Shown here piece after piece: positions 1-62,547 of a DNA stretch of 62,547 nucleotides. The notes under the pieces are model-generated. The model made no database searches. It had not been told where the DNA came from and saw only the letters and a list, made by a program, of their open reading frames with translations. Position numbers and translations under genes: made by a program. Source of the stretch: Deltaproteobacteria bacterium (GTDB taxonomy: Bacteria > Desulfobacterota > Binatia > UBA9968); NCBI GenBank assembly GCA_030688735.1, contig JAUYJC010000602.1:1-62547 (forward strand). The letters run 5' to 3'. Each line of letters begins with the position of its first letter. Position 1 is the stretch's first letter.

Positions 1-1055
1 CGCATCATCTCCGGCAGTTGGCTGCGCGGCACCACGCCGTCCTGCACGTAATAGTTCGGCGCCAGGGCGCCCATGGCGCCGAACGCTCCCTTGCGCCCTT
101 TCCATAAGAGCTGGCGTTCGTTTTCGTCGCGCGCCACCCGGGCTTCGCGGGCGCCGTCACGCTGGCAAATTCCGCGCGCCATCTCGACCGCCCTCTCGGT
201 CTGTTCGCGAACTCCTTCCACTTCGACGATGAGGACCGCCTCGGCATCGCGCGGCAGGCCCACCGGCGCGCCCCGCTCGATCGCTTCGATGGTCGTGCGA
301 TCCATGATTTCCAGAGCGGCGGGGATAATTCCCGCGCCGGTGATGTCGACGACGGTCTGCGTGGCATGATCCATTTGATCAAAGACCGCCAGCAGCGTGC
401 GCACGGACTCGCGCGTTTGCATGAGCCTCACGGCGACTTTAGTGACGATGCCCATCGTACCCTCGGAGCCAACGAAGATGCCGCAGAGGTCATAGCCCGG
501 TGTGTCTGGCACTTCGCCGCCCAACCAAATGATTTGGCCATCGTCTAAAACGACTTCGATACCGAGCACGTGATTGGTCGTAACGCCGTGGGCAAGCGTG
601 TGCGGCCCGCCGGAATTGTTGGCGACGTTGCCGCCAATGGAACATGCCGCTTGGCTGCTCGGATCGGGCGCGTAGAAGTAACCGTCTTTGGCCACCGCTT
701 TGGTGACATCGAGGTTGATCACGCCGGGCTCGACGACCGCGATGCGATTTTGCAGATCGATCTTTAGAATGCGATCCAGGCGGGCCAAGGAGAGAACGAT
801 ACCGCCCTCGGCGGGCACAGCGCCGCCGGCGAGTCCGGTACCAGAGCCGCGCGGGACGATGGGAACACTGGCGCGCTGCGCCGCTTTCACCACCTGGGAC
901 ACCTCTTCAGTATTACCGGGCACGACGACGATCTCAGGCATGACCTGAAAGATCGAGCCGTCCTGCTCGTAGACGATGACGTCTTCCTTTTCTACGAGGA
1001 CGTAATGCTCGCCGACGATGGCGCGCAACTCATTGATGAGAGCGTTCCGGCTCAT
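1..1055 (-). CDS. glcD: FAD-linked oxidase, glycolate oxidase subunit GlcD-like (3' end runs off the window)
   Basis: Manual translation from ATG 1055: MSRNALINELRAIVGEHYVL...PRGSGTGLAGGA...FYAPDPSSQAACSIGGNVANNSGGPH...GYDLCGIFVGSEGTMGIVT, the FAD-binding PCMH motifs of the GlcD/D-lactate dehydrogenase family. Absent from the ORF track because no stop lies in the window. Confidence 0.85.
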   Translation of the reverse strand, partial: MSRNALINELRAIVGEHYVLVEKEDVIVYEQDGSIFQVMPEIVVVPGNTEEVSQVVKAAQRASVPIVPRGSGTGLAGGAVPAEGGIVLSLARLDRILKIDLQNRIAVVEPGVINLDVTKAVAKDGYFYAPDPSSQAACSIGGNVANNSGGPHTLAHGVTTNHVLGIEVVLDDGQIIWLGGEVPDTPGYDLCGIFVGSEGTMGIVTKVAVRLMQTRESVRTLLAVFDQMDHATQTVVDITGAGIIPAALEIMDRTTIEAIERGAPVGLPRDAEAVLIVEVEGVREQTERAVEMARGICQRDGAREARVARDENERQLLWKGRKGAFGAMGALAPNYYVQDGVVPRSQLPEMM

Positions 1056-1176
1056 TGCCAAGCAGACTATCTGAGGTCGAGAGGGGGTGTCAAATTGGGA
1101 TTGACCTAAATCTATTAATTGTAATATAAGCAATCTGGCGATATCTAATACCAGCTAACTCAGAAGGAGGCCGACC

Positions 1177-2331
1177 ATGACTGATCAAAAGAACGTTCAG
1201 GAACAAGGCGCGCGGAAAGTTTCGCGCCGAAATATTCTCAAGGCGGCGGTAGCCGCGGGAGGCGCGGCGGTTTTCGGCTTCCCGAATATCGTCAAGGCGC
1301 AAGGGGTCACCTCTATGCGCTGGCAGTCGACCTGGCCGTCCAAGGACATTTTCCACGAGTTTGCGCTCGACTTCGCCAAGAAGGTCAACGACATGACCGG
1401 CGGCGATCTGAAGATCGAAGTCCTACCCGCCGGCGCCGTGGTACCGGCTTTCCAGCTTCTCGAAGCCGTGTCGAAAGGGACGCTCGACGGCGGCCACGGC
1501 GTGCTTGTCTACCACTACGGCAAGCAGACCGCGCTCGCGCTCTGGGGATCGAGCCCCGCCTACGGGATGGACGCCAACATGCTGCTCTCCTGGCACAAGT
1601 ACGGCGGGGGCAAGGAGTTGCTCGATAAGATCTACAAATCGATCGGCGCCAACGTCGTTTCCTTCCCCTACGGCCCGATGCCGACGCAGCCGCTAGGCTG
1701 GTTCAAAAAGCCGGTCACCAAGTCCGATGACTTGAAGGGCCTCAAGTTCCGCACGGTGGGCATCTCGATCGACCTGTTCACCGGCTTGGGCGCCGCTGTG
1801 AACGCGCTCCCCGGCGGCGAGATCGTGCCGGCGATGGACCGCGGGTTGCTCGATGCCGCCGAGTTCAACAACGCCTCCTCCGACCGCCTCCTCGGCTTCC
1901 CGGACGTGTCCAAGGTTTACATGCTGCAAAGCTACCACCAGAACGCCGAGCAGTTCGAGATCATGTTTAACAAAACGAAGTTCGACGCCCTGCCGGCGAA
2001 GATGAAGGCGATCATCGAGCACGCCGTGGAGGCGGCCTCGGCCGACATGTCGTGGAAAGCGATCGACCGCTACTCTAAGGACTACATCGAGCTTCAAACC
2101 AAAGACAAGGTCAGGGTCTACAAGACTCCGGCCTCCGTGCTGCAGAAGCAGCTCGCGGTCTTCGACGCGGTCGAGGCGAAGAAGTCGGCCGACAACCCGC
2201 TGTTCAAGGAGGTTGTTCAGTCCCAGCGCGCCTTCGCCGCGCGTGCGGTCCGGTGGGACCTCGACACCAATGTGGACCGGCGCATGGCCTACAACCACTA
2301 CTTCGCTCCAAAGTCGGCGAAGAAGTCGTAA
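1177..2331 (+). CDS. TRAP transporter substrate-binding protein (DctP/TakP-like) with Tat signal
   Basis: SRRNILK twin-arginine signal; WQSTWP, GTLDGGH, GEIVPAMDRGLLDAAEF motifs; AGGAGG RBS. Confidence 0.92.
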   Translation: MTDQKNVQEQGARKVSRRNILKAAVAAGGAAVFGFPNIVKAQGVTSMRWQSTWPSKDIFHEFALDFAKKVNDMTGGDLKIEVLPAGAVVPAFQLLEAVSKGTLDGGHGVLVYHYGKQTALALWGSSPAYGMDANMLLSWHKYGGGKELLDKIYKSIGANVVSFPYGPMPTQPLGWFKKPVTKSDDLKGLKFRTVGISIDLFTGLGAAVNALPGGEIVPAMDRGLLDAAEFNNASSDRLLGFPDVSKVYMLQSYHQNAEQFEIMFNKTKFDALPAKMKAIIEHAVEAASADMSWKAIDRYSKDYIELQTKDKVRVYKTPASVLQKQLAVFDAVEAKKSADNPLFKEVVQSQRAFAARAVRWDLDTNVDRRMAYNHYFAPKSAKKS

Positions 2332-2355
2332 TTGGCTCGATACGCTCTCGATCAG

Positions 2356-2391
2356 TGCGGCGCCTGCTGACTCAGCTCAGCAGGCGCCGCA
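2356..2391. other. Perfect 15-bp-stem hairpin after dctP (probable mRNA-stabilising or attenuating stem)
   Basis: TGCGGCGCCTGCTGA-ctcagc-TCAGCAGGCGCCGCA with no U-tract. Confidence 0.6.
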
Positions 2392-2467
2392 GTTGCGTTC
2401 AGGCCAGGAGGAAATGAGGGCTGGCTGCAGGCAGCCTATCCGCTGTTCGCTTCCGAAGGGGTTGGGG

Positions 2468-3094
2468 ATGCAAAAACTTCTGTTGACTGTTGACAAGATG
2501 AGCACCTGGGTCGGGCATGCGTTTTCCTGGCTCATCGTCGCGCTCACCCTGTTCATCTCGTGGGAGGTGTTTTCGCGCTACGCCCTCGACGCTCCCCACG
2601 CCTGGGCCTACGATGCCATGATCATGCTGTACGGCTCGCTGTTCATGATGGCCGGCGCCTATACGTTGGCGAAAAACGGACACGTGCGCGGGGATGTGCT
2701 GTACGGTTTTTTCAGCCCCCGCACTCAGGCCACGCTCGACCTCGTGCTCTACATCGTTTTCTTCATCCCCGGAGTGGTCGCCCTCGTCTGGGCCGGCTAC
2801 GGTTACGCCGCCGAATCCTGGGCGATCAGAGAGCACTCGAGCGTCATGGCCGAGGGTCCGCCGATCTACCCGCTCAAGACGATTATCCCGGTTGCCGGAG
2901 CCTTCCTGCTGCTGCAAGGCGTCGTTGAGATCATCCGCTGTGCGATCTGCTTGAAGCAGGGTCAATGGCCCTCACGCGAGGAGGATGTCGAGGAGGTGGA
3001 TGTGGACAAGCTCAAGAAGTTGGTTCACGTCAATGAAGAGAATGTCGAGAAGCCCGATGAGCTGACGACGCAGAGGAGGGGGCCGGACAAGTGA
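2468..3094 (+). CDS. TRAP transporter small permease (DctQ)
   Basis: About 4 TM segments, HVRGDVLY motif, lies between dctP and dctM; start moved to ATG 2468 (MQKLLL). Confidence 0.88.
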   Translation: MQKLLLTVDKMSTWVGHAFSWLIVALTLFISWEVFSRYALDAPHAWAYDAMIMLYGSLFMMAGAYTLAKNGHVRGDVLYGFFSPRTQATLDLVLYIVFFIPGVVALVWAGYGYAAESWAIREHSSVMAEGPPIYPLKTIIPVAGAFLLLQGVVEIIRCAICLKQGQWPSREEDVEEVDVDKLKKLVHVNEENVEKPDELTTQRRGPDK

Positions 3095-5085
3095 AGATGC
3101 GCAAAGAGCTCTGGTTCGGATTCTCGCTCATGGCGATCATCGTTATCGCTGTGATCGCGTTCACGCCCTGGGGCAATCTCACCAACGGCCACTTGGGCCT
3201 GATCATGCTTGCGCTGATCGTGGTGACGATCATGCTCGGCTTCCCGACGGCGTTCACCCTCATGGGCATGGGGGTGTTTTTCTCCTGGCTCGCCTACCGC
3301 AGCGTCAACCCGGATCTCGCGGTCAGCCAGGTTCTCGACCTCATGGTGCAGCGCGCCTACGGCGTGATGCGCAACGATGTCCTGATCGCGGTGCCGCTGT
3401 TTGTTTTCATGGGCTATCTGGTCGAGCGGGCGGCCCTGATCGACCGGCTGTTCAAGAGCCTGCATCTTGCCCTCGCCCGCGTGCCGGGGTCGCTGGCGGT
3501 GGCGACCACGGTCACCTGCGCGGTCTTTGCCACAGCGAGCGGCATCATCGGCGCGGTGGTGACGCTGATGGGCCTGCTCGCCCTTCCGCCCATGCTGCGG
3601 GCGGGCTACAACGTCTCGGTGTCGGCCGGCTGTATCACCGCCGGAGGCACGCTCGGCATTCTCATCCCGCCTTCGGTACTGCTGATTGTCTATGGAGCGA
3701 CGGCCGGGGTTTCGGTGGTGCAGCTCTACGCCGGAGCGTTTTTCCCCGGCATGATGCTTGCGGCGCTCTATGTGGGCTACATCATCATTCTGGCAAAGCT
3801 CAGGCCAGGGCTGATGCCCCCCCTGCCCGAGAGCGAACGGAGGGTTGAGCTTCCGCCCCTCTCGCGGACGCTGGCTGGCCGCGGGCGCAATGCGTTCGCT
3901 GGGCTCCTGCGGGCGCTCGTTGTGAGCAGCGCCGGCGTGTCAAAACGCGTAGCGCTAGTGCAGCTACTTGTCACCTTGATGCCGGCACTGGCAATCGCCG
4001 CCGTGCTGGGTGTGACCTACCGGGCGGCCACCGCGCCGGCGGTCGAGGTCGAGGTCATCCCGTCCGGGCTCATCGGAGTGCCGTTAGAGGTAAAAGAGAC
4101 GGGGCTGATCGGCGCAGCGCCAGCGGAACCGGAGGGACCGGGTATCAAGGAGCCCCAGGCCGAAGGCGCGCAGGAGCTGGCTCCGCCGCCCGGCGCCCAG
4201 GAGGCAAGCTCGGAAGCCACGAATGGGAAACCGGCTGCGGGCGATCCGGCCGAGCCATCCCCCGTGCCGGGCTGGTTGTGGGCCGTGCTCGCCTGTGGCG
4301 CGGGCGCGATATTGTTCATATACGGCCTGTGGAGCTGGGAACGGCTCGAAGTGTTCAAGATGCTGCTAACCTCGTTCTTTCCCCTCGCGATCCTGATCCT
4401 AGGCGTGCTCGGCTCCATCGTCTTGGGCTTCGCTACTCCCACCGAAGCGGCCGCGGTGGGCGCATTCGGCGGGTGCGTGCTGGCTGCGGTCTACCGCTTC
4501 GTCGCGCACTGGTCCGCCGCGGGATCGGGAGGTGGGAGCCGGGGCTCGGCATTCATTCGCACCGTGAAAGAGTTCGGGGCGATCGTCAAGGAGTCCTCGT
4601 TTCTCACCGCTAAGACGAGCGCAATGGTCTGCTGGCTGTTCGTCGGTTCGGCGATCTTCTCCGCCGCGTTCGCGCTGCTCGGGGGGCAGGACGTGGTGGA
4701 GAAGTGGGTGCTGTCGATGGACTTGACGCCGATCCAGTTCATGATCCTCGCCCAGTTCATCATCTTCATCTTGGGCTGGCCGCTTGAGTGGACCGAGATC
4801 ATCGTGATCTTTATGCCGATCTTCATCCCGCTGCTGCCGCACTTTGAGATCGACCCCCTGTTCTTCGGGCTGCTGGTGGCGCTGAACCTCCAGACCGCGT
4901 TCCTGTCGCCTCCCGTGGCGATGGCAGCGTTCTACCTCAAGGGGGTAGCGCCTCCCCATGTGACGCTGAACCAGATTTTCGCCGGCATGATGCCGTTCAT
5001 GGGCATCCAGGTTATCGCGATGGTGCTGCTGTACCTGTTCCCTGGTATCGGCCTCTGGCTTCCGTCGGTGTTTTACTCTCGGTAG
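3091..5085 (+). CDS. TRAP transporter large permease (DctM) with a Pro/Glu/Ala-rich insertion
   Basis: GGTLGILIPPS, ATPTEAAAVG, AFLSPPVAM motifs; overlaps the dctQ stop (GTGA). Confidence 0.92.
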   Translation: MKMRKELWFGFSLMAIIVIAVIAFTPWGNLTNGHLGLIMLALIVVTIMLGFPTAFTLMGMGVFFSWLAYRSVNPDLAVSQVLDLMVQRAYGVMRNDVLIAVPLFVFMGYLVERAALIDRLFKSLHLALARVPGSLAVATTVTCAVFATASGIIGAVVTLMGLLALPPMLRAGYNVSVSAGCITAGGTLGILIPPSVLLIVYGATAGVSVVQLYAGAFFPGMMLAALYVGYIIILAKLRPGLMPPLPESERRVELPPLSRTLAGRGRNAFAGLLRALVVSSAGVSKRVALVQLLVTLMPALAIAAVLGVTYRAATAPAVEVEVIPSGLIGVPLEVKETGLIGAAPAEPEGPGIKEPQAEGAQELAPPPGAQEASSEATNGKPAAGDPAEPSPVPGWLWAVLACGAGAILFIYGLWSWERLEVFKMLLTSFFPLAILILGVLGSIVLGFATPTEAAAVGAFGGCVLAAVYRFVAHWSAAGSGGGSRGSAFIRTVKEFGAIVKESSFLTAKTSAMVCWLFVGSAIFSAAFALLGGQDVVEKWVLSMDLTPIQFMILAQFIIFILGWPLEWTEIIVIFMPIFIPLLPHFEIDPLFFGLLVALNLQTAFLSPPVAMAAFYLKGVAPPHVTLNQIFAGMMPFMGIQVIAMVLLYLFPGIGLWLPSVFYSR

Positions 5086-5147
5086 CGCCTGGAGCCGGAT
5101 CTCGCAATGTTTGGAGCAATCCGGAGCGCCGCGACGGCGAGCACGTA

Positions 5148-6512
5148 ATGGATCTCACCAATCTTCATTCACTCTCAGCATCTGACGCGGCGCAGTTGAT
5201 CCGCGAAAGCGTGATCAGCTCCCAGCAACTCGTTGAAGCGTGCTTGGCGCGGATACGTGAAATCGACGGACAGGTGCAGGCGTGGGCTCACCTCGATCCC
5301 GATCATGCGCTCGTGCAGGCGCGCGCGTCTGACGAGTATCGCCTTACTGGCAAACCGACCGGGCCGCTCCACGGCGTGCCCGTCGGCATCAAGGATATTT
5401 TCGACACCGCCGACATGCCCACCGAAGACGGTTCCGTGCTCCACGCCGGGCGCACACCGTCGCGCGACGCGGCGGTGGTTTCAAGGCTGCGCGCGGCGGG
5501 CGCGGTGATCATGGGCAAGACCGTGACCACGGAGTTTGCTTACTTCGCGCCGGGGAAGACGCGCAACCCGCATAATCCCGAGCACACTCCTGGCGGCTCC
5601 TCCAGCGGCTCGGCCGCGGCCGTGGCGGCCGAGATGGTACCGCTGGCCCTCGGCAGCCAGACCAACGGCTCGACGATCCGTCCAGCGGCTTACTGCGGCG
5701 TGATCGGCTACAAACCGACCCACGGCCTGATTTCGCGCCACGGCGCCTTCGCGCTGTCGCGCACCCTCGACCATGTCGGGCTGTTCGCGCGCACCATCGA
5801 TGATATCGCGCTGCTTGCCGAGCAGCTCGTCGGCTACGACGAATACGATCCCGATACACATCCGCGAGCGCGCATCCCGTTTATCGACGTCGCGGCGCAA
5901 GAACCACCCGTGCCGCCCATGTTCGCATTCATAAAGACGCCGATGTGGGAGCGGGCCGATGACGATACGAAAGAGGGATTTGCGGAGATCGTCGAGCAAA
6001 TGGGAAGCCAGGTCGAAGAGGTGGAGCTGTTCCCCTCCGCAACCCTTCGACTTAGCTCAGGGCAGGCCGAAGCATGGCAGTGGCACCAGACGATAATGGC
6101 GGCGGAGATGGCAGCGAACCTAGAGCGGGAGTGGGAAAAAGGCCGCGACCGATTGTCCGAGAAATTGCGCGAGCAGATCGAACGCGGCCGCGAAGTGCGC
6201 GCGGTGGACTACCAGCGCGCGCTTCGTCATATTACGCCGATCCACGAGAGCCTGCTGGAGCTTTTCGAGCAGCGCTATGACGCAATTCTCACTCCGGCCG
6301 CTCCGGGCGCCGCGCCCAAAGGTCTTGCATCGACCGGAGACCCTTCCTTCTGCACGCTGTGGACGCTCTGCGGCATGCCCTGTATCAGTTTACCGTTCCT
6401 GCAAAGCACTAACGGTCTGCCCATCGGCGTTCAGCTAGTCGGCCCGCGCCACGTCGACGCGCGCCTCCTGCGCACCGCCCGCTGGTTGGCGGCGAAGATG
6501 GCGGAAAGCTGA
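5148..6512 (+). CDS. Amidase-signature family enzyme
   Basis: GPLHGVPVGIKD, TPGGSSSGSAAAVA, GSQTNGSTIRPAAYCG (Ser-cisSer-Lys triad). Confidence 0.92.
   Translation: MDLTNLHSLSASDAAQLIRESVISSQQLVEACLARIREIDGQVQAWAHLDPDHALVQARASDEYRLTGKPTGPLHGVPVGIKDIFDTADMPTEDGSVLHAGRTPSRDAAVVSRLRAAGAVIMGKTVTTEFAYFAPGKTRNPHNPEHTPGGSSSGSAAAVAAEMVPLALGSQTNGSTIRPAAYCGVIGYKPTHGLISRHGAFALSRTLDHVGLFARTIDDIALLAEQLVGYDEYDPDTHPRARIPFIDVAAQEPPVPPMFAFIKTPMWERADDDTKEGFAEIVEQMGSQVEEVELFPSATLRLSSGQAEAWQWHQTIMAAEMAANLEREWEKGRDRLSEKLREQIERGREVRAVDYQRALRHITPIHESLLELFEQRYDAILTPAAPGAAPKGLASTGDPSFCTLWTLCGMPCISLPFLQSTNGLPIGVQLVGPRHVDARLLRTARWLAAKMAES
6043..6066 (+). repeat. 24-bp micro-element in frame in the amidase (adds TLRLSSGQ)
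   Basis: CCCTTCGACTTAGCTCAGGGCAGG, 23/24 identical to the reverse complement of 55459-55482. Confidence 0.75.
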
Positions 6513-6521
6513 AACGCAAAA

Positions 6522-6585
6522 AATCGAGGATGGAAGATCGAGGATCGAAAAACGCCATCCTCCATCGTCGATCGTCGATCCTCGG
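6522..6585. repeat. Inverted heptamer tandem repeat (ATCGAGG-type) between convergent genes
   Basis: ATCGAGG ATGGAAG ATCGAGG ATCGAAA ... CCATCCT CCATCGT CGATCGT CGATCCT. Confidence 0.75.
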
Positions 6586-6610
6586 CCCATCGGGTTTTCC
6601 TCGACTTCCA

Positions 6611-7888
6611 TCACCAGTTTACGAGATTGACCAAAGCGAGGCTAAACCACGGCACGTAAGTCACCAGGAGAGTGACCAACGCCAGCACCACCGTGAACGG
6701 CCAACTCGCTTTGAAGACCTCCCAGAATGGGATGCGCGCGATGGCTGCGGTGGTAAAGAGCACCGTGGCAACGGGCGGGGTCTGTTGGCCGACGCCGAGA
6801 TTGATAGTCACGATGATGCCGAAATGGATCGGGTCTATGCCGATCTGGCGGATCAGCGGCATCACGATGGGGACAATGAGGATGATCGCCGCCGCCGAGT
6901 GGAGAAACATGCCGGCGATGAAAAAGAAAACATTCAGGAAGAGCAGGATTAAATATTTGTTCGACGTGGTCTCGAGGATCATGCGCGCGAACTTCTGGGG
7001 AATCTGCTCGCTGGTGAGATACCAGCCGAGCACCGCCGACGAGGCCACGATGAGCATGACCACCGCGGTCTGCCCGGCGGAGTCCTTGAGCACCCGGATG
7101 GTTTCGGAAGTTGGCAGTTCCCGATAAATGAAAACGCCGATAATAAACGCCGCCAACACTGCGAGGGCCGCGACCTCGGTCGCGGTGGCGATGCCCAAGA
7201 AAATGCCTCCCCAAATGACAACCGGGATGAACAGTGCCCAGAACGCCTCGGCGGTCGATTTACCGACCAGGCGGATGGAAAACTTCTGCTCAACCGGCAG
7301 GTTGTACTTGCGCGCGTAGTAGTAACTCAGCACCATCATCGCGCCGCAGGCAACAAAACCTGGGAGAAAACCGGCAAAGAAGAGCTTGGCCACGGACACC
7401 TCGGCCATCCAGGCATAGATGATCATGGGAATGGACGGCGGAATCAGAATCGCGGCCGATGCGGCGTTGGAGACGATGGCGGCGCTAAGGGCCCTTGGAT
7501 AGCCTCGCTTCTCCATGGCCGGGATTACGACGTTGCCGATGGCGGCCGCGTCGGCGACGGATGATCCGGAGATCTCGCTTTGAATCATCGTGGCTACCAC
7601 CGTCACCATCGCCAGCCCCCCGCGAATGAATCCGACCATGCTGTTGGCCATGTTCACTAGCCGCAGCGAAATTCCAGAAGTCTCCATCAGCCCGCCGGCA
7701 AGAATAAACAGCGGGATGGCGAGCAGCGGAAAGCTCGAGGCGCCGGAAAAAAGATTCAACGGAACGACGCTCAGAGACACCGTTCCCTTCCAGAGCAAAA
7801 ACAAAATCGTCGCGATCGAGAGGCCAAAGCCGATCGGGACGTTGATGAGCGTCAGGAAAATGATCATTCCGAGGATGAGCCACTCCAC
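6611..7888 (-). CDS. TRAP transporter large permease (DctM)
   Basis: SGSSVADAAAIG, ILIPPSIPMIIY, GIDPIHFGII, QTPPV motifs. Confidence 0.93.
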   Translation of the reverse strand: MEWLILGMIIFLTLINVPIGFGLSIATILFLLWKGTVSLSVVPLNLFSGASSFPLLAIPLFILAGGLMETSGISLRLVNMANSMVGFIRGGLAMVTVVATMIQSEISGSSVADAAAIGNVVIPAMEKRGYPRALSAAIVSNAASAAILIPPSIPMIIYAWMAEVSVAKLFFAGFLPGFVACGAMMVLSYYYARKYNLPVEQKFSIRLVGKSTAEAFWALFIPVVIWGGIFLGIATATEVAALAVLAAFIIGVFIYRELPTSETIRVLKDSAGQTAVVMLIVASSAVLGWYLTSEQIPQKFARMILETTSNKYLILLFLNVFFFIAGMFLHSAAAIILIVPIVMPLIRQIGIDPIHFGIIVTINLGVGQQTPPVATVLFTTAAIARIPFWEVFKASWPFTVVLALVTLLVTYVPWFSLALVNLVNW

Positions 7889-8379
7889 GGCGCTTCAGCT
7901 CCTTTCCGTTGGTCATTCCCGCCGGCGAGATGCAGCAGGCGCTGGACGCTGATAAGCAGCATGAGGCCGCCGGTAATGGGAAGCACGCTGTAGACCCAAC
8001 TCATCCTTACCCACACAAGCGAGATTGCCGTCTCATCGCCCATCTTGTGCGTGAGCAGCCATCCGTAATAAAGCAGCACGGTTTGAAACCCCAGAACCAA
8101 GAACTCGGCGACGATCTCTAATCTTTTTCTCGTCGCCGGCATCAGTCGCGCGATAAAAGTCTCGAAGCCGATATGGCGGCGATGGTAGGAAGCGGAGACG
8201 GCGCCGTAGAAGGTCAACCAGACCAACAGGTAAGAAGCGAACTCATCGTACCAGGCGAGCGAGGCGTCGAGAACGTAGCGAAAAAAAACCCCCAGGCACA
8301 CCAGGACAACCATGAGAAACAGAAGCAACGTCGCCCACCACTCGACGAAATCGATGAATCGCCTGAAGAATCGTTCCAT
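7864..8379 (-). CDS. TRAP transporter small permease (DctQ)
   Basis: VFFRYVL, W.DEFASYLLVWLTF.GA, HIG motifs; about 4 TMs. Confidence 0.9.
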   Translation of the reverse strand: MERFFRRFIDFVEWWATLLLFLMVVLVCLGVFFRYVLDASLAWYDEFASYLLVWLTFYGAVSASYHRRHIGFETFIARLMPATRKRLEIVAEFLVLGFQTVLLYYGWLLTHKMGDETAISLVWVRMSWVYSVLPITGGLMLLISVQRLLHLAGGNDQRKGAEAPWSGSSSE

Positions 8380-8396
8380 GTCTTCGCTACGCTCAG

Positions 8397-8460
8397 AATC
8401 TCAAATCGCAGATGGAAAATCTCAGATATTATGAAATCTGAAATTTAAAATGTGAGATTC
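8397..8460. repeat. Inverted heptamer tandem repeat (AATCTCA-type)
   Basis: AATCTCA AATCGCA GATGGAA AATCTCA ... TGAAATC TGAAATT TAAAATG TGAGATT. Confidence 0.6.
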
Positions 8461-8468
8461 GCGGAGCG

Positions 8469-9446
8469 TCATCGCAGTGACTGGACGAGCTTGATGAGAT
8501 CGCTCCCGCCCGGAATTTCCTTGCCGAACTCCTGGTAGACCGTCGCCGAACCCTTGATGAACGCCTCTTTATCGACCTCGTTAACCTTCATCGGCGGGAC
8601 GAGCTTGCTCATGAGTTCTTTATCGAGCCGCTCGCCCTCGCTGCGGGCGAAATCACCCATGTCCCAGGCGATCTTCGAGAGCGTGCCTTGAACGTCCTTC
8701 GGCAGCTTGGCCCAGGCCTCTTCGCCCACGACTAAGTAAGCGGGGGTATAGACATGGCCGCTGAGCGAGAGGAATTTCTGCACCTCCTGGAATTTTGCCG
8801 AGGCGATTTGCGGAAACGGATTTTCCTGCGCGTCCATGACGCCGGACTGGAGCGCGGAATAAACTTCCGCCAGGGGCATCGGTGACGGATTGGCGCCGTA
8901 GTCCTTGAACATTTTGACGCGCCAGACGCCGCCGGGCACCCTCAATTTGATCCCCTTGAGATCGGCGGGTTTCACGATCGGTCTCACGTTGTTGGTGATG
9001 TGGCGAAAGCCGTTCTCCCACACGCCGAGAATGCGCATGCCTTTGGCCGGCAGGCCGTCGAAAAGCGCGCCCTGCACCTGTTTGCTCTCGACGACCTTTT
9101 TCATATGGGCCCGGCTGACGATGATGTAAGGCATTTCGAAGACGCCGAACTTCTGCTCGGCTGTACTCATGACGGTAGAAGGCAAAAACATCTCCGGCGC
9201 GCCGACCTTGATGCCGCGCATCATCTGCTCGTCGCTGCCGAGCTGGCTCGAATGAAATACCTTGATATCCACTTTGCCCGCGAGCGCGGCGTTGGCTCTC
9301 TTGGCATACTCGTCCGTGGTAATCGCGAACAGCGAGCCCGGGAAACCGACGTGGCCGAGGCGCAGCGTGATCGTCTGCGCCCTCAAGGATTGCGACGAGT
9401 GCGCCAGCAGAGCGAGAAGGAAAATAGCCATGATAAAACGTTTCAT
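8469..9446 (-). CDS. TRAP transporter substrate-binding protein (DctP)
   Basis: Signal peptide MKRFIMAIFLLALLA, AAGGAG RBS before ATG 9446, ENGFRHITN, DLKGIKLRVP, ALQSGVMDAQENP. Confidence 0.92.
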   Translation of the reverse strand: MKRFIMAIFLLALLAHSSQSLRAQTITLRLGHVGFPGSLFAITTDEYAKRANAALAGKVDIKVFHSSQLGSDEQMMRGIKVGAPEMFLPSTVMSTAEQKFGVFEMPYIIVSRAHMKKVVESKQVQGALFDGLPAKGMRILGVWENGFRHITNNVRPIVKPADLKGIKLRVPGGVWRVKMFKDYGANPSPMPLAEVYSALQSGVMDAQENPFPQIASAKFQEVQKFLSLSGHVYTPAYLVVGEEAWAKLPKDVQGTLSKIAWDMGDFARSEGERLDKELMSKLVPPMKVNEVDKEAFIKGSATVYQEFGKEIPGGSDLIKLVQSLR

Positions 9447-9465
9447 TGTTTGCTCCTTTCTAAAT

Positions 9466-9550
9466 GGTTCAAAAAGTTCAGATCGTTTAAAACGTTCAAG
9501 CCGTCGGCCGCAACAATTTGAACTTCTTGAACGGCTTGAACGACTTGAAC
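9466..9550. repeat. Inverted 9-mer tandem repeat (GTTCAAnnn / nnnTTGAAC)
   Basis: GTTCAAAAA GTTCAGATC GTTTAAAAC GTTCAAGCC ... TTGAACTTC TTGAACGGC TTGAACGAC TTGAAC. Confidence 0.75.
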
Positions 9551-9562
9551 TGGCGGTTCGCG

Positions 9563-10267
9563 TCATCGATTTTTCGTCTGCGCTTCGTCGAGAATGCGCT
9601 CGGCCCGGCTGATGTTGAACACGCCGCAGATGCAAAAGCGCGCCATCGTGCGCGTGACTTCCGCCGGGCTGCGGCGATTCTCCTTGACCCACTCGATCAT
9701 CTTCTTGACAAAATTTGCCGAAAGCATGCCGTGGCCGCACATGGTCGAAAGCTCGAGCACGGTGGCGTCGGGTAATTTGTCCACGCGCCCGCAAAAGCCC
9801 AGGGAATACTCGACGCTGTGGCGGGTGACGCCTGTCTCCCGGCAGCAACGCGCCGCCTCTGCCATCGGCGCGCTGATGTTCACCGATACTCCGAGATTCG
9901 CGGCCCGGACGTCATCGACGAACGCTTTCATATCTTCGTAACTCTCGAAGACCGCCGCCACCGTCGTGTGGCCCTCGATACCGGCGATCACTTCCTCGGG
10001 ATTGGCAAGCTGCTCGCGCTTCCAGTGGGCTGTTGGGTTCAAATCCTGCCGCGGGCGCAGCGTACCGCCCTTGGTGGCGTCGCCGATGTTCACCGGATTG
10101 TGCTTCAGCGCCAGACGCAAGAACGCGCGATACTTCGTGATCAGGTCGTCATCATTGACGCCGCGGCTCGCCATGGCGAAAACGATAAAGTCATCGTTGA
10201 CCGGCTCGGGATTGGGCAGCCGTTCGTGGGCGTAATGCTCGCTATAGCGGTGCAGCGTGTTGGTCAT
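9563..10267 (-). CDS. Uncharacterised Cys/His-rich protein (STMCGHG, CxCGxFN motifs)
   Basis: 234-aa ORF 5 bp downstream of the Fe-S gene in the same operon; clustered candidate metal ligands. Confidence 0.8.
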   Translation of the reverse strand: MTNTLHRYSEHYAHERLPNPEPVNDDFIVFAMASRGVNDDDLITKYRAFLRLALKHNPVNIGDATKGGTLRPRQDLNPTAHWKREQLANPEEVIAGIEGHTTVAAVFESYEDMKAFVDDVRAANLGVSVNISAPMAEAARCCRETGVTRHSVEYSLGFCGRVDKLPDATVLELSTMCGHGMLSANFVKKMIEWVKENRRSPAEVTRTMARFCICGVFNISRAERILDEAQTKNR

Positions 10268-10272
10268 TTTCG

Positions 10273-11082
10273 CTAGGCTTGCGCGACCGTACGCGCTCCC
10301 AATCCCAGGTTGGTTTTTCCGCGATACGCGGGATAACCCTCTCGCTCCAAGATCTCCCCGAGCGGCTCCTCGCCGACACCATTGCAGCGGGTCGAAACAC
10401 CGATGCTGATCACCGTTCCCACTTCGCGGGAAAGCTCCTTGATTCTTTTCAAAACCACCGGCACCATTTCGAGTTTGGTCTTGATCTCGACGATCGCTGA
10501 AAGAATTTTCTCGTTAAGGATATCCGGTCGAATAAGACCGCGGGTAGAATCGCTCATGAGCGAGGTGACCGGATTGTTGCTTTCGAACTCGACGCCCAAT
10601 GCAGCCAAGGCTTGGGTGACGCGCTCGATGTCGCGAAAGCGCGCGCCGATTCCCGGCCTACCGAATTCTACAACGAAGCCCGCCTCGCCTTCTTTCACCC
10701 GGTCGGTGACGTCGTTGGTCTTCACCTCGGCGGTGCCGCGCCCGTGGATACCTGTGGACTCATGCGGCACCTGCGGGTCGGAGAAGGCGCGTCGGACAAG
10801 CCGAGGCCAACTCAATTCTTCCGGAACGATCGCATCCGTGGGACAGATGTCGGGCTCGGGATCGAAGCGGAAGCGAAAAAAATTGGCCGCCTTGCGGATC
10901 GCCCGCACGAATGTGGGATTCAAGTGCTCCTTCGACATGCCGCGGTAGCAGGTAAAACACTCCACGCATTCCTCGGCGTTGATGCGCGCGCGGTTGCTCG
11001 CCGGATCGATGTAGATCGCGCCCATCGGGCAGACCGGCAAACAATTGCCGCAGGCGACGCACTTGCCTGGGTCGATTTTCAC
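10273..11082 (-). CDS. 2[4Fe-4S] ferredoxin-domain protein with an uncharacterised C-terminal domain
   Basis: CVACGNCLPVCP and CVECFTC...CP motifs; C-terminal GRGTAEVKTNDVT and EFGRPG segments. Confidence 0.85.
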   Translation of the reverse strand: MKIDPGKCVACGNCLPVCPMGAIYIDPASNRARINAEECVECFTCYRGMSKEHLNPTFVRAIRKAANFFRFRFDPEPDICPTDAIVPEELSWPRLVRRAFSDPQVPHESTGIHGRGTAEVKTNDVTDRVKEGEAGFVVEFGRPGIGARFRDIERVTQALAALGVEFESNNPVTSLMSDSTRGLIRPDILNEKILSAIVEIKTKLEMVPVVLKRIKELSREVGTVISIGVSTRCNGVGEEPLGEILEREGYPAYRGKTNLGLGARTVAQA

Positions 11083-12269
11083 CTGCCTTGCCCCAACCCG
11101 CCCGGCGCCGTCTGCAATAGATAAGTCTCGGCGGCCGCCAAGCCGGCGCCCAGGGGCACCGCGACGCCGAAACTCGTCAACGTCATTTCAACGCCGGCGA
11201 GCGCGCCGAGCAGCTCGAGCTCGTTCAAGCTCCCCAGGTGGCCGATGCGGAAAATTTTCCCCTTCACCGCGCCGAGTCCGGGACCCAGGGGAAGCTCCAG
11301 AGTTTTCTGGGCGTGGGCGAGATAGGCGTCGGAGTCAACACCCTCAGGCATGCAGACCGCGGTCAAGGTGTTCGACGATTCTTTGATGTTTCTCGCCAGC
11401 ACCTTTAGCCCCATCGCCGTAACCGCGCGGCGGCAGCTCTCCGCCAGGCGGGCGTGACGCGCAAAAACATTGGGCAACCCCTCTTCTTCCAGCATCGCCA
11501 GGCTCTCCTTGAGTCCGAATATCAGCGCGGTGGCCGGGGTATAGGGAAATTCGCCGCGGGCGTTGCGTTCGAAGATCGGCGCCCAGTCCCAAAAATAGCG
11601 CCCGCATCTCGCTGACCGGTTTGCTTCGCGCGCCTTTGGGCTGACCGCCAGGATCGCCATTCCCGGAGGCAGCATGAGTCCTTTCTGAGGACCCGTGAGC
11701 GCGACATCGACCCGCCACTCGTCGAAACGAAAATCAGTACATGCCAGGGAGCTGACGACGTCGACGAAGAGGAGCGCGGGATGATCCGCGCGATCCATCG
11801 CGCGGCGAATCGCGCCGATATCGGTGACGACCCCGGTGGAAGTCTCGCAGTGGAGCACCAACACGGCCCGGAGCCGGCGATCTTTGTCTGCGCGCAGCCG
11901 TTCTTCGAGCTGTTCGGCTGAAACAGCGGCTCCATAGGGAACTTCGAGCCGCTCGACTTCGATCCCATGGGCGCTGGCGGTGTCGCAAAAGCGCGCGCTG
12001 AAATTGCCATTGACACAGCCCAGCACCCGGTCGCCCGGCGAAAGTGTATTGACCACGCAGGATTCCCAGGCGCCCGTGCCGGAGCCTGGGTTCAGGACGA
12101 TGTCACCACTCGAGGTTTGAAAGACTTTTTTAAGACCTTCCAAGACTCCTTTGAGCAGGTCGGCGAACTGCGGCCCGCGATGATCGATGAGGGGTTGCGA
12201 CATCGCCCGCACAACCCTGTCGGGAACCAGCGTCGGACCCGGAATCTGCAGAAAAGGACGGCCAGGCAT
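11079..12269 (-). CDS. PLP-dependent class V aminotransferase (serine/alanine-glyoxylate aminotransferase-like)
   Basis: LQIPGPT, DHRGP, GSGTGAWE, HCETSTGV, VDVVSS, TGPQKGLMLPPG, FRIGHLG. Confidence 0.92.
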   Translation of the reverse strand: MPGRPFLQIPGPTLVPDRVVRAMSQPLIDHRGPQFADLLKGVLEGLKKVFQTSSGDIVLNPGSGTGAWESCVVNTLSPGDRVLGCVNGNFSARFCDTASAHGIEVERLEVPYGAAVSAEQLEERLRADKDRRLRAVLVLHCETSTGVVTDIGAIRRAMDRADHPALLFVDVVSSLACTDFRFDEWRVDVALTGPQKGLMLPPGMAILAVSPKAREANRSARCGRYFWDWAPIFERNARGEFPYTPATALIFGLKESLAMLEEEGLPNVFARHARLAESCRRAVTAMGLKVLARNIKESSNTLTAVCMPEGVDSDAYLAHAQKTLELPLGPGLGAVKGKIFRIGHLGSLNELELLGALAGVEMTLTSFGVAVPLGAGLAAAETYLLQTAPGGLGQGR

Positions 12270-12328
12270 AGGATGGCGCACGCTAACTAATATTCACCTA
12301 CCATGTCAAGCGGGGGGTTCCGTTCCGA

Positions 12329-12393
12329 AGATAGAGGATGGAAGATCGAGGATCGAAGAATTCTCTCCTCCATCATCGATCCTCTATCCTCGA
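12329..12393. repeat. Inverted heptamer tandem repeat (ATCGAGG-type)
   Basis: ATAGAGG ATGGAAG ATCGAGG ATCGAAG ... CCATCAT CGATCCT CTATCCT. Confidence 0.75.
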
Positions 12394-12395
12394 GC

Positions 12396-13244
12396 CTAAC
12401 TGACATGGCTCCAGGCGTGGTAGGAGCTACGCACCAGCGGCCCGGACTCGACATGGCGGAAGCCGAGCTTCTCACCCGCGGTCTTGAATGCCTTGAATTC
12501 TTCGGGGCCCAGGTAACGCTCGACCCGCAACTGACGATTCGACGGTTGGAGATACTGTCCGATGGTGACGATGTCGACTTCATGCTCGCGCAAATCACGC
12601 AGGGTCGTCATCACTTCATCGCCGGTCTCGCCGACCCCGACCATGAATCCCGACTTGGTGAGCATGTCGCCGCGCATTTTCTTCGCTTCTCTTAGAATAC
12701 CCAGCGAGCCTTCGTAAGTGTGACCCGGCCTGACTTTGCCGTAGAGGCGCGGCACGGTTTCGATGTTGTGGTTGAGGATTTCGATTCCCGAATTGACGAT
12801 GGTTTTCAGCGCAGTCAGGTTGCCTGCGAAATCCGGGATTAGTAATTCGACGCGAATGCCGGGATTCAGGTTCTTGATCCAGAAGACCGTCTTGGCGAAA
12901 TGGCCCGCCCCGCCGTCGGGGAGATCGTCGCGGTTGACCGAAGTGACGACGATATGATCCAGGCCGAGATCCTTTACGACCACGGCTACGTTGCGCGGCT
13001 CTTCCGGGTCGAGGGCCAGCGGCTTTCCCTTGTCGATGGTGCAAAAGCGGCAGCCGCGCGTGCAGGTATCGCCGAGGATCAAAAACGTCGCCGTCTTGTT
13101 GCCCCAGCACTCGCCGATATTCGGACAGCGTGCCTCTTCGCAAACCGTGTGCAGGTTTTTTTCCCGCAGGATACGCTTGAGACGAAGATAGTTTGCATCT
13201 CCGGGAGCTTTGACTTTGATCCAGTCGGGGTGTCGGCGGGGCAT
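12396..13244 (-). CDS. lipA: Lipoyl synthase
   Basis: TVCEEARCPNIGECW, CTRGCRFC radical SAM motif, GPLVRSSYHA. Confidence 0.97.
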   Translation of the reverse strand: MPRRHPDWIKVKAPGDANYLRLKRILREKNLHTVCEEARCPNIGECWGNKTATFLILGDTCTRGCRFCTIDKGKPLALDPEEPRNVAVVVKDLGLDHIVVTSVNRDDLPDGGAGHFAKTVFWIKNLNPGIRVELLIPDFAGNLTALKTIVNSGIEILNHNIETVPRLYGKVRPGHTYEGSLGILREAKKMRGDMLTKSGFMVGVGETGDEVMTTLRDLREHEVDIVTIGQYLQPSNRQLRVERYLGPEEFKAFKTAGEKLGFRHVESGPLVRSSYHAWSHVS

Positions 13245-13250
13245 GGCTAT

Positions 13251-13982
13251 TCAAGCAGGCCGAGGATCGATGATCGAAGATTGAGGATCGCGATCTTCCA
13301 TCCTCGATCCTCCATTCTCGGCGATGCCGCCTTCCTTGAGGTCTGAATAACCGAACAGTTCAGCGAAGTGATGGAGAAATCTCCCCTTAACACGCTCTGC
13401 GCTTTGCTCTTTGCCCAATTCCCGCGCCATCGACGTTACCTCGGCCCACGCTAGCCCGCACGGGACGATTCGATCGAAGTAGCTGAGATCGGTGTTCACG
13501 TTGAGCGCCAGGCCGTGATAAGTGATGCACCGGCGCACCGCGACGCCGATGGCGGTGATCTTCCGATCACCGATCCAAATCCCGGTAAACGGCGGCCGGC
13601 GGGCAGCTTCGAGAGCGAAATCTCCAAGCGTGCGAATCGCGCTCATTTCCAGATTCCGCAGATACCGATGCACGTCCTTGCGCAGCTTAGAGCGTAAATC
13701 AATGATCGGATAGATAACCAACTGACCCGGACCGTGATAAGTCACGTCACCGCCCCGGCTCGTCCGGTAAACCGGAACTTCCTCTGGAGCGAGAACATTG
13801 GACTCATTACCACCGCGTCCGAGGGTGCAAACATGGGGATGTTCCACGAAGAGTAGGATGTCGGGTGATGGCTCGCGCTGCTTGAGTTCGACGAGCCTCT
13901 CTTGCAGCGCCAGTGCGGCAAGATAGTCCATTCTCCCGAGATCTTTGTAAAGTAGCGTAGTCATCGAACACCGACCGTTCAT
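13251..13982 (-). CDS. lipB: Lipoyl(octanoyl) transferase
   Basis: EHPHVCTLG, RGGDVTYHGPGQ, HGLALNV, IVPCG; the C-terminal tail is read through a heptamer repeat. Confidence 0.95.
   Translation of the reverse strand: MNGRCSMTTLLYKDLGRMDYLAALALQERLVELKQREPSPDILLFVEHPHVCTLGRGGNESNVLAPEEVPVYRTSRGGDVTYHGPGQLVIYPIIDLRSKLRKDVHRYLRNLEMSAIRTLGDFALEAARRPPFTGIWIGDRKITAIGVAVRRCITYHGLALNVNTDLSYFDRIVPCGLAWAEVTSMARELGKEQSAERVKGRFLHHFAELFGYSDLKEGGIAENGGSRMEDRDPQSSIIDPRPA
13261..13320. repeat. Inverted heptamer repeat within the lipB 3' end
   Basis: CGAGGAT CGATGAT CGAAGAT TGAGGAT CGCGATC TTCCATC CTCGATC CTCCATT. Confidence 0.75.
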
Positions 13983-14092
13983 TTTTATCCTCCCTGTCCG
14001 ATGGTTTCAAGTAAGCGCCCCGGATCACAGTTTGACAGCGCCGAGCAGCGACCGCTACATTTGGCCAAGAACGCTTAGGAGAATTGGCTCCC

Positions 14093-15629
14093 ATGTCCCA
14101 ACCTCAAGTTAATCCCCCCTGGTTCGTCCGCAAAGACCTCGACGGCTTTTTCGGCCTGATGATCGATAACTTGATCCAGCTCATTCTGATCGTCAGTCTG
14201 TGCCGCGAGCTGATTCATTTGCCGGACAGCTACATCTTCGGCAAGATTCTGCCCGGAGCGGCGGTTTCCATCCTCGTGGGCAATTTCTTCTACGCCTGGC
14301 AGGCGCGCCGGCTCGCGCGCGAGACCGGCCGGGAAGACGTCACCGCGCTGCCCTACGGCATCAACACGGTAAGCCTGTTTGCCTTCGTTTTTTTCATCAT
14401 GCTGCCGATCGTCCAGGAGACCAAAGACCCCGTGTGGGCCTGGAAGGTCGGGCTGGTCGCCTGTTTTTTAAGTGGCGTCATCGAGATCATCGGCGCTTTC
14501 ATCGCAGAGACTGTGCGCCGGGTGACGCCGCGCGCCGCGTTGCTTTCCGCGTTGGCAGGGATTGCCATTACTTTTATTTCCATGGACTTCACTTTCAAGA
14601 TTTTCGCCCAACCGCTGGTGGCGCTGGCACCGATGGCTTTGATCTTCGTCGCCTGCTTCTCCCATCAAAGACTCCCGTTGGGACTGCCCGGCGGCATGGT
14701 CGCGATCGCGATTGGAACCGGCTTGGGCTGGATTCTAGGAACGATGAACGGGAAGGCATTAAATATGAGCGTCGTACTGGCGCCGCCGGTTTTCGCCGGA
14801 GTTTCGCTCTGGGAAGCGTTGACCCATCCCGCATTCTTGAATTATTTCTCGGTGATTTTTCCGATGGGAATTTTCAACGTCGTTGGATCGCTGCAAAACA
14901 TTGAGAGCGCGGAAGCCGCAGGCGACCGATACCGGACCTTTCCTTCGCTCATGGCCAACGGGATCGGCTCGGTGGTCGCGGCGCTTTTCGGCAGCGTCTT
15001 TCCCACGACCATTTTACATCGGCCACCCAGGTTGGAAGCGCCTCGGCGCGCGCTCGGGCTACTCCGCGCTGAACGGAATATTCATCAGTTTTCTTTGCCT
15101 CACAGGGACGATCCAAGCAGTGCTCGGGTTGATTCCTTTAGAGGCGGGAATCGGCATTCTCCTGTATATCGGCATCATCATCGTCGCGCAGGCGTTTCAG
15201 GAGACGCCCAAGGAGCATGCGCCGGCGGTGGCGTTAGGCATCGTTCCCGCGTTGGCAGCATGGGGACTCCTGATGGTTGAAACTGGAGTGAGAGCCGCGG
15301 GAAAATCATTGGCAGGCGTCGGCCCGGCGCCTTTTGCCCAGAGTCTGGCGCTTCACGGCATGATCTCGCTGGAGCGCGGCTTTATTTTTACCTCGATGAT
15401 TCTCGCCGCCATCGGCGTCGCGCTAATCGAGCGGCAGTTCTCCAAGGCCGCAGCTTGGGCGGTTGCTGCAGCGCTGCTCTCGGCGAGCGGCATCATTCAC
15501 GCCTACGATCTCACGCCCGGCGGCATCACGAGCCGTTTCGGCCTGATGGCGGCGCCGGAATTCTTTATCGCTTATTTATTGTTGGCGGCGCTTTTCTTCG
15601 CTGTGGGGTTGCTCGCGAAAAAACCCTGA
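14093..15629 (+). pseudogene. NCS2/AzgA-like permease split by a +1 frameshift at 15012-15015 (pseudogene or sequencing error)
   Basis: ORFs 14084-15280 and 14883-15629 join as FPTTI-YIGHPGWK if one T is removed from ACC ATTTTAC ATC; also DLDGFFGL, TALPYGIN and SAEAAGD motifs. Confidence 0.85.
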
Positions 15630-15727
15630 ACCGGACAACCCGCAACCGGAATCAGTTTGCGGCCGGAACTTTCCGCCTGAAGGCAAGTTTCTGCTTCGAG
15701 TCGTTGATTTGAAGTTCCAAGTGCCAA

Positions 15728-15763
15728 CCCGAGACGCGAGACTCCAGACCCGGGACTCCTGAG
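15728..15763. repeat. Heptamer tandem repeat between convergent genes
   Basis: CCCGAGA CGCGAGA CTCCAGA CCCGGGA CTCCTGA. Confidence 0.6.
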
Positions 15764-15766
15764 CCC

Positions 15767-16393
15767 TCACAGGGGCGAGTCCGCCGGCGGTGGATATTCT
15801 CGGCTGTTGACATGGGTGACGCTCCAAGCATTTGCGCCGTTGCGCTGGAGCCGGGTGATGCCGCAGGGGTCGAGATGAAAAGATCGATAGTTGTTCAAAT
15901 GGGTTCCGGTGACCCGACAGACAATGCCGAGGATCGGGAAGTTATGGCTCACGACCACGATGGACTCCGCGGCGACATGTCGCTCGGCGATCCGAGCAAC
16001 TCCCTCCCAAGCGCGCTCGGCTACGTCGGTCAATTTCTCTCCTCCCGGGACTTGAATCTCCGCAGGCTCGGTTCGCCAACGCGCTAGGAACTCCGAGTAG
16101 CTCTGTTTAATTTCATTGAACGTCAGTCCTTCCAAGGCGCCGTGATTCAGTTCGCGAATGTTTTCTTCGATCAGCACGGGCAAGTTGTGCGGTTGGCTGA
16201 TCAGGTCGGCGGTTTGGCGCGCCCGTCGAAGATCGCTGGAGTAAATCGCCTGGATGCTCTCGCTGCTCAGCAGCGCCGCGATCTGTTCGGCTTGCCGGAC
16301 CCCGACCTCGCTAAGCTCCCGATCGGTGACGCCTTGACAGCGGCCTTGGAGGTTCCAATCGGTTGCCCCGTGGCGCACCAAAACAATCTGCAC
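15767..16393 (-). CDS. Histidine phosphatase family protein (CobC/GpmB-like)
   Basis: VRHGAT, SSDLRRARQTA, E.NHG, GGE, VVSH motifs. Confidence 0.9.
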   Translation of the reverse strand: MQIVLVRHGATDWNLQGRCQGVTDRELSEVGVRQAEQIAALLSSESIQAIYSSDLRRARQTADLISQPHNLPVLIEENIRELNHGALEGLTFNEIKQSYSEFLARWRTEPAEIQVPGGEKLTDVAERAWEGVARIAERHVAAESIVVVSHNFPILGIVCRVTGTHLNNYRSFHLDPCGITRLQRNGANAWSVTHVNSREYPPPADSPL

Positions 16394-16419
16394 GGTATTT
16401 TATCCCCAAGAATCGACGC

Positions 16420-18324
16420 TCAGTCCTGCTCCAATGCCCCGGTGTGGATTTGAATCTTGGCTTTATTCTTCAGCCCTTCGATGAATTTCTGCAGGACTTG
16501 CTGGCGTGTCTCGGCCAGGGCTTGTTTTGTTAACTCCTCTTTCTCGCTCTCGAAGCGCTCCATGTCCGCTCCCTGACTGCCTTTAAAAGCCAGGATATAA
16601 ACGACATCTTTCTGAGTGAAAACCTTGTCGGCGATCGGTTTTTCCGCCGACAGGATAACGCCCGGCCTCAGCTCCGGCAGCTCGCCGATCTTCGGCAGTT
16701 GCGGCGCGTTGCGCAGAAACCAGCCGGTCTCTTCGACTTTGAGGCCGTTCTGCGCTGCCAGTTTCGCGATGTCCTTTTCCTTTTTCAGTTGATCCAACAA
16801 GCCGTTCCCCTTTTGGACAACGATTTCGTAGGCCTTAGATTCCTTCAAGCCCTTCTCGATGTTCGGCCGGACAGTCTCAAGCGGGGGAACGGCGGGCTCT
16901 TTGCGCTGTTTGATTTTCAATAGGTAGTACGCGTTATTTCCCTCAACGACGGGACTAACGTCCTTGGGACCCAGGGCGAAGGCGTTCTTGTAAAATTCTT
17001 GGTTCTGGCCGATCTCTGGGAGCACTTCACCGCTTGAAAACCAAGCTGTGACACTGACCGCGACGCCGCCCTCTTGGGCTATTTTAGCCAAGTCGTTTCC
17101 GGAAAGCATTTTTTCGCGGTCGCGATCGGCGATCTTGGCGGCTTCGCGCTTCCCTTTATCCGCTTTAAGGCTACGGGTGATTTCCGGCGTGAGATCTTTG
17201 AGCGTCGCGGTTTTTTCTTCCCGGCTGTCTTCAACCTTGACGACCTGAAGCCTCCCCGGGGTTTCGATCACGTCGCTAACTTCGCCTTTGGCCATATTGA
17301 ATACCTTGGCAAGCTGCGGCGGCAACTGGCCCTGCGCCGCCCAACCCAGATCCCCCCCTTTAGCGGCAGATGCATCGTCAGAAAATTGCTTGGCCAACTG
17401 GGCGAAGTCCTTCCCGCCGCGCGCTTCCGCAACCACCCGATTGGCACGGGCCCGGGCGTCCTCTTGTTGCTTGGCATCGGCGCCGGGCGGGACGCCGATC
17501 GAGACATAGCGCAATTTTAGCTCTTTGGGTTTACGAAACTTGGAGTCGCGGTTGGCCTGGTAGTAATCTTCAATCTCTTTCTCGCTGACTTGCGCGCCGG
17601 CAGCGAATCGATCAAAAGGATACGAGAGATATTCGACCTGGAGCTTGAGCGGCTCCTTGAGCATTTCCTTGTTGCCGTCGTAGAATTTTTTAATGTCGTC
17701 CTCGGACAGTTTCACTTCGGCGATCGCATCGCTGACCGGCAAGCGAACATATTGCAAATTGATTTTCTCGCGCTCCAAACGATAGCGCTCGCGCACCTCG
17801 GCGTCGGTGATCCGGGTTGAATCGAGAATCACGCCATAGAGATGTTGGATCGTCAGCTGCTCGCGTTGCTCCTCCTCGAATTCTCCGGGATTCAGCCGGT
17901 TCGCCCGCAGCAATTGCAGATAGCGCTCTTTGTTGAAACGGCCGGCCACCTGAAATTCGCGAACCTGGCCGATCGCTGCCATCAGCTCGTCGTCACCGGC
18001 CGTCAGTCCGAGCGCCTGCGCTTCCTGGCGCAGGAGCCGCTTCTGAATCAGCTCTTCGAGTAAGGTATTCTTGAGATTCAAGCTCTTGAGCATTTCGGGA
18101 GTCAACGATCCTTTTAGCAATTCCCGGTAACGTTCCAAAGTTTTCTGATATTGAGCCGAAAATTCGCGCTGGCTGATCGCATCGCCATTGACCTCGGCGA
18201 CGTTCGGCGCGCCTTGGTCCTGATATTTGCTGCCACCGTAGAAGGCGATGAACACGACGATGATGACCCCCAAAAGAAAAGTGATGATCCAGGACCTTTT
18301 TCGTTTTCGTAAGAAATCCAGCAT
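16420..18324 (-). CDS. ppiD: PpiD/SurA-type membrane-anchored chaperone and parvulin PPIase
   Basis: N-terminal TM, SurA_N region, DFAQLAKQFSDD...GGDLGW parvulin motif, 634 aa. Confidence 0.85.
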   Translation of the reverse strand: MLDFLRKRKRSWIITFLLGVIIVVFIAFYGGSKYQDQGAPNVAEVNGDAISQREFSAQYQKTLERYRELLKGSLTPEMLKSLNLKNTLLEELIQKRLLRQEAQALGLTAGDDELMAAIGQVREFQVAGRFNKERYLQLLRANRLNPGEFEEEQREQLTIQHLYGVILDSTRITDAEVRERYRLEREKINLQYVRLPVSDAIAEVKLSEDDIKKFYDGNKEMLKEPLKLQVEYLSYPFDRFAAGAQVSEKEIEDYYQANRDSKFRKPKELKLRYVSIGVPPGADAKQQEDARARANRVVAEARGGKDFAQLAKQFSDDASAAKGGDLGWAAQGQLPPQLAKVFNMAKGEVSDVIETPGRLQVVKVEDSREEKTATLKDLTPEITRSLKADKGKREAAKIADRDREKMLSGNDLAKIAQEGGVAVSVTAWFSSGEVLPEIGQNQEFYKNAFALGPKDVSPVVEGNNAYYLLKIKQRKEPAVPPLETVRPNIEKGLKESKAYEIVVQKGNGLLDQLKKEKDIAKLAAQNGLKVEETGWFLRNAPQLPKIGELPELRPGVILSAEKPIADKVFTQKDVVYILAFKGSQGADMERFESEKEELTKQALAETRQQVLQKFIEGLKNKAKIQIHTGALEQD

Positions 18325-18378
18325 TGCGGATGAGACCTTTCGCGCCAGCCTATTTTGAAAAGTACCGTGTTATGATAA

Positions 18379-19557
<1,179 letters not shown>

Positions 19558-19605
19558 GCCGAAGCGATCATAGCTCCCTGCCCGCCGCAGGCGACCGACG
19601 CTTTC

Positions 19606-20466
19606 ATGCTCGCTTTTCTTCGCAAGAACCAAATTGTACTCAGCTCATGCGCCTGTCTGCTGCTTTCACTTTACATCCTAAATGCCCACGCGCGCGGGCA
19701 ACTTAAGAACGACCCCATCGGACCGATCTTGCTTTGGCTGCTGCGCCCGATGCAGTTGGGCACCCATGCCGTCACCGGTTGGTTTAGCGACATACAGAAA
19801 GAGTTCGGCACGCTGTCCGGATTCAAAGCGGAAAATGAACGGCTGCGAACCCGGGTTCAAAAGTTGGAGACCGAAAGAAACAAACTCCTGGAAGCCGAGG
19901 CCACCAATCACCGCCTGCAGCAACTCTTGGACTTTCGAGCGCAATTGCCGCCCGGTTCCGTGACCGCGACGATCATCGCCAACAGCGCCAGCACCTGGTT
20001 TCAAAGTTGCCTGCTGAATAAAGGCAGCTCCGACGGCGTACGCAAAGGCATGGCGGCGGTCACGCCTCTCGGTGTCGTCGGCCAGGTGATCAGTACGGCG
20101 GCGCGCAGCGCCAAGGTCCTGTTGATTACCGACCCCAACAGCGGCGTGGATGTGCTGGTTCAGCGCACCCGAGCGCGCGGCATCGTTTCAGGCTCGCTGG
20201 AACAGAAAACCATCATGAAATACGTCAAGCGCAGCGAAGATATTCAGGTCGGAGACCGGCTCATCACGACCGGCCTGGACGGTGTTTTCCCCAAAGGACT
20301 GATGGTCGGCACGGTGACCAAGGTACAAAAACAAAACCTCGGACTTTTCCAATATATCGAGCTGACACCGGCGGTGTCTCTATCCCAGACCGAGGAGGTT
20401 TTGGTCGTCAAGGTCGAAACCAACCAGACGAAAAACGAGGGCTCACCGGCCAACAAGATCCGATAG
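19606..20466 (+). CDS. mreC: Rod shape-determining protein MreC
   Basis: TM plus coiled coil (ENERLR), NKGSSDGV, TTGLDGVFPKG; synteny. Confidence 0.95.
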   Translation: MLAFLRKNQIVLSSCACLLLSLYILNAHARGQLKNDPIGPILLWLLRPMQLGTHAVTGWFSDIQKEFGTLSGFKAENERLRTRVQKLETERNKLLEAEATNHRLQQLLDFRAQLPPGSVTATIIANSASTWFQSCLLNKGSSDGVRKGMAAVTPLGVVGQVISTAARSAKVLLITDPNSGVDVLVQRTRARGIVSGSLEQKTIMKYVKRSEDIQVGDRLITTGLDGVFPKGLMVGTVTKVQKQNLGLFQYIELTPAVSLSQTEEVLVVKVETNQTKNEGSPANKIR

Positions 20467-20470
20467 TTGA

Positions 20471-20974
20471 ATGAAGTTATCATTGTTGTTTTTCGCCGTC
20501 GGACTGATCCTGGTCCATCTTCAGACGACCTTGCTCCACCTGTTGCCGCTCGGTCCGATCGTGCCGGATTTTGTTCTCGTGCTCTGCGTCTACTGGGCTT
20601 TGTATCATCCGACGGTGGGCGCGGTTTTGGCTTCCTTCGTGTTGGGCTACTCGGTGGATGTCGTTTCCAGCCCGATTCTGGGACTCAATGCGTTCGCAAT
20701 GTCCATGGTTTTCCTCGCCGTGCACCTCAGCTCCCGCTCGATCTGGCTGCATGATCCGATGTCCAGCGCCATCGTCGTGCTACTGGCATCGTTGGTTAAG
20801 GGCGCCGCGCTGGCTCTGCTCTCGGCGGTATTTTTGAACGCCGAGCGCTTTTGGATTGGTGCTTTCCCCTATATAATTATCGAAGCAGTGATCGCGGCAG
20901 CGCTGGCTCCCATCGTCTTTGCCCTATTGCGGCGCGGCCAGAGCTATGTGGAACGATCCCGCGTCGCCGCTTAG
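20471..20974 (+). CDS. mreD: Rod shape-determining protein MreD
   Basis: Hydrophobic 167-aa protein with PD motif, between mreC and mrdA. Confidence 0.88.
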   Translation: MKLSLLFFAVGLILVHLQTTLLHLLPLGPIVPDFVLVLCVYWALYHPTVGAVLASFVLGYSVDVVSSPILGLNAFAMSMVFLAVHLSSRSIWLHDPMSSAIVVLLASLVKGAALALLSAVFLNAERFWIGAFPYIIIEAVIAAALAPIVFALLRRGQSYVERSRVAA

Positions 20975-20984
20975 GGAAACTGGA

Positions 20985-22865
20985 ATGGCTGTTTCGACCG
21001 GAATCAATAGGCAAGACGGCGCGCCCAAAGTGCGTGAGCGCGTTCGGTGGCTTTATGTGCTTGTGGTCCTCGCCTTCCTGGCGCTGATCACCCGGCTGGC
21101 ATTTTTGCAAATCTTCCAAGGCGAGCGCTTCACCTTTCTGTCGGAAAACAATCGCATCCGACTCAAAAGGATCGCCGGCACCCGCGGCATGATCTTCGAT
21201 CGCCAGGGGCAACTGCTGGTCGACAGCCGGCCTTCCTTCGATCTCATTTTCACCCCCGAGGACGCGGAGGACGCCACCGGCACGCTAAGTCAGCTGGCGC
21301 GATACCTAGGGCGCGACGAAAAAGAGTTGCTCGCCATCTTCGAGGCGAACAAGGAACGGCTCGCCTTCGAGGAGCTCACTTTGGGAAAGGACGTCGATTG
21401 GCCTACCGTCGTTGCGGTCGAAACCCATCAACTCGACTTGCCCGGCATCACGCTGCGCACGCGGCCGCGTCGCAACTACGCCGAAGGACCCAAGGGCGCA
21501 CATATCCTCGGTTATTTGGGTGAGATCGGACCGGAAGATTTAAAGGAACTAAAAAAGCAAGGCTACGCGTCGGGAGACGAGATGGGCCAGTACGGGTTGG
21601 AGCGCAGATGGGAAAACTTCCTGCGCGGTCAAAGCGGCGGGCAGCAGGTCGAGGTGGACGCGCTGGGACGGCGCATGCGCGTGCTCCACGAAGTGCCCGA
21701 CGTGCCTGGATACACCGTGCACCTGACGCTCGACCGCGAGCTTCAAGAAACCACCTTCGCTGCGCTGCAAGGGAAAGAAGGAACCGTCGTGGCGCTCGAC
21801 GTCAATTCCGGCGCGGTCCTAGCGATGGTCAGCACGCCCGCATTCGATCCCAACGTCTTCGCCCGCGGCGTGAAAGCCGAAGAGTGGCGCGCGCTGATCA
21901 AGGATCAATTGCGGCCGCTGAACAATCGCGCAACCCAGGGTCAATACCCTCCGGGTTCGACCTTCAAGATCATCATGGCCATCGCCGGCTTGGAAGAAGG
22001 AGTGCTCCAGCCGGAGAGCCAGATTTCCGATCCTGGTTTCTACTTTTTTGGCAACCGCCAATTCCGGGACTGGAAAAAAGGGGGGCACGGCGCTGTCGAT
22101 CTGCACAGGGCGATCGTCGAGTCTTGCGACGTTTACTTTTATCAATTGGGGACACGCCTCGGCATCGACAAGATTGCCAAGTGGGCGCGCGCCTTCGGCT
22201 TGGGAGAAAAGACCGGCATCGCGCTGGACGACGAAAAGAGCGGCCTCGTGCCGGACACCGAATGGAAAAGGAAAAGATTTCGCCAACCCTGGTTTCCGGG
22301 GGAAACGGTTTCGATTGCCATCGGCCAGGGTTACCTTACCGTGACGCCTCTGCAAATGGCCAACATGACCGCGGCCGTGGCGAACGGCGGAACCCTTTAT
22401 CGTCCCTGGATCGTGCGCAAAGTGGAGTCGGTGACCGGAGCAGTCATCCGCCAATACGGGCCGGAAAAGATTCGCAGCATCGCAATCAAGCCGGAAACCT
22501 TGGAGCGGCTGCACAACGGCCTCGCCGACGTAGTCAAACTTCCATCCGGCACCGGCGGCGCGGCGCGCACCAATATCGTCGCCATCGCCGGCAAGACGGG
22601 CACGGCTCAAGTCGTCGAGATGAAGGGCGCCTATCTCAAGAGCGAGCAACTCAGTTACTTTAACCGCGACCATGCCTGGTTTGTTTCCTACGCGCCGGTG
22701 GAGAATCCGCAGATCGCCGTCGCCGTCCTGGTCGAGCACGGCGGGCACGGCGGTTCCGCCGCCGCGCCGATAGCGAAAAAAGTGATCGAGAAATTCATCG
22801 AGCAACAGAACCGGCCCGCCGACCAAAACCAGGTGCGCGCCGAAGGGAACTCCCGTGCAAATTGA
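20985..22865 (+). CDS. mrdA: Penicillin-binding protein 2
   Basis: RGMIFDR, YPPGSTFK (SxxK), SCD, KTGTAQ, DHAWF. Confidence 0.96.
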   Translation: MAVSTGINRQDGAPKVRERVRWLYVLVVLAFLALITRLAFLQIFQGERFTFLSENNRIRLKRIAGTRGMIFDRQGQLLVDSRPSFDLIFTPEDAEDATGTLSQLARYLGRDEKELLAIFEANKERLAFEELTLGKDVDWPTVVAVETHQLDLPGITLRTRPRRNYAEGPKGAHILGYLGEIGPEDLKELKKQGYASGDEMGQYGLERRWENFLRGQSGGQQVEVDALGRRMRVLHEVPDVPGYTVHLTLDRELQETTFAALQGKEGTVVALDVNSGAVLAMVSTPAFDPNVFARGVKAEEWRALIKDQLRPLNNRATQGQYPPGSTFKIIMAIAGLEEGVLQPESQISDPGFYFFGNRQFRDWKKGGHGAVDLHRAIVESCDVYFYQLGTRLGIDKIAKWARAFGLGEKTGIALDDEKSGLVPDTEWKRKRFRQPWFPGETVSIAIGQGYLTVTPLQMANMTAAVANGGTLYRPWIVRKVESVTGAVIRQYGPEKIRSIAIKPETLERLHNGLADVVKLPSGTGGAARTNIVAIAGKTGTAQVVEMKGAYLKSEQLSYFNRDHAWFVSYAPVENPQIAVAVLVEHGGHGGSAAAPIAKKVIEKFIEQQNRPADQNQVRAEGNSRAN

Positions 22866-23958
22866 CCGGCGCCTTATCTCCCATTTCGATTGGACGCTGT
22901 TCCTGCTCGCCCTTGCCTTTGTGTTGATCGGCGTCACGACGATTTACAGCGCCAACTACGACATCATCCAGAAGCACGCCGGGGCTTTACCGGGACGCCA
23001 ACTCATGTGGTTGGGATTCGGGCTGATCGCGTTGTTTGCCGCTCTCACTTTTGACTACCACTATATCGACCGGCTTGCTTATCCCTTCTACGGCGCGATG
23101 TTTCTACTGTTGGTAGCGGTGCTTTTCCTCGGCCATTCCGGCGGCGGCTCGCAGCGCTGGATCAATCTCGGCCTTTTTAGATTGCAGCCGTCCGAGCCGG
23201 CGAAAATCGCCATCGTCTTAGTGATGGCGAAATATTTCCAGGATGACGAGCCTCAGCGGGGCTATTATTTGCGGGATCTCTGGGCGCCTTTCGCGCTGGC
23301 GGCGCCGCTGGTGCTGCTCACACTGGTGCAGCCGGACCTCGGCACCGCCATCATCCTGGGCGTCGTCTTCATTAGCATGATACTCATGGGCGGTCTGCGC
23401 ACCCGCTCTTTTCTTTACTTGGTCGGCGCGGGTTTGGCATTTCTCCCGGTCGCCTGGCATTTCTTGAAAACCTACCAGCGCAACCGCATCCTGACTTTTC
23501 TCGACCCCGATCGCGATCCGCTCGGGGCCGGTTACCATGTGATTCAATCGCAGATCGCCGTCGGCTCCGGCAAGCTTTTCGGCAAAGGCTACCTGCACGG
23601 CACGCAAAACCGGCTCGACTTCCTGCCGGCCCAGCATACCGATTTTATCTTCGCGGTTTTTTCCGAGGAATGGGGTTTTGTCGGATGCTTGGTTTTGCTG
23701 CTGCTCTATTTCGCGCTGCTCGTCTACTGCCTGGGACTCGTCCAGCGGGCGAAGGACCGCTTCGGCGCCCTGTTGGTGTTCGGCATGACCGCGATCTTTT
23801 TCTGGCATGTGACGATCAACGTAGCGATGGTTGTGGGACTCATGCCGGTCGTCGGTGTGCCGCTGCCGATGGTCAGCTACGGCGGCTCGGCGCTTGCCAC
23901 CATGATGTTCGCCATCGGCGTCATCATGAACGTCAGCATGCGCCGGTTTATCTTCTGA
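22855..23958 (+). CDS. rodA: Rod shape-determining protein RodA (SEDS family)
   Basis: QPSEPAK, QPDLGT, LPAQHTDFIF, GVPLPMVSYGGS. Confidence 0.96.
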   Translation: MQIDRRLISHFDWTLFLLALAFVLIGVTTIYSANYDIIQKHAGALPGRQLMWLGFGLIALFAALTFDYHYIDRLAYPFYGAMFLLLVAVLFLGHSGGGSQRWINLGLFRLQPSEPAKIAIVLVMAKYFQDDEPQRGYYLRDLWAPFALAAPLVLLTLVQPDLGTAIILGVVFISMILMGGLRTRSFLYLVGAGLAFLPVAWHFLKTYQRNRILTFLDPDRDPLGAGYHVIQSQIAVGSGKLFGKGYLHGTQNRLDFLPAQHTDFIFAVFSEEWGFVGCLVLLLLYFALLVYCLGLVQRAKDRFGALLVFGMTAIFFWHVTINVAMVVGLMPVVGVPLPMVSYGGSALATMMFAIGVIMNVSMRRFIF

Positions 23959-24120
23959 TCTTTTTCCGTTCCAAGTTCATTTTCAGCAGCGCTAAGTTGC
24001 GTGAAAAAGACCCCAGTCAAAGTTCACTGTCAGGGTCCGCTTTCCGGTAGCGTGGCAGTGGTTTCGAACGCACATTCTGCGGTGCCTAAAACTCGCAACG
24101 GGTTCCATCTAAAGGGTATG

Positions 24121-24711
24121 TTATTTCTGGGCGGCGGGATTGGCCTTGGCCGCATCGGGAGCCGCGTGGCCGCCCTGTTGCGGCAGGCCAGAAGCGTCGT
24201 CTTGCCTCGCTTCTACGACGTCTTGGATTGCCTCGAGAATCTGAACGTAGGCCCCGCAGCGGCAGATATTCCCGTTGAGATAGCGGCCAATCTGCTCCCT
24301 CGTCGGCTCAGAATACGCCTGCAGGAGTGCCTTGCAGGCCAGTAGCATCCCCGAGGTGCAGAAGCCGCACTGGGCTGCGCCGCGTCGGATGAAGGCCTCT
24401 TGGAGGGGATCCAGACCGTCTACTGGCGCCAGACCCTCGATCGTCGTCACACGCTTCCCCGATGCCTCGAAGGCCAGGTAGGTGCAGGAGCTGATCGGCT
24501 CTTCGTCAACCAGGACAGTGCAGGCCCCGCAGACTTGGGACTCGCACGAGCGTTTCGTCCCGGTGAGACGGAGCCGCTCGCGCACAAACTCCAGCAGAGT
24601 CTCTTCGGCGCGGACTTCGCCCTTCCACGGCCGGCCGTTGATCTGGAGGGCAACCGGCATCGTGTGCGACGTTTGTGGCATCGCGGACCCAGTGTGCAAG
24701 GCGTCGGCCAT
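24121..24711 (-). CDS. Mo-hydroxylase small 2x[2Fe-2S] subunit (CoxS/XdhC-like)
   Basis: GTKRSCESQVCGACTV, QCGFCTSG, GNICRCG. Confidence 0.93.
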   Translation of the reverse strand: MADALHTGSAMPQTSHTMPVALQINGRPWKGEVRAEETLLEFVRERLRLTGTKRSCESQVCGACTVLVDEEPISSCTYLAFEASGKRVTTIEGLAPVDGLDPLQEAFIRRGAAQCGFCTSGMLLACKALLQAYSEPTREQIGRYLNGNICRCGAYVQILEAIQDVVEARQDDASGLPQQGGHAAPDAAKANPAAQK

Positions 24712-24712
24712 C

Positions 24713-25579
24713 TCAATTGCTCCCGTTGGTGCCCACGGCCTGAGCGAGCGCTCGGCCCAAGAGCACCCCGGTCAGGTACGTCTTGTACGCCACTGATCCA
24801 TGCAGGTCGTCCACGGGCTTTAAGACCTCTCCGTAATGGCGCTGTGCCTCGCGCAAGATCTGCTGGCCATCGGCGAGTGTCGCGCCTTGCAGGCGCGACT
24901 CGAGTTCCTGTAGCCGCATGGGCACCGGGCCAACGCAGCTCACGGCCAGCCGCACGTCGGTGAGGCGTCCGTCGTGCTGGGCCGCCGCCACTGCCACACC
25001 CAGGGAGGGGCGCTCAAAACGCGCCGCGCGCAGGTAGGCGCTACCCATGCCTGGTGGCAGCGGCGCCACCTCCAGCTCGACCAAAAGCTCATCGGGCTCC
25101 AGCGCGGTCTCATAGGGTCCCATGAAAAACGTCTCGAGGCCCATCGTACGGCCGCCGCTGTGCTTGCCGATCTTGACCCTGGTGTCATAGACCAGCAGGA
25201 CTGGGGCAGGATCCGAATGCGGGTCGCCGAAGCAGAGACTCCCGCCAAGCGTGCCGACGTTACGCACGCGCACGTTTGCTACTAGTCCGGTAGCATGTTG
25301 CAGCAACGGCAGGTGCTCGGCCACCTCTGCCGACCTCTCCAGATGGCGATGGGTGACCGTGCCACCGATGTGCATCCTCTCGCCATCCCATGCCAGCTCG
25401 CCCAGTTCGGGGATTCTTTTGATATCCACCAGGTGGGTGTATTGGACGAGTCCCAGTCGCAGCCACAGGATGAGTTCAGTCCCCCCCGCATAGACCTTGG
25501 CGTCGTCTCCGAGACGGGCGAGTTCGGCAGACGCTTCGGTCACATTCGTGGGCTGGTACACGCGCAACGGCCTGAGCAT
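24713..25579 (-). CDS. Mo-hydroxylase FAD-binding medium subunit (CoxM-like)
   Basis: AGGTEL, VRNVGTLGGSL, DDLHGSVAYK. Confidence 0.92.
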   Translation of the reverse strand: MLRPLRVYQPTNVTEASAELARLGDDAKVYAGGTELILWLRLGLVQYTHLVDIKRIPELGELAWDGERMHIGGTVTHRHLERSAEVAEHLPLLQHATGLVANVRVRNVGTLGGSLCFGDPHSDPAPVLLVYDTRVKIGKHSGGRTMGLETFFMGPYETALEPDELLVELEVAPLPPGMGSAYLRAARFERPSLGVAVAAAQHDGRLTDVRLAVSCVGPVPMRLQELESRLQGATLADGQQILREAQRHYGEVLKPVDDLHGSVAYKTYLTGVLLGRALAQAVGTNGSN

Positions 25580-25593
25580 TTTGCCTCTCTTTG

Positions 25594-27876
25594 TTATGCA
25601 AGCTTCCCCAGGCCGCGCAGTAGCTTCTCCGGCGTGATGGGGAGTTCCTTGATGCGCACGCCCACCGCGTCAAAGACGGCATTGGCGATGGCTGGCGCTA
25701 TGGGACTCACGGAAGTCTGGGACATGCCCTTGGCGCCCAAGGGGCCAGGGCCATCGTGGTTTTCCACCATGATAGACGTGAAGCGCTGCGGGAGGTCATG
25801 GACGAGGGGCAGGCGGTACTGGAAGCTGTCGCCATTCAGGAGCTGGCCGTCGCCGTAGATCATCTCCTCGTACATCGCATCGCCCAAACCCATCACGCCG
25901 CCACCGTCGAGCTGGCTCTTACAAGCAACCGGGTGGACGGCCGTTCCCACGTCGGCCGCAATGGCGTATTGCAACAGGGTCACGTCGCCTGTCTGCGGGT
26001 CGACCTCCACCTCCGCCGCGCCGACACTGAGTTCCCAATGGGGGACAACGCCTTGCCACACGTTATCGGCGCGTGGTGTGCTGTAATGGCCTTTGCCTCT
26101 GACGACCAGGCTATGCGCAAGCGCGCTGATGACCCTGCCGACAGGATAAGGCCGTTCACCGTGCCACAACTGACCTGCCGCGTACTGCCACTCCTCGGGC
26201 GTCCCGCCGACGGCCTTGGCGGCGACCTCCAGGAGCTGCCGCTTGAGATCCTCGCAGGCCCGCTGGGCGGCCATCCCCATGGACACTGTGTCTCTGGAAC
26301 TCCCGATGCCGTCCGAGTAGGGCAAATCTGTGTGCGGGTGGGTCACCTCTATCTGGCTCTCGGGGACGCCCAGTGTCTCCACGGCAACGCGGGCCAGCAT
26401 GGTATAGAGACCCTGTCCAATCTCGGCCCCCGAGTGGAGGATACGGATGATGCCGCGGTTGTCCGCCGTGACCTCCACGTCGGAGACGCTGGCGCCGGAG
26501 TAGCCATGGCGCAAGGTTGCCGCGATCCCCCGACCGCGCACCGGGGTGGTGCCGGTATAGACGATATCGGCGGGCGGCCCAACGCGTTGTGAGCGGCCGT
26601 TCCAATTCAAGGCCGTGAGAGCACGACGGACGAGATCGTCCATATCCGTATCGAAGGGACCAACCGTCTCGATGAGACGCTCGCCACGGTGTAAGAAGTT
26701 GTGCCGGCGAAACGCCACCGGGTCCATCCCCAGCTTGCGGGCGATGGTATCGTAGTGGGACTCGTAGCCCCAGGTGGTCTGTGCTCTGCCGAGACTGCGA
26801 AAGGCGCCAGCCGGGACTTTGTTGGTGTAGTAGGAGCGACCGACGATCCGGAGATGGGGCACTCGGTACGGCCCCCACGCCAGCGAGGAGCCCCGTCGCG
26901 GCACGTTCATGGCGTTTCCCTGGGCATAGGCGCCCTTATCGAAGATGAGATCAATGTCCTGGGCCATAAGTGTGCCGTCGGCCTTGACACCGGTCTTGAC
27001 ATGGTACACGACGGCATGACGGCAGTCGCTGCGAAAGCTTTCCTCGGCGCTCGGCCTCAAGGTGACGGCACGCCCCGAACGGATGGCGAGGAAGATCGCG
27101 ATCAGGTGCTCGGTCTTAAGCTCCTTGGAGCCGAACCCGCCGCCCACGTAAGGAAACCCCACGCGCACCTTGTTGCGATCAAAGCCGAACATCGCCGCGA
27201 TGTCATCGCGGGAGCGGAAGGGGTGCTGAATCGGTGCGGTGAGTTCCAGCGTATCCCCGCGCACCTCGGCGATACAGCCCCCAAGATTCTCCATAGGGTA
27301 GTGGAAGACACTCTGAAACACGTAGGTGTCTTCGAGAATATGATCGGACTCGCGCCAACCCTGCTCGACATCACCCCAGCCGAAGTCGAACCGGCCCACC
27401 AGGTTGCCGGGACGCTTGTTGTGAATCACCGGCGCTTCAGGTTTGAGCGCCTCGCGAACGTCGAAGAGCATGGGGAGGCTTTCATAGGCCACCTCGATAC
27501 AGTCTAAGGCCTGCCGGGCAAGTGACGGGGTCTCTGCAGCCACAGCAGCAACGGGCTCTCCTTCATAGCGCACCTTCTCCAATGCGACTAAAGGAGCAGC
27601 CCCCTCACCCTCCGCGCCATAGGATGCCGGGTCCAGGAAAGGATTGAGGTTCCCGAGGTGCTCACGCGTGACCACGGCGTGCACACCTGGCAGCCGCTCG
27701 GCCTGCCGGGCATCGATGGAAACAAGACGTGCGTGGGCATAGGGAGAACGCAAAATAGCGCCGAAGAGAGTCCCCAGTGGTAAGGGCAGGTCCTCCGTGT
27801 AGACGGCCTGCCCCGTAACTTTCGGCAGCGCGTCAATACGCGGTGTCTGTACGGTAACGGTTCCCACGTCTTTCAT
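25594..27876 (-). CDS. Xanthine dehydrogenase-family molybdopterin-binding large subunit
   Basis: KVTGQAVY, RSPYAHA, VGGGFGSK, AFRSLG, EIGQG, GPLGAKG. Confidence 0.93.
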   Translation of the reverse strand: MKDVGTVTVQTPRIDALPKVTGQAVYTEDLPLPLGTLFGAILRSPYAHARLVSIDARQAERLPGVHAVVTREHLGNLNPFLDPASYGAEGEGAAPLVALEKVRYEGEPVAAVAAETPSLARQALDCIEVAYESLPMLFDVREALKPEAPVIHNKRPGNLVGRFDFGWGDVEQGWRESDHILEDTYVFQSVFHYPMENLGGCIAEVRGDTLELTAPIQHPFRSRDDIAAMFGFDRNKVRVGFPYVGGGFGSKELKTEHLIAIFLAIRSGRAVTLRPSAEESFRSDCRHAVVYHVKTGVKADGTLMAQDIDLIFDKGAYAQGNAMNVPRRGSSLAWGPYRVPHLRIVGRSYYTNKVPAGAFRSLGRAQTTWGYESHYDTIARKLGMDPVAFRRHNFLHRGERLIETVGPFDTDMDDLVRRALTALNWNGRSQRVGPPADIVYTGTTPVRGRGIAATLRHGYSGASVSDVEVTADNRGIIRILHSGAEIGQGLYTMLARVAVETLGVPESQIEVTHPHTDLPYSDGIGSSRDTVSMGMAAQRACEDLKRQLLEVAAKAVGGTPEEWQYAAGQLWHGERPYPVGRVISALAHSLVVRGKGHYSTPRADNVWQGVVPHWELSVGAAEVEVDPQTGDVTLLQYAIAADVGTAVHPVACKSQLDGGGVMGLGDAMYEEMIYGDGQLLNGDSFQYRLPLVHDLPQRFTSIMVENHDGPGPLGAKGMSQTSVSPIAPAIANAVFDAVGVRIKELPITPEKLLRGLGKLA

Positions 27877-27880
27877 GGGG

Positions 27881-28070
27881 CTTACCTTTTAGTTTAAGTG
27901 CTTAACAAGAACCACTTCAAGAAAGTTTATCGCGCCGAGACGCCAAGAGCGCAAAGAAAAATCTTTTTATTTTTCCAAACTCGGCGTGCTTTAGTCTTCG
28001 CGCGAGTCATCTTTTTTTTCAGATTCCTTCAGCCATAAGCCAACTAAGAATTTCAAATATCTTTGCTTAG
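27881..28070 (-). mobile_element. About 190-bp MITE-like element (copy 1)
   Basis: Reverse complement resembles 45641-45812: shared CTAnnCAAAnnTATTTGAAATTC end, CGCCAAG/GCGCAAAG internal repeats and a GGTAAG motif near the other end. Confidence 0.6.
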
Positions 28071-28383
28071 GCGTTCCTCCCGGGAACGAGCGTCGCTAAC
28101 GTCGCAGAAGATCATCATGTCGCTCCTCAGGCGGGTTGGTTGTACCCCATTTTTTCCTCCGCGTCCACTTGCACCGCTGCAGCCGGTCAGGCGGGTTTGG
28201 CCAGCTTGGAAGCTGCCTTCAGACACGGTATCGCTACGGGCAGCCGGTCTGGTTATTAACAAGATTGACTCCGACGAACAGATTCTGATAAGCCAGTCGC
28301 TGGGGACTGACGAGCTTTACCCGTCGTGTCGGGTTGACAGGGAAGGCAACAGTCAAGACATCCAGGAGCAGAGGGGAACGACG

Positions 28384-29373
28384 ATGATTAAGTCCATATT
28401 GCGCGGGTTGACATTTCTAGCGGTCCTGTTTCCAACTTTTGGCGGCTATCTCTTGGCTGCCCAAATGTATGCGGTCTGGACCAGCGAGGCGGGAGTTTAC
28501 GCTCCCGTGTGGGTTACGAAAGAGGCCGGGTTTTTTGAAAAATATGGAAACCAGGTGCAGCTCATATTTATCCAGGGCGCGACCTCTGCGGCGGCGGCTT
28601 TGATTTCCGGAGACGCCCACATCGCCTACATGTCGCCCCAGGTGGCGATTACGAGCACCCTGAAGGGGCTTGATCTCGTCATGCTTGCCCGGATGGGGAA
28701 CTTCATTGAAAATCAGATCTTTGGCAGAAAGGGTATAACCAGCCTGAAACAGATCAAGAGCCTGGCCGTCAGCCGGTTCGGGAGCAGCGCCGATTTTGTC
28801 GGACGGGTTTTGGTCGAGCGCGAGGGACTTAAGCCCGACAGCGAAGTTGCCTTCTTGCAGTTTGGAAATCAGTCCAGCCGGCTGGCAGCCATAGAAACAG
28901 GCAGGGCCGATGCCGCAATTTTGACTCCTCCAATAACCTTGCAGGCGAGAAAAATGGGCTTCCCGCTCCTCGCGGATGGCATGAAGCTACAGATTCCCTA
29001 CTCCAGCAACATGATGGTGGTCCGCCGCTCCTATCTGGATAAGAATCGAGAGGCGGTCCGCAATGCCTTGAAAGCGCTGATCGAGGGGGTGCATTCCTTC
29101 AAGGCCAATAAAGAGCACACCATCAAGGTGATCTCTAAATACTTGAAGATTCAGGACCGCGAGGTTGCTGAAGAAAATATTCGCGGCTACGACTTTCCTT
29201 TGAAGCCTTATCCCGCAAAGGAATACTTTGATCTTCCTATCCAGGAAGTCGCCAAAAGAGAACCCAGAGTTTTAAAAGAAAACCCCGCGCGTTTTGCCGA
29301 TTCCTCTCTGGTCAAAGAGTTGGATGAGAGCGGATTCATAGATAAATTGACTAGAGATTACGGTCTAAAATAG
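28384..29373 (+). CDS. ABC-type substrate-binding protein (NMT1/THI5/SsuA-like), orphan
   Basis: Signal peptide, EAGFFEKYG, SRFGSSAD, D.SLVKELDESGFID; start moved to ATG 28384. Confidence 0.85.
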   Translation: MIKSILRGLTFLAVLFPTFGGYLLAAQMYAVWTSEAGVYAPVWVTKEAGFFEKYGNQVQLIFIQGATSAAAALISGDAHIAYMSPQVAITSTLKGLDLVMLARMGNFIENQIFGRKGITSLKQIKSLAVSRFGSSADFVGRVLVEREGLKPDSEVAFLQFGNQSSRLAAIETGRADAAILTPPITLQARKMGFPLLADGMKLQIPYSSNMMVVRRSYLDKNREAVRNALKALIEGVHSFKANKEHTIKVISKYLKIQDREVAEENIRGYDFPLKPYPAKEYFDLPIQEVAKREPRVLKENPARFADSSLVKELDESGFIDKLTRDYGLK

Positions 29374-29741
29374 AGAAACCACTGATGATGTCTGATTCGC
29401 GGAAGGGAATTTTTGGCATACCTCGCCGGGATCCTTCAAAAAGACAAAAGCCCGATTCCTTTTTTTCAGACGAACGAATCCATCTGATAGGGAATCGGGC
29501 TCCCATCCTCAATCCGGTTCGCCTGTGCGTGCCCGCACGCAGTCAAGCCAATGTTCGGGCAGATCTTTTACCGACGTACATGATGATGTTGCTCAATCCT
29601 CAAGAAGGGAACCCGACACGAATTTTTTTGAGCGGTTTGCTTTGCGAGAAGCCGGATGGGACAAAAGGGGCCGGGGTCAGGCGGGATATTTGCTATTTCT
29701 AAACTTCGGACTTCGAACTTCGGGGCCAGGTTTTGCAATCC

Positions 29742-29770
29742 CTAGAGGCGCGCCATGGCCCGTCCTCTAC
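29742..29770 (-). repeat. GTAG-type REP-like hairpin next to the right island repeat
   Basis: Reverse complement GTAGAGGACGGGCCATGGCGCGCCTCTAG. Confidence 0.5.
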
Positions 29771-29787
29771 GACCGGAGTTTGGTGGC

Positions 29788-29911
29788 GGGACTCATGCCG
29801 GTCGTCGGTGTGCCGCTGCCGATGGTCAGTTATGGCGGGTCGGCGCTCGCTTCCATGATGTTCGCCATCGGCGTGATCATGAACGTCAGCATGCGCCGGT
29901 TTATCTTTTAG
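29788..29911 (+). pseudogene. Orphan duplicate of the rodA 3' end (about 40 codons; attR-like)
   Basis: Encodes GLMPVVGVPLPMVSYGGSALASMMFAIGVIMNVSMRRFIF*. Confidence 0.9.
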
Positions 29912-29951
29912 GAACCGTTCAAAGGGTTCAAGTCGGGGGAATCAGTTGAGC

Positions 29952-30278
29952 CTATTGCAGGGCTTTTTCGATGGCGCTCACCAACTTCGCTTTCGGGACC
30001 GCGCCGACGATCTGCTCCTTCACCGCACCGCCCTTTAGGATGATCAGATTAGGGATACCGCGGATGCCGTAGCGAGAAGCGGTGGCGGGATGGTCGTCGA
30101 CGTTGAGCTTCGCCACTTTCAATTTGCCTTCGTATTCGCCGGCCAGTTCTTCCACAATCGGCGCGATGGATTTGCACGGGCCGCACCAGGGAGCCCAAAA
30201 ATCGACCAGCACCGGCAGCGCCGACTGAATGACTTCAGTTTCAAAATTGTTGTCGCCTACCTCGGTAATCTTTCCCAT
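29952..30278 (-). CDS. trxA: Thioredoxin
   Basis: DFWAPWCGPCK, 108 aa. Confidence 0.97.
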   Translation of the reverse strand: MGKITEVGDNNFETEVIQSALPVLVDFWAPWCGPCKSIAPIVEELAGEYEGKLKVAKLNVDDHPATASRYGIRGIPNLIILKGGAVKEQIVGAVPKAKLVSAIEKALQ

Positions 30279-30383
30279 GATGCCCGCCTCCTTATAATTT
30301 CCGCGTTTCGAGTCTCGCGTTTCGAGTTTCTGGTTCTTCGGAACAGCGCCGCCAGTGACGCACTCTCGCAGCGAATTACCAAG

Positions 30384-31862
30384 CTAGAGCGTTGACAAAA
30401 ATCGCAGCACCGTGCGAACCCCGAACCCGGTGCCGCCTTTGTTGCACAGGGCTGTGTCGGTTTCCGCGAACGCCGGGCCGGCGATATCCAAATGCGCCCA
30501 GGGAACATCGCCGACGAACTCTTGCAGGATAAGCGCGGCGGTGATCGCGCCGCCATGCGACCCGCCGATGTTTTTCATATCGGCCACGCTGCTCTTGATC
30601 AGTTCACGATATTCTTTGACCAGCGGCAGTTGCCAGAGCTTTTCACCGGTGTCCCGCGCGCAGCGCAACAGCTGGTCGGCTAGCGGCTGGTTATTGCTGA
30701 ACAGCCCGCCGACTTCGCTGCCGAGCGCCACCATGCAGGCGCCCGTCAGGGTCGCCAGGTTGACCATGGTGTCGGGCTTTTGTTGCGCCGCTAGCGCCAA
30801 TGCGTCGGCCAGGATCAAGCGGCCCTCGGCGTCGGTGTTCAGAACTTCGATGGTCTTCCCGTTCAAATAGCGAATGACATCGCCCGGCTTTTGCGCGTTG
30901 GCGCCGGGAAGATTATCCGTCGTCGGAATGTAACCGGTGACCTCGATATCGAGGCCCAGGTGCGGCAGCCGGCTCATGGCGCCGATCACCGCCGCGCCGC
31001 CGGACATGTCGAGTTTCATCGTTTCCATGGACTTCGACGGCTTCAGGGAAAGCCCACCGGAGTCGAAGGTGATCCCTTTGCCGATCAACGCGATTCTTTT
31101 GCGCGGCTTGCCTGAGGGCCGGTAATGGATCTTGATGAAGCGCGGCTCTTCCTGACTGCCGCGATTGACCGCCAACAGCCCGTTGAGTTTCATCGCCGCA
31201 ATCTTCTGTTTGCCCCAGACTTCGACGGTCAAACCGCGACCGCGGCAATGGCGCCGCGCCTGTTCTCCGAGGAACCGGGCGGTGGTCACCGAGGGTGGCT
31301 CATTGATCAGATCGCGGGCGAGATAAACGCCCGGCAGCGTGCGCTGCACGATCGCAATCGATTTGTCCATCGCCGCGCTGCGGCTCAACCCCGGTCGGAA
31401 GAACGTCAGTTGTCTTACCGCATCGGAAGGTTTGGAGTTCGACCGGTATTTGTTGAATTGATAGGAAGCGAGTAGCATTCCTTCGACGATGGCGGCCGCC
31501 GCCTGCTCCGGACTCTCGGCCGGCGCGAAGAACAACGCGATGTCGGCGGCGCCGACACCCGCCGCTTCCCGCCGCGCCCGCGCCCCCGCTTTGCGCCAAA
31601 CATCCGGCTCGACGTCTTTCGCGCTGCCCATGCCGAGCAACAGTAAATGAGACGATGGCAGCAGGCCGGAGGCCGGGTAAAGCAAGGCGCTTCCCTCGGC
31701 GCCGGTGAACTTGCTCTTTTGGATGCGTTCGGAAAGTTTTCCCCGCAAACGCCGGTCGAGCGCGCGTAGCGGCACCTCTTCGAGCTTTTTCTCCAGGACC
31801 GGCAAGACCAGCAGGTCGGCCTTGACGGTTTCAACACGTGCATCTCTGAATCGGGTTTCCAC
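30384..31862 (-). CDS. pepA: Leucyl aminopeptidase (M17)
   Basis: GKGITFDSGG, MKLDMSG, NTDAEGRL, ATLTGA, HLDIAG. Confidence 0.95.
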   Translation of the reverse strand: METRFRDARVETVKADLLVLPVLEKKLEEVPLRALDRRLRGKLSERIQKSKFTGAEGSALLYPASGLLPSSHLLLLGMGSAKDVEPDVWRKAGARARREAAGVGAADIALFFAPAESPEQAAAAIVEGMLLASYQFNKYRSNSKPSDAVRQLTFFRPGLSRSAAMDKSIAIVQRTLPGVYLARDLINEPPSVTTARFLGEQARRHCRGRGLTVEVWGKQKIAAMKLNGLLAVNRGSQEEPRFIKIHYRPSGKPRKRIALIGKGITFDSGGLSLKPSKSMETMKLDMSGGAAVIGAMSRLPHLGLDIEVTGYIPTTDNLPGANAQKPGDVIRYLNGKTIEVLNTDAEGRLILADALALAAQQKPDTMVNLATLTGACMVALGSEVGGLFSNNQPLADQLLRCARDTGEKLWQLPLVKEYRELIKSSVADMKNIGGSHGGAITAALILQEFVGDVPWAHLDIAGPAFAETDTALCNKGGTGFGVRTVLRFLSTL

Positions 31863-31873
31863 GAATTTCTCTC

Positions 31874-32422
31874 TCAGGCTTTCTGCCGGATCAGCGTCAT
31901 GAACTCACTGCGGGTTTCCTGGCGGGTGCGGAAGGCGCCGAGCAATGTGCTGGTGATGATCATCGAATTCTGTTTCTCCACGCCGCGCATTCGCATGCAC
32001 AGATGCTCCGCTTCGATGACCACGGCCACGCCGAGAGGATCGAGTTTTTCCATGATGATGTTGGCGATCTGGTTGGTGAGCCGCTCCTGGACCTGGAGCC
32101 GGCGCGCGTATACGTCCACGAGACGGGCGAGCTTGGAGATGCCGACGAGCTTATGGTGCGGGATATAGGCGACGTGGGCCTTGCCGAAGAAGGGCAGCAA
32201 GTGATGCTCGCAGAGGGAAAAAAAATCGATATCCTTCTGCACGATCATCTCCTCGTAGTCTTCGGTAAAAAGGGCGTCGTTGATAACCTTTTCCGGGTCC
32301 AGTTGATATCCCTGGGTCAGGAAGGTCAGGGCTTCGGCGACCCGCTGCGGAGTCTTGACCAGCCCTTCGCGATCCGGATCTTCGCCCAAGGCTTTCAGGA
32401 TATGCCGAATCTGCTCTTCCAT
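31874..32422 (-). CDS. folE: GTP cyclohydrolase I
   Basis: [33 protein letters not shown]. Confidence 0.97.
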
Positions 32423-32546
32423 TCCTATTTAACTCCACTTTTATCCGGAATTGCGCGCGGCAAGAATAAGTTTTTGCAACAAATGGTGAGTGGAAAAACT
32501 AACATTTACCCCAAGGGAGGTCAAACATGGTGTCCCGACGGCGGAC

Positions 32547-33284
32547 TTAGAGCCGTTTTAACAGCCACTCGGGTGTGAAGCGGAGGGCGTAAGCATTTAG
32601 AAAGGTCATATAATCGGTGAGTAAGAGGACGCCGACAATGGCCAACAAGACGCCGCTGGCCACATGAAAGGCACGAATGTAACGGCGGAAAGCCTGGGAA
32701 AACTGAAAAAAAGAATTGATCGCAAGGGCGCTGAGAAAAAACGGCAAACCTAATCCGGCTGCGTAGCTCGCCAGCAGAAACACTCCTCGCCCCACGTCGG
32801 CCGAAGCCCCGGCGACCGTCAGGACTGCACCCAGGATCGGGCCCACACAGGGGGTCCAGGCAACGGCAAACGTGATTCCCACGAGCACGGAACCGAGATA
32901 GCCCGCGGGTTTATTGCTGAGATTGAACTGGAGGTAGCGTTCCAGCGTGGCGATTTTAAAAACGCCCATCAGATAGAGCCCGACGACGAGTATAAAAATG
33001 CCGCCCACCGTGCGAATGACGTCTCGATAACCCAGGAAAAGGCTTCCAAGATAGCTCGCGGAGGCGCCGAGGGAAACGAAAACCAGCGAGAAACCCAGGA
33101 TAAAGGCGGAGGAGTTCAACACCACTCGCCACTTCACCCGCCCCAGCGTCTGTTCGCCGCGCATCTCTTCCAAGGAAACGCCGGAGATGAAGGATAGATA
33201 CGACGGAATGAGCGGCAGGACGCAGGGAGAAAGAAAGGAAAAGACACCGGCGACAAAGGCGACGAGCGCGTTGACCTCGGTCAT
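32547..33284 (-). CDS. ccdA: Cytochrome c biogenesis CcdA/DsbD-type transmembrane protein
   Basis: SFLSPCVLPLIP and WTPCVGPIL motifs; start ATG 33284. Confidence 0.9.
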   Translation of the reverse strand: MTEVNALVAFVAGVFSFLSPCVLPLIPSYLSFISGVSLEEMRGEQTLGRVKWRVVLNSSAFILGFSLVFVSLGASASYLGSLFLGYRDVIRTVGGIFILVVGLYLMGVFKIATLERYLQFNLSNKPAGYLGSVLVGITFAVAWTPCVGPILGAVLTVAGASADVGRGVFLLASYAAGLGLPFFLSALAINSFFQFSQAFRRYIRAFHVASGVLLAIVGVLLLTDYMTFLNAYALRFTPEWLLKRL

Positions 33285-33838
33285 CTTTTTCCTTCGGTCA
33301 GCTCTTTGATCAAATTGCGCGCGGCCGGACCATGCCACTCCGCCGGTCCCCAAGCGCGCGCCAGCCCCTCTCCCTTGGCTCCGATGAGATAGGTCGTCGG
33401 CAGACCCCAGGCGCCGTACAAGAGGCCCACCTCACCGTCGGGATCGAGGCCGATGGGATAAGTCAACTTAAGCTCCTTCACGAAGTTGATGGCGTCTTGC
33501 TTGCGGTCTTTGATAGCGACGGCCAGCACGACGAAATTTTTGTCCTTAAACTCCTGATACAAGCGATCCATCGCCGGCATCTCTTCACGGCAGGGAACGC
33601 ACCAGCTCGCCCAGAAATTGAGAAAGACAAGCTTCCCGCGAAAGTCTTTTAAAGAAATTTTCTTTCCCTCGGGCGTCGCCACACTGAAATCGGGGGTCGG
33701 GGAATTCTCCTTCATGGGCTCCAGATTGCGAATAACCTTATAATTGACCTTGGAAGACTGCGCCAAGACAGTCGTCCAAGATCCCAAGACGAGAAACCAC
33801 GAAAGGGAAAATACCAAGGGCCGAAAAATGATTCGCAT
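33281..33838 (-). CDS. TlpA/ResA-family thiol-disulfide reductase
   Basis: LNFWASWCVPCREEMP, GLPTTY, N-terminal signal or anchor. Confidence 0.9.
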   Translation of the reverse strand: MRIIFRPLVFSLSWFLVLGSWTTVLAQSSKVNYKVIRNLEPMKENSPTPDFSVATPEGKKISLKDFRGKLVFLNFWASWCVPCREEMPAMDRLYQEFKDKNFVVLAVAIKDRKQDAINFVKELKLTYPIGLDPDGEVGLLYGAWGLPTTYLIGAKGEGLARAWGPAEWHGPAARNLIKELTEGKR

Positions 33839-34114
33839 AATCCTCACTGTCGCATACTTTAACGAACTGGATGGGTGGGCGCAACAGCAGCTATCCGATC
33901 GATTCGGCGGCGACGAAAAGAACACGCGGGGCAATGGCAGGGGAAACGTTTTTTAGACTTCAATTATAAGCGGCTGGAGCGCATGCCGCTCGCGTCATCG
34001 AACGCGAATGTGCCGGATCAGTCACGCGCTGCTACTTCGCTGCGCCGGTGTATTGCCGTCAGTCAAGAACTGTCCGGCTCCAGCCGCGCGAGGCTTATAG
34101 AAGATTCGATCCGT

Positions 34115-34154
34115 AAAAAACAGAACCCTCCGGGTTGTACTGCCGGAGGGTCTG
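34115..34154 (-). terminator. Rho-independent terminator
   Basis: Minus strand CAGACCCTCCGG-loop-CCGGAGGGTTCTG followed by T6. Confidence 0.8.
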
Positions 34155-34239
34155 TCAAATAGGAAGCCAGAACGGCTGCCTGATCGCCTGAGATTAGGGA
34201 GGGTTTAACTTACCACCGCAACCTCACATCAGAAAACTA

Positions 34240-34287
34240 CTACTTTTTTTTGGTTTTTTTCTTAGCGGCTTTTTTCTTAGCGGCCAT
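34240..34287 (-). CDS. 15-aa Lys-rich micropeptide MAAKKKAAKKKTKKK
   Basis: TAAGGAGGTG Shine-Dalgarno directly upstream, ATG 34287, double stop TAG TAG, own promoter and terminator. Confidence 0.7.
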   Translation of the reverse strand: MAAKKKAAKKKTKKK

Positions 34288-34400
34288 AGACACCTCCTTA
34301 TAGATTTAAAGGGTGGGTTTTAGCTTCGGAGAAGGGTATGAAATCGACTCAGGCGGATAGAAGTGAATACGAAAACCCTCCCATAACTTGTAGCTGACCC

Positions 34401-34430
34401 ACTATAGCGACACAAGAGATTGTATGTCAA
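34401..34430 (-). promoter_or_regulatory. Sigma70-type promoter for the micropeptide unit
   Basis: TTGACA (34430-34425), 18-bp spacer, TATAGT (34406-34401), with AT-rich upstream sequence. Confidence 0.7.
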
Positions 34431-34569
34431 GAAAAAAATGGCATTTTAGAATATTTTTTTGACGCCACTGAAAAAGATTAGACGCTCCCCAGAGAGTCGC
34501 GGGAACATGCGATCCTTCGTTCCAGCAAACTTTTTGCCCCGCGGGTCGTCACGCAGTTGTCTATCGTCG

Positions 34570-34695
34570 TTTCGGAACACTTAATGATAAACTTATCGGC
34601 GCCCGACTTGATCGCTTCCGCCGCCCGCTCGATGGTGCCATGGGCGGTGATGATGACGGGAAGATCGTCATGGTTCCCGCTAAGGATTTCGCCCC
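34570..34695 (-). pseudogene. Fragment of an NtrC-type response-regulator receiver domain
   Basis: Translates as DDLPVIITAHGTIERAAEAIKSGADKFIIK; the N-terminal acidic pocket and the output domain are missing. Confidence 0.65.
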
Positions 34696-34905
34696 ACAGG
34701 CGTAGTGGCAGGCGCCATGGGCTTGCCCGTGGGGCTCCACATGCTTTTTTTGCGACCTAACGAAGCATCGCCGGGCGCAGCAGTCATACATGTCACGGCT
34801 CAGAGGAGCGATTCTAAGAACGCGATCGCTAGCGAGCCGCCGCCACGATACGTCCGGATACCACGAAACCGCCCGCGCCGACTCATGCCACTCGCGCTCA
34901 AAACA

Positions 34906-34935
34906 TTGACAAGCTTATCACCTGCTGCCTATATT
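34906..34935 (+). promoter_or_regulatory. Candidate sigma70 promoter
   Basis: TTGACA-18 bp-TATATT. Confidence 0.45.
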
Positions 34936-35260
34936 CTGCGCCGTGACAAGTCTTTGTGGAAAAAGGAAGCTGAGCGCGATTGTTCAAGCGGTCTTCTCGA
35001 AACGCTAACGGGACCCTATAACGCGATCGTGACAAAAAAGCGGCTCAGCCAGGTCGGCGCGTAGTTTGTGGTGCGCATCAAGCTCGGCAAGTTCGGTGGC
35101 CTTTACGGGAGTACGCGCGACTTTGATTCGAAAGCCTTCGCTTTCTATCAAACCAAAACCGGGAGCACCCCAAGGCCAAGAACGTGACACGCAGTGATTC
35201 AGCGACCTGATTTTTTCATCATAGAATTCAATCCGGTGGTCAGACAATGACGGGAGTTAT

Positions 35261-36154
35261 ATGACCAATCCAACAGTCGGTTTCATCGGCCTCGGCATCA
35301 TGGGCAAGCCCATGGCGCGTAATCTCATGAAGACGGGCTACTCTCTCGTCATCCACAACCGCAGCCGCGCGGCGGTGGATGAGTTGAGCAAGGAAGGCGC
35401 CGAGGTCGCGGGTAGCGGGCAGGAAGTCGCTTCACGAAGCGATATCGTTATCACTATGCTACCCGACTCACCGGACGTCGAGCTGGTTTGCGCCGGTGAT
35501 CGAGGCGTTTTCGCCGGGGTAAAGTCGGGAGGCTTGCTGATCGATATGTCGAGCATTTCGCCCGTGGTCGCGCGCAAATTGGCGGCAACGGCAAAAACGC
35601 TCGGCTGCGACATGCTCGACGCGCCGGTGAGCGGCGGCGAAGCGGGCGCCATCGGCGCCACGCTCTCGATCATGATCGGCGGCGCCGCTACGGCGGTGGA
35701 GCGGGCAATGCCGATCTTTCAGGCGTTGGGGAAAAACATCGTCCACGTCGGCGACGCCGGCGCCGGGCAGGTGACCAAGGCCGCCAACCAGATGGTAGTC
35801 GGAACCACCATCGCGATCGTTGGCGAAGCGTTGGTGTTGGCAGCTAAAGCCGGCGTCGATCCTGCCAAAGTGAGGCAAGCGTTGCTCGGCGGCTTCGCTC
35901 AGTCGAAAATTCTCGAAGCGCATGGGCAAAAGATGCTGGACCGCAATTTCAAACCCGGCTTTCGCATCCGCCTGCACGAGAAAGATATGCAGATCGCCCT
36001 GGCGACGGGGAGCGAATACGGCGTGCCGTTAATGGTTACAGGCATTGTGGGGCAAATGATGACCGCGATGAAAGGCATGGGCAACGGCGACCTCGATCAC
36101 TCAGGGTTGGTGAAGTTCGTTGAGGAATTGGCGAAGAAAGAACTGAGTGCTTAA
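35261..36154 (+). CDS. garR: 2-hydroxy-3-oxopropionate (tartronate semialdehyde) reductase, GarR/GlxR-like
   Basis: FIGLGIMGKPM, LDAPVSGG, GQVTKAANQ, FKPGFRI.LH.KD. Confidence 0.88.
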   Translation: MTNPTVGFIGLGIMGKPMARNLMKTGYSLVIHNRSRAAVDELSKEGAEVAGSGQEVASRSDIVITMLPDSPDVELVCAGDRGVFAGVKSGGLLIDMSSISPVVARKLAATAKTLGCDMLDAPVSGGEAGAIGATLSIMIGGAATAVERAMPIFQALGKNIVHVGDAGAGQVTKAANQMVVGTTIAIVGEALVLAAKAGVDPAKVRQALLGGFAQSKILEAHGQKMLDRNFKPGFRIRLHEKDMQIALATGSEYGVPLMVTGIVGQMMTAMKGMGNGDLDHSGLVKFVEELAKKELSA

Positions 36155-36175
36155 CGCATTTGGTACCAGTAATGC

Positions 36176-36227
36176 GTAGGGTGCGCTTGCGCACTGGATT
36201 TCGAATGGTGCGCGTAGCGCACCCTAC
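36176..36227. repeat. Inverted GTAG-family REP doublet between convergent genes
   Basis: GTAGGGTGCGCTTGCGCAC ... GTGCGCGTAGCGCACCCTAC. Confidence 0.75.
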
Positions 36228-36273
36228 TTTAACTCGAAACCCCAAACTCGAAACACGCTACCGACGCGTAGCG

Positions 36274-37290
36274 TCAGGGCTTCCACCCTGCCCTATTTAA
36301 CTGCTGGTCCGCTTCCAGCGCGAAGCTGAAATCATAAGCCTTTGCGGTCGGGACCGTATCGTTGGAGTTGACGACCTGGCGGACGATATTCAAGTCGTTT
36401 CGCTGTGCTTCCTCGTCCACCGCGCCATTGCGCGTAAAAGTCGGGATGAGTTCGTCGTAAAGCCGGCTCGCCTGCTGGCGCGAGACTCCGGAGAACTTTA
36501 TAAGCGCGGCGATGGCGCCTTCTTTGTCCTGGCGCAGGTAGCGCAACGCTTTGATCGTTGCCCGAACATATGCGCTAACCAGCTTGGGGTTTTCCTTGAT
36601 CAGCTTGTCGGTTGTCCCGAGCGTGCCCCAGGAGTTTTTGACTTCGTTGCCGAAAAAAAACATCTCCCGCATCCCCTTGTCGAGACCAACGTAGCGCGCC
36701 TCCACGCTCAACACCGCGGCATCCACGGTTCCCGCCAGCAGCGCCGGCAGTTGGTTGTTGGTGCCGGGGTCGAGATAAATAACATCCTTGCCGGCATCGA
36801 GCCCATGTTTGGCAAGAATCTGCTTCAGCATGAAGGTTGCGATGGAGGCGACTCCCGTAGTCGCGATTCTCTTCCCTTTAAGCTCCTTGGGGTCGCTGAT
36901 ATTGGGCCGGGTGAGCAGCCATTGGAGCACCCGATCGTTGGTTGACGCAACCACCTTCAGAGGCGCGTTCGCCCTGGCGATGCTCACCAGCGCGCTCGAC
37001 CCCGCGCCGGTAAATTGGACATCGCCGCCGAGCATCGCCTGGATGCTCGTCACCGGAGAGATATAAATGACCTTGAGGTCGATTCCCTCCTCATGCATGT
37101 ATCCTTTCTCTTGCGCCAGCGGGTAGATCACCATCTGAAAGCTTTTCGAAGGAATCCCCATGTTGACGGTCTGGAGTGTTTGCCCGCCGCCATTTTGCGG
37201 GACTGCCAGTACCAGGCAAACTAGGAGCATAACCGGCGCCAGCGTTATCTTCCGACACTGGCAACGAAAGATTTGTAATCCGCGTCTCAT
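36274..37290 (-). CDS. ABC-type substrate-binding protein (NMT1/THI5-like), orphan
   Basis: GAGGAGG RBS, signal peptide, KGYMHEEGID, ELKGKRIA, YDFSF. Confidence 0.85.
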   Translation of the reverse strand: MRRGLQIFRCQCRKITLAPVMLLVCLVLAVPQNGGGQTLQTVNMGIPSKSFQMVIYPLAQEKGYMHEEGIDLKVIYISPVTSIQAMLGGDVQFTGAGSSALVSIARANAPLKVVASTNDRVLQWLLTRPNISDPKELKGKRIATTGVASIATFMLKQILAKHGLDAGKDVIYLDPGTNNQLPALLAGTVDAAVLSVEARYVGLDKGMREMFFFGNEVKNSWGTLGTTDKLIKENPKLVSAYVRATIKALRYLRQDKEGAIAALIKFSGVSRQQASRLYDELIPTFTRNGAVDEEAQRNDLNIVRQVVNSNDTVPTAKAYDFSFALEADQQLNRAGWKP

Positions 37291-37561
37291 GATATATTCC
37301 TCCTCAGCTAATACAGACGTATTAAGTAACGTTACCTGCTCGCGAAAGAAAGCCTTCGGACCGGGACCCACGGGTCTCTACGTCGAAAGCCCCCGCCCCA
37401 ATGCAAATACAGCATCGATAAAGCATTCTCCTTCAGTAATCAGGTTGATGGTTCGCGCACATCAGCGCTCCACCCCTGACTTCGGCTGAAGATATATCAA
37501 AAACTAGCGCTGTTGCGCCACCGGCCAGGCATTGTTCCCTCCTGATCTCCTAAAGGAACGA

Positions 37562-38461
37562 CTAGCCTCTGAGCGCACCTGTAACAATCCACTCAGAGGC
37601 GATCTGCCGCGCGTTGCTGCTTTTCTCGGGAGCCACTTGGGACAGAAGTCGCTCGAACTGCTTGAAGTCAACCGCCAGCGACTCGTCCATGCACACGAGA
37701 TACTCTTCGACGGTCCTGGCAGCAAGGGCCGGCGAGTGGCCGAATTTCCCGGCAAGCAACTTAATCGCTTCATTCCGATTCGCGTTAATGTAACGGACTC
37801 CTTCGCGATGGGCTTCAAAGAAAGCACGGAATTCGTCTCGCCGCTCTTTCGCAAGCGCCGCCGTGGTTTCAATCGTAATCGGCAACGGATCGTCCACGAC
37901 ATCGGGCCAAGCGGCAATTCTTTTGAATCCCTTTTCCTCGGCCATGAAACCATAAGGGCGCGGCAGCAACGCGGCAGCAACCTGGCCACCGATAAGTAAA
38001 TGAAAAGTCTCTTGATCGCTTTTGGGCAGCTTGAGGGTTACCTCTCCATCCAATTTTATCCCAGCGTATTCCTGAAAAACCCGCGCGAACGGCACTCCGC
38101 GCGCCGGACCTTCGCGGCAGGCAACCGTCTTCCCCTTGAGCTCTCGCAGTTCGCCGACGGCGGCATCGGCGACCAGGTAATATGGGCAACTGTTCATGAC
38201 GCAACCGAGGACGCGCGTTGAATAGGTATCGAGAAAATGTTGCAGCGAAGCACGCCCGACAACAAAAGAAATTTGCGCTTCGCCGCTTTCGAGCCGCCGG
38301 TATCTTTCTTCGGTCCCCTGGACGTGGTTCCAAGAAATCTCCAAGCCATGTCGCTGGTAAATGCCGGCCTCGATCGAAAGATAACCCGACGGGTCCCGCG
38401 CGAACTTGCGCTCCGTTCCTTCCAGGTGGCCATACATGACGTTGAGGTGTACGAGGGTCAT
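37562..38461 (-). CDS. Periplasmic-binding-protein-fold protein (NMT1-like) with no evident signal peptide
   Basis: EAGIYQRHGLEI, ELKGKTVA, GQVAAALL; GGAGG RBS before ATG 38461. Confidence 0.75.
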   Translation of the reverse strand: MTLVHLNVMYGHLEGTERKFARDPSGYLSIEAGIYQRHGLEISWNHVQGTEERYRRLESGEAQISFVVGRASLQHFLDTYSTRVLGCVMNSCPYYLVADAAVGELRELKGKTVACREGPARGVPFARVFQEYAGIKLDGEVTLKLPKSDQETFHLLIGGQVAAALLPRPYGFMAEEKGFKRIAAWPDVVDDPLPITIETTAALAKERRDEFRAFFEAHREGVRYINANRNEAIKLLAGKFGHSPALAARTVEEYLVCMDESLAVDFKQFERLLSQVAPEKSSNARQIASEWIVTGALRG

Positions 38462-38505
38462 TTCCAAACCTCCGAGGTCCTTTCTCCGCTATAACCGAAT
38501 CATTA

Positions 38506-39204
38506 TCAACGGCCCTTGCCGTAACTGCCTTGCAGCGTGAGCGTGTTGATGAATCGTTCCATGGCCGTGTCGTCGCGATATTTGTTCATATCGTATTGCT
38601 CGAAGTGGACGATCTCGTCCAACTCCCGGCGCGGCGGCGTCGCAAAATTTCCCTTGGCGTAGCCGATCGGAACCAGATGATAAATGCGCAGCGGCTCGGG
38701 GATCTTGAGCATCGCCTTGAGCAGCGTTTCCATGTAGGGAGAGTTGGCGTCGCTGACGTATTGCGACGCCAGACCTAACGACGCCGCGGCCAAGTGAATT
38801 AGCAGGGTTACATTGGCCAGTCCAGTGATGAAATGCGAGTCCGCTTTCTCCAATTTCGTCCTGATCGGATAGGCCTCTTTGACCCTTGGATCGCCGAGAA
38901 TGATGATATGCACCGGAGCGTGGCGAAAGCCGTCGCCGGTCATCTTGGCCGTGCCTCTTACGGCCAAATCCATCTCGCGCTTGGGCTCCAACTGTTTCAG
39001 GTAGATGTCGGCGATCTTGTGCCGTGTTGTCTGATCTCTCACGATAATAAATTCCCACGGCTGTCCGTTGCCGCCCGACGGCGCCCAGCGGGCGCATTCC
39101 AGGATCGCGCGGATTGCCTCCTCCGACACCTCCCGGCTCTCGTCGTAACCGCGAATACTGCGGCGCTGGATCGTCAACTGGCGCAATTCATCGATGTTCA
39201 TCAT
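38506..39204 (-). CDS. Nitroreductase family flavoprotein
   Basis: RRSIRGY, ARWAPSGGNGQPWEF, LAAASLGL, PIGY, RRELDEIVH. Confidence 0.9.
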   Translation of the reverse strand: MMNIDELRQLTIQRRSIRGYDESREVSEEAIRAILECARWAPSGGNGQPWEFIIVRDQTTRHKIADIYLKQLEPKREMDLAVRGTAKMTGDGFRHAPVHIIILGDPRVKEAYPIRTKLEKADSHFITGLANVTLLIHLAAASLGLASQYVSDANSPYMETLLKAMLKIPEPLRIYHLVPIGYAKGNFATPPRRELDEIVHFEQYDMNKYRDDTAMERFINTLTLQGSYGKGR

Positions 39205-39349
39205 GGTCGTCCCCAGGTTCATCCGCTTCGATCCGTTCGCCCTCGAAGTAGTAGCGGCTGCTGAAGCTCACATGGTCCAAGAGATCCGCTGCTTTGAAAG
39301 CGACGAAATAAAGAATGCCTTCTTTCTGCGTGATCCGCGTGGCAAGCAT
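39188..39349 (-). pseudogene. 53-aa ORF, probably the N-terminal fragment of a longer gene (DGQHR-like by recall)
   Basis: AAGGAGG RBS, then MLATRITQKEGILYFVAFKAADLLDHVSFSSRYYFEGE; runs into the nitroreductase start. Confidence 0.4.
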
Positions 39350-39498
39350 AGGTCCTCCTTGGTTCGGGCGAGTATAATGCCTCCGCGGGGCGATTTGCCA
39401 GTCAAAAAAATTTGTCGCATTGCTCAACAAAAAATCGACGGCGACAATTTCGTTTGTGCGAGCGGTATGCTATTTTAGCATGTACTCGTAACAATAAA

Positions 39499-42400
39499 AT
39501 GAACGGCAAGTCGGTTCCCCTCGGCCTCACGCAACTATCCTCCTTGGCCTCGCGGGTTACCCTGTTTTTAAACAAGCGCCGGCTGAAGGTTTGGCTTTGG
39601 TGGCTAGTCGCGTTTTTAATCCTGGCCGCCCTGGTCCTTGTCGAGATTCACACGTCGGTCCTGCAATCCTGGATTTTCACCCGCGTCAATGATGAAGTCT
39701 CTTATAAGCTCGCGGCGGGGGCAAGTTCGAGCATTGCCTTTCCGCGGGCGGGTCCCTTTGACGATCGCCGCGGGTACCCTAGGATCCCCGCCTTCCGAGC
39801 GAGACTTCAGACTCAGGGCTACCGCCTAACGCAACAAACACGCCAATCCGAAACGTTGCTCGATTTGATCCGCCGCGGCGTTTCGCCTCCCTACGACGAA
39901 CGGCCCGGGGCGGGCATCGATATTCGCGGTTTCGACGGCACGCCTTTGTTTCGATACGCGCAGTCGGAGTTTCTCTTCGAAAAAATCGACGATATTCCAC
40001 CACTGCTGGTCAAGACTCTGTTGTTTTTGGAAAACCGCAATCTCGGCCGTCCGAGCACGTCGTGGCAAAACCCGGCCATCGAATGGGAACGGCTTTTCAA
40101 GGCCGGGCTGCTTTACGTCAGCTCCAAGCTTTACCTTCCCGTCTCTGTTCAAGGCGGCAGCACTCTGGCCGTGCAGTTGGAGAAATTTCGCCACTCGCCG
40201 AATGGCCGCACGGATACGCCGGCGGAAAAGTTGCGTCAAGTGGTCGGCGCGAGCCTAAAAGCCTACCGCGCGGGCAAGAACACGCGCGCCTGGCGCGAAC
40301 GGATCATCGTCGATTACCTCAATACCGTACCCCTGGCGGCGGCGCCTGGCTACGGCGAGATCCACGGCTTGGGCGAAGGTCTGCACGCCTGGTTCGGCAT
40401 GCCGCTCCCGGCGGTCGTCGCGGCGCTCAACACACCCACGATGACGCCCGCGAAAGTGCGCGCCTTTAAACATGTCCTGACTTTGCTGATCTCGGTGCGC
40501 GCGCCGTCGGTGTTTCTCAGCGAAGAGCGCGCGTCGCTGGATCAAAAAGTGACGCGGTTCATCGGTCTCATGACCAAGCGGCGGATCATCGATGAGGAGA
40601 TGGCCAAGGCGCTACGGCAAACGCCCGTTGAGTTTTTGCCCGCCGCGCCGCTGCCACCCCAGCCTTCCTCAGGCAAGAACAAGGCGGCCAACGCCATCCG
40701 CGTGGCAATGATGGAGAATCTCGGTGTCACCAACTTGTATGACCTCAATCGCCTCCATGTTGACGTCCAGAGCACCATCGACGTCGAGCTGCAAAAGAAA
40801 ATAACCGACTTTCTGCACAGCCTTACCGATCCGGAAGTGATCCAAGCCAAGGGGCTCAATGGCGAGCGGCTGCTCCAGAACGCCGACCCGGCGAAGGTGA
40901 TCTATTCCTTTCTCCTGGTGGAGCCTATGGCGGAAGGAAATTTCGTGCGCGTCCAGGCCGACAATCTCGCCGCGCCCTTCGATTTCAACAAGAGCGTCAA
41001 GTTAGAGCTCGGCAGCACGGCCAAACTGCGCACACTGACCCATTATCTCGAAGTCATAGCGGAGCTGCACAAAGGACTTGGACAGGCAAGCGATGCGGAA
41101 GTGAACAAGCAAATCGCCGGCGCTCGCGACCCGCTCACCCGCTGGGCCGGCGAAGTCTTGCGCAACGAGAAAAATCTCGCCCTCGAGCCGTTCCTGGAGC
41201 GCGCTCTGGAGCGCCGTTACTCCGCCGACCCGAGCGAGACGTTTTTTACCGGCGGGGGCGTGCACCATTTCGAAAACTTCGAGCGCGAAGAGAATAGCCG
41301 CGTGCCGACGTTGCGCGAGGCCCTGCGCAATTCGACCAACTTGGCTTTCATCCGCCTGATGCGCGACCTCGTCGCTTATCACCGCGCCCGGTTGGCCTAC
41401 AATTCGAACGAAGTGCTTTCCGACCCCGGCCACCCCGAGCGCAAACGGCTGCTCCAGGAGATCGTCGAAGAAGAGTCCTTGCCGGTGCTCCGCCGGGCGT
41501 ACCAGAATTACCGCGGGCAAACTCGCGAGGAGTTGCCGAACCGTCTGATTGGGACGAAAGCCAACGCCAACCGCCGGCTGGCGATTGTCTTTTTTGCCTG
41601 GGCGATCGGCAACGATGAAAAAACCCTGGCCGACTGGCTGGCGCAAAACGGCGCGCCCGCCACCGCGGAGGAGGTCGCGAAACTGTTCCGTGCCTACCGG
41701 AGTTCCCGGCTCAATCTGGCGGATTACGCTTACCTGCTGTCGGTCCATCCGCTCGATCTTTGGTGTGCCGGCGAGCTTTACAAAAACGCCAAGCTTTCTT
41801 GGCAGGATATCTTCGCTCGCAGCCGCGAAGCCCGCCGTGTGGGCTCGGCATGGCTGCTCAACCCGCGCAACCGCCGGGCCCAGGACCTTCGCCTGCGCAT
41901 TCGTTTAGAGAAAGACGCCTTCGCTCGCATGACTCCTTACTGGCAACGGCTGGGATTCCCGTTCAAGACGATGGTGCCATCCTATGCAACGGCCATCGGG
42001 GTGTCATCCGACCGGCCCGTGGCGTTGGCCGAGCTCGTCGGCATTCTGGTCAACGACGGGGTACGCCGCCACGCGACCAGCCTGACCCAAATCCATTTCG
42101 CCCGCGCCACCCCGTATGAAACAGTCTTTGAGCGTACGACCGACAAAGGAGAGCAGGTCTTGGCCCCGGAAGTGGCGCGTACTATGCGCAAGGCGATGGC
42201 CGAGGTGGTCGAACAGGGAACCGCGCGGCGCCTCAGCGGAGTCTTTAAGCTGGCGGACGGCAAAAGCATTAGCGTCGGCGGCAAAACCGGCTCCGGCGAT
42301 AATCGCTTCCAAACTTTCAATCGCGCCGGCGACGTCGTCACCTCCCGCGCCACCAACCGCACCGCGGCCTTCATCTTTTACATCGGCGATCGCTACTACG

Positions 42401-42606
42401 GCGTGGTCACCGCCTTCGTCCAGGGACGCGAAGCCGAGAACTACCACTTTACCAGCGCTTTGCCGGTGACGGTCCTCAAGCTGCTGGCGCCGACGATCAT
42501 CGCCAGCCTCGACAGGAGCGCAACACCGACGTCACCCACCGCTCCGAGCAAAGAGAATCAGGCCGGTGTCACATCGGGCCAGTTCAAGTCTGTAGCATTT
42601 CGATGA
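39499..42606 (+). CDS. Large bifunctional transglycosylase/transpeptidase (atypical class A PBP)
   Basis: N-terminal TM; GT51-like LENR and QGGSTLAVQLEK; STAK, STN and KTGSG transpeptidase motifs; start uncertain. Confidence 0.85.
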   Translation: MNGKSVPLGLTQLSSLASRVTLFLNKRRLKVWLWWLVAFLILAALVLVEIHTSVLQSWIFTRVNDEVSYKLAAGASSSIAFPRAGPFDDRRGYPRIPAFRARLQTQGYRLTQQTRQSETLLDLIRRGVSPPYDERPGAGIDIRGFDGTPLFRYAQSEFLFEKIDDIPPLLVKTLLFLENRNLGRPSTSWQNPAIEWERLFKAGLLYVSSKLYLPVSVQGGSTLAVQLEKFRHSPNGRTDTPAEKLRQVVGASLKAYRAGKNTRAWRERIIVDYLNTVPLAAAPGYGEIHGLGEGLHAWFGMPLPAVVAALNTPTMTPAKVRAFKHVLTLLISVRAPSVFLSEERASLDQKVTRFIGLMTKRRIIDEEMAKALRQTPVEFLPAAPLPPQPSSGKNKAANAIRVAMMENLGVTNLYDLNRLHVDVQSTIDVELQKKITDFLHSLTDPEVIQAKGLNGERLLQNADPAKVIYSFLLVEPMAEGNFVRVQADNLAAPFDFNKSVKLELGSTAKLRTLTHYLEVIAELHKGLGQASDAEVNKQIAGARDPLTRWAGEVLRNEKNLALEPFLERALERRYSADPSETFFTGGGVHHFENFEREENSRVPTLREALRNSTNLAFIRLMRDLVAYHRARLAYNSNEVLSDPGHPERKRLLQEIVEEESLPVLRRAYQNYRGQTREELPNRLIGTKANANRRLAIVFFAWAIGNDEKTLADWLAQNGAPATAEEVAKLFRAYRSSRLNLADYAYLLSVHPLDLWCAGELYKNAKLSWQDIFARSREARRVGSAWLLNPRNRRAQDLRLRIRLEKDAFARMTPYWQRLGFPFKTMVPSYATAIGVSSDRPVALAELVGILVNDGVRRHATSLTQIHFARATPYETVFERTTDKGEQVLAPEVARTMRKAMAEVVEQGTARRLSGVFKLADGKSISVGGKTGSGDNRFQTFNRAGDVVTSRATNRTAAFIFYIGDRYYGVVTAFVQGREAENYHFTSALPVTVLKLLAPTIIASLDRSATPTSPTAPSKENQAGVTSGQFKSVAFR

Positions 42607-42669
42607 GGGCTTCCATGGGAGAGTTTGAGAGATAGCACCCCACACCACTTCCGGATCGTTCAGGGCAGT

Positions 42670-42754
42670 CAAGTGATAGGATGGATCGAAAGTAATCACT
42701 TTTATTTCTTTGCTGGGAGGCTGGCTTTCAGGAGGGGCCTGAGATTCTTCCCAT
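42670..42754 (+). repeat. Spacer unit copy A (internally deleted: R1 start plus R2)
   Basis: CAAGTGATAGGA matches 45497-45508; 42684-42754 aligns colinearly with 43743-43813. Confidence 0.65.
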
Positions 42755-42787
42755 CCCCTTATTTTTGATCCCGCGCCGGCGACCGAT

Positions 42788-43174
42788 TTACCATTTCAGA
42801 GCACGCGCCTTTTTGATGTGCGCCTGGTAGTAGCTCATTCCGATGTTACGGACGCGCACAACTCTACCCATCCGCTGCACCTGCGAGCGAAAGGCCCTGC
42901 ACCGCAAGAAGCGGCGGATGAACTCGGCAGCTTCGTCAAAAGCGACGTCAAGATACACCAGGCAGTATCCCCGGTGGCACAGGTCGGCTTTGTAAAAATC
43001 GTGATCGCGGGTGAAGAAGGTTTGGCGGCGCAAAGTGTGTAAGAGCGGAATAATCTCACCGCGGTCTTTCATTCCCGCTCGTCCGAGATCTCCGCCAATA
43101 CTTCGAAAACGAACCTTCCACGATCGGAGTAGTAGGCGTTGCGTAGCGACGATGTTCTCATCAAGGATATTCAC
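42788..43174 (-). CDS. PIN-like (VapC45/DUF5615-type) toxin
   Basis: GTG start overlapping the antitoxin stop; ILDENI, G.KD.EII and FFTRD.DF acidic PIN motifs. Confidence 0.75.
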   Translation of the reverse strand: MNILDENIVATQRLLLRSWKVRFRSIGGDLGRAGMKDRGEIIPLLHTLRRQTFFTRDHDFYKADLCHRGYCLVYLDVAFDEAAEFIRRFLRCRAFRSQVQRMGRVVRVRNIGMSYYQAHIKKARALKW

Positions 43175-43425
43175 GCCGCGCGCCGTGGCTTGTCGCTCTT
43201 TTCGGTTAGAGCCTTTGAAGCTAAAGCGATCGCTTCGGCGATAGCCGCGTGACTCAGGCGGCCATCGAATTCGGTAGAGATGCGATCCCAATTGTAGCCT
43301 TTGGCGAGCATCGCCAGAACATCTTTGACAAAGATGCGTGTGCCTTTGAACGTCAACTGCCCACCACAAATCTCGGGGTCAGCAACTACATACCGTCCGA
43401 GTTCTTTGCGTTTACGTGCTTTCAT
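43171..43425 (-). CDS. DUF433 antitoxin
   Basis: DPEICGGQLTFKGTRIFV.DVL.MLA.G motif. Confidence 0.88.
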   Translation of the reverse strand: MKARKRKELGRYVVADPEICGGQLTFKGTRIFVKDVLAMLAKGYNWDRISTEFDGRLSHAAIAEAIALASKALTEKSDKPRRAA

Positions 43426-43490
43426 AGCGTGCTCCGGGTCTGTCCGATGTATCGAATCTTCGCATACTCTATTGGGCTAGGCAAATCGAG

Positions 43491-43813
43491 AGTGATGGCA
43501 ATTTGCTCTGAAATTCCGCCACCGAGGACTCAAAAAATTCCGCCAACAATGGCGCGCCAACTCGACTTTAAGAGACCAAAGGAGCGGCCGGAAAGAGCGA
43601 ACCGGCCTCGGACCCCCTATCTCGGGCAAAACACTATCCAATGAGAGTGTCTTATCTCAACTTCATCCCGATTTGCGGGTAGGGCTCGACAACTGCCCCC
43701 CGATTGCGGTATGAGGCTTTTGAAATACCTGGCTGTTGGACAGATCGAAGGTAATCTCTTTTATTTCTTTTCTGGCAGGCTCGCATTGAGGCGGGGCCTG
43801 GGATTGTTCCCAT
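43491..43813 (+). repeat. Spacer unit copy B (full R1+R2)
   Basis: 43491-43732 aligns with 45499-45911 once the MITE is removed; 43743-43813 aligns with 42684-42754. Confidence 0.85.
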
Positions 43814-43855
43814 AGAGACAGGTGTTAAAGATTCTTTTTAATTTAATCTCTCGGG

Positions 43856-43940
43856 GTCAATTCCCCGCAGCTGGCTGCGCTTGGGATTCTCCGAGTCTTT
43901 TGGATTTTGATACCCCGCAGCTTGCTGCGGGGTAGTTCAT
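43856..43940. mobile_element. IS200/IS605-family non-autonomous remnant (PATE-like)
   Basis: GTCAATTCCCCGCAGCTGGCTGCG ... TACCCCGCAGCTTGCTGCGGGGTAGTTCAT; two related subterminal hairpins and no ORF. Confidence 0.55.
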
Positions 43941-44013
43941 TGACATCTTTATCTTGTCCACAAAAGTACTACTTGACAGGAAAGATATAGGAGGTCCCGT
44001 TTCTAACTCCGCG

Positions 44014-45207
44014 TCAGAAGGGAAAGTCTCTCAAGTCCCATTTCATGGCGCGCTGCTCCTCGCGATAGGACCGGAGTATCGCCTTTAGCGTTTCAAGCCC
44101 ATCCTTGGACTGGAGGTCACGAATGCTCGCTTCCATGCTGGCGTTGACCTCGTCCATTGCGCGGGCTTCGGCGGGCCCGTTGGTCCGTATAGTGGCACCG
44201 AACGGCCCGTCGATAACGGCGATGGGCTGGTATCGCGGCTGGTACGGGAGTTCGTGAAGTTCCCGTTCTAGGTCTTGAACCTGTTCTTTCAGCGTCTGAT
44301 TGTAGATGGCCAGTTTCTCGTCCGTCAGACGTTCGATGTCGCCTTCTTCACGCTGAATCCATGCCATCTCAAGCCGAAGCAACGTGTGCATGTCGTTGTT
44401 GCGGTAGGCAACGGTGAGTTCCTGCATGAGGACTTCTTTTTGCCCCCTGCGCGCGGCATCGAGTTCCAGATCGGGATGCAGGACCTTGGCAAGCTGCTTG
44501 TAGACTCTCGCAATCGTCTTTTTACGGAGTTCCTCGGCCTGTCTCTCGCGTTCTTCCTTTTCCATCTGGCGTTGAGTCTTGCGGCGCGGCTGGCTGGACG
44601 ACTGCCATTTTTCTTCGCTCTGCCGGAAACGATTCGCCATTTCGGCGGCCTTGGCGGCCATGGTCTCCTCGCTCATTCCGGGCTTGATGTCTGAAAGGTC
44701 GATCTCGATGCCAAGATCGCTAAACACCGTTTCGATTTGCTGGCGCGCCTTCTCGATCTCCTCGCGTTCAAACTCCTCGAAGCCGCGTCCGTGGACGCGC
44801 TCAAACAGCGCCCGAAGGTCACCGTCCGATAATGAGCCCTCCTCGGAAAAGATTCCTTTCAGCTGGTTTGCGATGACCTGGCGCAGCGTTGAACGCGCGC
44901 TTTTCGCCTTCACTCGCTTATCGTCCAGGAAGGCCGCGAGCGCCCGCGCGAGTTCCTTACGCAATTCCGTTTGACGCCGCAGTCGCGGATGAAGGTGTTC
45001 GCCGTAATAGGCAAGAGCATCGTCGAACAGCCGGGTCTCGCGCTCGATTTTCAACCGGAGCGTTTCGATCCTTGCGACCAGACGATTGAAAGTCTGCTGG
45101 GCCTTCGTCAGCGGCCGGCTGTGCCGCGAAACTAACGTTAGGCCCGCGGCCTCTGGTTCCTGGCGCCCCACGCTGTCCTCGAATAACGAAATCTGTTCGC
45201 TCGCCAT
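44014..45207 (-). CDS. Coiled-coil protein with a J-domain-like HPD segment
   Basis: IARVYKQLAKVLHPDLE...MQELTVAY in the C-terminal half; largely helical sequence. Confidence 0.75.
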   Translation of the reverse strand: MASEQISLFEDSVGRQEPEAAGLTLVSRHSRPLTKAQQTFNRLVARIETLRLKIERETRLFDDALAYYGEHLHPRLRRQTELRKELARALAAFLDDKRVKAKSARSTLRQVIANQLKGIFSEEGSLSDGDLRALFERVHGRGFEEFEREEIEKARQQIETVFSDLGIEIDLSDIKPGMSEETMAAKAAEMANRFRQSEEKWQSSSQPRRKTQRQMEKEERERQAEELRKKTIARVYKQLAKVLHPDLELDAARRGQKEVLMQELTVAYRNNDMHTLLRLEMAWIQREEGDIERLTDEKLAIYNQTLKEQVQDLERELHELPYQPRYQPIAVIDGPFGATIRTNGPAEARAMDEVNASMEASIRDLQSKDGLETLKAILRSYREEQRAMKWDLRDFPF

Positions 45208-45496
45208 CGCCATCTCCCATTCAGTTCAATCTGTTTGGATATCGTGCATCGCGCCGGGGCACAGGTGTGGTCGGGGAGTGTAAAGGGTTCCGCACACGAA
45301 ACATTCCTTCGCTGCGCTCAGCCAGTGTCAGTGGAGCGTATCTCATACCTAGGAATCAATAACCACGATTAGAACCCCGTGCTAATTAGGCCACATTTCG
45401 CGCGGCTCGAATTCAGCGCTAGTATAATTTGGCTCAGGACTACTTCTCTCTGAAATGAACCAAAAACGGGCCGCAGTGCCGAACACTGCCGACCAC

Positions 45497-45911
45497 CAAG
45501 TGATAGGAATTTGCTTTGAAGTTCCGCCACCGAGGACTCAAAAAATTCCGCCAACAATGGCTCGCCAACTCGACTTTAAGAGCCCAAAGGCGCCGTCGGA
45601 AAGAGCGAACCGGCCTCGGACCCCTATCTCGAGCGAAACACTATCCAAAAGTATTTGAAATTCGGAAACGAAGAAGAGATCGGAAAAACCATGTTTCCCG
45701 CAAAGACGCGAAGTTCAGAGAATTGAAAAGACATTTTTAACTTTGCGCCTTGGCGCCTTGGCGGGATAAATTTTCCTGGAGTCGCTCTGTTCAACATTTC
45801 CTAGGTAAGTATCTATCCGATACGAGTGTCCTATGTCAACTTCACCCCGATTTGCGGGTAGGGCTGGGCACCTGCCCCCCGATTGCGGTATGAGGCTTTT
45901 AAAATTCTTGG
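45497..45911 (+). repeat. Spacer unit copy C (R1 interrupted by the MITE)
   Basis: Shares TTCCGCCACCGAGGACTCAAAAAATTCCGCCAACAATGG and CCCGATTTGCGGGTAGGGCT...CCCCGATTGCGGTATGAGGCTTTT with copy B. Confidence 0.85.
45641..45812 (+). mobile_element. About 172-bp MITE-like element (copy 2) with a CTATCC duplication
   Basis: Absent from the paralogous site in copy B (ACACTATCCAATGAGAGTGTC); CTATCC occurs at both 45641 and 45813. Confidence 0.75.
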
Positions 45912-45931
45912 GATACCGAGCGCAGCGAGGA

Positions 45932-46618
45932 TCAGGTTCCTCGTCGATTGCCGAACAAATCGATATGCAGCCGCGGGGTAAACCCGTAACCATGTTCTTT
46001 GCACAGCGCCACGATCCAACTCGCCTTACGCCGCAACGCCGCCGTCGTCGTCCCTTGCGCCATGACCATAACCCGCGCGGGGTCCACCCCGTCAAGCCGG
46101 TCGAGGAGATTGCGAATCTCCGTGAAATCTTGCCGCTGCTCCGCGACAAATTTTAGCTGGTAATCGTAGCCGTCTAGAAACTCTTGCATCACGCCGAAGT
46201 TCAGCCGCCGCGCTTCGTGCATCTTGGCGAATTTCCCCTTCTCTCTTTTCCAGGGTGTGGAATTGGCGAGCTTCGGGCTCATTGAAATCAAATCACAGGC
46301 GACCGGCTTAAAAATGGTCGACGCGGTTTCGATCGTGATATGAGCGCCGGTTCGTTTTAGTGCTTTCATCAGCTCCACGATCTCAGGGGCCAGCAGCGGC
46401 TCGCCGCCGGTGACTACGATATGCCGAGCCGGATACTTCTGAACCTCTCGCAGAATCTCTGCAACGCTCCGCTCCCGCCCTTGCGGCCGCCATGAGGTGT
46501 AGGGGGTATCGCACCAAACGCAGCGCAGGTTGCAACCGGAAGTCCGGATAAATACCGAAGGCATGCCGAGGAGCCGGCCTTCACCCTGGATGGAATAGAA
46601 GATTTCCGAAATGCGCAC
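45932..46618 (-). CDS. queE: 7-carboxy-7-deazaguanine synthase (radical SAM)
   Basis: EIFYSIQGEG, GCNLRCVWCDT, TGGEP, SPKL, PRLHI; GTG start at 46618. Confidence 0.92.
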   Translation of the reverse strand: MRISEIFYSIQGEGRLLGMPSVFIRTSGCNLRCVWCDTPYTSWRPQGRERSVAEILREVQKYPARHIVVTGGEPLLAPEIVELMKALKRTGAHITIETASTIFKPVACDLISMSPKLANSTPWKREKGKFAKMHEARRLNFGVMQEFLDGYDYQLKFVAEQRQDFTEIRNLLDRLDGVDPARVMVMAQGTTTAALRRKASWIVALCKEHGYGFTPRLHIDLFGNRRGT

Positions 46619-46674
46619 GCTAGGACAGTAACAAAGACATCGGCCGCACGAAAGCGTGCTGCGGGGGGTTCCAT

Positions 46675-46747
46675 GTTCAAAGTTCAACGTTCATAGTTCC
46701 GGGTTTGAATCCGAAAACCTTGAACCTGGAACATTGAACTTTGAACC
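46675..46747. repeat. Inverted heptamer tandem repeat (GTTCAAn-type)
   Basis: GTTCAAA GTTCAAC GTTCATA GTTCCGG ... CTTGAAC CTGGAAC ATTGAAC TTTGAAC. Confidence 0.75.
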
Positions 46748-46967
46748 GGCGCGGTTACGCGCGGGACTTTGAACCCACGGTAAATTTGTTCTCTCCATAA
46801 CCAATTGATTGTCGTGTTTTCCAAAAGGTGGGCCATCGTTGATTTTTCAAACAAATTCGCGAGAACAAATTCACCCTGCTTTGAACCCCTTATGTTTGAT
46901 TCACCTGTTTCGTATGTTAGATGTTAAAGGTTGGCGCAGCGGAAGGACTGCCGCGCCACTACCAAGG

Positions 46968-47219
46968 ATGATCCTCATGACCGCGAACAAGGAAGCATTG
47001 CTCGCCGAAGAGCGTAAGCTGCGCAGGTTGCGCCGGGCGATGGATGTCACCGCGACGCTGCTCCGGCAGGTGGATCTCTCGCTGGAGGAAGCGCAAGACG
47101 TCGTGAGCCACGCCAAGCAGACCGCCCTACAGCTCTTTCCCGATAAAGAAGAGACCTTCGATTTGATCTACGGCCCGCGCTTCCGCCGGATTCTCGTGGA
47201 AAAATACCAGCTTCAGTAA
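46968..47219 (+). CDS. Small helical hypothetical protein directly upstream of uvrA
   Basis: EERKLRRLRR...ALQLFPDKEETFDLIYGPRFRRIL; GC-rich codon usage; ends 9 bp before uvrA. Confidence 0.7.
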   Translation: MILMTANKEALLAEERKLRRLRRAMDVTATLLRQVDLSLEEAQDVVSHAKQTALQLFPDKEETFDLIYGPRFRRILVEKYQLQ

Positions 47220-47228
47220 ATCGCCGCG

Positions 47229-50200
47229 ATGAGCAACGCATTCATCGATATCAAGGGCGCCAAGCAGAACAACCTCAAGAATCTGGATTTGCAGATTCCG
47301 CTCAACGCGCTCACGGTGATCACCGGCGTGAGCGGCTCGGGAAAATCGACCCTAGCTTTCGACATTCTCTACGCCGAAGGCCAACGCCGCTATGTCGAAA
47401 GCTTCTCCGCCTACGCCCGCCAGTTCCTCGACCGCATGGACAAGCCCGACGTGGAATCGATCGAGGGGCTGCCGCCGACCATCGCCATCGACCAGAGCCG
47501 GCCGGTGAAGACTTCGCGCTCCACGGTCGGCACCATGACCGAGCTGCACGACCACTTCAAGCTGCTCTTTTCCAAGATCGCCGTGCTTCACTGCCGCGGT
47601 TGCGACCGCGTGGTGGAGCGCGACACCGCCCAGTCGGTCTTCAAAAAATTATCGACGCTGGCGGAAGGAACACCGGTCATCCTGACCTTTGCGCTGGCGC
47701 CCTCGGCGCTGCCCTGGGAAGAAATGAAGTCGGGCTTGCAGCGCGCCGGCTTTCACCGCCTGCTCTGCGGCCAAACCTTGCGCGAGCTGGAAGAGCTCAA
47801 TGAAAATCCAGCCGGCGGTGAAGCGCTGCAAGTCGTCGCCGACCGCTTTGCCTACCGGGCGCAAAACCGCAAGCGCATCTCGGATTCGTTGGAACAGGCG
47901 TTTCACTATGGCAAGGGAAAATTGAATCTCTTCCTGCCGCAGGAAGATTGGCGCCGCGAGCCGTTCAGCAACCACCTCCATTGCCCGCACTGCGATATCT
48001 CATACCGCGACCCGACAGCCAATCTCTTTTCTTTCAACAGTCCGCTCGGCGCGTGCGAGACCTGCCGCGGCTTTGGCCGGGTAATCGACATCGATCTCGA
48101 TCTGGTCGTTCCCGACCCCGGCAAATCACTTAGCGACGGCGCCATCAAGCCGTGGATCCATCGGGCGCGGCGCATGCGCCGCCTGCTCGATTTCTGCGAG
48201 CGCAAGAAAGTTCCGACGAACAAGCCCTACGGCGAACTGACGGAGAAGCAGAAGCAGCTCATCGTCAACGGCGGGGGCGAGTTCAAAGGCATCCGCGGCT
48301 GGTTCCGCCGTCTCGAACGGCGAAGTTACCGCATGCACGTGCGCGTGATGCTGGCGCGCTACCGCGCCTATCTGCTCTGCCCGGTGTGCCAGGGAAGCCG
48401 CCTCAAACCGGACCCGCTCCTTTATCGCATCGACGGCAAGAACATCGCTGAGATCAACGCCATGAGCGTGGGCGAGGCCCAGCGTTTTTTCGATGCGCTC
48501 AAGCCGGCGGGCGCCGCGGATCAAGTGGCGCGCCTGATCCTCGACGAGATTCGCCGCCGCCTCGGCTATCTGGTCGGCGTCGGACTCGAATACCTCACGC
48601 TGGACCGCCAGTCGCGCACCCTCTCCGGCGGCGAACTCGAGCGCGTCGATCTCACCACCGCCATCGGCTCGTCCCTGGTCAACACGCTCTATGTGCTCGA
48701 CGAGCCTTCCATCGGCCTGCACCCGCGCGACAGCCGGCGGTTGGTGGAAATTCTTCATCGCCTGCGCGCCAATCAAAATACCGTGGTCGTCGTCGAGCAT
48801 GATCCCGAAATCATCAAGGAGAGCGATTACATCATCGACCTCGGACCCAAGGCCGGTGAGCAGGGCGGGCAGATAATGTTCGCCGGCACCTACGACGCGC
48901 TGCTCACAGATGAGCGATCGCTCACCGCTGCTTACTTGAGCCGGCGCAGGGCGATTCCGTTCCCCAGCCGCAACCGCAAGCCGTTCTTGCAGCGCTCGAT
49001 CAAGATCAAGGGAGCCCGGGCCAACAATCTCAAAAATATCGACGTGGAGATTCCCCTCGGTATCTTCGTTTGCATTACCGGCGTTTCCGGCTCGGGAAAA
49101 TCCAGCCTGGTCGACGAGGTTATCCATCGCAACTTAAAAAAACTCAAAGAGGCGCCCACCGCCAACATCGTCGATTGCGCCGCCATCGAGGGGGCGGACA
49201 AGATTTCCGAGATCGTCCTGGTCGATCAGTCGCCGGTGGGCACCACGCCGCGCTCGAATCCGGCGACTTATATGAAAGCCTTCGACGCGGTTCGCCGGCT
49301 CTTCGCCGCCGCCGATCTGTCGCGCCTGCGCGGCTACGCCCCGGCGACTTTTTCTTTCAACGTGGAGGGCGGGCGCTGCGAGACCTGCCGCGGCGAAGGT
49401 TTTGAAAAGGTCGAGATGCAGTTTCTTTCCGACGTTTACACTTCCTGCCCGGAATGCCACGGCAGCCGCTACCGCGAGGAAATCCTGGAAGTCACCTACC
49501 GCGGTCGAAACATCCGGCAGGTTTTGGATCTGACGGTCACCGAAGCTTTGGAGTTCTTCAAAGACAGCGCGGAAATCAGGCAAGCTCTCTACCCGCTGCG
49601 CGCCGTCGGGCTGGAATATGTCCGTTTGGGGCAACCGCTTACGACGCTTTCGGGCGGCGAGTCGCAGCGGCTCAAATTGGCCGCGCACATGGCGCGAGCG
49701 AAGAAATCCGGCACGCTATTTATTTTTGACGAGCCGACCACCGGCCTGCACTTCCACGACATCGAAAGACTGCTGCGGGCTTTCAACGAGCTGATCGACC
49801 AGGGCCACTCCATCGTCGTCATCGAACATAACATGGAAGTGGTGAAATGCGCCGACCATATCATCGATCTAGGGCCGGAAGGCGGCGACGGCGGCGGCGA
49901 GATCATCGCGATCGGTACGCCCGATCAGATTGCGGAAGTCGACCGCTCTCACACGGGCGTTTACCTGCGGCCGTATCTCGACAAACAGACCTCATCCCCC
50001 TTCACCCCTGCCCTAGAGAGAAGTTCAAGGGTTCAAGAGTTCAAGGGTTCAAGGGTGGAAGACAACGCGATTACGATCGTCGGCGCCAAGGAGCATAACC
50101 TCAAGAACATCAGCCTGAACATCCCGCGCGACCGCTTCGTGGTCATCACCGGCTTGAGCGGCTCCGGCAAATCGTCGCTCGCCTTCGACATCATTTATGC

Positions 50201-52934
50201 CGAGGGGCAGCGGCGCTATATCGACAGTCTGTCCGCCTATGCGCGCCAGTTTCTCCAGATCATGGCGCGGCCCAACGTCGACCTGCTGGCCGGCATTCCG
50301 CCCACCGTCGCCATCGAGCAGCGCTTGAGCCAAGGTGGGCGAAACTCGACGGTAGCGACGGTCACCGAGATCTATCATTATCTCCGTTTGCTCTATTCCA
50401 AGGTCGGCAAGCAACATTGCGTTAAGTGCGGCCGGCAGATTCGCTCGCTCACGCGCAGCCAAATCCTCGACCGCATCGGCCGCGGCTTTCGCGGCAAAGA
50501 GGTCATGGTCTTGAGCCCCATCGTGCGCGGGCGCAAAGGGTTTCACAAAGAAGTCATCGACGGGGCCCGCCGCCTCGGCTACCGCCGCGCCCGCATCGAC
50601 GGCGAGGCGGTCGACCTCCGATCTCCCGCACTGTTCAACGGGCTCGAACGGTATAAAGAGCACGACATCGACATCGTCATCGGCAAGGCCAAGGCTGGCG
50701 GCCGCGAAGTCGAATTGATGGTCGATCGGGGACTACGCCTGGGCAACGGCGTCATTCATCTGATCACCGAAGGCGGCGAACAGATTTTCAACCGGCGGCT
50801 CTTCTGCCTCCCCTGCGGCATCGGCTACGAGCCGTTGGACCCGCGGCTTTTTTCGTTCAACAGCCGCCAGGGTGCTTGCGCGCAGTGCGGTGGCATGGGC
50901 TTTCAGTGGGATTTCGCTCCCGAACTGATCTTCGCCGATCCGCGCAAGTCCGTTCGCGCTTCCCTCACCGCCATCGCTGATTCCTTCAGCGCCAACGCGG
51001 CGCACTTGCAGCGCGCCGTGCAACGGCTGCTCAAGGAATTGGCAAGCCACATCGATCCCGACAAATCCTTTGGCCGGCTGGCGAAAAAAACCCGCGAAGA
51101 AATTCTCAACGGCGGCAGCGGGCCTGCCCGCCGCCAGGCAGGCGGCCGGGCGGCTTTCGGCGGCGTGATTCCCTATTTAAGAGAGATCTGGAAAGACGGC
51201 GCAGACGAAGCGAACAACGAGCTATCCGCATTGCTCAACGAGTCTCCTTGCGGAACCTGCCAGGGCCGCAGGCTCAACTCGCGGGCGCAGGCCGTGCGCG
51301 TCGACGGTAAAAGCATCTGGCAGGTCACGGCGCTGTCGGTGGAGGAAGCGAAAGAGTACTTCGACGCGCTGAACCTCGGGCAAGGTAAAGATGGCAATGC
51401 CGAGCGCGACCGCGCCGTGGCCGAAAAAATTACCAGGGAAATCCAGCAGCGGTTGAACTTCCTCTCGGAAGTGGGCTTGCCCTATCTCACGCTCGACCGG
51501 CGCGCCGACACCCTTTCCGGCGGCGAGGCCCAGCGCATCCGCCTGGCGGCGCAACTCGGCTCCAACCTGCGCGGCGTCTGCTACATTCTCGACGAGCCCA
51601 CCATCGGTCTTCACCCGCGCGACAACGCCATGCTGCTAGGCACGCTCAAACGGCTCCGAAAGGTCGGCAACAGCGTGCTGGTCGTCGAGCATGACGAGGC
51701 AACCATCGAAGCGGCGGACTTGATCGTCGATCTGGGGCCGGGCGCGGGAGTTAACGGCGGCCATGTGGTCGCCATCGGCTCGCCGGCGGAGATCAGGAAC
51801 AACCCGGACTCGCTCACGGGCGCGTTTCTCCGCGCCGAGAAAAAACGGCTCGGGCCGCTACGGGAATTCAAGAAGTCACACTGGCTCACCATCCGCGGCG
51901 CCAAGGCGAATAATTTAAAAAATCTCGACGTGCGCCTGCCGCTCGGCATGTGGACTTGCATCACGGGCATTTCGGGATCGGGCAAGAGCACGCTGGTGAA
52001 GGAAGTCTTATACAAGGGCCTTAAAATGAAGCTCGGCCAGTTCGCCGGACGACCGGGCGTTCACAAAGAGATCGCCGGCTGGCAGTCCCTCACTCGCGTC
52101 GTCGAAGTCGATCAAACGCCGATCGGCAAAACGCCGCGCTCGGTGCCCGCCTCCTATGTCGGCCTGCTCGACGAGATCCGCAAGATCTATACGCTGACAC
52201 CCGAGGCGCGGCTACGCGGCTACACGCCGAGCCGTTTTTCGTTCAACGTCAAGGGGGGCCGCTGCGAAGAGTGCGCGGGCCAGGGAAAAATCCGCAAAGA
52301 AATGAATTTCCTTCCGGACGTCTTCATCGACTGCGACGCCTGCGACGGCGCGCGTTTCAACGAAGAAACGCTGAGCGTTCGTTACAACGACAAGAGCATC
52401 GCCGACGTTTTTCGCATGACCGTGGCAGAGGCCGTGCCGTTCTTTCACGCTTTTCCGAAGCTCGCCCGCCCGCTCAAGATCCTCGACGACATCGGCATGG
52501 GCTACATCACCCTCGGCCAGGCGAGCAACACGCTTTCCGGCGGCGAAGCGCAGAGGATCAAGCTCGCCTACGAACTTGGAAAAGAATCCCACGGCAAAAC
52601 GCTTTACGTCCTGGATGAGCCCACCACGGGGCTCCATTTCGCCGACGTGGAAAAACTCATCCATATACTCCACCGCCTGGTCGAGATGGGAAACAGCGTC
52701 GTCACCATCGAGCATAATCTCGACATCATCAAAGAGGCCGACTATCTCGTCGACTTAGGGCCGGAGGGCGGCGAGCAAGGCGGCCGCCTGGTCGCCTGCG
52801 GATCGCCGCTGGAGATCATTCAAGACGGCAAGCAATCCTACACCGCCCGCTTCCTGCGCGATTATCTGAACGGCGGTGCGACGAAGCCGGAAACTGCACG
52901 GCGCAAACCTGCCCACACTGAGGTATCGGCGTAG
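47229..52934 (+). CDS. uvrA: Excinuclease ABC subunit A, tandem-fused (double) form, 1901 aa
   Basis: Four Walker A motifs (GxSGSGKS), four LSGGE signatures, repeated Zn-finger and FSFN motifs. Confidence 0.95.
50023..50055 (+). repeat. 8-mer tandem repeat in the linker between the two UvrA units
   Basis: GTTCAAGG GTTCAAGA GTTCAAGG GTTCAAGG, translated as [11 protein letters not shown]. Confidence 0.75.
51123..51142 (+). repeat. Short palindromic micro-element in frame in uvrA (PARRQAG)
   Basis: CCTGCC-CGCCGCCA-GGCAGG. Confidence 0.5.
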
Positions 52935-52935
52935 C

Positions 52936-53328
52936 ATGGCAAATCGAATCCTGTCGCTGGTAGGCCACGGCCTGTGTCTGCGCTGTCCGCGCTGCGGCGT
53001 CGGGCCGCTGTACGCAAAACCTTTTCGAATGCATTCCAACTGTCGCCAGTGTGACCTGCAGTTCGAACGGGAGCAGGGCTATTTCGTCGGCGCCATCTAC
53101 ATCAACTACGCCGCCACCGTGGCGATCGCCGTGCCCGGCTTCTTTCTCCTCGACGCTTTCACCGGCATGACGATCAACCAGCAACTCGCTCTCTGGGTTC
53201 CCTTCGCAATCATTTTTCCGCTGCTCTTCTTTCACCACTCTCGGAGTCTCTGGCTGGTGGTGGATCATTATTTTAATCCCACCGCGCCTCTCTACGGCAT
53301 CCCGCCGCAAGAGTCTCCTGACCGCTGA
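52936..53328 (+). CDS. DUF983-like Zn-ribbon membrane protein
   Basis: RCPRCG, C..C..FERE.GYF.GA, two TM segments. Confidence 0.8.
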   Translation: MANRILSLVGHGLCLRCPRCGVGPLYAKPFRMHSNCRQCDLQFEREQGYFVGAIYINYAATVAIAVPGFFLLDAFTGMTINQQLALWVPFAIIFPLLFFHHSRSLWLVVDHYFNPTAPLYGIPPQESPDR

Positions 53329-53504
53329 CGCGCCAATTCACAGGCGCTGTTTCGATCGCGGTCTCATGCGGTTGCGCGCGGAAAAATCTATTATGTCAGC
53401 CGTGTGCCCCCAATTCGACTTGAGCGGGAGCGCACTGCTTCGGTGAGTTGACTTGTCGCCCAGGTCTGAGCTAACTTCCACTCAATTCAGAGCTTGCTAG
53501 CAAA

Positions 53505-54270
53505 ATGAATCGGCATTCAGTACCAAATGCGATCTATGGTTTGCCCGGAAGGCCTGCGGATGGGGGCTCGAATCCCCGCTTTTACGAGTTTGATGATGGG
53601 GCCACACGGCTCGTAAAATGGCACCCGTCTGCACATGGTGCAAAAGCCTGTTATAATTGAACTTGTCGCTTCTCGGCTCGGGCAGTTGATCGGAGCACCG
53701 ATCTTGCGCGGTGGCGTCGTTTACGTGCCCAAGGAAATAATTCCGGGCGATCATTTAGCGGTTGGCGCCAAAGAAGGATTTCACTTCGGCGTTTACATGA
53801 TGGACGGCGGTAATTTTGTGCCTACGCAACACTACACGGAGATCGAGAATACCTCACAGTTGCCATACGCCGGCGTTTTTCTTGCCTGGCTAGCGATTGG
53901 GGATCAAGAGGGCCATAATCAATACTTGCAACAGCTAGAAGTGGGCGGCGTTAAAACCAAACGCTTTAAGCTGGTGGATATGGGATTCATGTTCGGGAGC
54001 CCAGGTTGGACAAAGGGCAGCATCGTTAAGGTTCATGACCAGTATAAAATTCCAACTCATTTGGCCGGAAAGCTTACATTCGAAAAGCTTAAACCGGCAA
54101 TTAAAGAGCTTACAGCAATTGATAATGAATCAATCCGCCAATGTTTCGATGATTGCCCGGAGGAATGGGGAATTTCGAACGAAGATAGAGAAGCCGGAGC
54201 TAACAACGTTTGCGCGGCGAAGGACAACATCGAAGAGATTATCCGTAAAGGAAATCCTTCGATCCGTTGA
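53505..54270 (+). pseudogene. HipA-family (HipA_2-like) kinase with a +1 frameshift at 53657-53658
   Basis: ATG 53505 gives GGSNPRFYEFDDGATRLVKW..HGAKACYN*; removing one T gives NELVASRLG and joins the 53635-54270 frame carrying GDQEGHN and LVDMGFMF. Confidence 0.75.
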
Positions 54271-54284
54271 ATTGGGAGGTAGTT

Positions 54285-55094
54285 ATGCCATTCGGCGCGT
54301 ACTCAGTCGTGCGCTTTAGCAACAATGCCAGCGATCAACGCGTTAATGTTGGAGTCTTAGTGTGGCATCCATTGGAGGGGGTTAAGTACAAATTCTCACC
54401 GTCACTTGATCGGATTCAGGCGGTTGACCCTCGGGTTTCGATTTCGTCGGTCAAGGAGCAATTGGAAGTCATCCGAAGTGAATTAGCGAGTCCCGTCTCA
54501 GAGGAAGGGCCTGTGACTCTAAACCATTTATCTTCGTGGTTTAAGAACGGCGTCGAGGTCAGCACACCCTATCCTGCTCGGATCGCCAGCGCCGACGAGC
54601 TCTTAGACCGGCTCTACGAAACGCTTGTTTACCCCGTTCCAGAGATCCAGCGTGCGAGCTCCCAACGGCAATTTGAGCGTTCTTTCGAAAAAACGCTCAA
54701 GAACGTAATCAAGGATGTTGCCCCGAAGATTAAATGCGAGCGCCTAGGAACTCGGAAGATCGGTAAAGTTCTCGTGAACGTTGGTATTCGTACTACGGGT
54801 CCTCATCACAAGACTCTCTGGCATCCTCTTTCATTGCTGTCCAAAAGACGGCCAGATGAACAAATCGCTTTGTCAAAGGCAACTGCGATGGATATCAACG
54901 TGATCCGAGCATCTGCAAACGGATTCACTAATTACAAGCACCTGGTGACGCTTCAGACGCCGAGAGTGAAAGACGCGCATGCGCTCAAAGATTCTGTAGA
55001 CTGGTTAAAGCATGAGGCTGACGACGTGATCGAGGTGAGAGAAACTCAGGACTTAGGGCGTTTAATTCAGCAAGCTATCCAGGTTCCCACATAA
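54285..55094 (+). CDS. DUF3037 domain protein
   Basis: YSVVRF....QRVNVGVL N-terminal motif and LLDRLYETLV; GGAGGT RBS; follows the HipA-like kinase. Confidence 0.78.
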   Translation: MPFGAYSVVRFSNNASDQRVNVGVLVWHPLEGVKYKFSPSLDRIQAVDPRVSISSVKEQLEVIRSELASPVSEEGPVTLNHLSSWFKNGVEVSTPYPARIASADELLDRLYETLVYPVPEIQRASSQRQFERSFEKTLKNVIKDVAPKIKCERLGTRKIGKVLVNVGIRTTGPHHKTLWHPLSLLSKRRPDEQIALSKATAMDINVIRASANGFTNYKHLVTLQTPRVKDAHALKDSVDWLKHEADDVIEVRETQDLGRLIQQAIQVPT

Positions 55095-55133
55095 ACGGTT
55101 CCAGGCCTTTTGACAGGTGCCAAAGTATCGCTC

Positions 55134-55562
55134 TTACGCGTCAAATGGGTGGACAGCTTTTGTCACAGCCTCATTCACCTCGCTCATCTGCCGCACCATC
55201 GCATACGCCCACTTCCCGTACGTTCCATCCGCGTTCACCGCGTCAACCCATCGCTTTGTTGCCCCGGCCTTGGTCTCCGCTAACGGATTGAAACCTTTGG
55301 TTTCGAGAACCAAGTGCATTGGCGGCGCCGTCTTCAGCGTCACGATAAAGTCAGGCACGTAGTCGTGCGGTTGGCCGTTGTGCAAGTAAGGAATCGCGAA
55401 CCCGACCCCGGCGTTTTTCACGGAACCATCGACCATCCGGTACTTGATGTCGTAGTTGCCTGCCCTGAGCTGAGTCGAAGGGATGAAGTCCAACTCCTCG
55501 TCCGTGAACCCGTACCGCGCCGCCAGCACCCGGTCGATTTCGTCGCGGATAGGTTGAGACAA
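55134..55562 (-). pseudogene. Chimeric remnant: C-terminus of an RM methylase fused to the C-terminus of a type III-like restriction endonuclease
   Basis: DEIDRVLAARYGFTDEELDFI..NYDIKYRM followed by VKNAGVGFAIPY.HNGQPHDYVPDFIV...LETKG...RWVDAVNADG.YGKW. Confidence 0.7.
55459..55482 (-). repeat. 24-bp micro-element in frame (adds PSTQLRAG)
   Basis: Reverse complement CCCTTCGACTCAGCTCAGGGCAGG; near-identical to 6043-6066. Confidence 0.75.
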
Positions 55563-55661
55563 GCTCGGGCGAAATTCCCAACGAGAAAGAGAAAACTGCC
55601 CATTCGACTAGCGTATTCATTCCCTCATTCAAGCCGCCCCCGGCTGAGAACCCGGTTACCG

Positions 55662-58600
55662 TTACGCCGCCCATTTGAGACCTTGGCTTGCGTAGTTGAG
55701 CATCAAATCAAACACACTGTCGCATTTTTCTTTGAAGACAATGCGGTCGTAGCTCTCCGGCAGATGGGTGTGCAAAACCTCCTCAACTGCCGACTGAACC
55801 CTGCGCTTGGTTTGCGAGTCCTTGAACCAGTCTTGAACGAGAACCTTTGGCGTCTCTTCGCGCAAACGATGTAGGAGGGACTTCGCAGCCAACCGGACTT
55901 TTTGCGTTTCCTCCTTCGTCATCTTGTCCTTTTTCAGCAAGTCGAACAGTTCAAGTTCGTCCTCCGTCAGACCTTCCCGAATGTGACGCTCAGACTCTTC
56001 TTTCAAGTCCTTTGTGAATTTGACCAGATCGTCGAAGTAATTGTCCGCTGAGGAACTGCCGGCGTTGTAGGCGTCAATGATCCCCTGCAACCGCTGGGCA
56101 AAGTCGGTGCGCGTCGCGTTCTGTTTCATCATCTGATCGAGCTTGTGCTGGATAAAGGCTCGCAGATCGGCGATCTCGATGTTCTTGTAGGTCGCGAGTT
56201 GGAACTCTTCTTTGAGTTTCTCGAAGTCTATTTTGCTCAAATCCCACGTCTTGCCTGATTGCACAATGCGCCATTCGGCCTTGTGCTCGTGGACGAACTC
56301 GGCTTTGTCCACTACAAGACTTTCGTCCAGCAGTTGACCGACGCGAACACTCACGGCATCGATATCTTTTTGCTCGATGATAGCATCCACGACGCCGCGC
56401 AGGTATTGAAATACGGCGACCGTGCGCACAACTGGACTGCGCAGAATCTCCGGTTTGCACGCTTCGTAGAGGGAGGTGATTGTGTTCTCGTAAACGGCAA
56501 AGCCCTTGCGCCACTCGTCTTGGCTCAACAACAGGTCGGCATATTCCTTGAAAAGGCTGACATTCTTGAAAACATCTTTGCCTTTCAACAGGAAGTCGAC
56601 GTCAACACCCTTCTCGTAACAGAACTCCTTACCTTGCACGATGGAGTCGTCGAGGAGTTTGAACAGCACCCTCTTTTCCTGGACCGGCCCCTCCTCCTGT
56701 CCCTCCTGTCCCTTGGCATAATCTCTCAACGCTTTCCGCATGTTTCGAAAGACGTTGTAATAATCGACAATTTCGCCGATCCTCTTTTCGACGCCGTTGA
56801 TCTTCCATGAAGTCACCCGGTTCGCCCGGGCGATGGTCTGCATCAAGGTGTGATCCTTCATCGGCTTGTCGAGATAGAGCGTCGAGACTGTCGGGGCGTC
56901 GAAGCCCGTCAACCACATGGCGCAGATGAACACCAGTTGCAGCGGATGCTCAGGATCTTTGAAGTTGTATTCCACGTCATGGCCGTGCTTATCGAGTCTG
57001 TTCATCCGGGCACGGTGCGGTTTGATATCCAGCTTTTGCTTCGCGAACTTTTTCTCTTCGTCGGCCTCCTCGCTAACGATTACGGCCATCTCTGCGGACC
57101 GCATGTAATCCACGGTTTTCTTCAAACGTTCCTTTTCCAATTCATTCTTTGAGTTTTTGATCTGGCCGCGCAGTTGTTTGACCTGCTCCTTCCAAAGTCG
57201 TTGGACTTTGTCATACATCTTTACGGCGGTGAACTTGTCGAGCGAGACGACCATTCCCTTGCCCAGGTAGCCCCGCCGCGGGAAGTGATAAACGATGTCC
57301 TTGGCGATTTCTTCCAACCGGTCGTCGCGCTTGATGACCTCGATCTCCGCCGCGAACTTGTTCTCCAGTTTTGCCTGCTGCGCGTCGTCGAGATTCTCGT
57401 CCTCCAGAATTTGGTAGAACTCTTCGCTAAGATTTTCGTTCTGGATGAGCACCTGGGGGACGCGCTTCTCGTAAAACAAGGGCACGGTTGCCCCATCGTC
57501 CATGGACTGCTGGAAATTGTATTCCGAGACGTAGTCACCGAACCACTGGTTCGTCTTGCGCTGACGCCCCAGCAATGGCGTGCCGGTAAAGGCGATATAC
57601 AGGGCGTTCTTAAGTCCCGCCCGCATGTTTTCCGCGAGATCCTTGTATTGCGTGCGGTGCGCTTCGTCTACGATCACGATAATATCGTCGCGAGGCGAGA
57701 GCAGTGGATACGCTTTGCCCTTGGGCCAGCGAAATTTGTGAATGAGTGTAAAAACCAACCTCTTGTTCTGACCGAGGAACTTGCGCATCTCCTCGCTGTC
57801 CTTAGGTTGGGCAGCTTCGGCTTCGGTTACTGTGCCGGTGTGCAGAAAATTCCGGTAAATCTGTCCATCCAAATCGTCGCGGTCCGTGACGACTACGAAC
57901 GTGAAATTGCCCGTCTGCTTCCGGAAGATCTTGCGGGCGTAGAAAATCATAGAGAAACTCTTACCGGAACCCTGTGTGTGCCAGAACACGCCGAGCTTGC
58001 CGTTAAGCTCGTCGCGTTTGAGAAAGGTGTCATAGGCTCGATTCACTCCGATGAACTGGTGGTTCTGGGCTATGATCTTCTCGTTTTCCTTGTAGTAGAG
58101 GATGAAGTTCTCGACGTAGTCCAGCAGCTTCCGCCGGGCGAACAAGCCCTCGATCACGCGCTCCAGGCTGGTGCCTTTCTCGCGGATCTGCTCACGGTCA
58201 ATCTTCTCCCTCTCGTCCTCCGCCCGCAGCCAGTTGAAGAAATACTCCCAATCCGCCGCAAAGCTGCCTACCTTCGTCTCGATGCCGTTCGACAAGACGC
58301 AGAACGCGTTCGCCAGATAGAGCTGGGGAATGTCGGTCCGGTAATTCACCACGTTGTCATCGAAAGCAGCTCGAAGTTTGACGTTCGAGTTTTTCAATTC
58401 AATAAAGACCAGCGGGATGCCGTTGACGTATAGCAACACGTCGGGACGGCGGAAGCCGCGCTCCCCTTTGATCCAAAGCTGCGTGACCGCCAGATAACGG
58501 TTCTCGTCCGGCTGGTTGAAATTAATCAACTGCACGCGCTCCTGCTGCTTCTGGCCTTTGGCGTTGTCGAACTCTACCGGGATCCCATCGCGCAGGAGGT

Positions 58601-58886
58601 TGTAAATATCCCGGTTTGCAGCGACGAGCGACATGGCTCGACGCCGATCGAGCAGCTTGTCCAGCGCGTCATCTACGGCCTTGGATGGGATGTCCGGGTT
58701 CAGCCGACTGGCGGCTTCCCTGACCCGATCCACCAGAATCACTTCGCGCTTGTTGGTCCGGTGGGAGCCATCGTTCAAATTCTCTGGGTCTTCCGTGTAA
58801 CAGTCGAGCGAGTCGAAACCGTGCAGATGCTCAAGTCTCTGCACCAGCGCCTGCTCAATCTGCTCCTCGGAGATGAAATTAGGCAT
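55662..58886 (-). CDS. hsdR: Type I restriction endonuclease subunit R
   Basis: RPDVLLYVNGIPLVFIELK, WHTQGSGKS, VDEAHR, FTGTP, LTGFDAP, QTIARANR. Confidence 0.96.
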   Translation of the reverse strand: MPNFISEEQIEQALVQRLEHLHGFDSLDCYTEDPENLNDGSHRTNKREVILVDRVREAASRLNPDIPSKAVDDALDKLLDRRRAMSLVAANRDIYNLLRDGIPVEFDNAKGQKQQERVQLINFNQPDENRYLAVTQLWIKGERGFRRPDVLLYVNGIPLVFIELKNSNVKLRAAFDDNVVNYRTDIPQLYLANAFCVLSNGIETKVGSFAADWEYFFNWLRAEDEREKIDREQIREKGTSLERVIEGLFARRKLLDYVENFILYYKENEKIIAQNHQFIGVNRAYDTFLKRDELNGKLGVFWHTQGSGKSFSMIFYARKIFRKQTGNFTFVVVTDRDDLDGQIYRNFLHTGTVTEAEAAQPKDSEEMRKFLGQNKRLVFTLIHKFRWPKGKAYPLLSPRDDIIVIVDEAHRTQYKDLAENMRAGLKNALYIAFTGTPLLGRQRKTNQWFGDYVSEYNFQQSMDDGATVPLFYEKRVPQVLIQNENLSEEFYQILEDENLDDAQQAKLENKFAAEIEVIKRDDRLEEIAKDIVYHFPRRGYLGKGMVVSLDKFTAVKMYDKVQRLWKEQVKQLRGQIKNSKNELEKERLKKTVDYMRSAEMAVIVSEEADEEKKFAKQKLDIKPHRARMNRLDKHGHDVEYNFKDPEHPLQLVFICAMWLTGFDAPTVSTLYLDKPMKDHTLMQTIARANRVTSWKINGVEKRIGEIVDYYNVFRNMRKALRDYAKGQEGQEEGPVQEKRVLFKLLDDSIVQGKEFCYEKGVDVDFLLKGKDVFKNVSLFKEYADLLLSQDEWRKGFAVYENTITSLYEACKPEILRSPVVRTVAVFQYLRGVVDAIIEQKDIDAVSVRVGQLLDESLVVDKAEFVHEHKAEWRIVQSGKTWDLSKIDFEKLKEEFQLATYKNIEIADLRAFIQHKLDQMMKQNATRTDFAQRLQGIIDAYNAGSSSADNYFDDLVKFTKDLKEESERHIREGLTEDELELFDLLKKDKMTKEETQKVRLAAKSLLHRLREETPKVLVQDWFKDSQTKRRVQSAVEEVLHTHLPESYDRIVFKEKCDSVFDLMLNYASQGLKWAA

Positions 58887-60201
58887 GGACGGTTGCGGTT
58901 GGCTCGGCTTTCAATTCCTCGGCCATGCTAGGCGGGAACTGGATGTCGAGATTGTCAACGGAGAGTGTGCCGGAAATGAGGCGCGGGAGAAGCATGTCGC
59001 GCGACTTCGTCAGCACTTCGTTTTGCTCCAGCAACGTGCCAATCTGTTTGAAAATTGGCGCAGCACACTCGTTGAAGCGCTCAATCAAAGGCCCAGGTGG
59101 CATAAAGATAGGGATAATCTTGAAAGTGTCCACGATGATGTTGTCAAACACGCCGGATTTTGAAACGCCCTTGATGTAGGCGATGGCATTCTTCATCGAA
59201 AGAAAATAAAAGTACGCGTCGCCTTCATGACTTGGGGACAACGCGTAACATGTTTGGTTCATGGCCATCTCCCGGTGGGCCAGGCATATCTTCCCGACTG
59301 TGCCCCGAGCGGTAATAAAGATTGTATCTTTCTGGTAGAGCCGGCTGTTGCAACTATCCAGACCCTTTTGTGTAATCGCCCTTTCGGTCTTCAGGACATA
59401 AAAGTTATCGTCCGCATCTTTCGGTGTGAAAAACGGAATGTCGCCATCCCAATAAACGGGATTGTCTGTGTTTGGCGTTCCTCCGCTCATCACTCGGAAA
59501 ACTTTGTTGCTCGGAGTTGGAGTCCAGCCCGCCGGCACACCTTTGACCTTCTTCACCTTTTCGTATCCGGGGAAGCGGAGGCGCACGAACCATTCGCGGT
59601 AGATTTCCTCGGCCAGCTTTTCCAGTAGCGCGATACGCCGCTTGTTGTTTTCAATCAGCTCATCATACGCCGAGAGAATGGCGGCAATCTTCTGCTGAGT
59701 TGGCAAAGCCGGAATACGCAGTTCGGTGTGGTTCTTAAACGCGGTATACTGAAACCTAGAAACGCCGGTGTGCTGGATGTTGAAGACCGCCATGTATCCG
59801 TATCGGTGGAGTGTCTGCAACAAGTAGTAGGTAAACCGTGGCGAGTAGTTCTCCGTGTCCAATCGGAGATGGCGACTAAAACTCGCGCACAAAACTGGTA
59901 GGTCGCGGTGTTTTTGAAAAAATGACTCTTTTAGCAAAGCACTGCGACCTGTTGATTGTGTCGATGTGCCGCCCGCAGTTTCAAGGATGATGTCACCGGG
60001 TCCGAGTTTCTTTCTTCCGATGAGATGGTCCTGAATCCACCTCTTCGGGAATTCCGCCGCCGGATTATCGAGGTCGGCGAAATCCGTTCCTCGAATGATG
60101 ATCGCTTGACGCAGACCGACAGCCTCTTCGCCTGCTCCCCATTCACCGTCTTTGCTGTCAACGAGGAGCTTTGCGAACGGTGTTTCTTTCCAGCCGCTCA
60201 T
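58879..60201 (-). CDS. hsdS: Type I RM specificity subunit S
   Basis: Two TRDs separated by P.LPTQQKIAAILSAYDELIENN; ends RDMLLPRLISG. Confidence 0.93.
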   Translation of the reverse strand: MSGWKETPFAKLLVDSKDGEWGAGEEAVGLRQAIIIRGTDFADLDNPAAEFPKRWIQDHLIGRKKLGPGDIILETAGGTSTQSTGRSALLKESFFQKHRDLPVLCASFSRHLRLDTENYSPRFTYYLLQTLHRYGYMAVFNIQHTGVSRFQYTAFKNHTELRIPALPTQQKIAAILSAYDELIENNKRRIALLEKLAEEIYREWFVRLRFPGYEKVKKVKGVPAGWTPTPSNKVFRVMSGGTPNTDNPVYWDGDIPFFTPKDADDNFYVLKTERAITQKGLDSCNSRLYQKDTIFITARGTVGKICLAHREMAMNQTCYALSPSHEGDAYFYFLSMKNAIAYIKGVSKSGVFDNIIVDTFKIIPIFMPPGPLIERFNECAAPIFKQIGTLLEQNEVLTKSRDMLLPRLISGTLSVDNLDIQFPPSMAEELKAEPTATVHA

Positions 60202-62276
60202 GCTTCGCCCGTTAACGCCTTGATATTCGCGCCGATGTTCTTGTCTAATTTCGACGCAGCGGCGGTCAGCTCCGCAAGCTGATCGTTGATGTCCAAAACT
60301 TCTGCGATGAACTCCTCTTCCGTCTTTCCGTCCTCCTCAATTACCACACCGACATAGCGGCCGGGGTTTAGCGAGTAATCTTGTTCCTTCAGTTCCGCCG
60401 GGCTGGCGAGTTTACACAGGCCCGTGACATCCTCGTACTCCGCCTTCGGGAAACGTTCCTGCAGCCAGTGAATGTGCCGGTAGAAGATTTCGGCGTTCTT
60501 CACCTCCGTGTGCAAAGCTTCCAGCGCGGTCTTGAGCGCCTTGGTCTTGCGATCGGTGGCGGCGCGTTTGCCGTCGGCTTGTGCCTGCTCGGCCTGATGC
60601 TTCTCGTGTTGGCGCACTGTCTTGTCCAACTGCTTTAAGCCCTCGTGGAGCGCCGCAAAGAAGGGATCGAAGACCTCGCGCAACTGGTGCTGGGCTTTGT
60701 TCTTTTGGTCCACCGCTTTTTCACCGGCGTGCTTCTCGCGGAATTGCTCGTAGCGGGTCCGGAGTTTGTTGAGGCCGGCCCATTGCCTCACGAGTTCGGC
60801 CACGGCCTGTTTCCCGGCTTCGTCCTCCAGCACGTCGATCAGTTGCGCGGAGACCGGTTCCACGCGGGTCTTGTTCTCGATGAGCCGTTCCATGCCCGCC
60901 GCGAAGTAGCGGTCAATCAGTTGCACGAACTTTTCGCGCCGGCCTTTGTGGAGCTGGCTGATGATGGCGATGTTCAGGAGTTGCTCGTCAGAGAACTCGC
61001 GGTGGGCGCGGTCAATCTGGGTGAAGATGTTCCGGGCGTCTATGAAGAGGATGCGGTCGTCGGTCTTGGCGCGGTCGAAGAACCAGAGCGTGGCCGGGAG
61101 TGTGACGGTGTAGAACATGTTGGAAGGCAGCGTCAGCATCGCGTAGATGAGGTTCTCCTCGATCAACGTTCGCCGGATGTCGGCCTCGGAGTGGCGCGCG
61201 TCGGACGCGGAGTTCGCCATGACAAGCGCGGCACGGCCCTTCGGTTTCAAGGAAGTAGCGAAGAGATTGATCCAGAGGTAGTTCGCGTTGGGGACGGTTT
61301 CCTTGCCCTGGTCAGCTTTCTTGGCCTTGGATTTGTTGCGCGGGATGCCGTAGTTGTTGAAGCGTTTGTCCTTCTCCACGCTGCTCAAGCTCACGTCGTC
61401 CACGTTGAACGGCGGATTGGCGAGGACATAATCGAACGCGCCGAGACTGCCGAAAGCGTCCTCATAGTAGGTATTAGCCTTTTTGATCTCGCCCCGTAGA
61501 CCGTTCACGGCGAGGTTCATCTTGGCAAGATTGACGGTTTCAAGCGTCTTCTCCTGCCCGTAGACGTAAACGCCGCTGTCTGAGTCCTTCGACAGTTCCT
61601 TGCGGTGCTGTTCGATGAAGTGGACCGACTGCACAAACATGCCGCCCGAACCGCAAGCCGGGTCGAAAACCTTGCCCCCGTGCGGCTCGATCATCTCGAC
61701 CATCAGGCGTACAACCGAGCGTGGCGTGAAGAATTCCCCGCCCTTTTGTCCTTCGCTTCTGGCGAACTCTGCTAAAAAGTATTCATAAATCTGTCCGAAC
61801 AAATCGCCGTCCGTGTCGGCCGGAATGTCAGCAAACGTTTTCAGAAGTTGGTTGGGAATCGTCCGCGTCTTCTCGTCGCGATTAAGCCGATAGTATTCGT
61901 CCTTTGGCAAAACGCCTTCGAGCTCCGGTTTGTACTCCTCGATCGCTTTCATCGCCTCCTTGAGCGCCTTGGCGATATCCTTCTCCTCCGGCAGATTCAG
62001 CAGGTGCTCGTAACGAGCGTGGTCAGGCAGATAGAACCCGCACTTTTCAATGGCAATTTCGGAAAGCTTCTTCTCGCGTCGTGTGCCTTTGAGTTTTTGA
62101 TACTCCGCGATGATTTCCGCTTCGTGGCGGCGATAATTGTTGTCAGCAAACTTGAGAAAAATCAGCCCCAGTACCGGCGTCGAATACTCGTTGGACTTAA
62201 GATCGGAGTTCGCACGCAGATTATTTGCGGCACTCCAGAGATCGTTTTCCAGTTGTTTCAGTTCTTCTTTTGTCAT
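60198..62276 (-). CDS. hsdM: Type I RM methyltransferase subunit M (m6A-type)
   Basis: LWSAANNLR, GEFFTP, DPACGSGGM, NPPF, YSLNPGRYVG; C-terminal helical insertion. Confidence 0.96.
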   Translation of the reverse strand: MTKEELKQLENDLWSAANNLRANSDLKSNEYSTPVLGLIFLKFADNNYRRHEAEIIAEYQKLKGTRREKKLSEIAIEKCGFYLPDHARYEHLLNLPEEKDIAKALKEAMKAIEEYKPELEGVLPKDEYYRLNRDEKTRTIPNQLLKTFADIPADTDGDLFGQIYEYFLAEFARSEGQKGGEFFTPRSVVRLMVEMIEPHGGKVFDPACGSGGMFVQSVHFIEQHRKELSKDSDSGVYVYGQEKTLETVNLAKMNLAVNGLRGEIKKANTYYEDAFGSLGAFDYVLANPPFNVDDVSLSSVEKDKRFNNYGIPRNKSKAKKADQGKETVPNANYLWINLFATSLKPKGRAALVMANSASDARHSEADIRRTLIEENLIYAMLTLPSNMFYTVTLPATLWFFDRAKTDDRILFIDARNIFTQIDRAHREFSDEQLLNIAIISQLHKGRREKFVQLIDRYFAAGMERLIENKTRVEPVSAQLIDVLEDEAGKQAVAELVRQWAGLNKLRTRYEQFREKHAGEKAVDQKNKAQHQLREVFDPFFAALHEGLKQLDKTVRQHEKHQAEQAQADGKRAATDRKTKALKTALEALHTEVKNAEIFYRHIHWLQERFPKAEYEDVTGLCKLASPAELKEQDYSLNPGRYVGVVIEEDGKTEEEFIAEVLDINDQLAELTAAASKLDKNIGANIKALTGEA

Positions 62277-62547
62277 CGTCGTCGATAGCGACAAACGTCA
62301 CCGATTGATAATACATGGACTGGTTGCCGCAAGCGCTCGCTCGAAAAGAGAATATGCCAGCCCCGAGATTCGCAACTGTCAGACCTACCTACGTCCCACG
62401 TTTGCAATTCTTACCCCGGGCCTTTCTCAACCCCGCCTACCCAACTCTCCCTCAAAGCATCGATCTCCTTCCAGCCCCGGAGATTGAAATAGCCGACGCA
62501 GAAATCGGAACGGGTAGACAACTCTATCGTCTCGCGAAGCGCGGGAA

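What the first reader, a model, noticed from the sequence alone, without database searches (positions are those of the whole stretch)
34115..34430. Stand-alone unit for a 15-aa poly-Lys peptide embedded in a pseudoknot-capable RNA
Seen on the minus strand: TTGACA-18-TATAGT promoter, ~105-nt leader, TAAGGAGGTG RBS, ORF MAAKKKAAKKKTKKK with a double TAG stop, ~85-nt trailer and an intrinsic terminator (~280-nt transcript). The flanks are complementary across the ORF: leader GGGAGGGTTT (34382-34373) with trailer AAACCCTCCC (34206-34197), and leader CGCCTGAG (34355-34348) with trailer CTCAGGCG (34192-34185). The order A-B-ORF-A'-B' is crossed, so the pairings form a pseudoknot or mutually exclusive helices. 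The leader also has an alternative partner for A (AAAACCCACCC). The ORF is too short for standard gene callers. Inference: a dual-function structured RNA or mRNA producing an H1/protamine-like nucleoid peptide or an eL41/bS22-like ribosome-binding peptide, or a Lys/translation-sensing switch. I do not recognise it as a described family.
Basis: partly seen in the sequence, partly recalled or inferred. Interest (0 to 1): 0.85.

Follow-up and report, generated by a model that had tools for sequence, protein, structure and literature searches.

The report
Oligolysine micro-gene on a clamped mRNA
This is a real, unannotated mini-gene for a 12-19-residue peptide made almost only of lysine and alanine; the two ends of its short messenger RNA carry near-invariant boxes that can pair across the coding part, it is kept in two families of uncultured soil and groundwater bacteria, and its function is unknown.

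Summary
On the minus strand, 34430-34115, lie a near-consensus promoter, a leader of about 108 nt, a 10-nt Shine-Dalgarno sequence (SD), the ORF MAAKKKAAKKKTKKK with two TAG stops, an 84-nt trailer and an intrinsic terminator.

The unit is single-copy. I found it in 79 fetched loci and 142 distinct sequences, from two families of one order (MAGs labelled Binatia or Deltaproteobacteria). It was not found in the sister family.

The ORF is under coding selection. It uses only AAA/AAG at Lys positions, all four Ala codons vary, and its length changes in whole codons.

Both complementary box pairs are real and almost invariant. B/B' is paired in 99.3% of cells and has one compensatory change, in 3 sequences. 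A/A' is paired in 92.9% and has none. They cross, so they form either a pseudoknot or two near-isoenergetic alternative folds; the data cannot tell which.

There is no Rfam match, no tmRNA and no conserved uORF. Similarity to 16S rRNA is limited to the SD. Contigs from RNA libraries of three studies cover the unit.

Best reading: a strongly expressed polycation micro-protein gene on a 5'-3' clamped mRNA. An attenuator of the downstream tlpA-ccdA genes is unlikely. The peptide's function is unknown, and a ribosome- or RNA-binding role is only inferred.

The parts
34431..34475 (-). A/T-rich stretch directly upstream of the -35 hexamer (UP-element-like)
   Evidence: 47 distinct promoter sequences average 78% A+T here, in a genome of 56.9% G+C. 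The TAAAAT...ATTTTTTTC core is 90-100% conserved. Calling it UP-like rests on recall.
34401..34430 (-). Sigma-70-type promoter: TTGACA, 18 nt, TATAGT
   Evidence: Scores 11 of 12. The -35 hexamer is invariant in 46 sequences. The 6 nt after the -10 average 60% G+C. The predicted start is the invariant A at 34395 (inferred, not mapped).
34373..34382 (-). Box A, GGGAGGGTTT (SD-like), 5' strand of helix A/A'
   Evidence: The helix is paired in 92.9% of cells over 142 sequences and shows no real compensatory change.
34348..34355 (-). Box B, CGCCTGAG, 5' strand of helix B/B'
   Evidence: Seven of 8 pairs never vary in 46 sequences. The helix is paired in 99.3% of cells in 142 sequences. The terminal pair is CG 124, UG 7, UA 3. 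It is kept and extended to 10 bp in the divergent relatives L158 and L238.
34311..34321 (-). C-rich box (AAAACCCACCC) just upstream of the SD
   Evidence: Conserved as CCCACC. It pairs with the SD in the window's MFE fold. Its pairing with the G/U-rich trailer is no better than shuffles.
34291..34300 (-). Shine-Dalgarno sequence TAAGGAGGTG
   Evidence: AAGGAGG is invariant. In relative G025 the SD is complementary to 12 nt of that genome's 16S 3' end.
34237..34287 (-). ORF MAAKKKAAKKKTKKK (34287-34243) plus TAG TAG
   Evidence: 79 loci carry an intact ORF, with 49 distinct DNA versions of 12-19 codons. Lys codons are AAG 279 and AAA 214, and G occurs only at the third position of these Lys codons. 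All four Ala codons are used, and no Asn, Glu or Gln codon appears. ORF length differences are in whole codons.
34209..34230 (-). G/U-rich trailer segment (TGTGAGGTTGCGGTGGTAAG)
   Evidence: Conserved as a composition and as a G pattern. Its function is unknown.
34197..34206 (-). Box A', AAACCCTCCC (anti-SD-like), 3' strand of helix A/A'
   Evidence: It shares CCTCCTT with the 16S 3' end of relative G025. It can also pair with the SD, 98.7% of cells and no covariation.
34185..34192 (-). Box B', CTCAGGCG, 3' strand of helix B/B'
34161..34181 (-). Hairpin D with the conserved 5-nt loop GTTCT
   Evidence: Seven of 8 pairs show changes on both sides, and 97% of cells are paired.
34115..34154 (-). 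Intrinsic terminator: G+C-rich stem and T-run
   Evidence: Seven of 10 stem pairs covary.

Best explanation
It is a stand-alone, single-copy gene for an oligolysine micro-protein of 12-19 residues with 8-13 positive charges. It is transcribed from a strong promoter that resembles rRNA promoters, giving an mRNA of about 280 nt that ends at its own terminator.

The leader and trailer of that mRNA pair across the coding part. B/B' is the conserved clamp. A/A' is an SD-like box paired with an anti-SD-like box, and it crosses B/B'. Together they enclose the SD and ORF in a loop of about 190 nt.

The clamp most likely protects the tiny mRNA and sets how freely ribosomes reach the very strong SD. Box A holds the anti-SD-like A' away from the SD; if A is lost or occupied, A' can close the SD.

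The product is a polycation. I think it most likely binds RNA or ribosomes, in the manner of the tiny basic ribosomal proteins.

Shown: the gene, its coding constraint, its conservation, the complementarity of the boxes, and its presence in RNA libraries.
Inferred: the pseudoknot or switch, the effect on mRNA stability, and any role of the peptide.
For: Anatomy:
- All elements are read directly. The promoter scores 11 of 12.

Conservation and copy number:
- A DNA match is found in 28 of 41 relatives: f1 22 of 24, f2 5 of 5.
- The box pattern is found in f1 45 of 63 and f2 3 of 4, and once in nearly every positive genome.
- One search found 79 loci with an intact ORF; after the metagenome scan the alignment holds 142 distinct sequences.
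- The window's genome holds only one such ORF.

Coding:
- Lys positions use only AAA or AAG.
- Ala codons vary at the third position.
- Length changes are in whole codons.
- There is no AAY, GAR or CAR codon.

Structure:
- B/B' is paired in 99.3% of cells, with a CG to UG to UA series at its end pair.
- B/B' is kept and lengthened to 10 bp in two divergent relatives that lack A/A'.
- A/A' is paired in 92.9% of cells.
- Hairpin D and the terminator covary strongly.
- The A and B states are near-isoenergetic, and a crude pseudoknot estimate is lower than either.
- A' equals the core of the 16S anti-SD and can pair with the SD. That would explain why A and A' cannot drift.

Expression:
- Contigs of four RNA libraries from three studies, 95-99% alike, lie on 34077-34372. 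One is a 282-nt contig at depth 14.7.

Promoter:
- The stretch upstream of -35 is 78% A+T, and the 6 nt after -10 are 60% G+C. By recall, this is the layout of growth-rate-controlled promoters.
Against: - No real compensatory change supports A/A'. Only one pair, in 3 sequences from about 2 lineages, supports B/B'. Pairing therefore rests mainly on the complementarity of invariant boxes.
- SD-A' pairing appears in single-sequence folding in only 1 of 46 sequences.
- In the fold with A/A' forced and B/B' blocked, the SD is mostly paired to other pyrimidine stretches; 0-3 of its 7 nt are free in 39 of 46 sequences. The gene may therefore not be freely translated.
- The invariance of B/B' has no explanation in this model.
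- The flanks show no resemblance to 16S rRNA, so autoregulation by rRNA mimicry is unsupported.
- The peptide is shorter than any described ribosomal protein and has almost no arginine.
- It is restricted to two families. It was not found in 27 genomes of the sister family, nor in 13 of them with a search for the ORF start.
- RNA-library contigs cannot show strand, ends or level, and DNA can be present in such libraries.
Confidence: 0.6

Rival explanations
1. Bistable translational switch instead of a pseudoknot. A/A' and B/B' never form together. The RNA toggles between an open form (A/A', SD free) and a closed form (B/B' plus A' on the SD), in response to free 30S subunits, a protein, or 5' processing.
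For: - Nested folding chooses A/A' in 22 of 46 sequences and B/B' in 19 of 46.
- Mean constrained energies are -89.7 and -90.9 kcal/mol.
- The RNAalifold consensus is B/B' with the SD paired to A', and SD-A' is paired in 98.7% of cells.
- Only 4-7 nt join A' to B', which is short for crossing a 9-10-bp helix (the geometric argument is inferred).
Against: - A crude estimate puts the double-helix form about 4 kcal/mol below the nested MFE.
- The 20-nt A-B linker is long enough to span both helices (inferred).
- No ligand or signal is known.
- Single-sequence folding rarely pairs the SD with A' (1 of 46).
Confidence: 0.3
2. Ribosome-dependent attenuator. The Lys-codon ORF is a leader peptide, and the terminator controls read-through into the downstream tlpA-ccdA (thiol-disulfide, cytochrome c biogenesis) operon.
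For: - The same TlpA-like gene follows on the same strand in 55 of 70 loci, and CcdA follows in 47.
- The layout is an ORF with a run of one codon type, then a terminator.
- Two RNA-library contigs run 20-40 nt past the T-run.
- Precedent: polycysteine short ORFs act as attenuators in mycobacteria (10.1101/834739; only the start of the abstract was seen).
Against: - The downstream genes have no link to lysine.
- Lys codon use in the ORF (43% AAA) equals the genome's (44.9%).
- The terminator stem covaries freely, and no conserved partner competes with it.
- Sequence after the terminator does not align.
- A' and B' start 31-45 nt after the stop codon, outside a terminating ribosome (the footprint size is recalled).
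- The promoter and SD are far stronger than a sensor needs (inferred).
Confidence: 0.1
3. Dual-function or mainly RNA-level regulator. The abundant small RNA acts in trans, through the anti-SD-like box A', the invariant GTTCT loop or the (AAR)n tract, and the peptide is secondary.
For: - The boxes are more invariant than base pairing alone requires.
- The hairpin D loop is nearly invariant while its stem covaries.
- Short contigs of the unit are found in RNA libraries.
- Precedents exist for leader RNAs and leader peptides that both act in trans (rnTrpL and peTrpL: PMC6614838 and PMC7298713; abstracts seen).
Against: - The candidate seed boxes are complementary to each other within the same molecule.
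- The own genome has no second site with the joined complement of A'-B'.
- Coding constraint on the ORF is strict.
- Divergent relatives keep the ORF and B/B' but not A/A'.
Confidence: 0.15
4. Type I toxin-like mRNA, locked by 5'-3' pairing as in hok or aapA1.
For: Long-distance pairing between leader and trailer of a very short ORF. For the AapA1 paper, PMC5416894, only the listing and abstract were seen.
Against: - The peptide has no hydrophobic stretch.
- The unit is single-copy at one syntenic chromosomal site.
- No antisense promoter was noted.
Confidence: 0.02

Closest known systems
Tiny basic ribosomal proteins bS22 / eL41 / mS38 (also bL37, bTHX)
   Same: They are very short and strongly basic, and gene callers often miss them. 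bS22 was unannotated in Borrelia and had to be found by a translated search. It is 61% Lys+Arg and its transcript is highly abundant (PMC10618245, passages read; PMC12123416, passages read). The promoter here resembles those of translation genes (that resemblance is recalled).
   Different: - bS22 has about 30 residues and eL41 has 24-25. This peptide has 12-19.
- It has almost no Arg (9 of 744 residues).
- Its length and spacing drift between relatives.
- No homology test was possible, and no ribosome structure exists for this lineage.
- The Borrelia paper's supplements (sequence alignments) were not seen.
Pseudoknotted ribosomal-protein mRNAs with autogenous control (rpsO/S15; rpmI-rplT/L20)
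   Same: Long-range or pseudoknot pairing around a ribosome-binding site in the mRNA of a small basic protein. For the rpsO work, PMC8470358, only the listing and abstract were seen. The L20 case is recalled.
   Different: There the RNA mimics the protein's rRNA site. Here no similarity to 16S was found beyond the SD. The helices lie about 60 nt upstream and 31-45 nt downstream of the ORF, not at the start codon.
Leader-peptide attenuators, including polycysteine short ORFs and trpL (rnTrpL/peTrpL)
   Same: A short ORF with a run of one amino acid, followed by a terminator, upstream of an operon on the same strand (abstracts only).
   Different: No alternative antiterminator is present, the downstream genes are unrelated to lysine, and codon use is ordinary.
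Poly-lysine micro-genes noted earlier in this scan in other phyla (unchecked AI notes)
   Same: The same kind of unit: strong promoter, strong SD, Lys-rich ORF of 13-24 codons, conserved structured RNA, terminator, unannotated. I met two more here by chance: L206 and the L158/L238 pair.
   Different: There is no sequence relation to those notes (one search found no look-alike stretch). The box pairs A/A' and B/B' are specific to this lineage. None of those notes is published or experimentally tested.

Membership tests
Any Rfam 15 family (including tmRNA, riboswitches, ribosomal-protein leaders) | Covariance-model match at or above the family's gathering score | tested here: not met
   The whole window gives 0 matches. 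In E-value mode on 33800-34800 there are only 6 matches, at E 2.5-4.5 and far below gathering scores. ARAGORN finds no tRNA or tmRNA.
bS22 / eL41-type ribosomal micro-protein | A basic helix of about 24-33 residues | tested here: not met
   The peptide has 12-19 residues and is 66% Lys.
bS22 / eL41-type ribosomal micro-protein | Sequence homology to known members | not testable with these tools
By their descriptions the other protein tools need at least 20-30 residues.
bS22 / eL41-type ribosomal micro-protein | Physical presence in the h44/h45 pocket of the small subunit | not testable with these tools
   This needs ribosome purification and cryo-EM or mass spectrometry from a member of these uncultured families.
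Ribosome-dependent transcription attenuator | Leader ORF enriched in codons of the sensed amino acid, followed by a terminator and an operon on the same strand | tested here: met
Ribosome-dependent transcription attenuator | A conserved antiterminator that competes with the terminator and depends on ribosome position | tested here: not met
   The terminator arms covary with each other only. No conserved partner exists. Boxes A' and B' lie 31-45 nt past the stop codon.
Ribosome-dependent transcription attenuator | The regulated genes belong to the metabolism of the sensed amino acid | tested here: not met
   The downstream proteins hit AhpC-TSA/Redoxin, DsbD_TM and GTP cyclohydrolase I.
H-type RNA pseudoknot | Two helices in crossed order, each supported by covariation | tested here: inconclusive
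   The crossed order and complementarity are confirmed. Helix B has one compensatory pair in 3 of 142 sequences and helix A has none. The energetics allow both helices together or either alone.
Ribosomal-protein mRNA that mimics the protein's rRNA site | Similarity of the regulatory RNA to the rRNA binding site | tested here: not met
   The local alignment of relative G025's unit with its own 16S scores 18, against a shuffle mean of 20.9. The only significant complementarity is the SD. 23S was not tested.
Type I toxin mRNA | A hydrophobic membrane peptide; often multi-copy | tested here: not met
   The composition is K, A, M and a few R, T, V, P. There is one copy per genome.

The most novel reading that the evidence does not exclude
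Genetically encoded oligolysine peptides are an undescribed class of bacterial polycations, a kind of protein polyamine. They are made in large amounts from rRNA-like promoters for ribosome or RNA neutralisation. Each lineage has evolved its own RNA scaffold for them.

In this lineage the scaffold is a 5'-3' pseudoknot built from an SD mimic and an anti-SD mimic. It would let the mRNA read the availability of free 30S subunits and adjust peptide output to ribosome content.
Probability: 0.15. Interest if true: 0.85.

Novelty: new variant of a known kind. Interest (0 to 1): 0.66.

Why it matters
Genes this short are invisible to annotation. This one is under clear protein-level and RNA-level selection, sits behind a very strong promoter, and turns up in environmental RNA libraries.

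If the peptide is a ribosome or RNA ligand, it would extend the list of lineage-specific ribosomal micro-proteins down to 12-19 residues. It would also show a minimal polycation under genetic control.

The mRNA itself is a compact natural example of a coding sequence enclosed by crossed leader-trailer helices built from SD-like and anti-SD-like boxes. That makes it a tractable model for how 5'-3' communication tunes the translation and stability of very short bacterial messages.

Together with the look-alikes noted elsewhere in this scan, it points to a recurring gene type for which I found no published description.

Tried and rejected
1. A conserved uORF starting at the AUG/GUG just before box A. 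The frame relative to the TGA inside box B is 0, 1 or 2 at random and the lengths are 4-64 codons. Rejected.

2. Mimicry of 16S rRNA. The consensus 5' arm of hairpin D resembles 13 nt of the 16S 3' domain. These positions covary away in relatives, and the alignment of G025's unit with its own 16S is below the shuffle mean. Rejected. 23S was not tested.

3. A specific helix between the variable, C-rich leader and the G/U-rich trailer. Duplex energies are no better than composition-preserving shuffles (mean z +0.37; 0 of 46 below -1.64). There is compositional complementarity only.

4. A palindrome in the promoter spacer. It shows no consistent covariation.

5. Anti-correlation with ribosomal protein bS21. 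The gene is present in f1 28 of 28, f2 5 of 5 and f3 26 of 27. No signal.

6. Similar micro-ORFs elsewhere in the phylum. A generic pattern hit 7 of 151 genomes, and all hits are N-termini of long proteins or other frames. The pattern also misses the window's own ORF, so it is narrow.

7. Sister family f3. No box pattern in 27 genomes, no BLAST match in 11, and no MA.KKK micro-ORF in 13.

8. Peptide look-up in protein collections. Not pursued further.

9. A DNA alignment as a query for whole-genome search is not accepted. Patterns were used instead.

10. RNA-library cover of the flanks. In X15, X18 and X20 nothing was laid on 33950-34076 or on 34373-34600.

11. No covariance model was built. 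The unit is too long for the calibration limit, and pattern plus BLAST searches answered the distribution question.

Full report
**1. Observation**

- The -35 hexamer TTGACA is at 34430-34425. An 18-nt spacer follows, then the -10 hexamer TATAGT at 34406-34401. The scan scores this 11 of 12.
- The leader is about 108 nt, counted from the invariant A at 34395.
- The Shine-Dalgarno sequence (SD) TAAGGAGGTG is at 34300-34291.
- The ATG is at 34287. The ORF MAAKKKAAKKKTKKK ends at 34243 and is followed by TAG TAG.
- The trailer is 84 nt. The terminator has its stem at 34154-34121 and its T-run at 34120-34115.
- Box A (34382-34373) is perfectly complementary to A' (34206-34197).
- Box B (34355-34348) is perfectly complementary to B' (34192-34185).
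- The order is A, B, ORF, A', B', so the two helices cross.

The 281-nt RNA folds with z = -3.67. In the window alone, two complements of this length together occur in 8 of 1000 shuffles. That is suggestive but not decisive, so the case rests on conservation.

**2. Conservation and distribution**

- BLAST of the 316-nt unit finds one match each in 28 of 41 related genomes: f1 22 of 24, f2 5 of 5, f3 0 of 11.
- A box pattern searched over 401 genomes of the class finds it in f1 45 of 63, f2 3 of 4 and f3 0 of 27. In the 17 other families there are 6 hits in 306 genomes, and their junctions look like chance.
- Some f1 genomes without a pattern hit still carry a variant (G243). Others gave nothing: G017, G256, G013 and G248.
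- Thirteen f3 genomes have no micro-ORF of the MA.KKK type.
- A generic poly-Lys start pattern over 151 genomes of the phylum found only N-termini of long proteins.
- Public genome records with the pattern are mostly MAGs labelled Candidatus Binatia, Deltaproteobacteria or Syntrophobacter(aceae).
- A metagenome scan anchored on the SD and start region returned more than 120 stretches, of which 108 hold the ORF.
- The window's own genome has a single such ORF.
- The tallies include two unpublished genomes, G006 and G011. G011 also gives one row (L008) in the alignments. No statement here depends on them alone.

**3. The ORF is coding**

- Seventy-nine loci carry an intact ORF, in 49 distinct DNA versions of 12-19 codons.
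- The residues are K 493, A 182, M 49, R 9, T 8, V 2 and P 1.
- Lys codons are AAG 279 and AAA 214, and within these Lys codons G occurs only at the third position.
- All four Ala codons are used.
- No Asn, Glu or Gln codon ever appears.
- Stops are TAA 41 and TAG 8.
- The charge (K+R) is 8-13, with the mode at 11.
- Length differences inside the ORF are in whole codons.
- The share of AAA (43%) equals the genome's (44.9%). There is therefore no sign of selection for rare or slippery codons, and relatives break up long A-runs with AAG.

**4. RNA structure**

On 46 distinct sequences:
- Hairpin D has 7 of 8 pairs with changes on both sides, and the terminator has 7 of 10. These are ordinary, well-supported helices.
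- Helix B/B' has 7 of 8 pairs that never vary.
- Helix A/A' has no pair with changes on both sides.

On 142 sequences:
- A/A' is paired in 92.9% of cells and B/B' in 99.3%.
- The only real compensatory event is at the outer pair of B/B': CG 124, UG 7, UA 3, other 6. All three sequences with A on the 3' side have U on the 5' side (L143, L178, L237).
- Four other "both sides" cells in the tool's table come from L206. That is an unrelated AT-rich contig pulled in by the pattern, and those cells must be disregarded.

Two divergent relatives, L158 and L238, have the same promoter type and a 25-residue ORF. They keep B/B', lengthen it to 10 bp, and have no A/A'. I therefore regard B/B' as the conserved clamp and A/A' as an addition specific to these two families.

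Energetics do not settle the fold:
- Nested folding takes A/A' in 22 of 46 sequences and B/B' in 19 of 46.
- Forcing either helix gives -89.7 or -90.9 kcal/mol on average.
- A crude estimate for both together is -96.7, against -93.0 for the unconstrained nested MFE.
- The data allow a pseudoknot or a two-state switch.

On A' and the SD:
- A' contains the core of the 16S anti-SD, as seen in the 16S 3' end of relative G025.
- The RNAalifold consensus pairs A' with the SD.
- This three-way relation (SD, anti-SD-like A', SD-like A) would explain why A and A' are frozen.
- However, single-sequence folding rarely predicts SD-A' pairing (1 of 46).
- The invariance of B/B' remains unexplained.

**5. 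What it is not**

- There is no Rfam family at gathering score in the window. In E-value mode there is only noise.
- There is no tmRNA.
- There is no conserved uORF.
- Similarity to 16S rRNA is absent. The only strong complementarity to 16S is the SD itself, which is 12 nt in G025.
- The apparent pairing of the C-rich leader with the G/U-rich trailer is compositional only.

**6. Context**

- Downstream on the same strand lie a TlpA-like thiol-disulfide oxidoreductase in 55 of 70 loci, and CcdA in 47.
- Upstream in 29 loci lies an NtrC-type regulator. The window keeps only a remnant of it.
- Sequence after the terminator does not align.
- No antiterminator is conserved, and the downstream genes have no link to lysine. 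I therefore rate an attenuator as unlikely, despite the synteny.

**7. Expression**

- Contigs from four RNA libraries of three studies (riverine, estuary, ice) are 95-99% identical to the window and lie on 34077-34372.
- One is a 282-nt contig at depth 14.7.
- All carry one extra AAA codition before the stop, that is, one extra AAA codon, so they come from a close relative.
- Contigs cannot give strand, ends or level, and such libraries can contain DNA. This shows presence in RNA libraries only.

**8. Promoter**

- In 47 distinct copies, the 45 nt upstream of the -35 hexamer are 78% A+T with a nearly invariant core.
- The 6 nt after the -10 hexamer are 60% G+C.
- The genome as a whole is 56.9% G+C.
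- From recall, this is the layout of UP-element, stringently controlled promoters of rRNA and ribosomal-protein genes. I count it as a hint only.

**9. Comparison with what is known**

- The nearest described things are the tiny basic ribosomal proteins. bS22 was unannotated in Borrelia, has about 30 residues, is 61% Lys+Arg, and binds between h44 and h45 (passages read; supplements not seen).
- The peptide here is shorter, nearly free of arginine, and variable in length. Homology and location could not be tested, so I do not file it as a member.
- The mRNA works like pseudoknotted ribosomal-protein messages or the 5'-3'-locked type I toxin messages in outline. It fails their defining tests: no rRNA mimicry and no hydrophobic peptide.
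- Four literature searches and one on the lineage turned up no description of poly-lysine micro-genes. For the papers in those lists I saw only listings and the starts of abstracts.
- Earlier notes of this scan describe similar units in other phyla. They are unchecked. Here I only met two further look-alikes by chance.

**10. Verdict**

This is a real, conserved, expressed micro-gene for an oligolysine peptide on an mRNA whose ends clamp across the ORF.

- Gene and clamp: about 0.85-0.9.
- Pseudoknot rather than switch: open.
- Ribosome- or RNA-binding role of the peptide: about 0.35, inferred from charge, size and promoter type only.

Noticed in passing
window 34470-35250 (minus strand): Relatives carry a full NtrC-type sigma-54 response regulator upstream of the unit (29 loci). 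The window keeps only a short receiver-domain-like remnant with no long ORF, so the gene seems to be decayed or deleted in this genome.
   Followed up: partly
L158 and L238 (metagenome contigs), around the ORF: These are divergent relatives with the same promoter type and a 25-residue ORF that also contains Ser, Pro and Gly. Helix B/B' is extended to 10 bp, a hairpin D analogue is present, and there is no A/A'. They suggest that B/B' is the ancestral clamp and that the peptide grades into H1-like KA-rich sequences.
   Followed up: partly
L206 (metagenome contig), ORF near position 781 of the oriented locus: An unrelated AT-rich contig has a strong SD and a 25-residue poly-Lys ORF but none of the boxes. 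It is another look-alike micro-ORF in a different organism.
   Followed up: no
window 34293-34279 (minus strand), alignment A1 columns 169-182: A small conserved hairpin can form from the spacer after the SD and codons 2-3, with the AU of the AUG in its 3-nt loop. It is paired in 98.2% of cells and changes are on one side only. It may explain part of the fixed Met-Ala-Ala start.
   Followed up: partly
window 34169-34173 (minus strand): The 5-nt loop GTTCT of hairpin D is almost invariant while its stem covaries freely. No partner was found for it.
   Followed up: no
window 34906-34935 (plus strand): A second near-consensus promoter-like site (TTGACA, 18 nt, TATATT, 11 of 12) lies on the opposite strand, inside the decayed region and upstream of the 3-hydroxyisobutyrate-dehydrogenase-like gene at 35261.
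   Followed up: no
Ala codons of the ORF against the genome: The micro-ORFs use GCC, GCA and GCT and almost never GCG (10 of 182). GCG is the commonest Ala codon in long ORFs of the window's genome.
   Followed up: no
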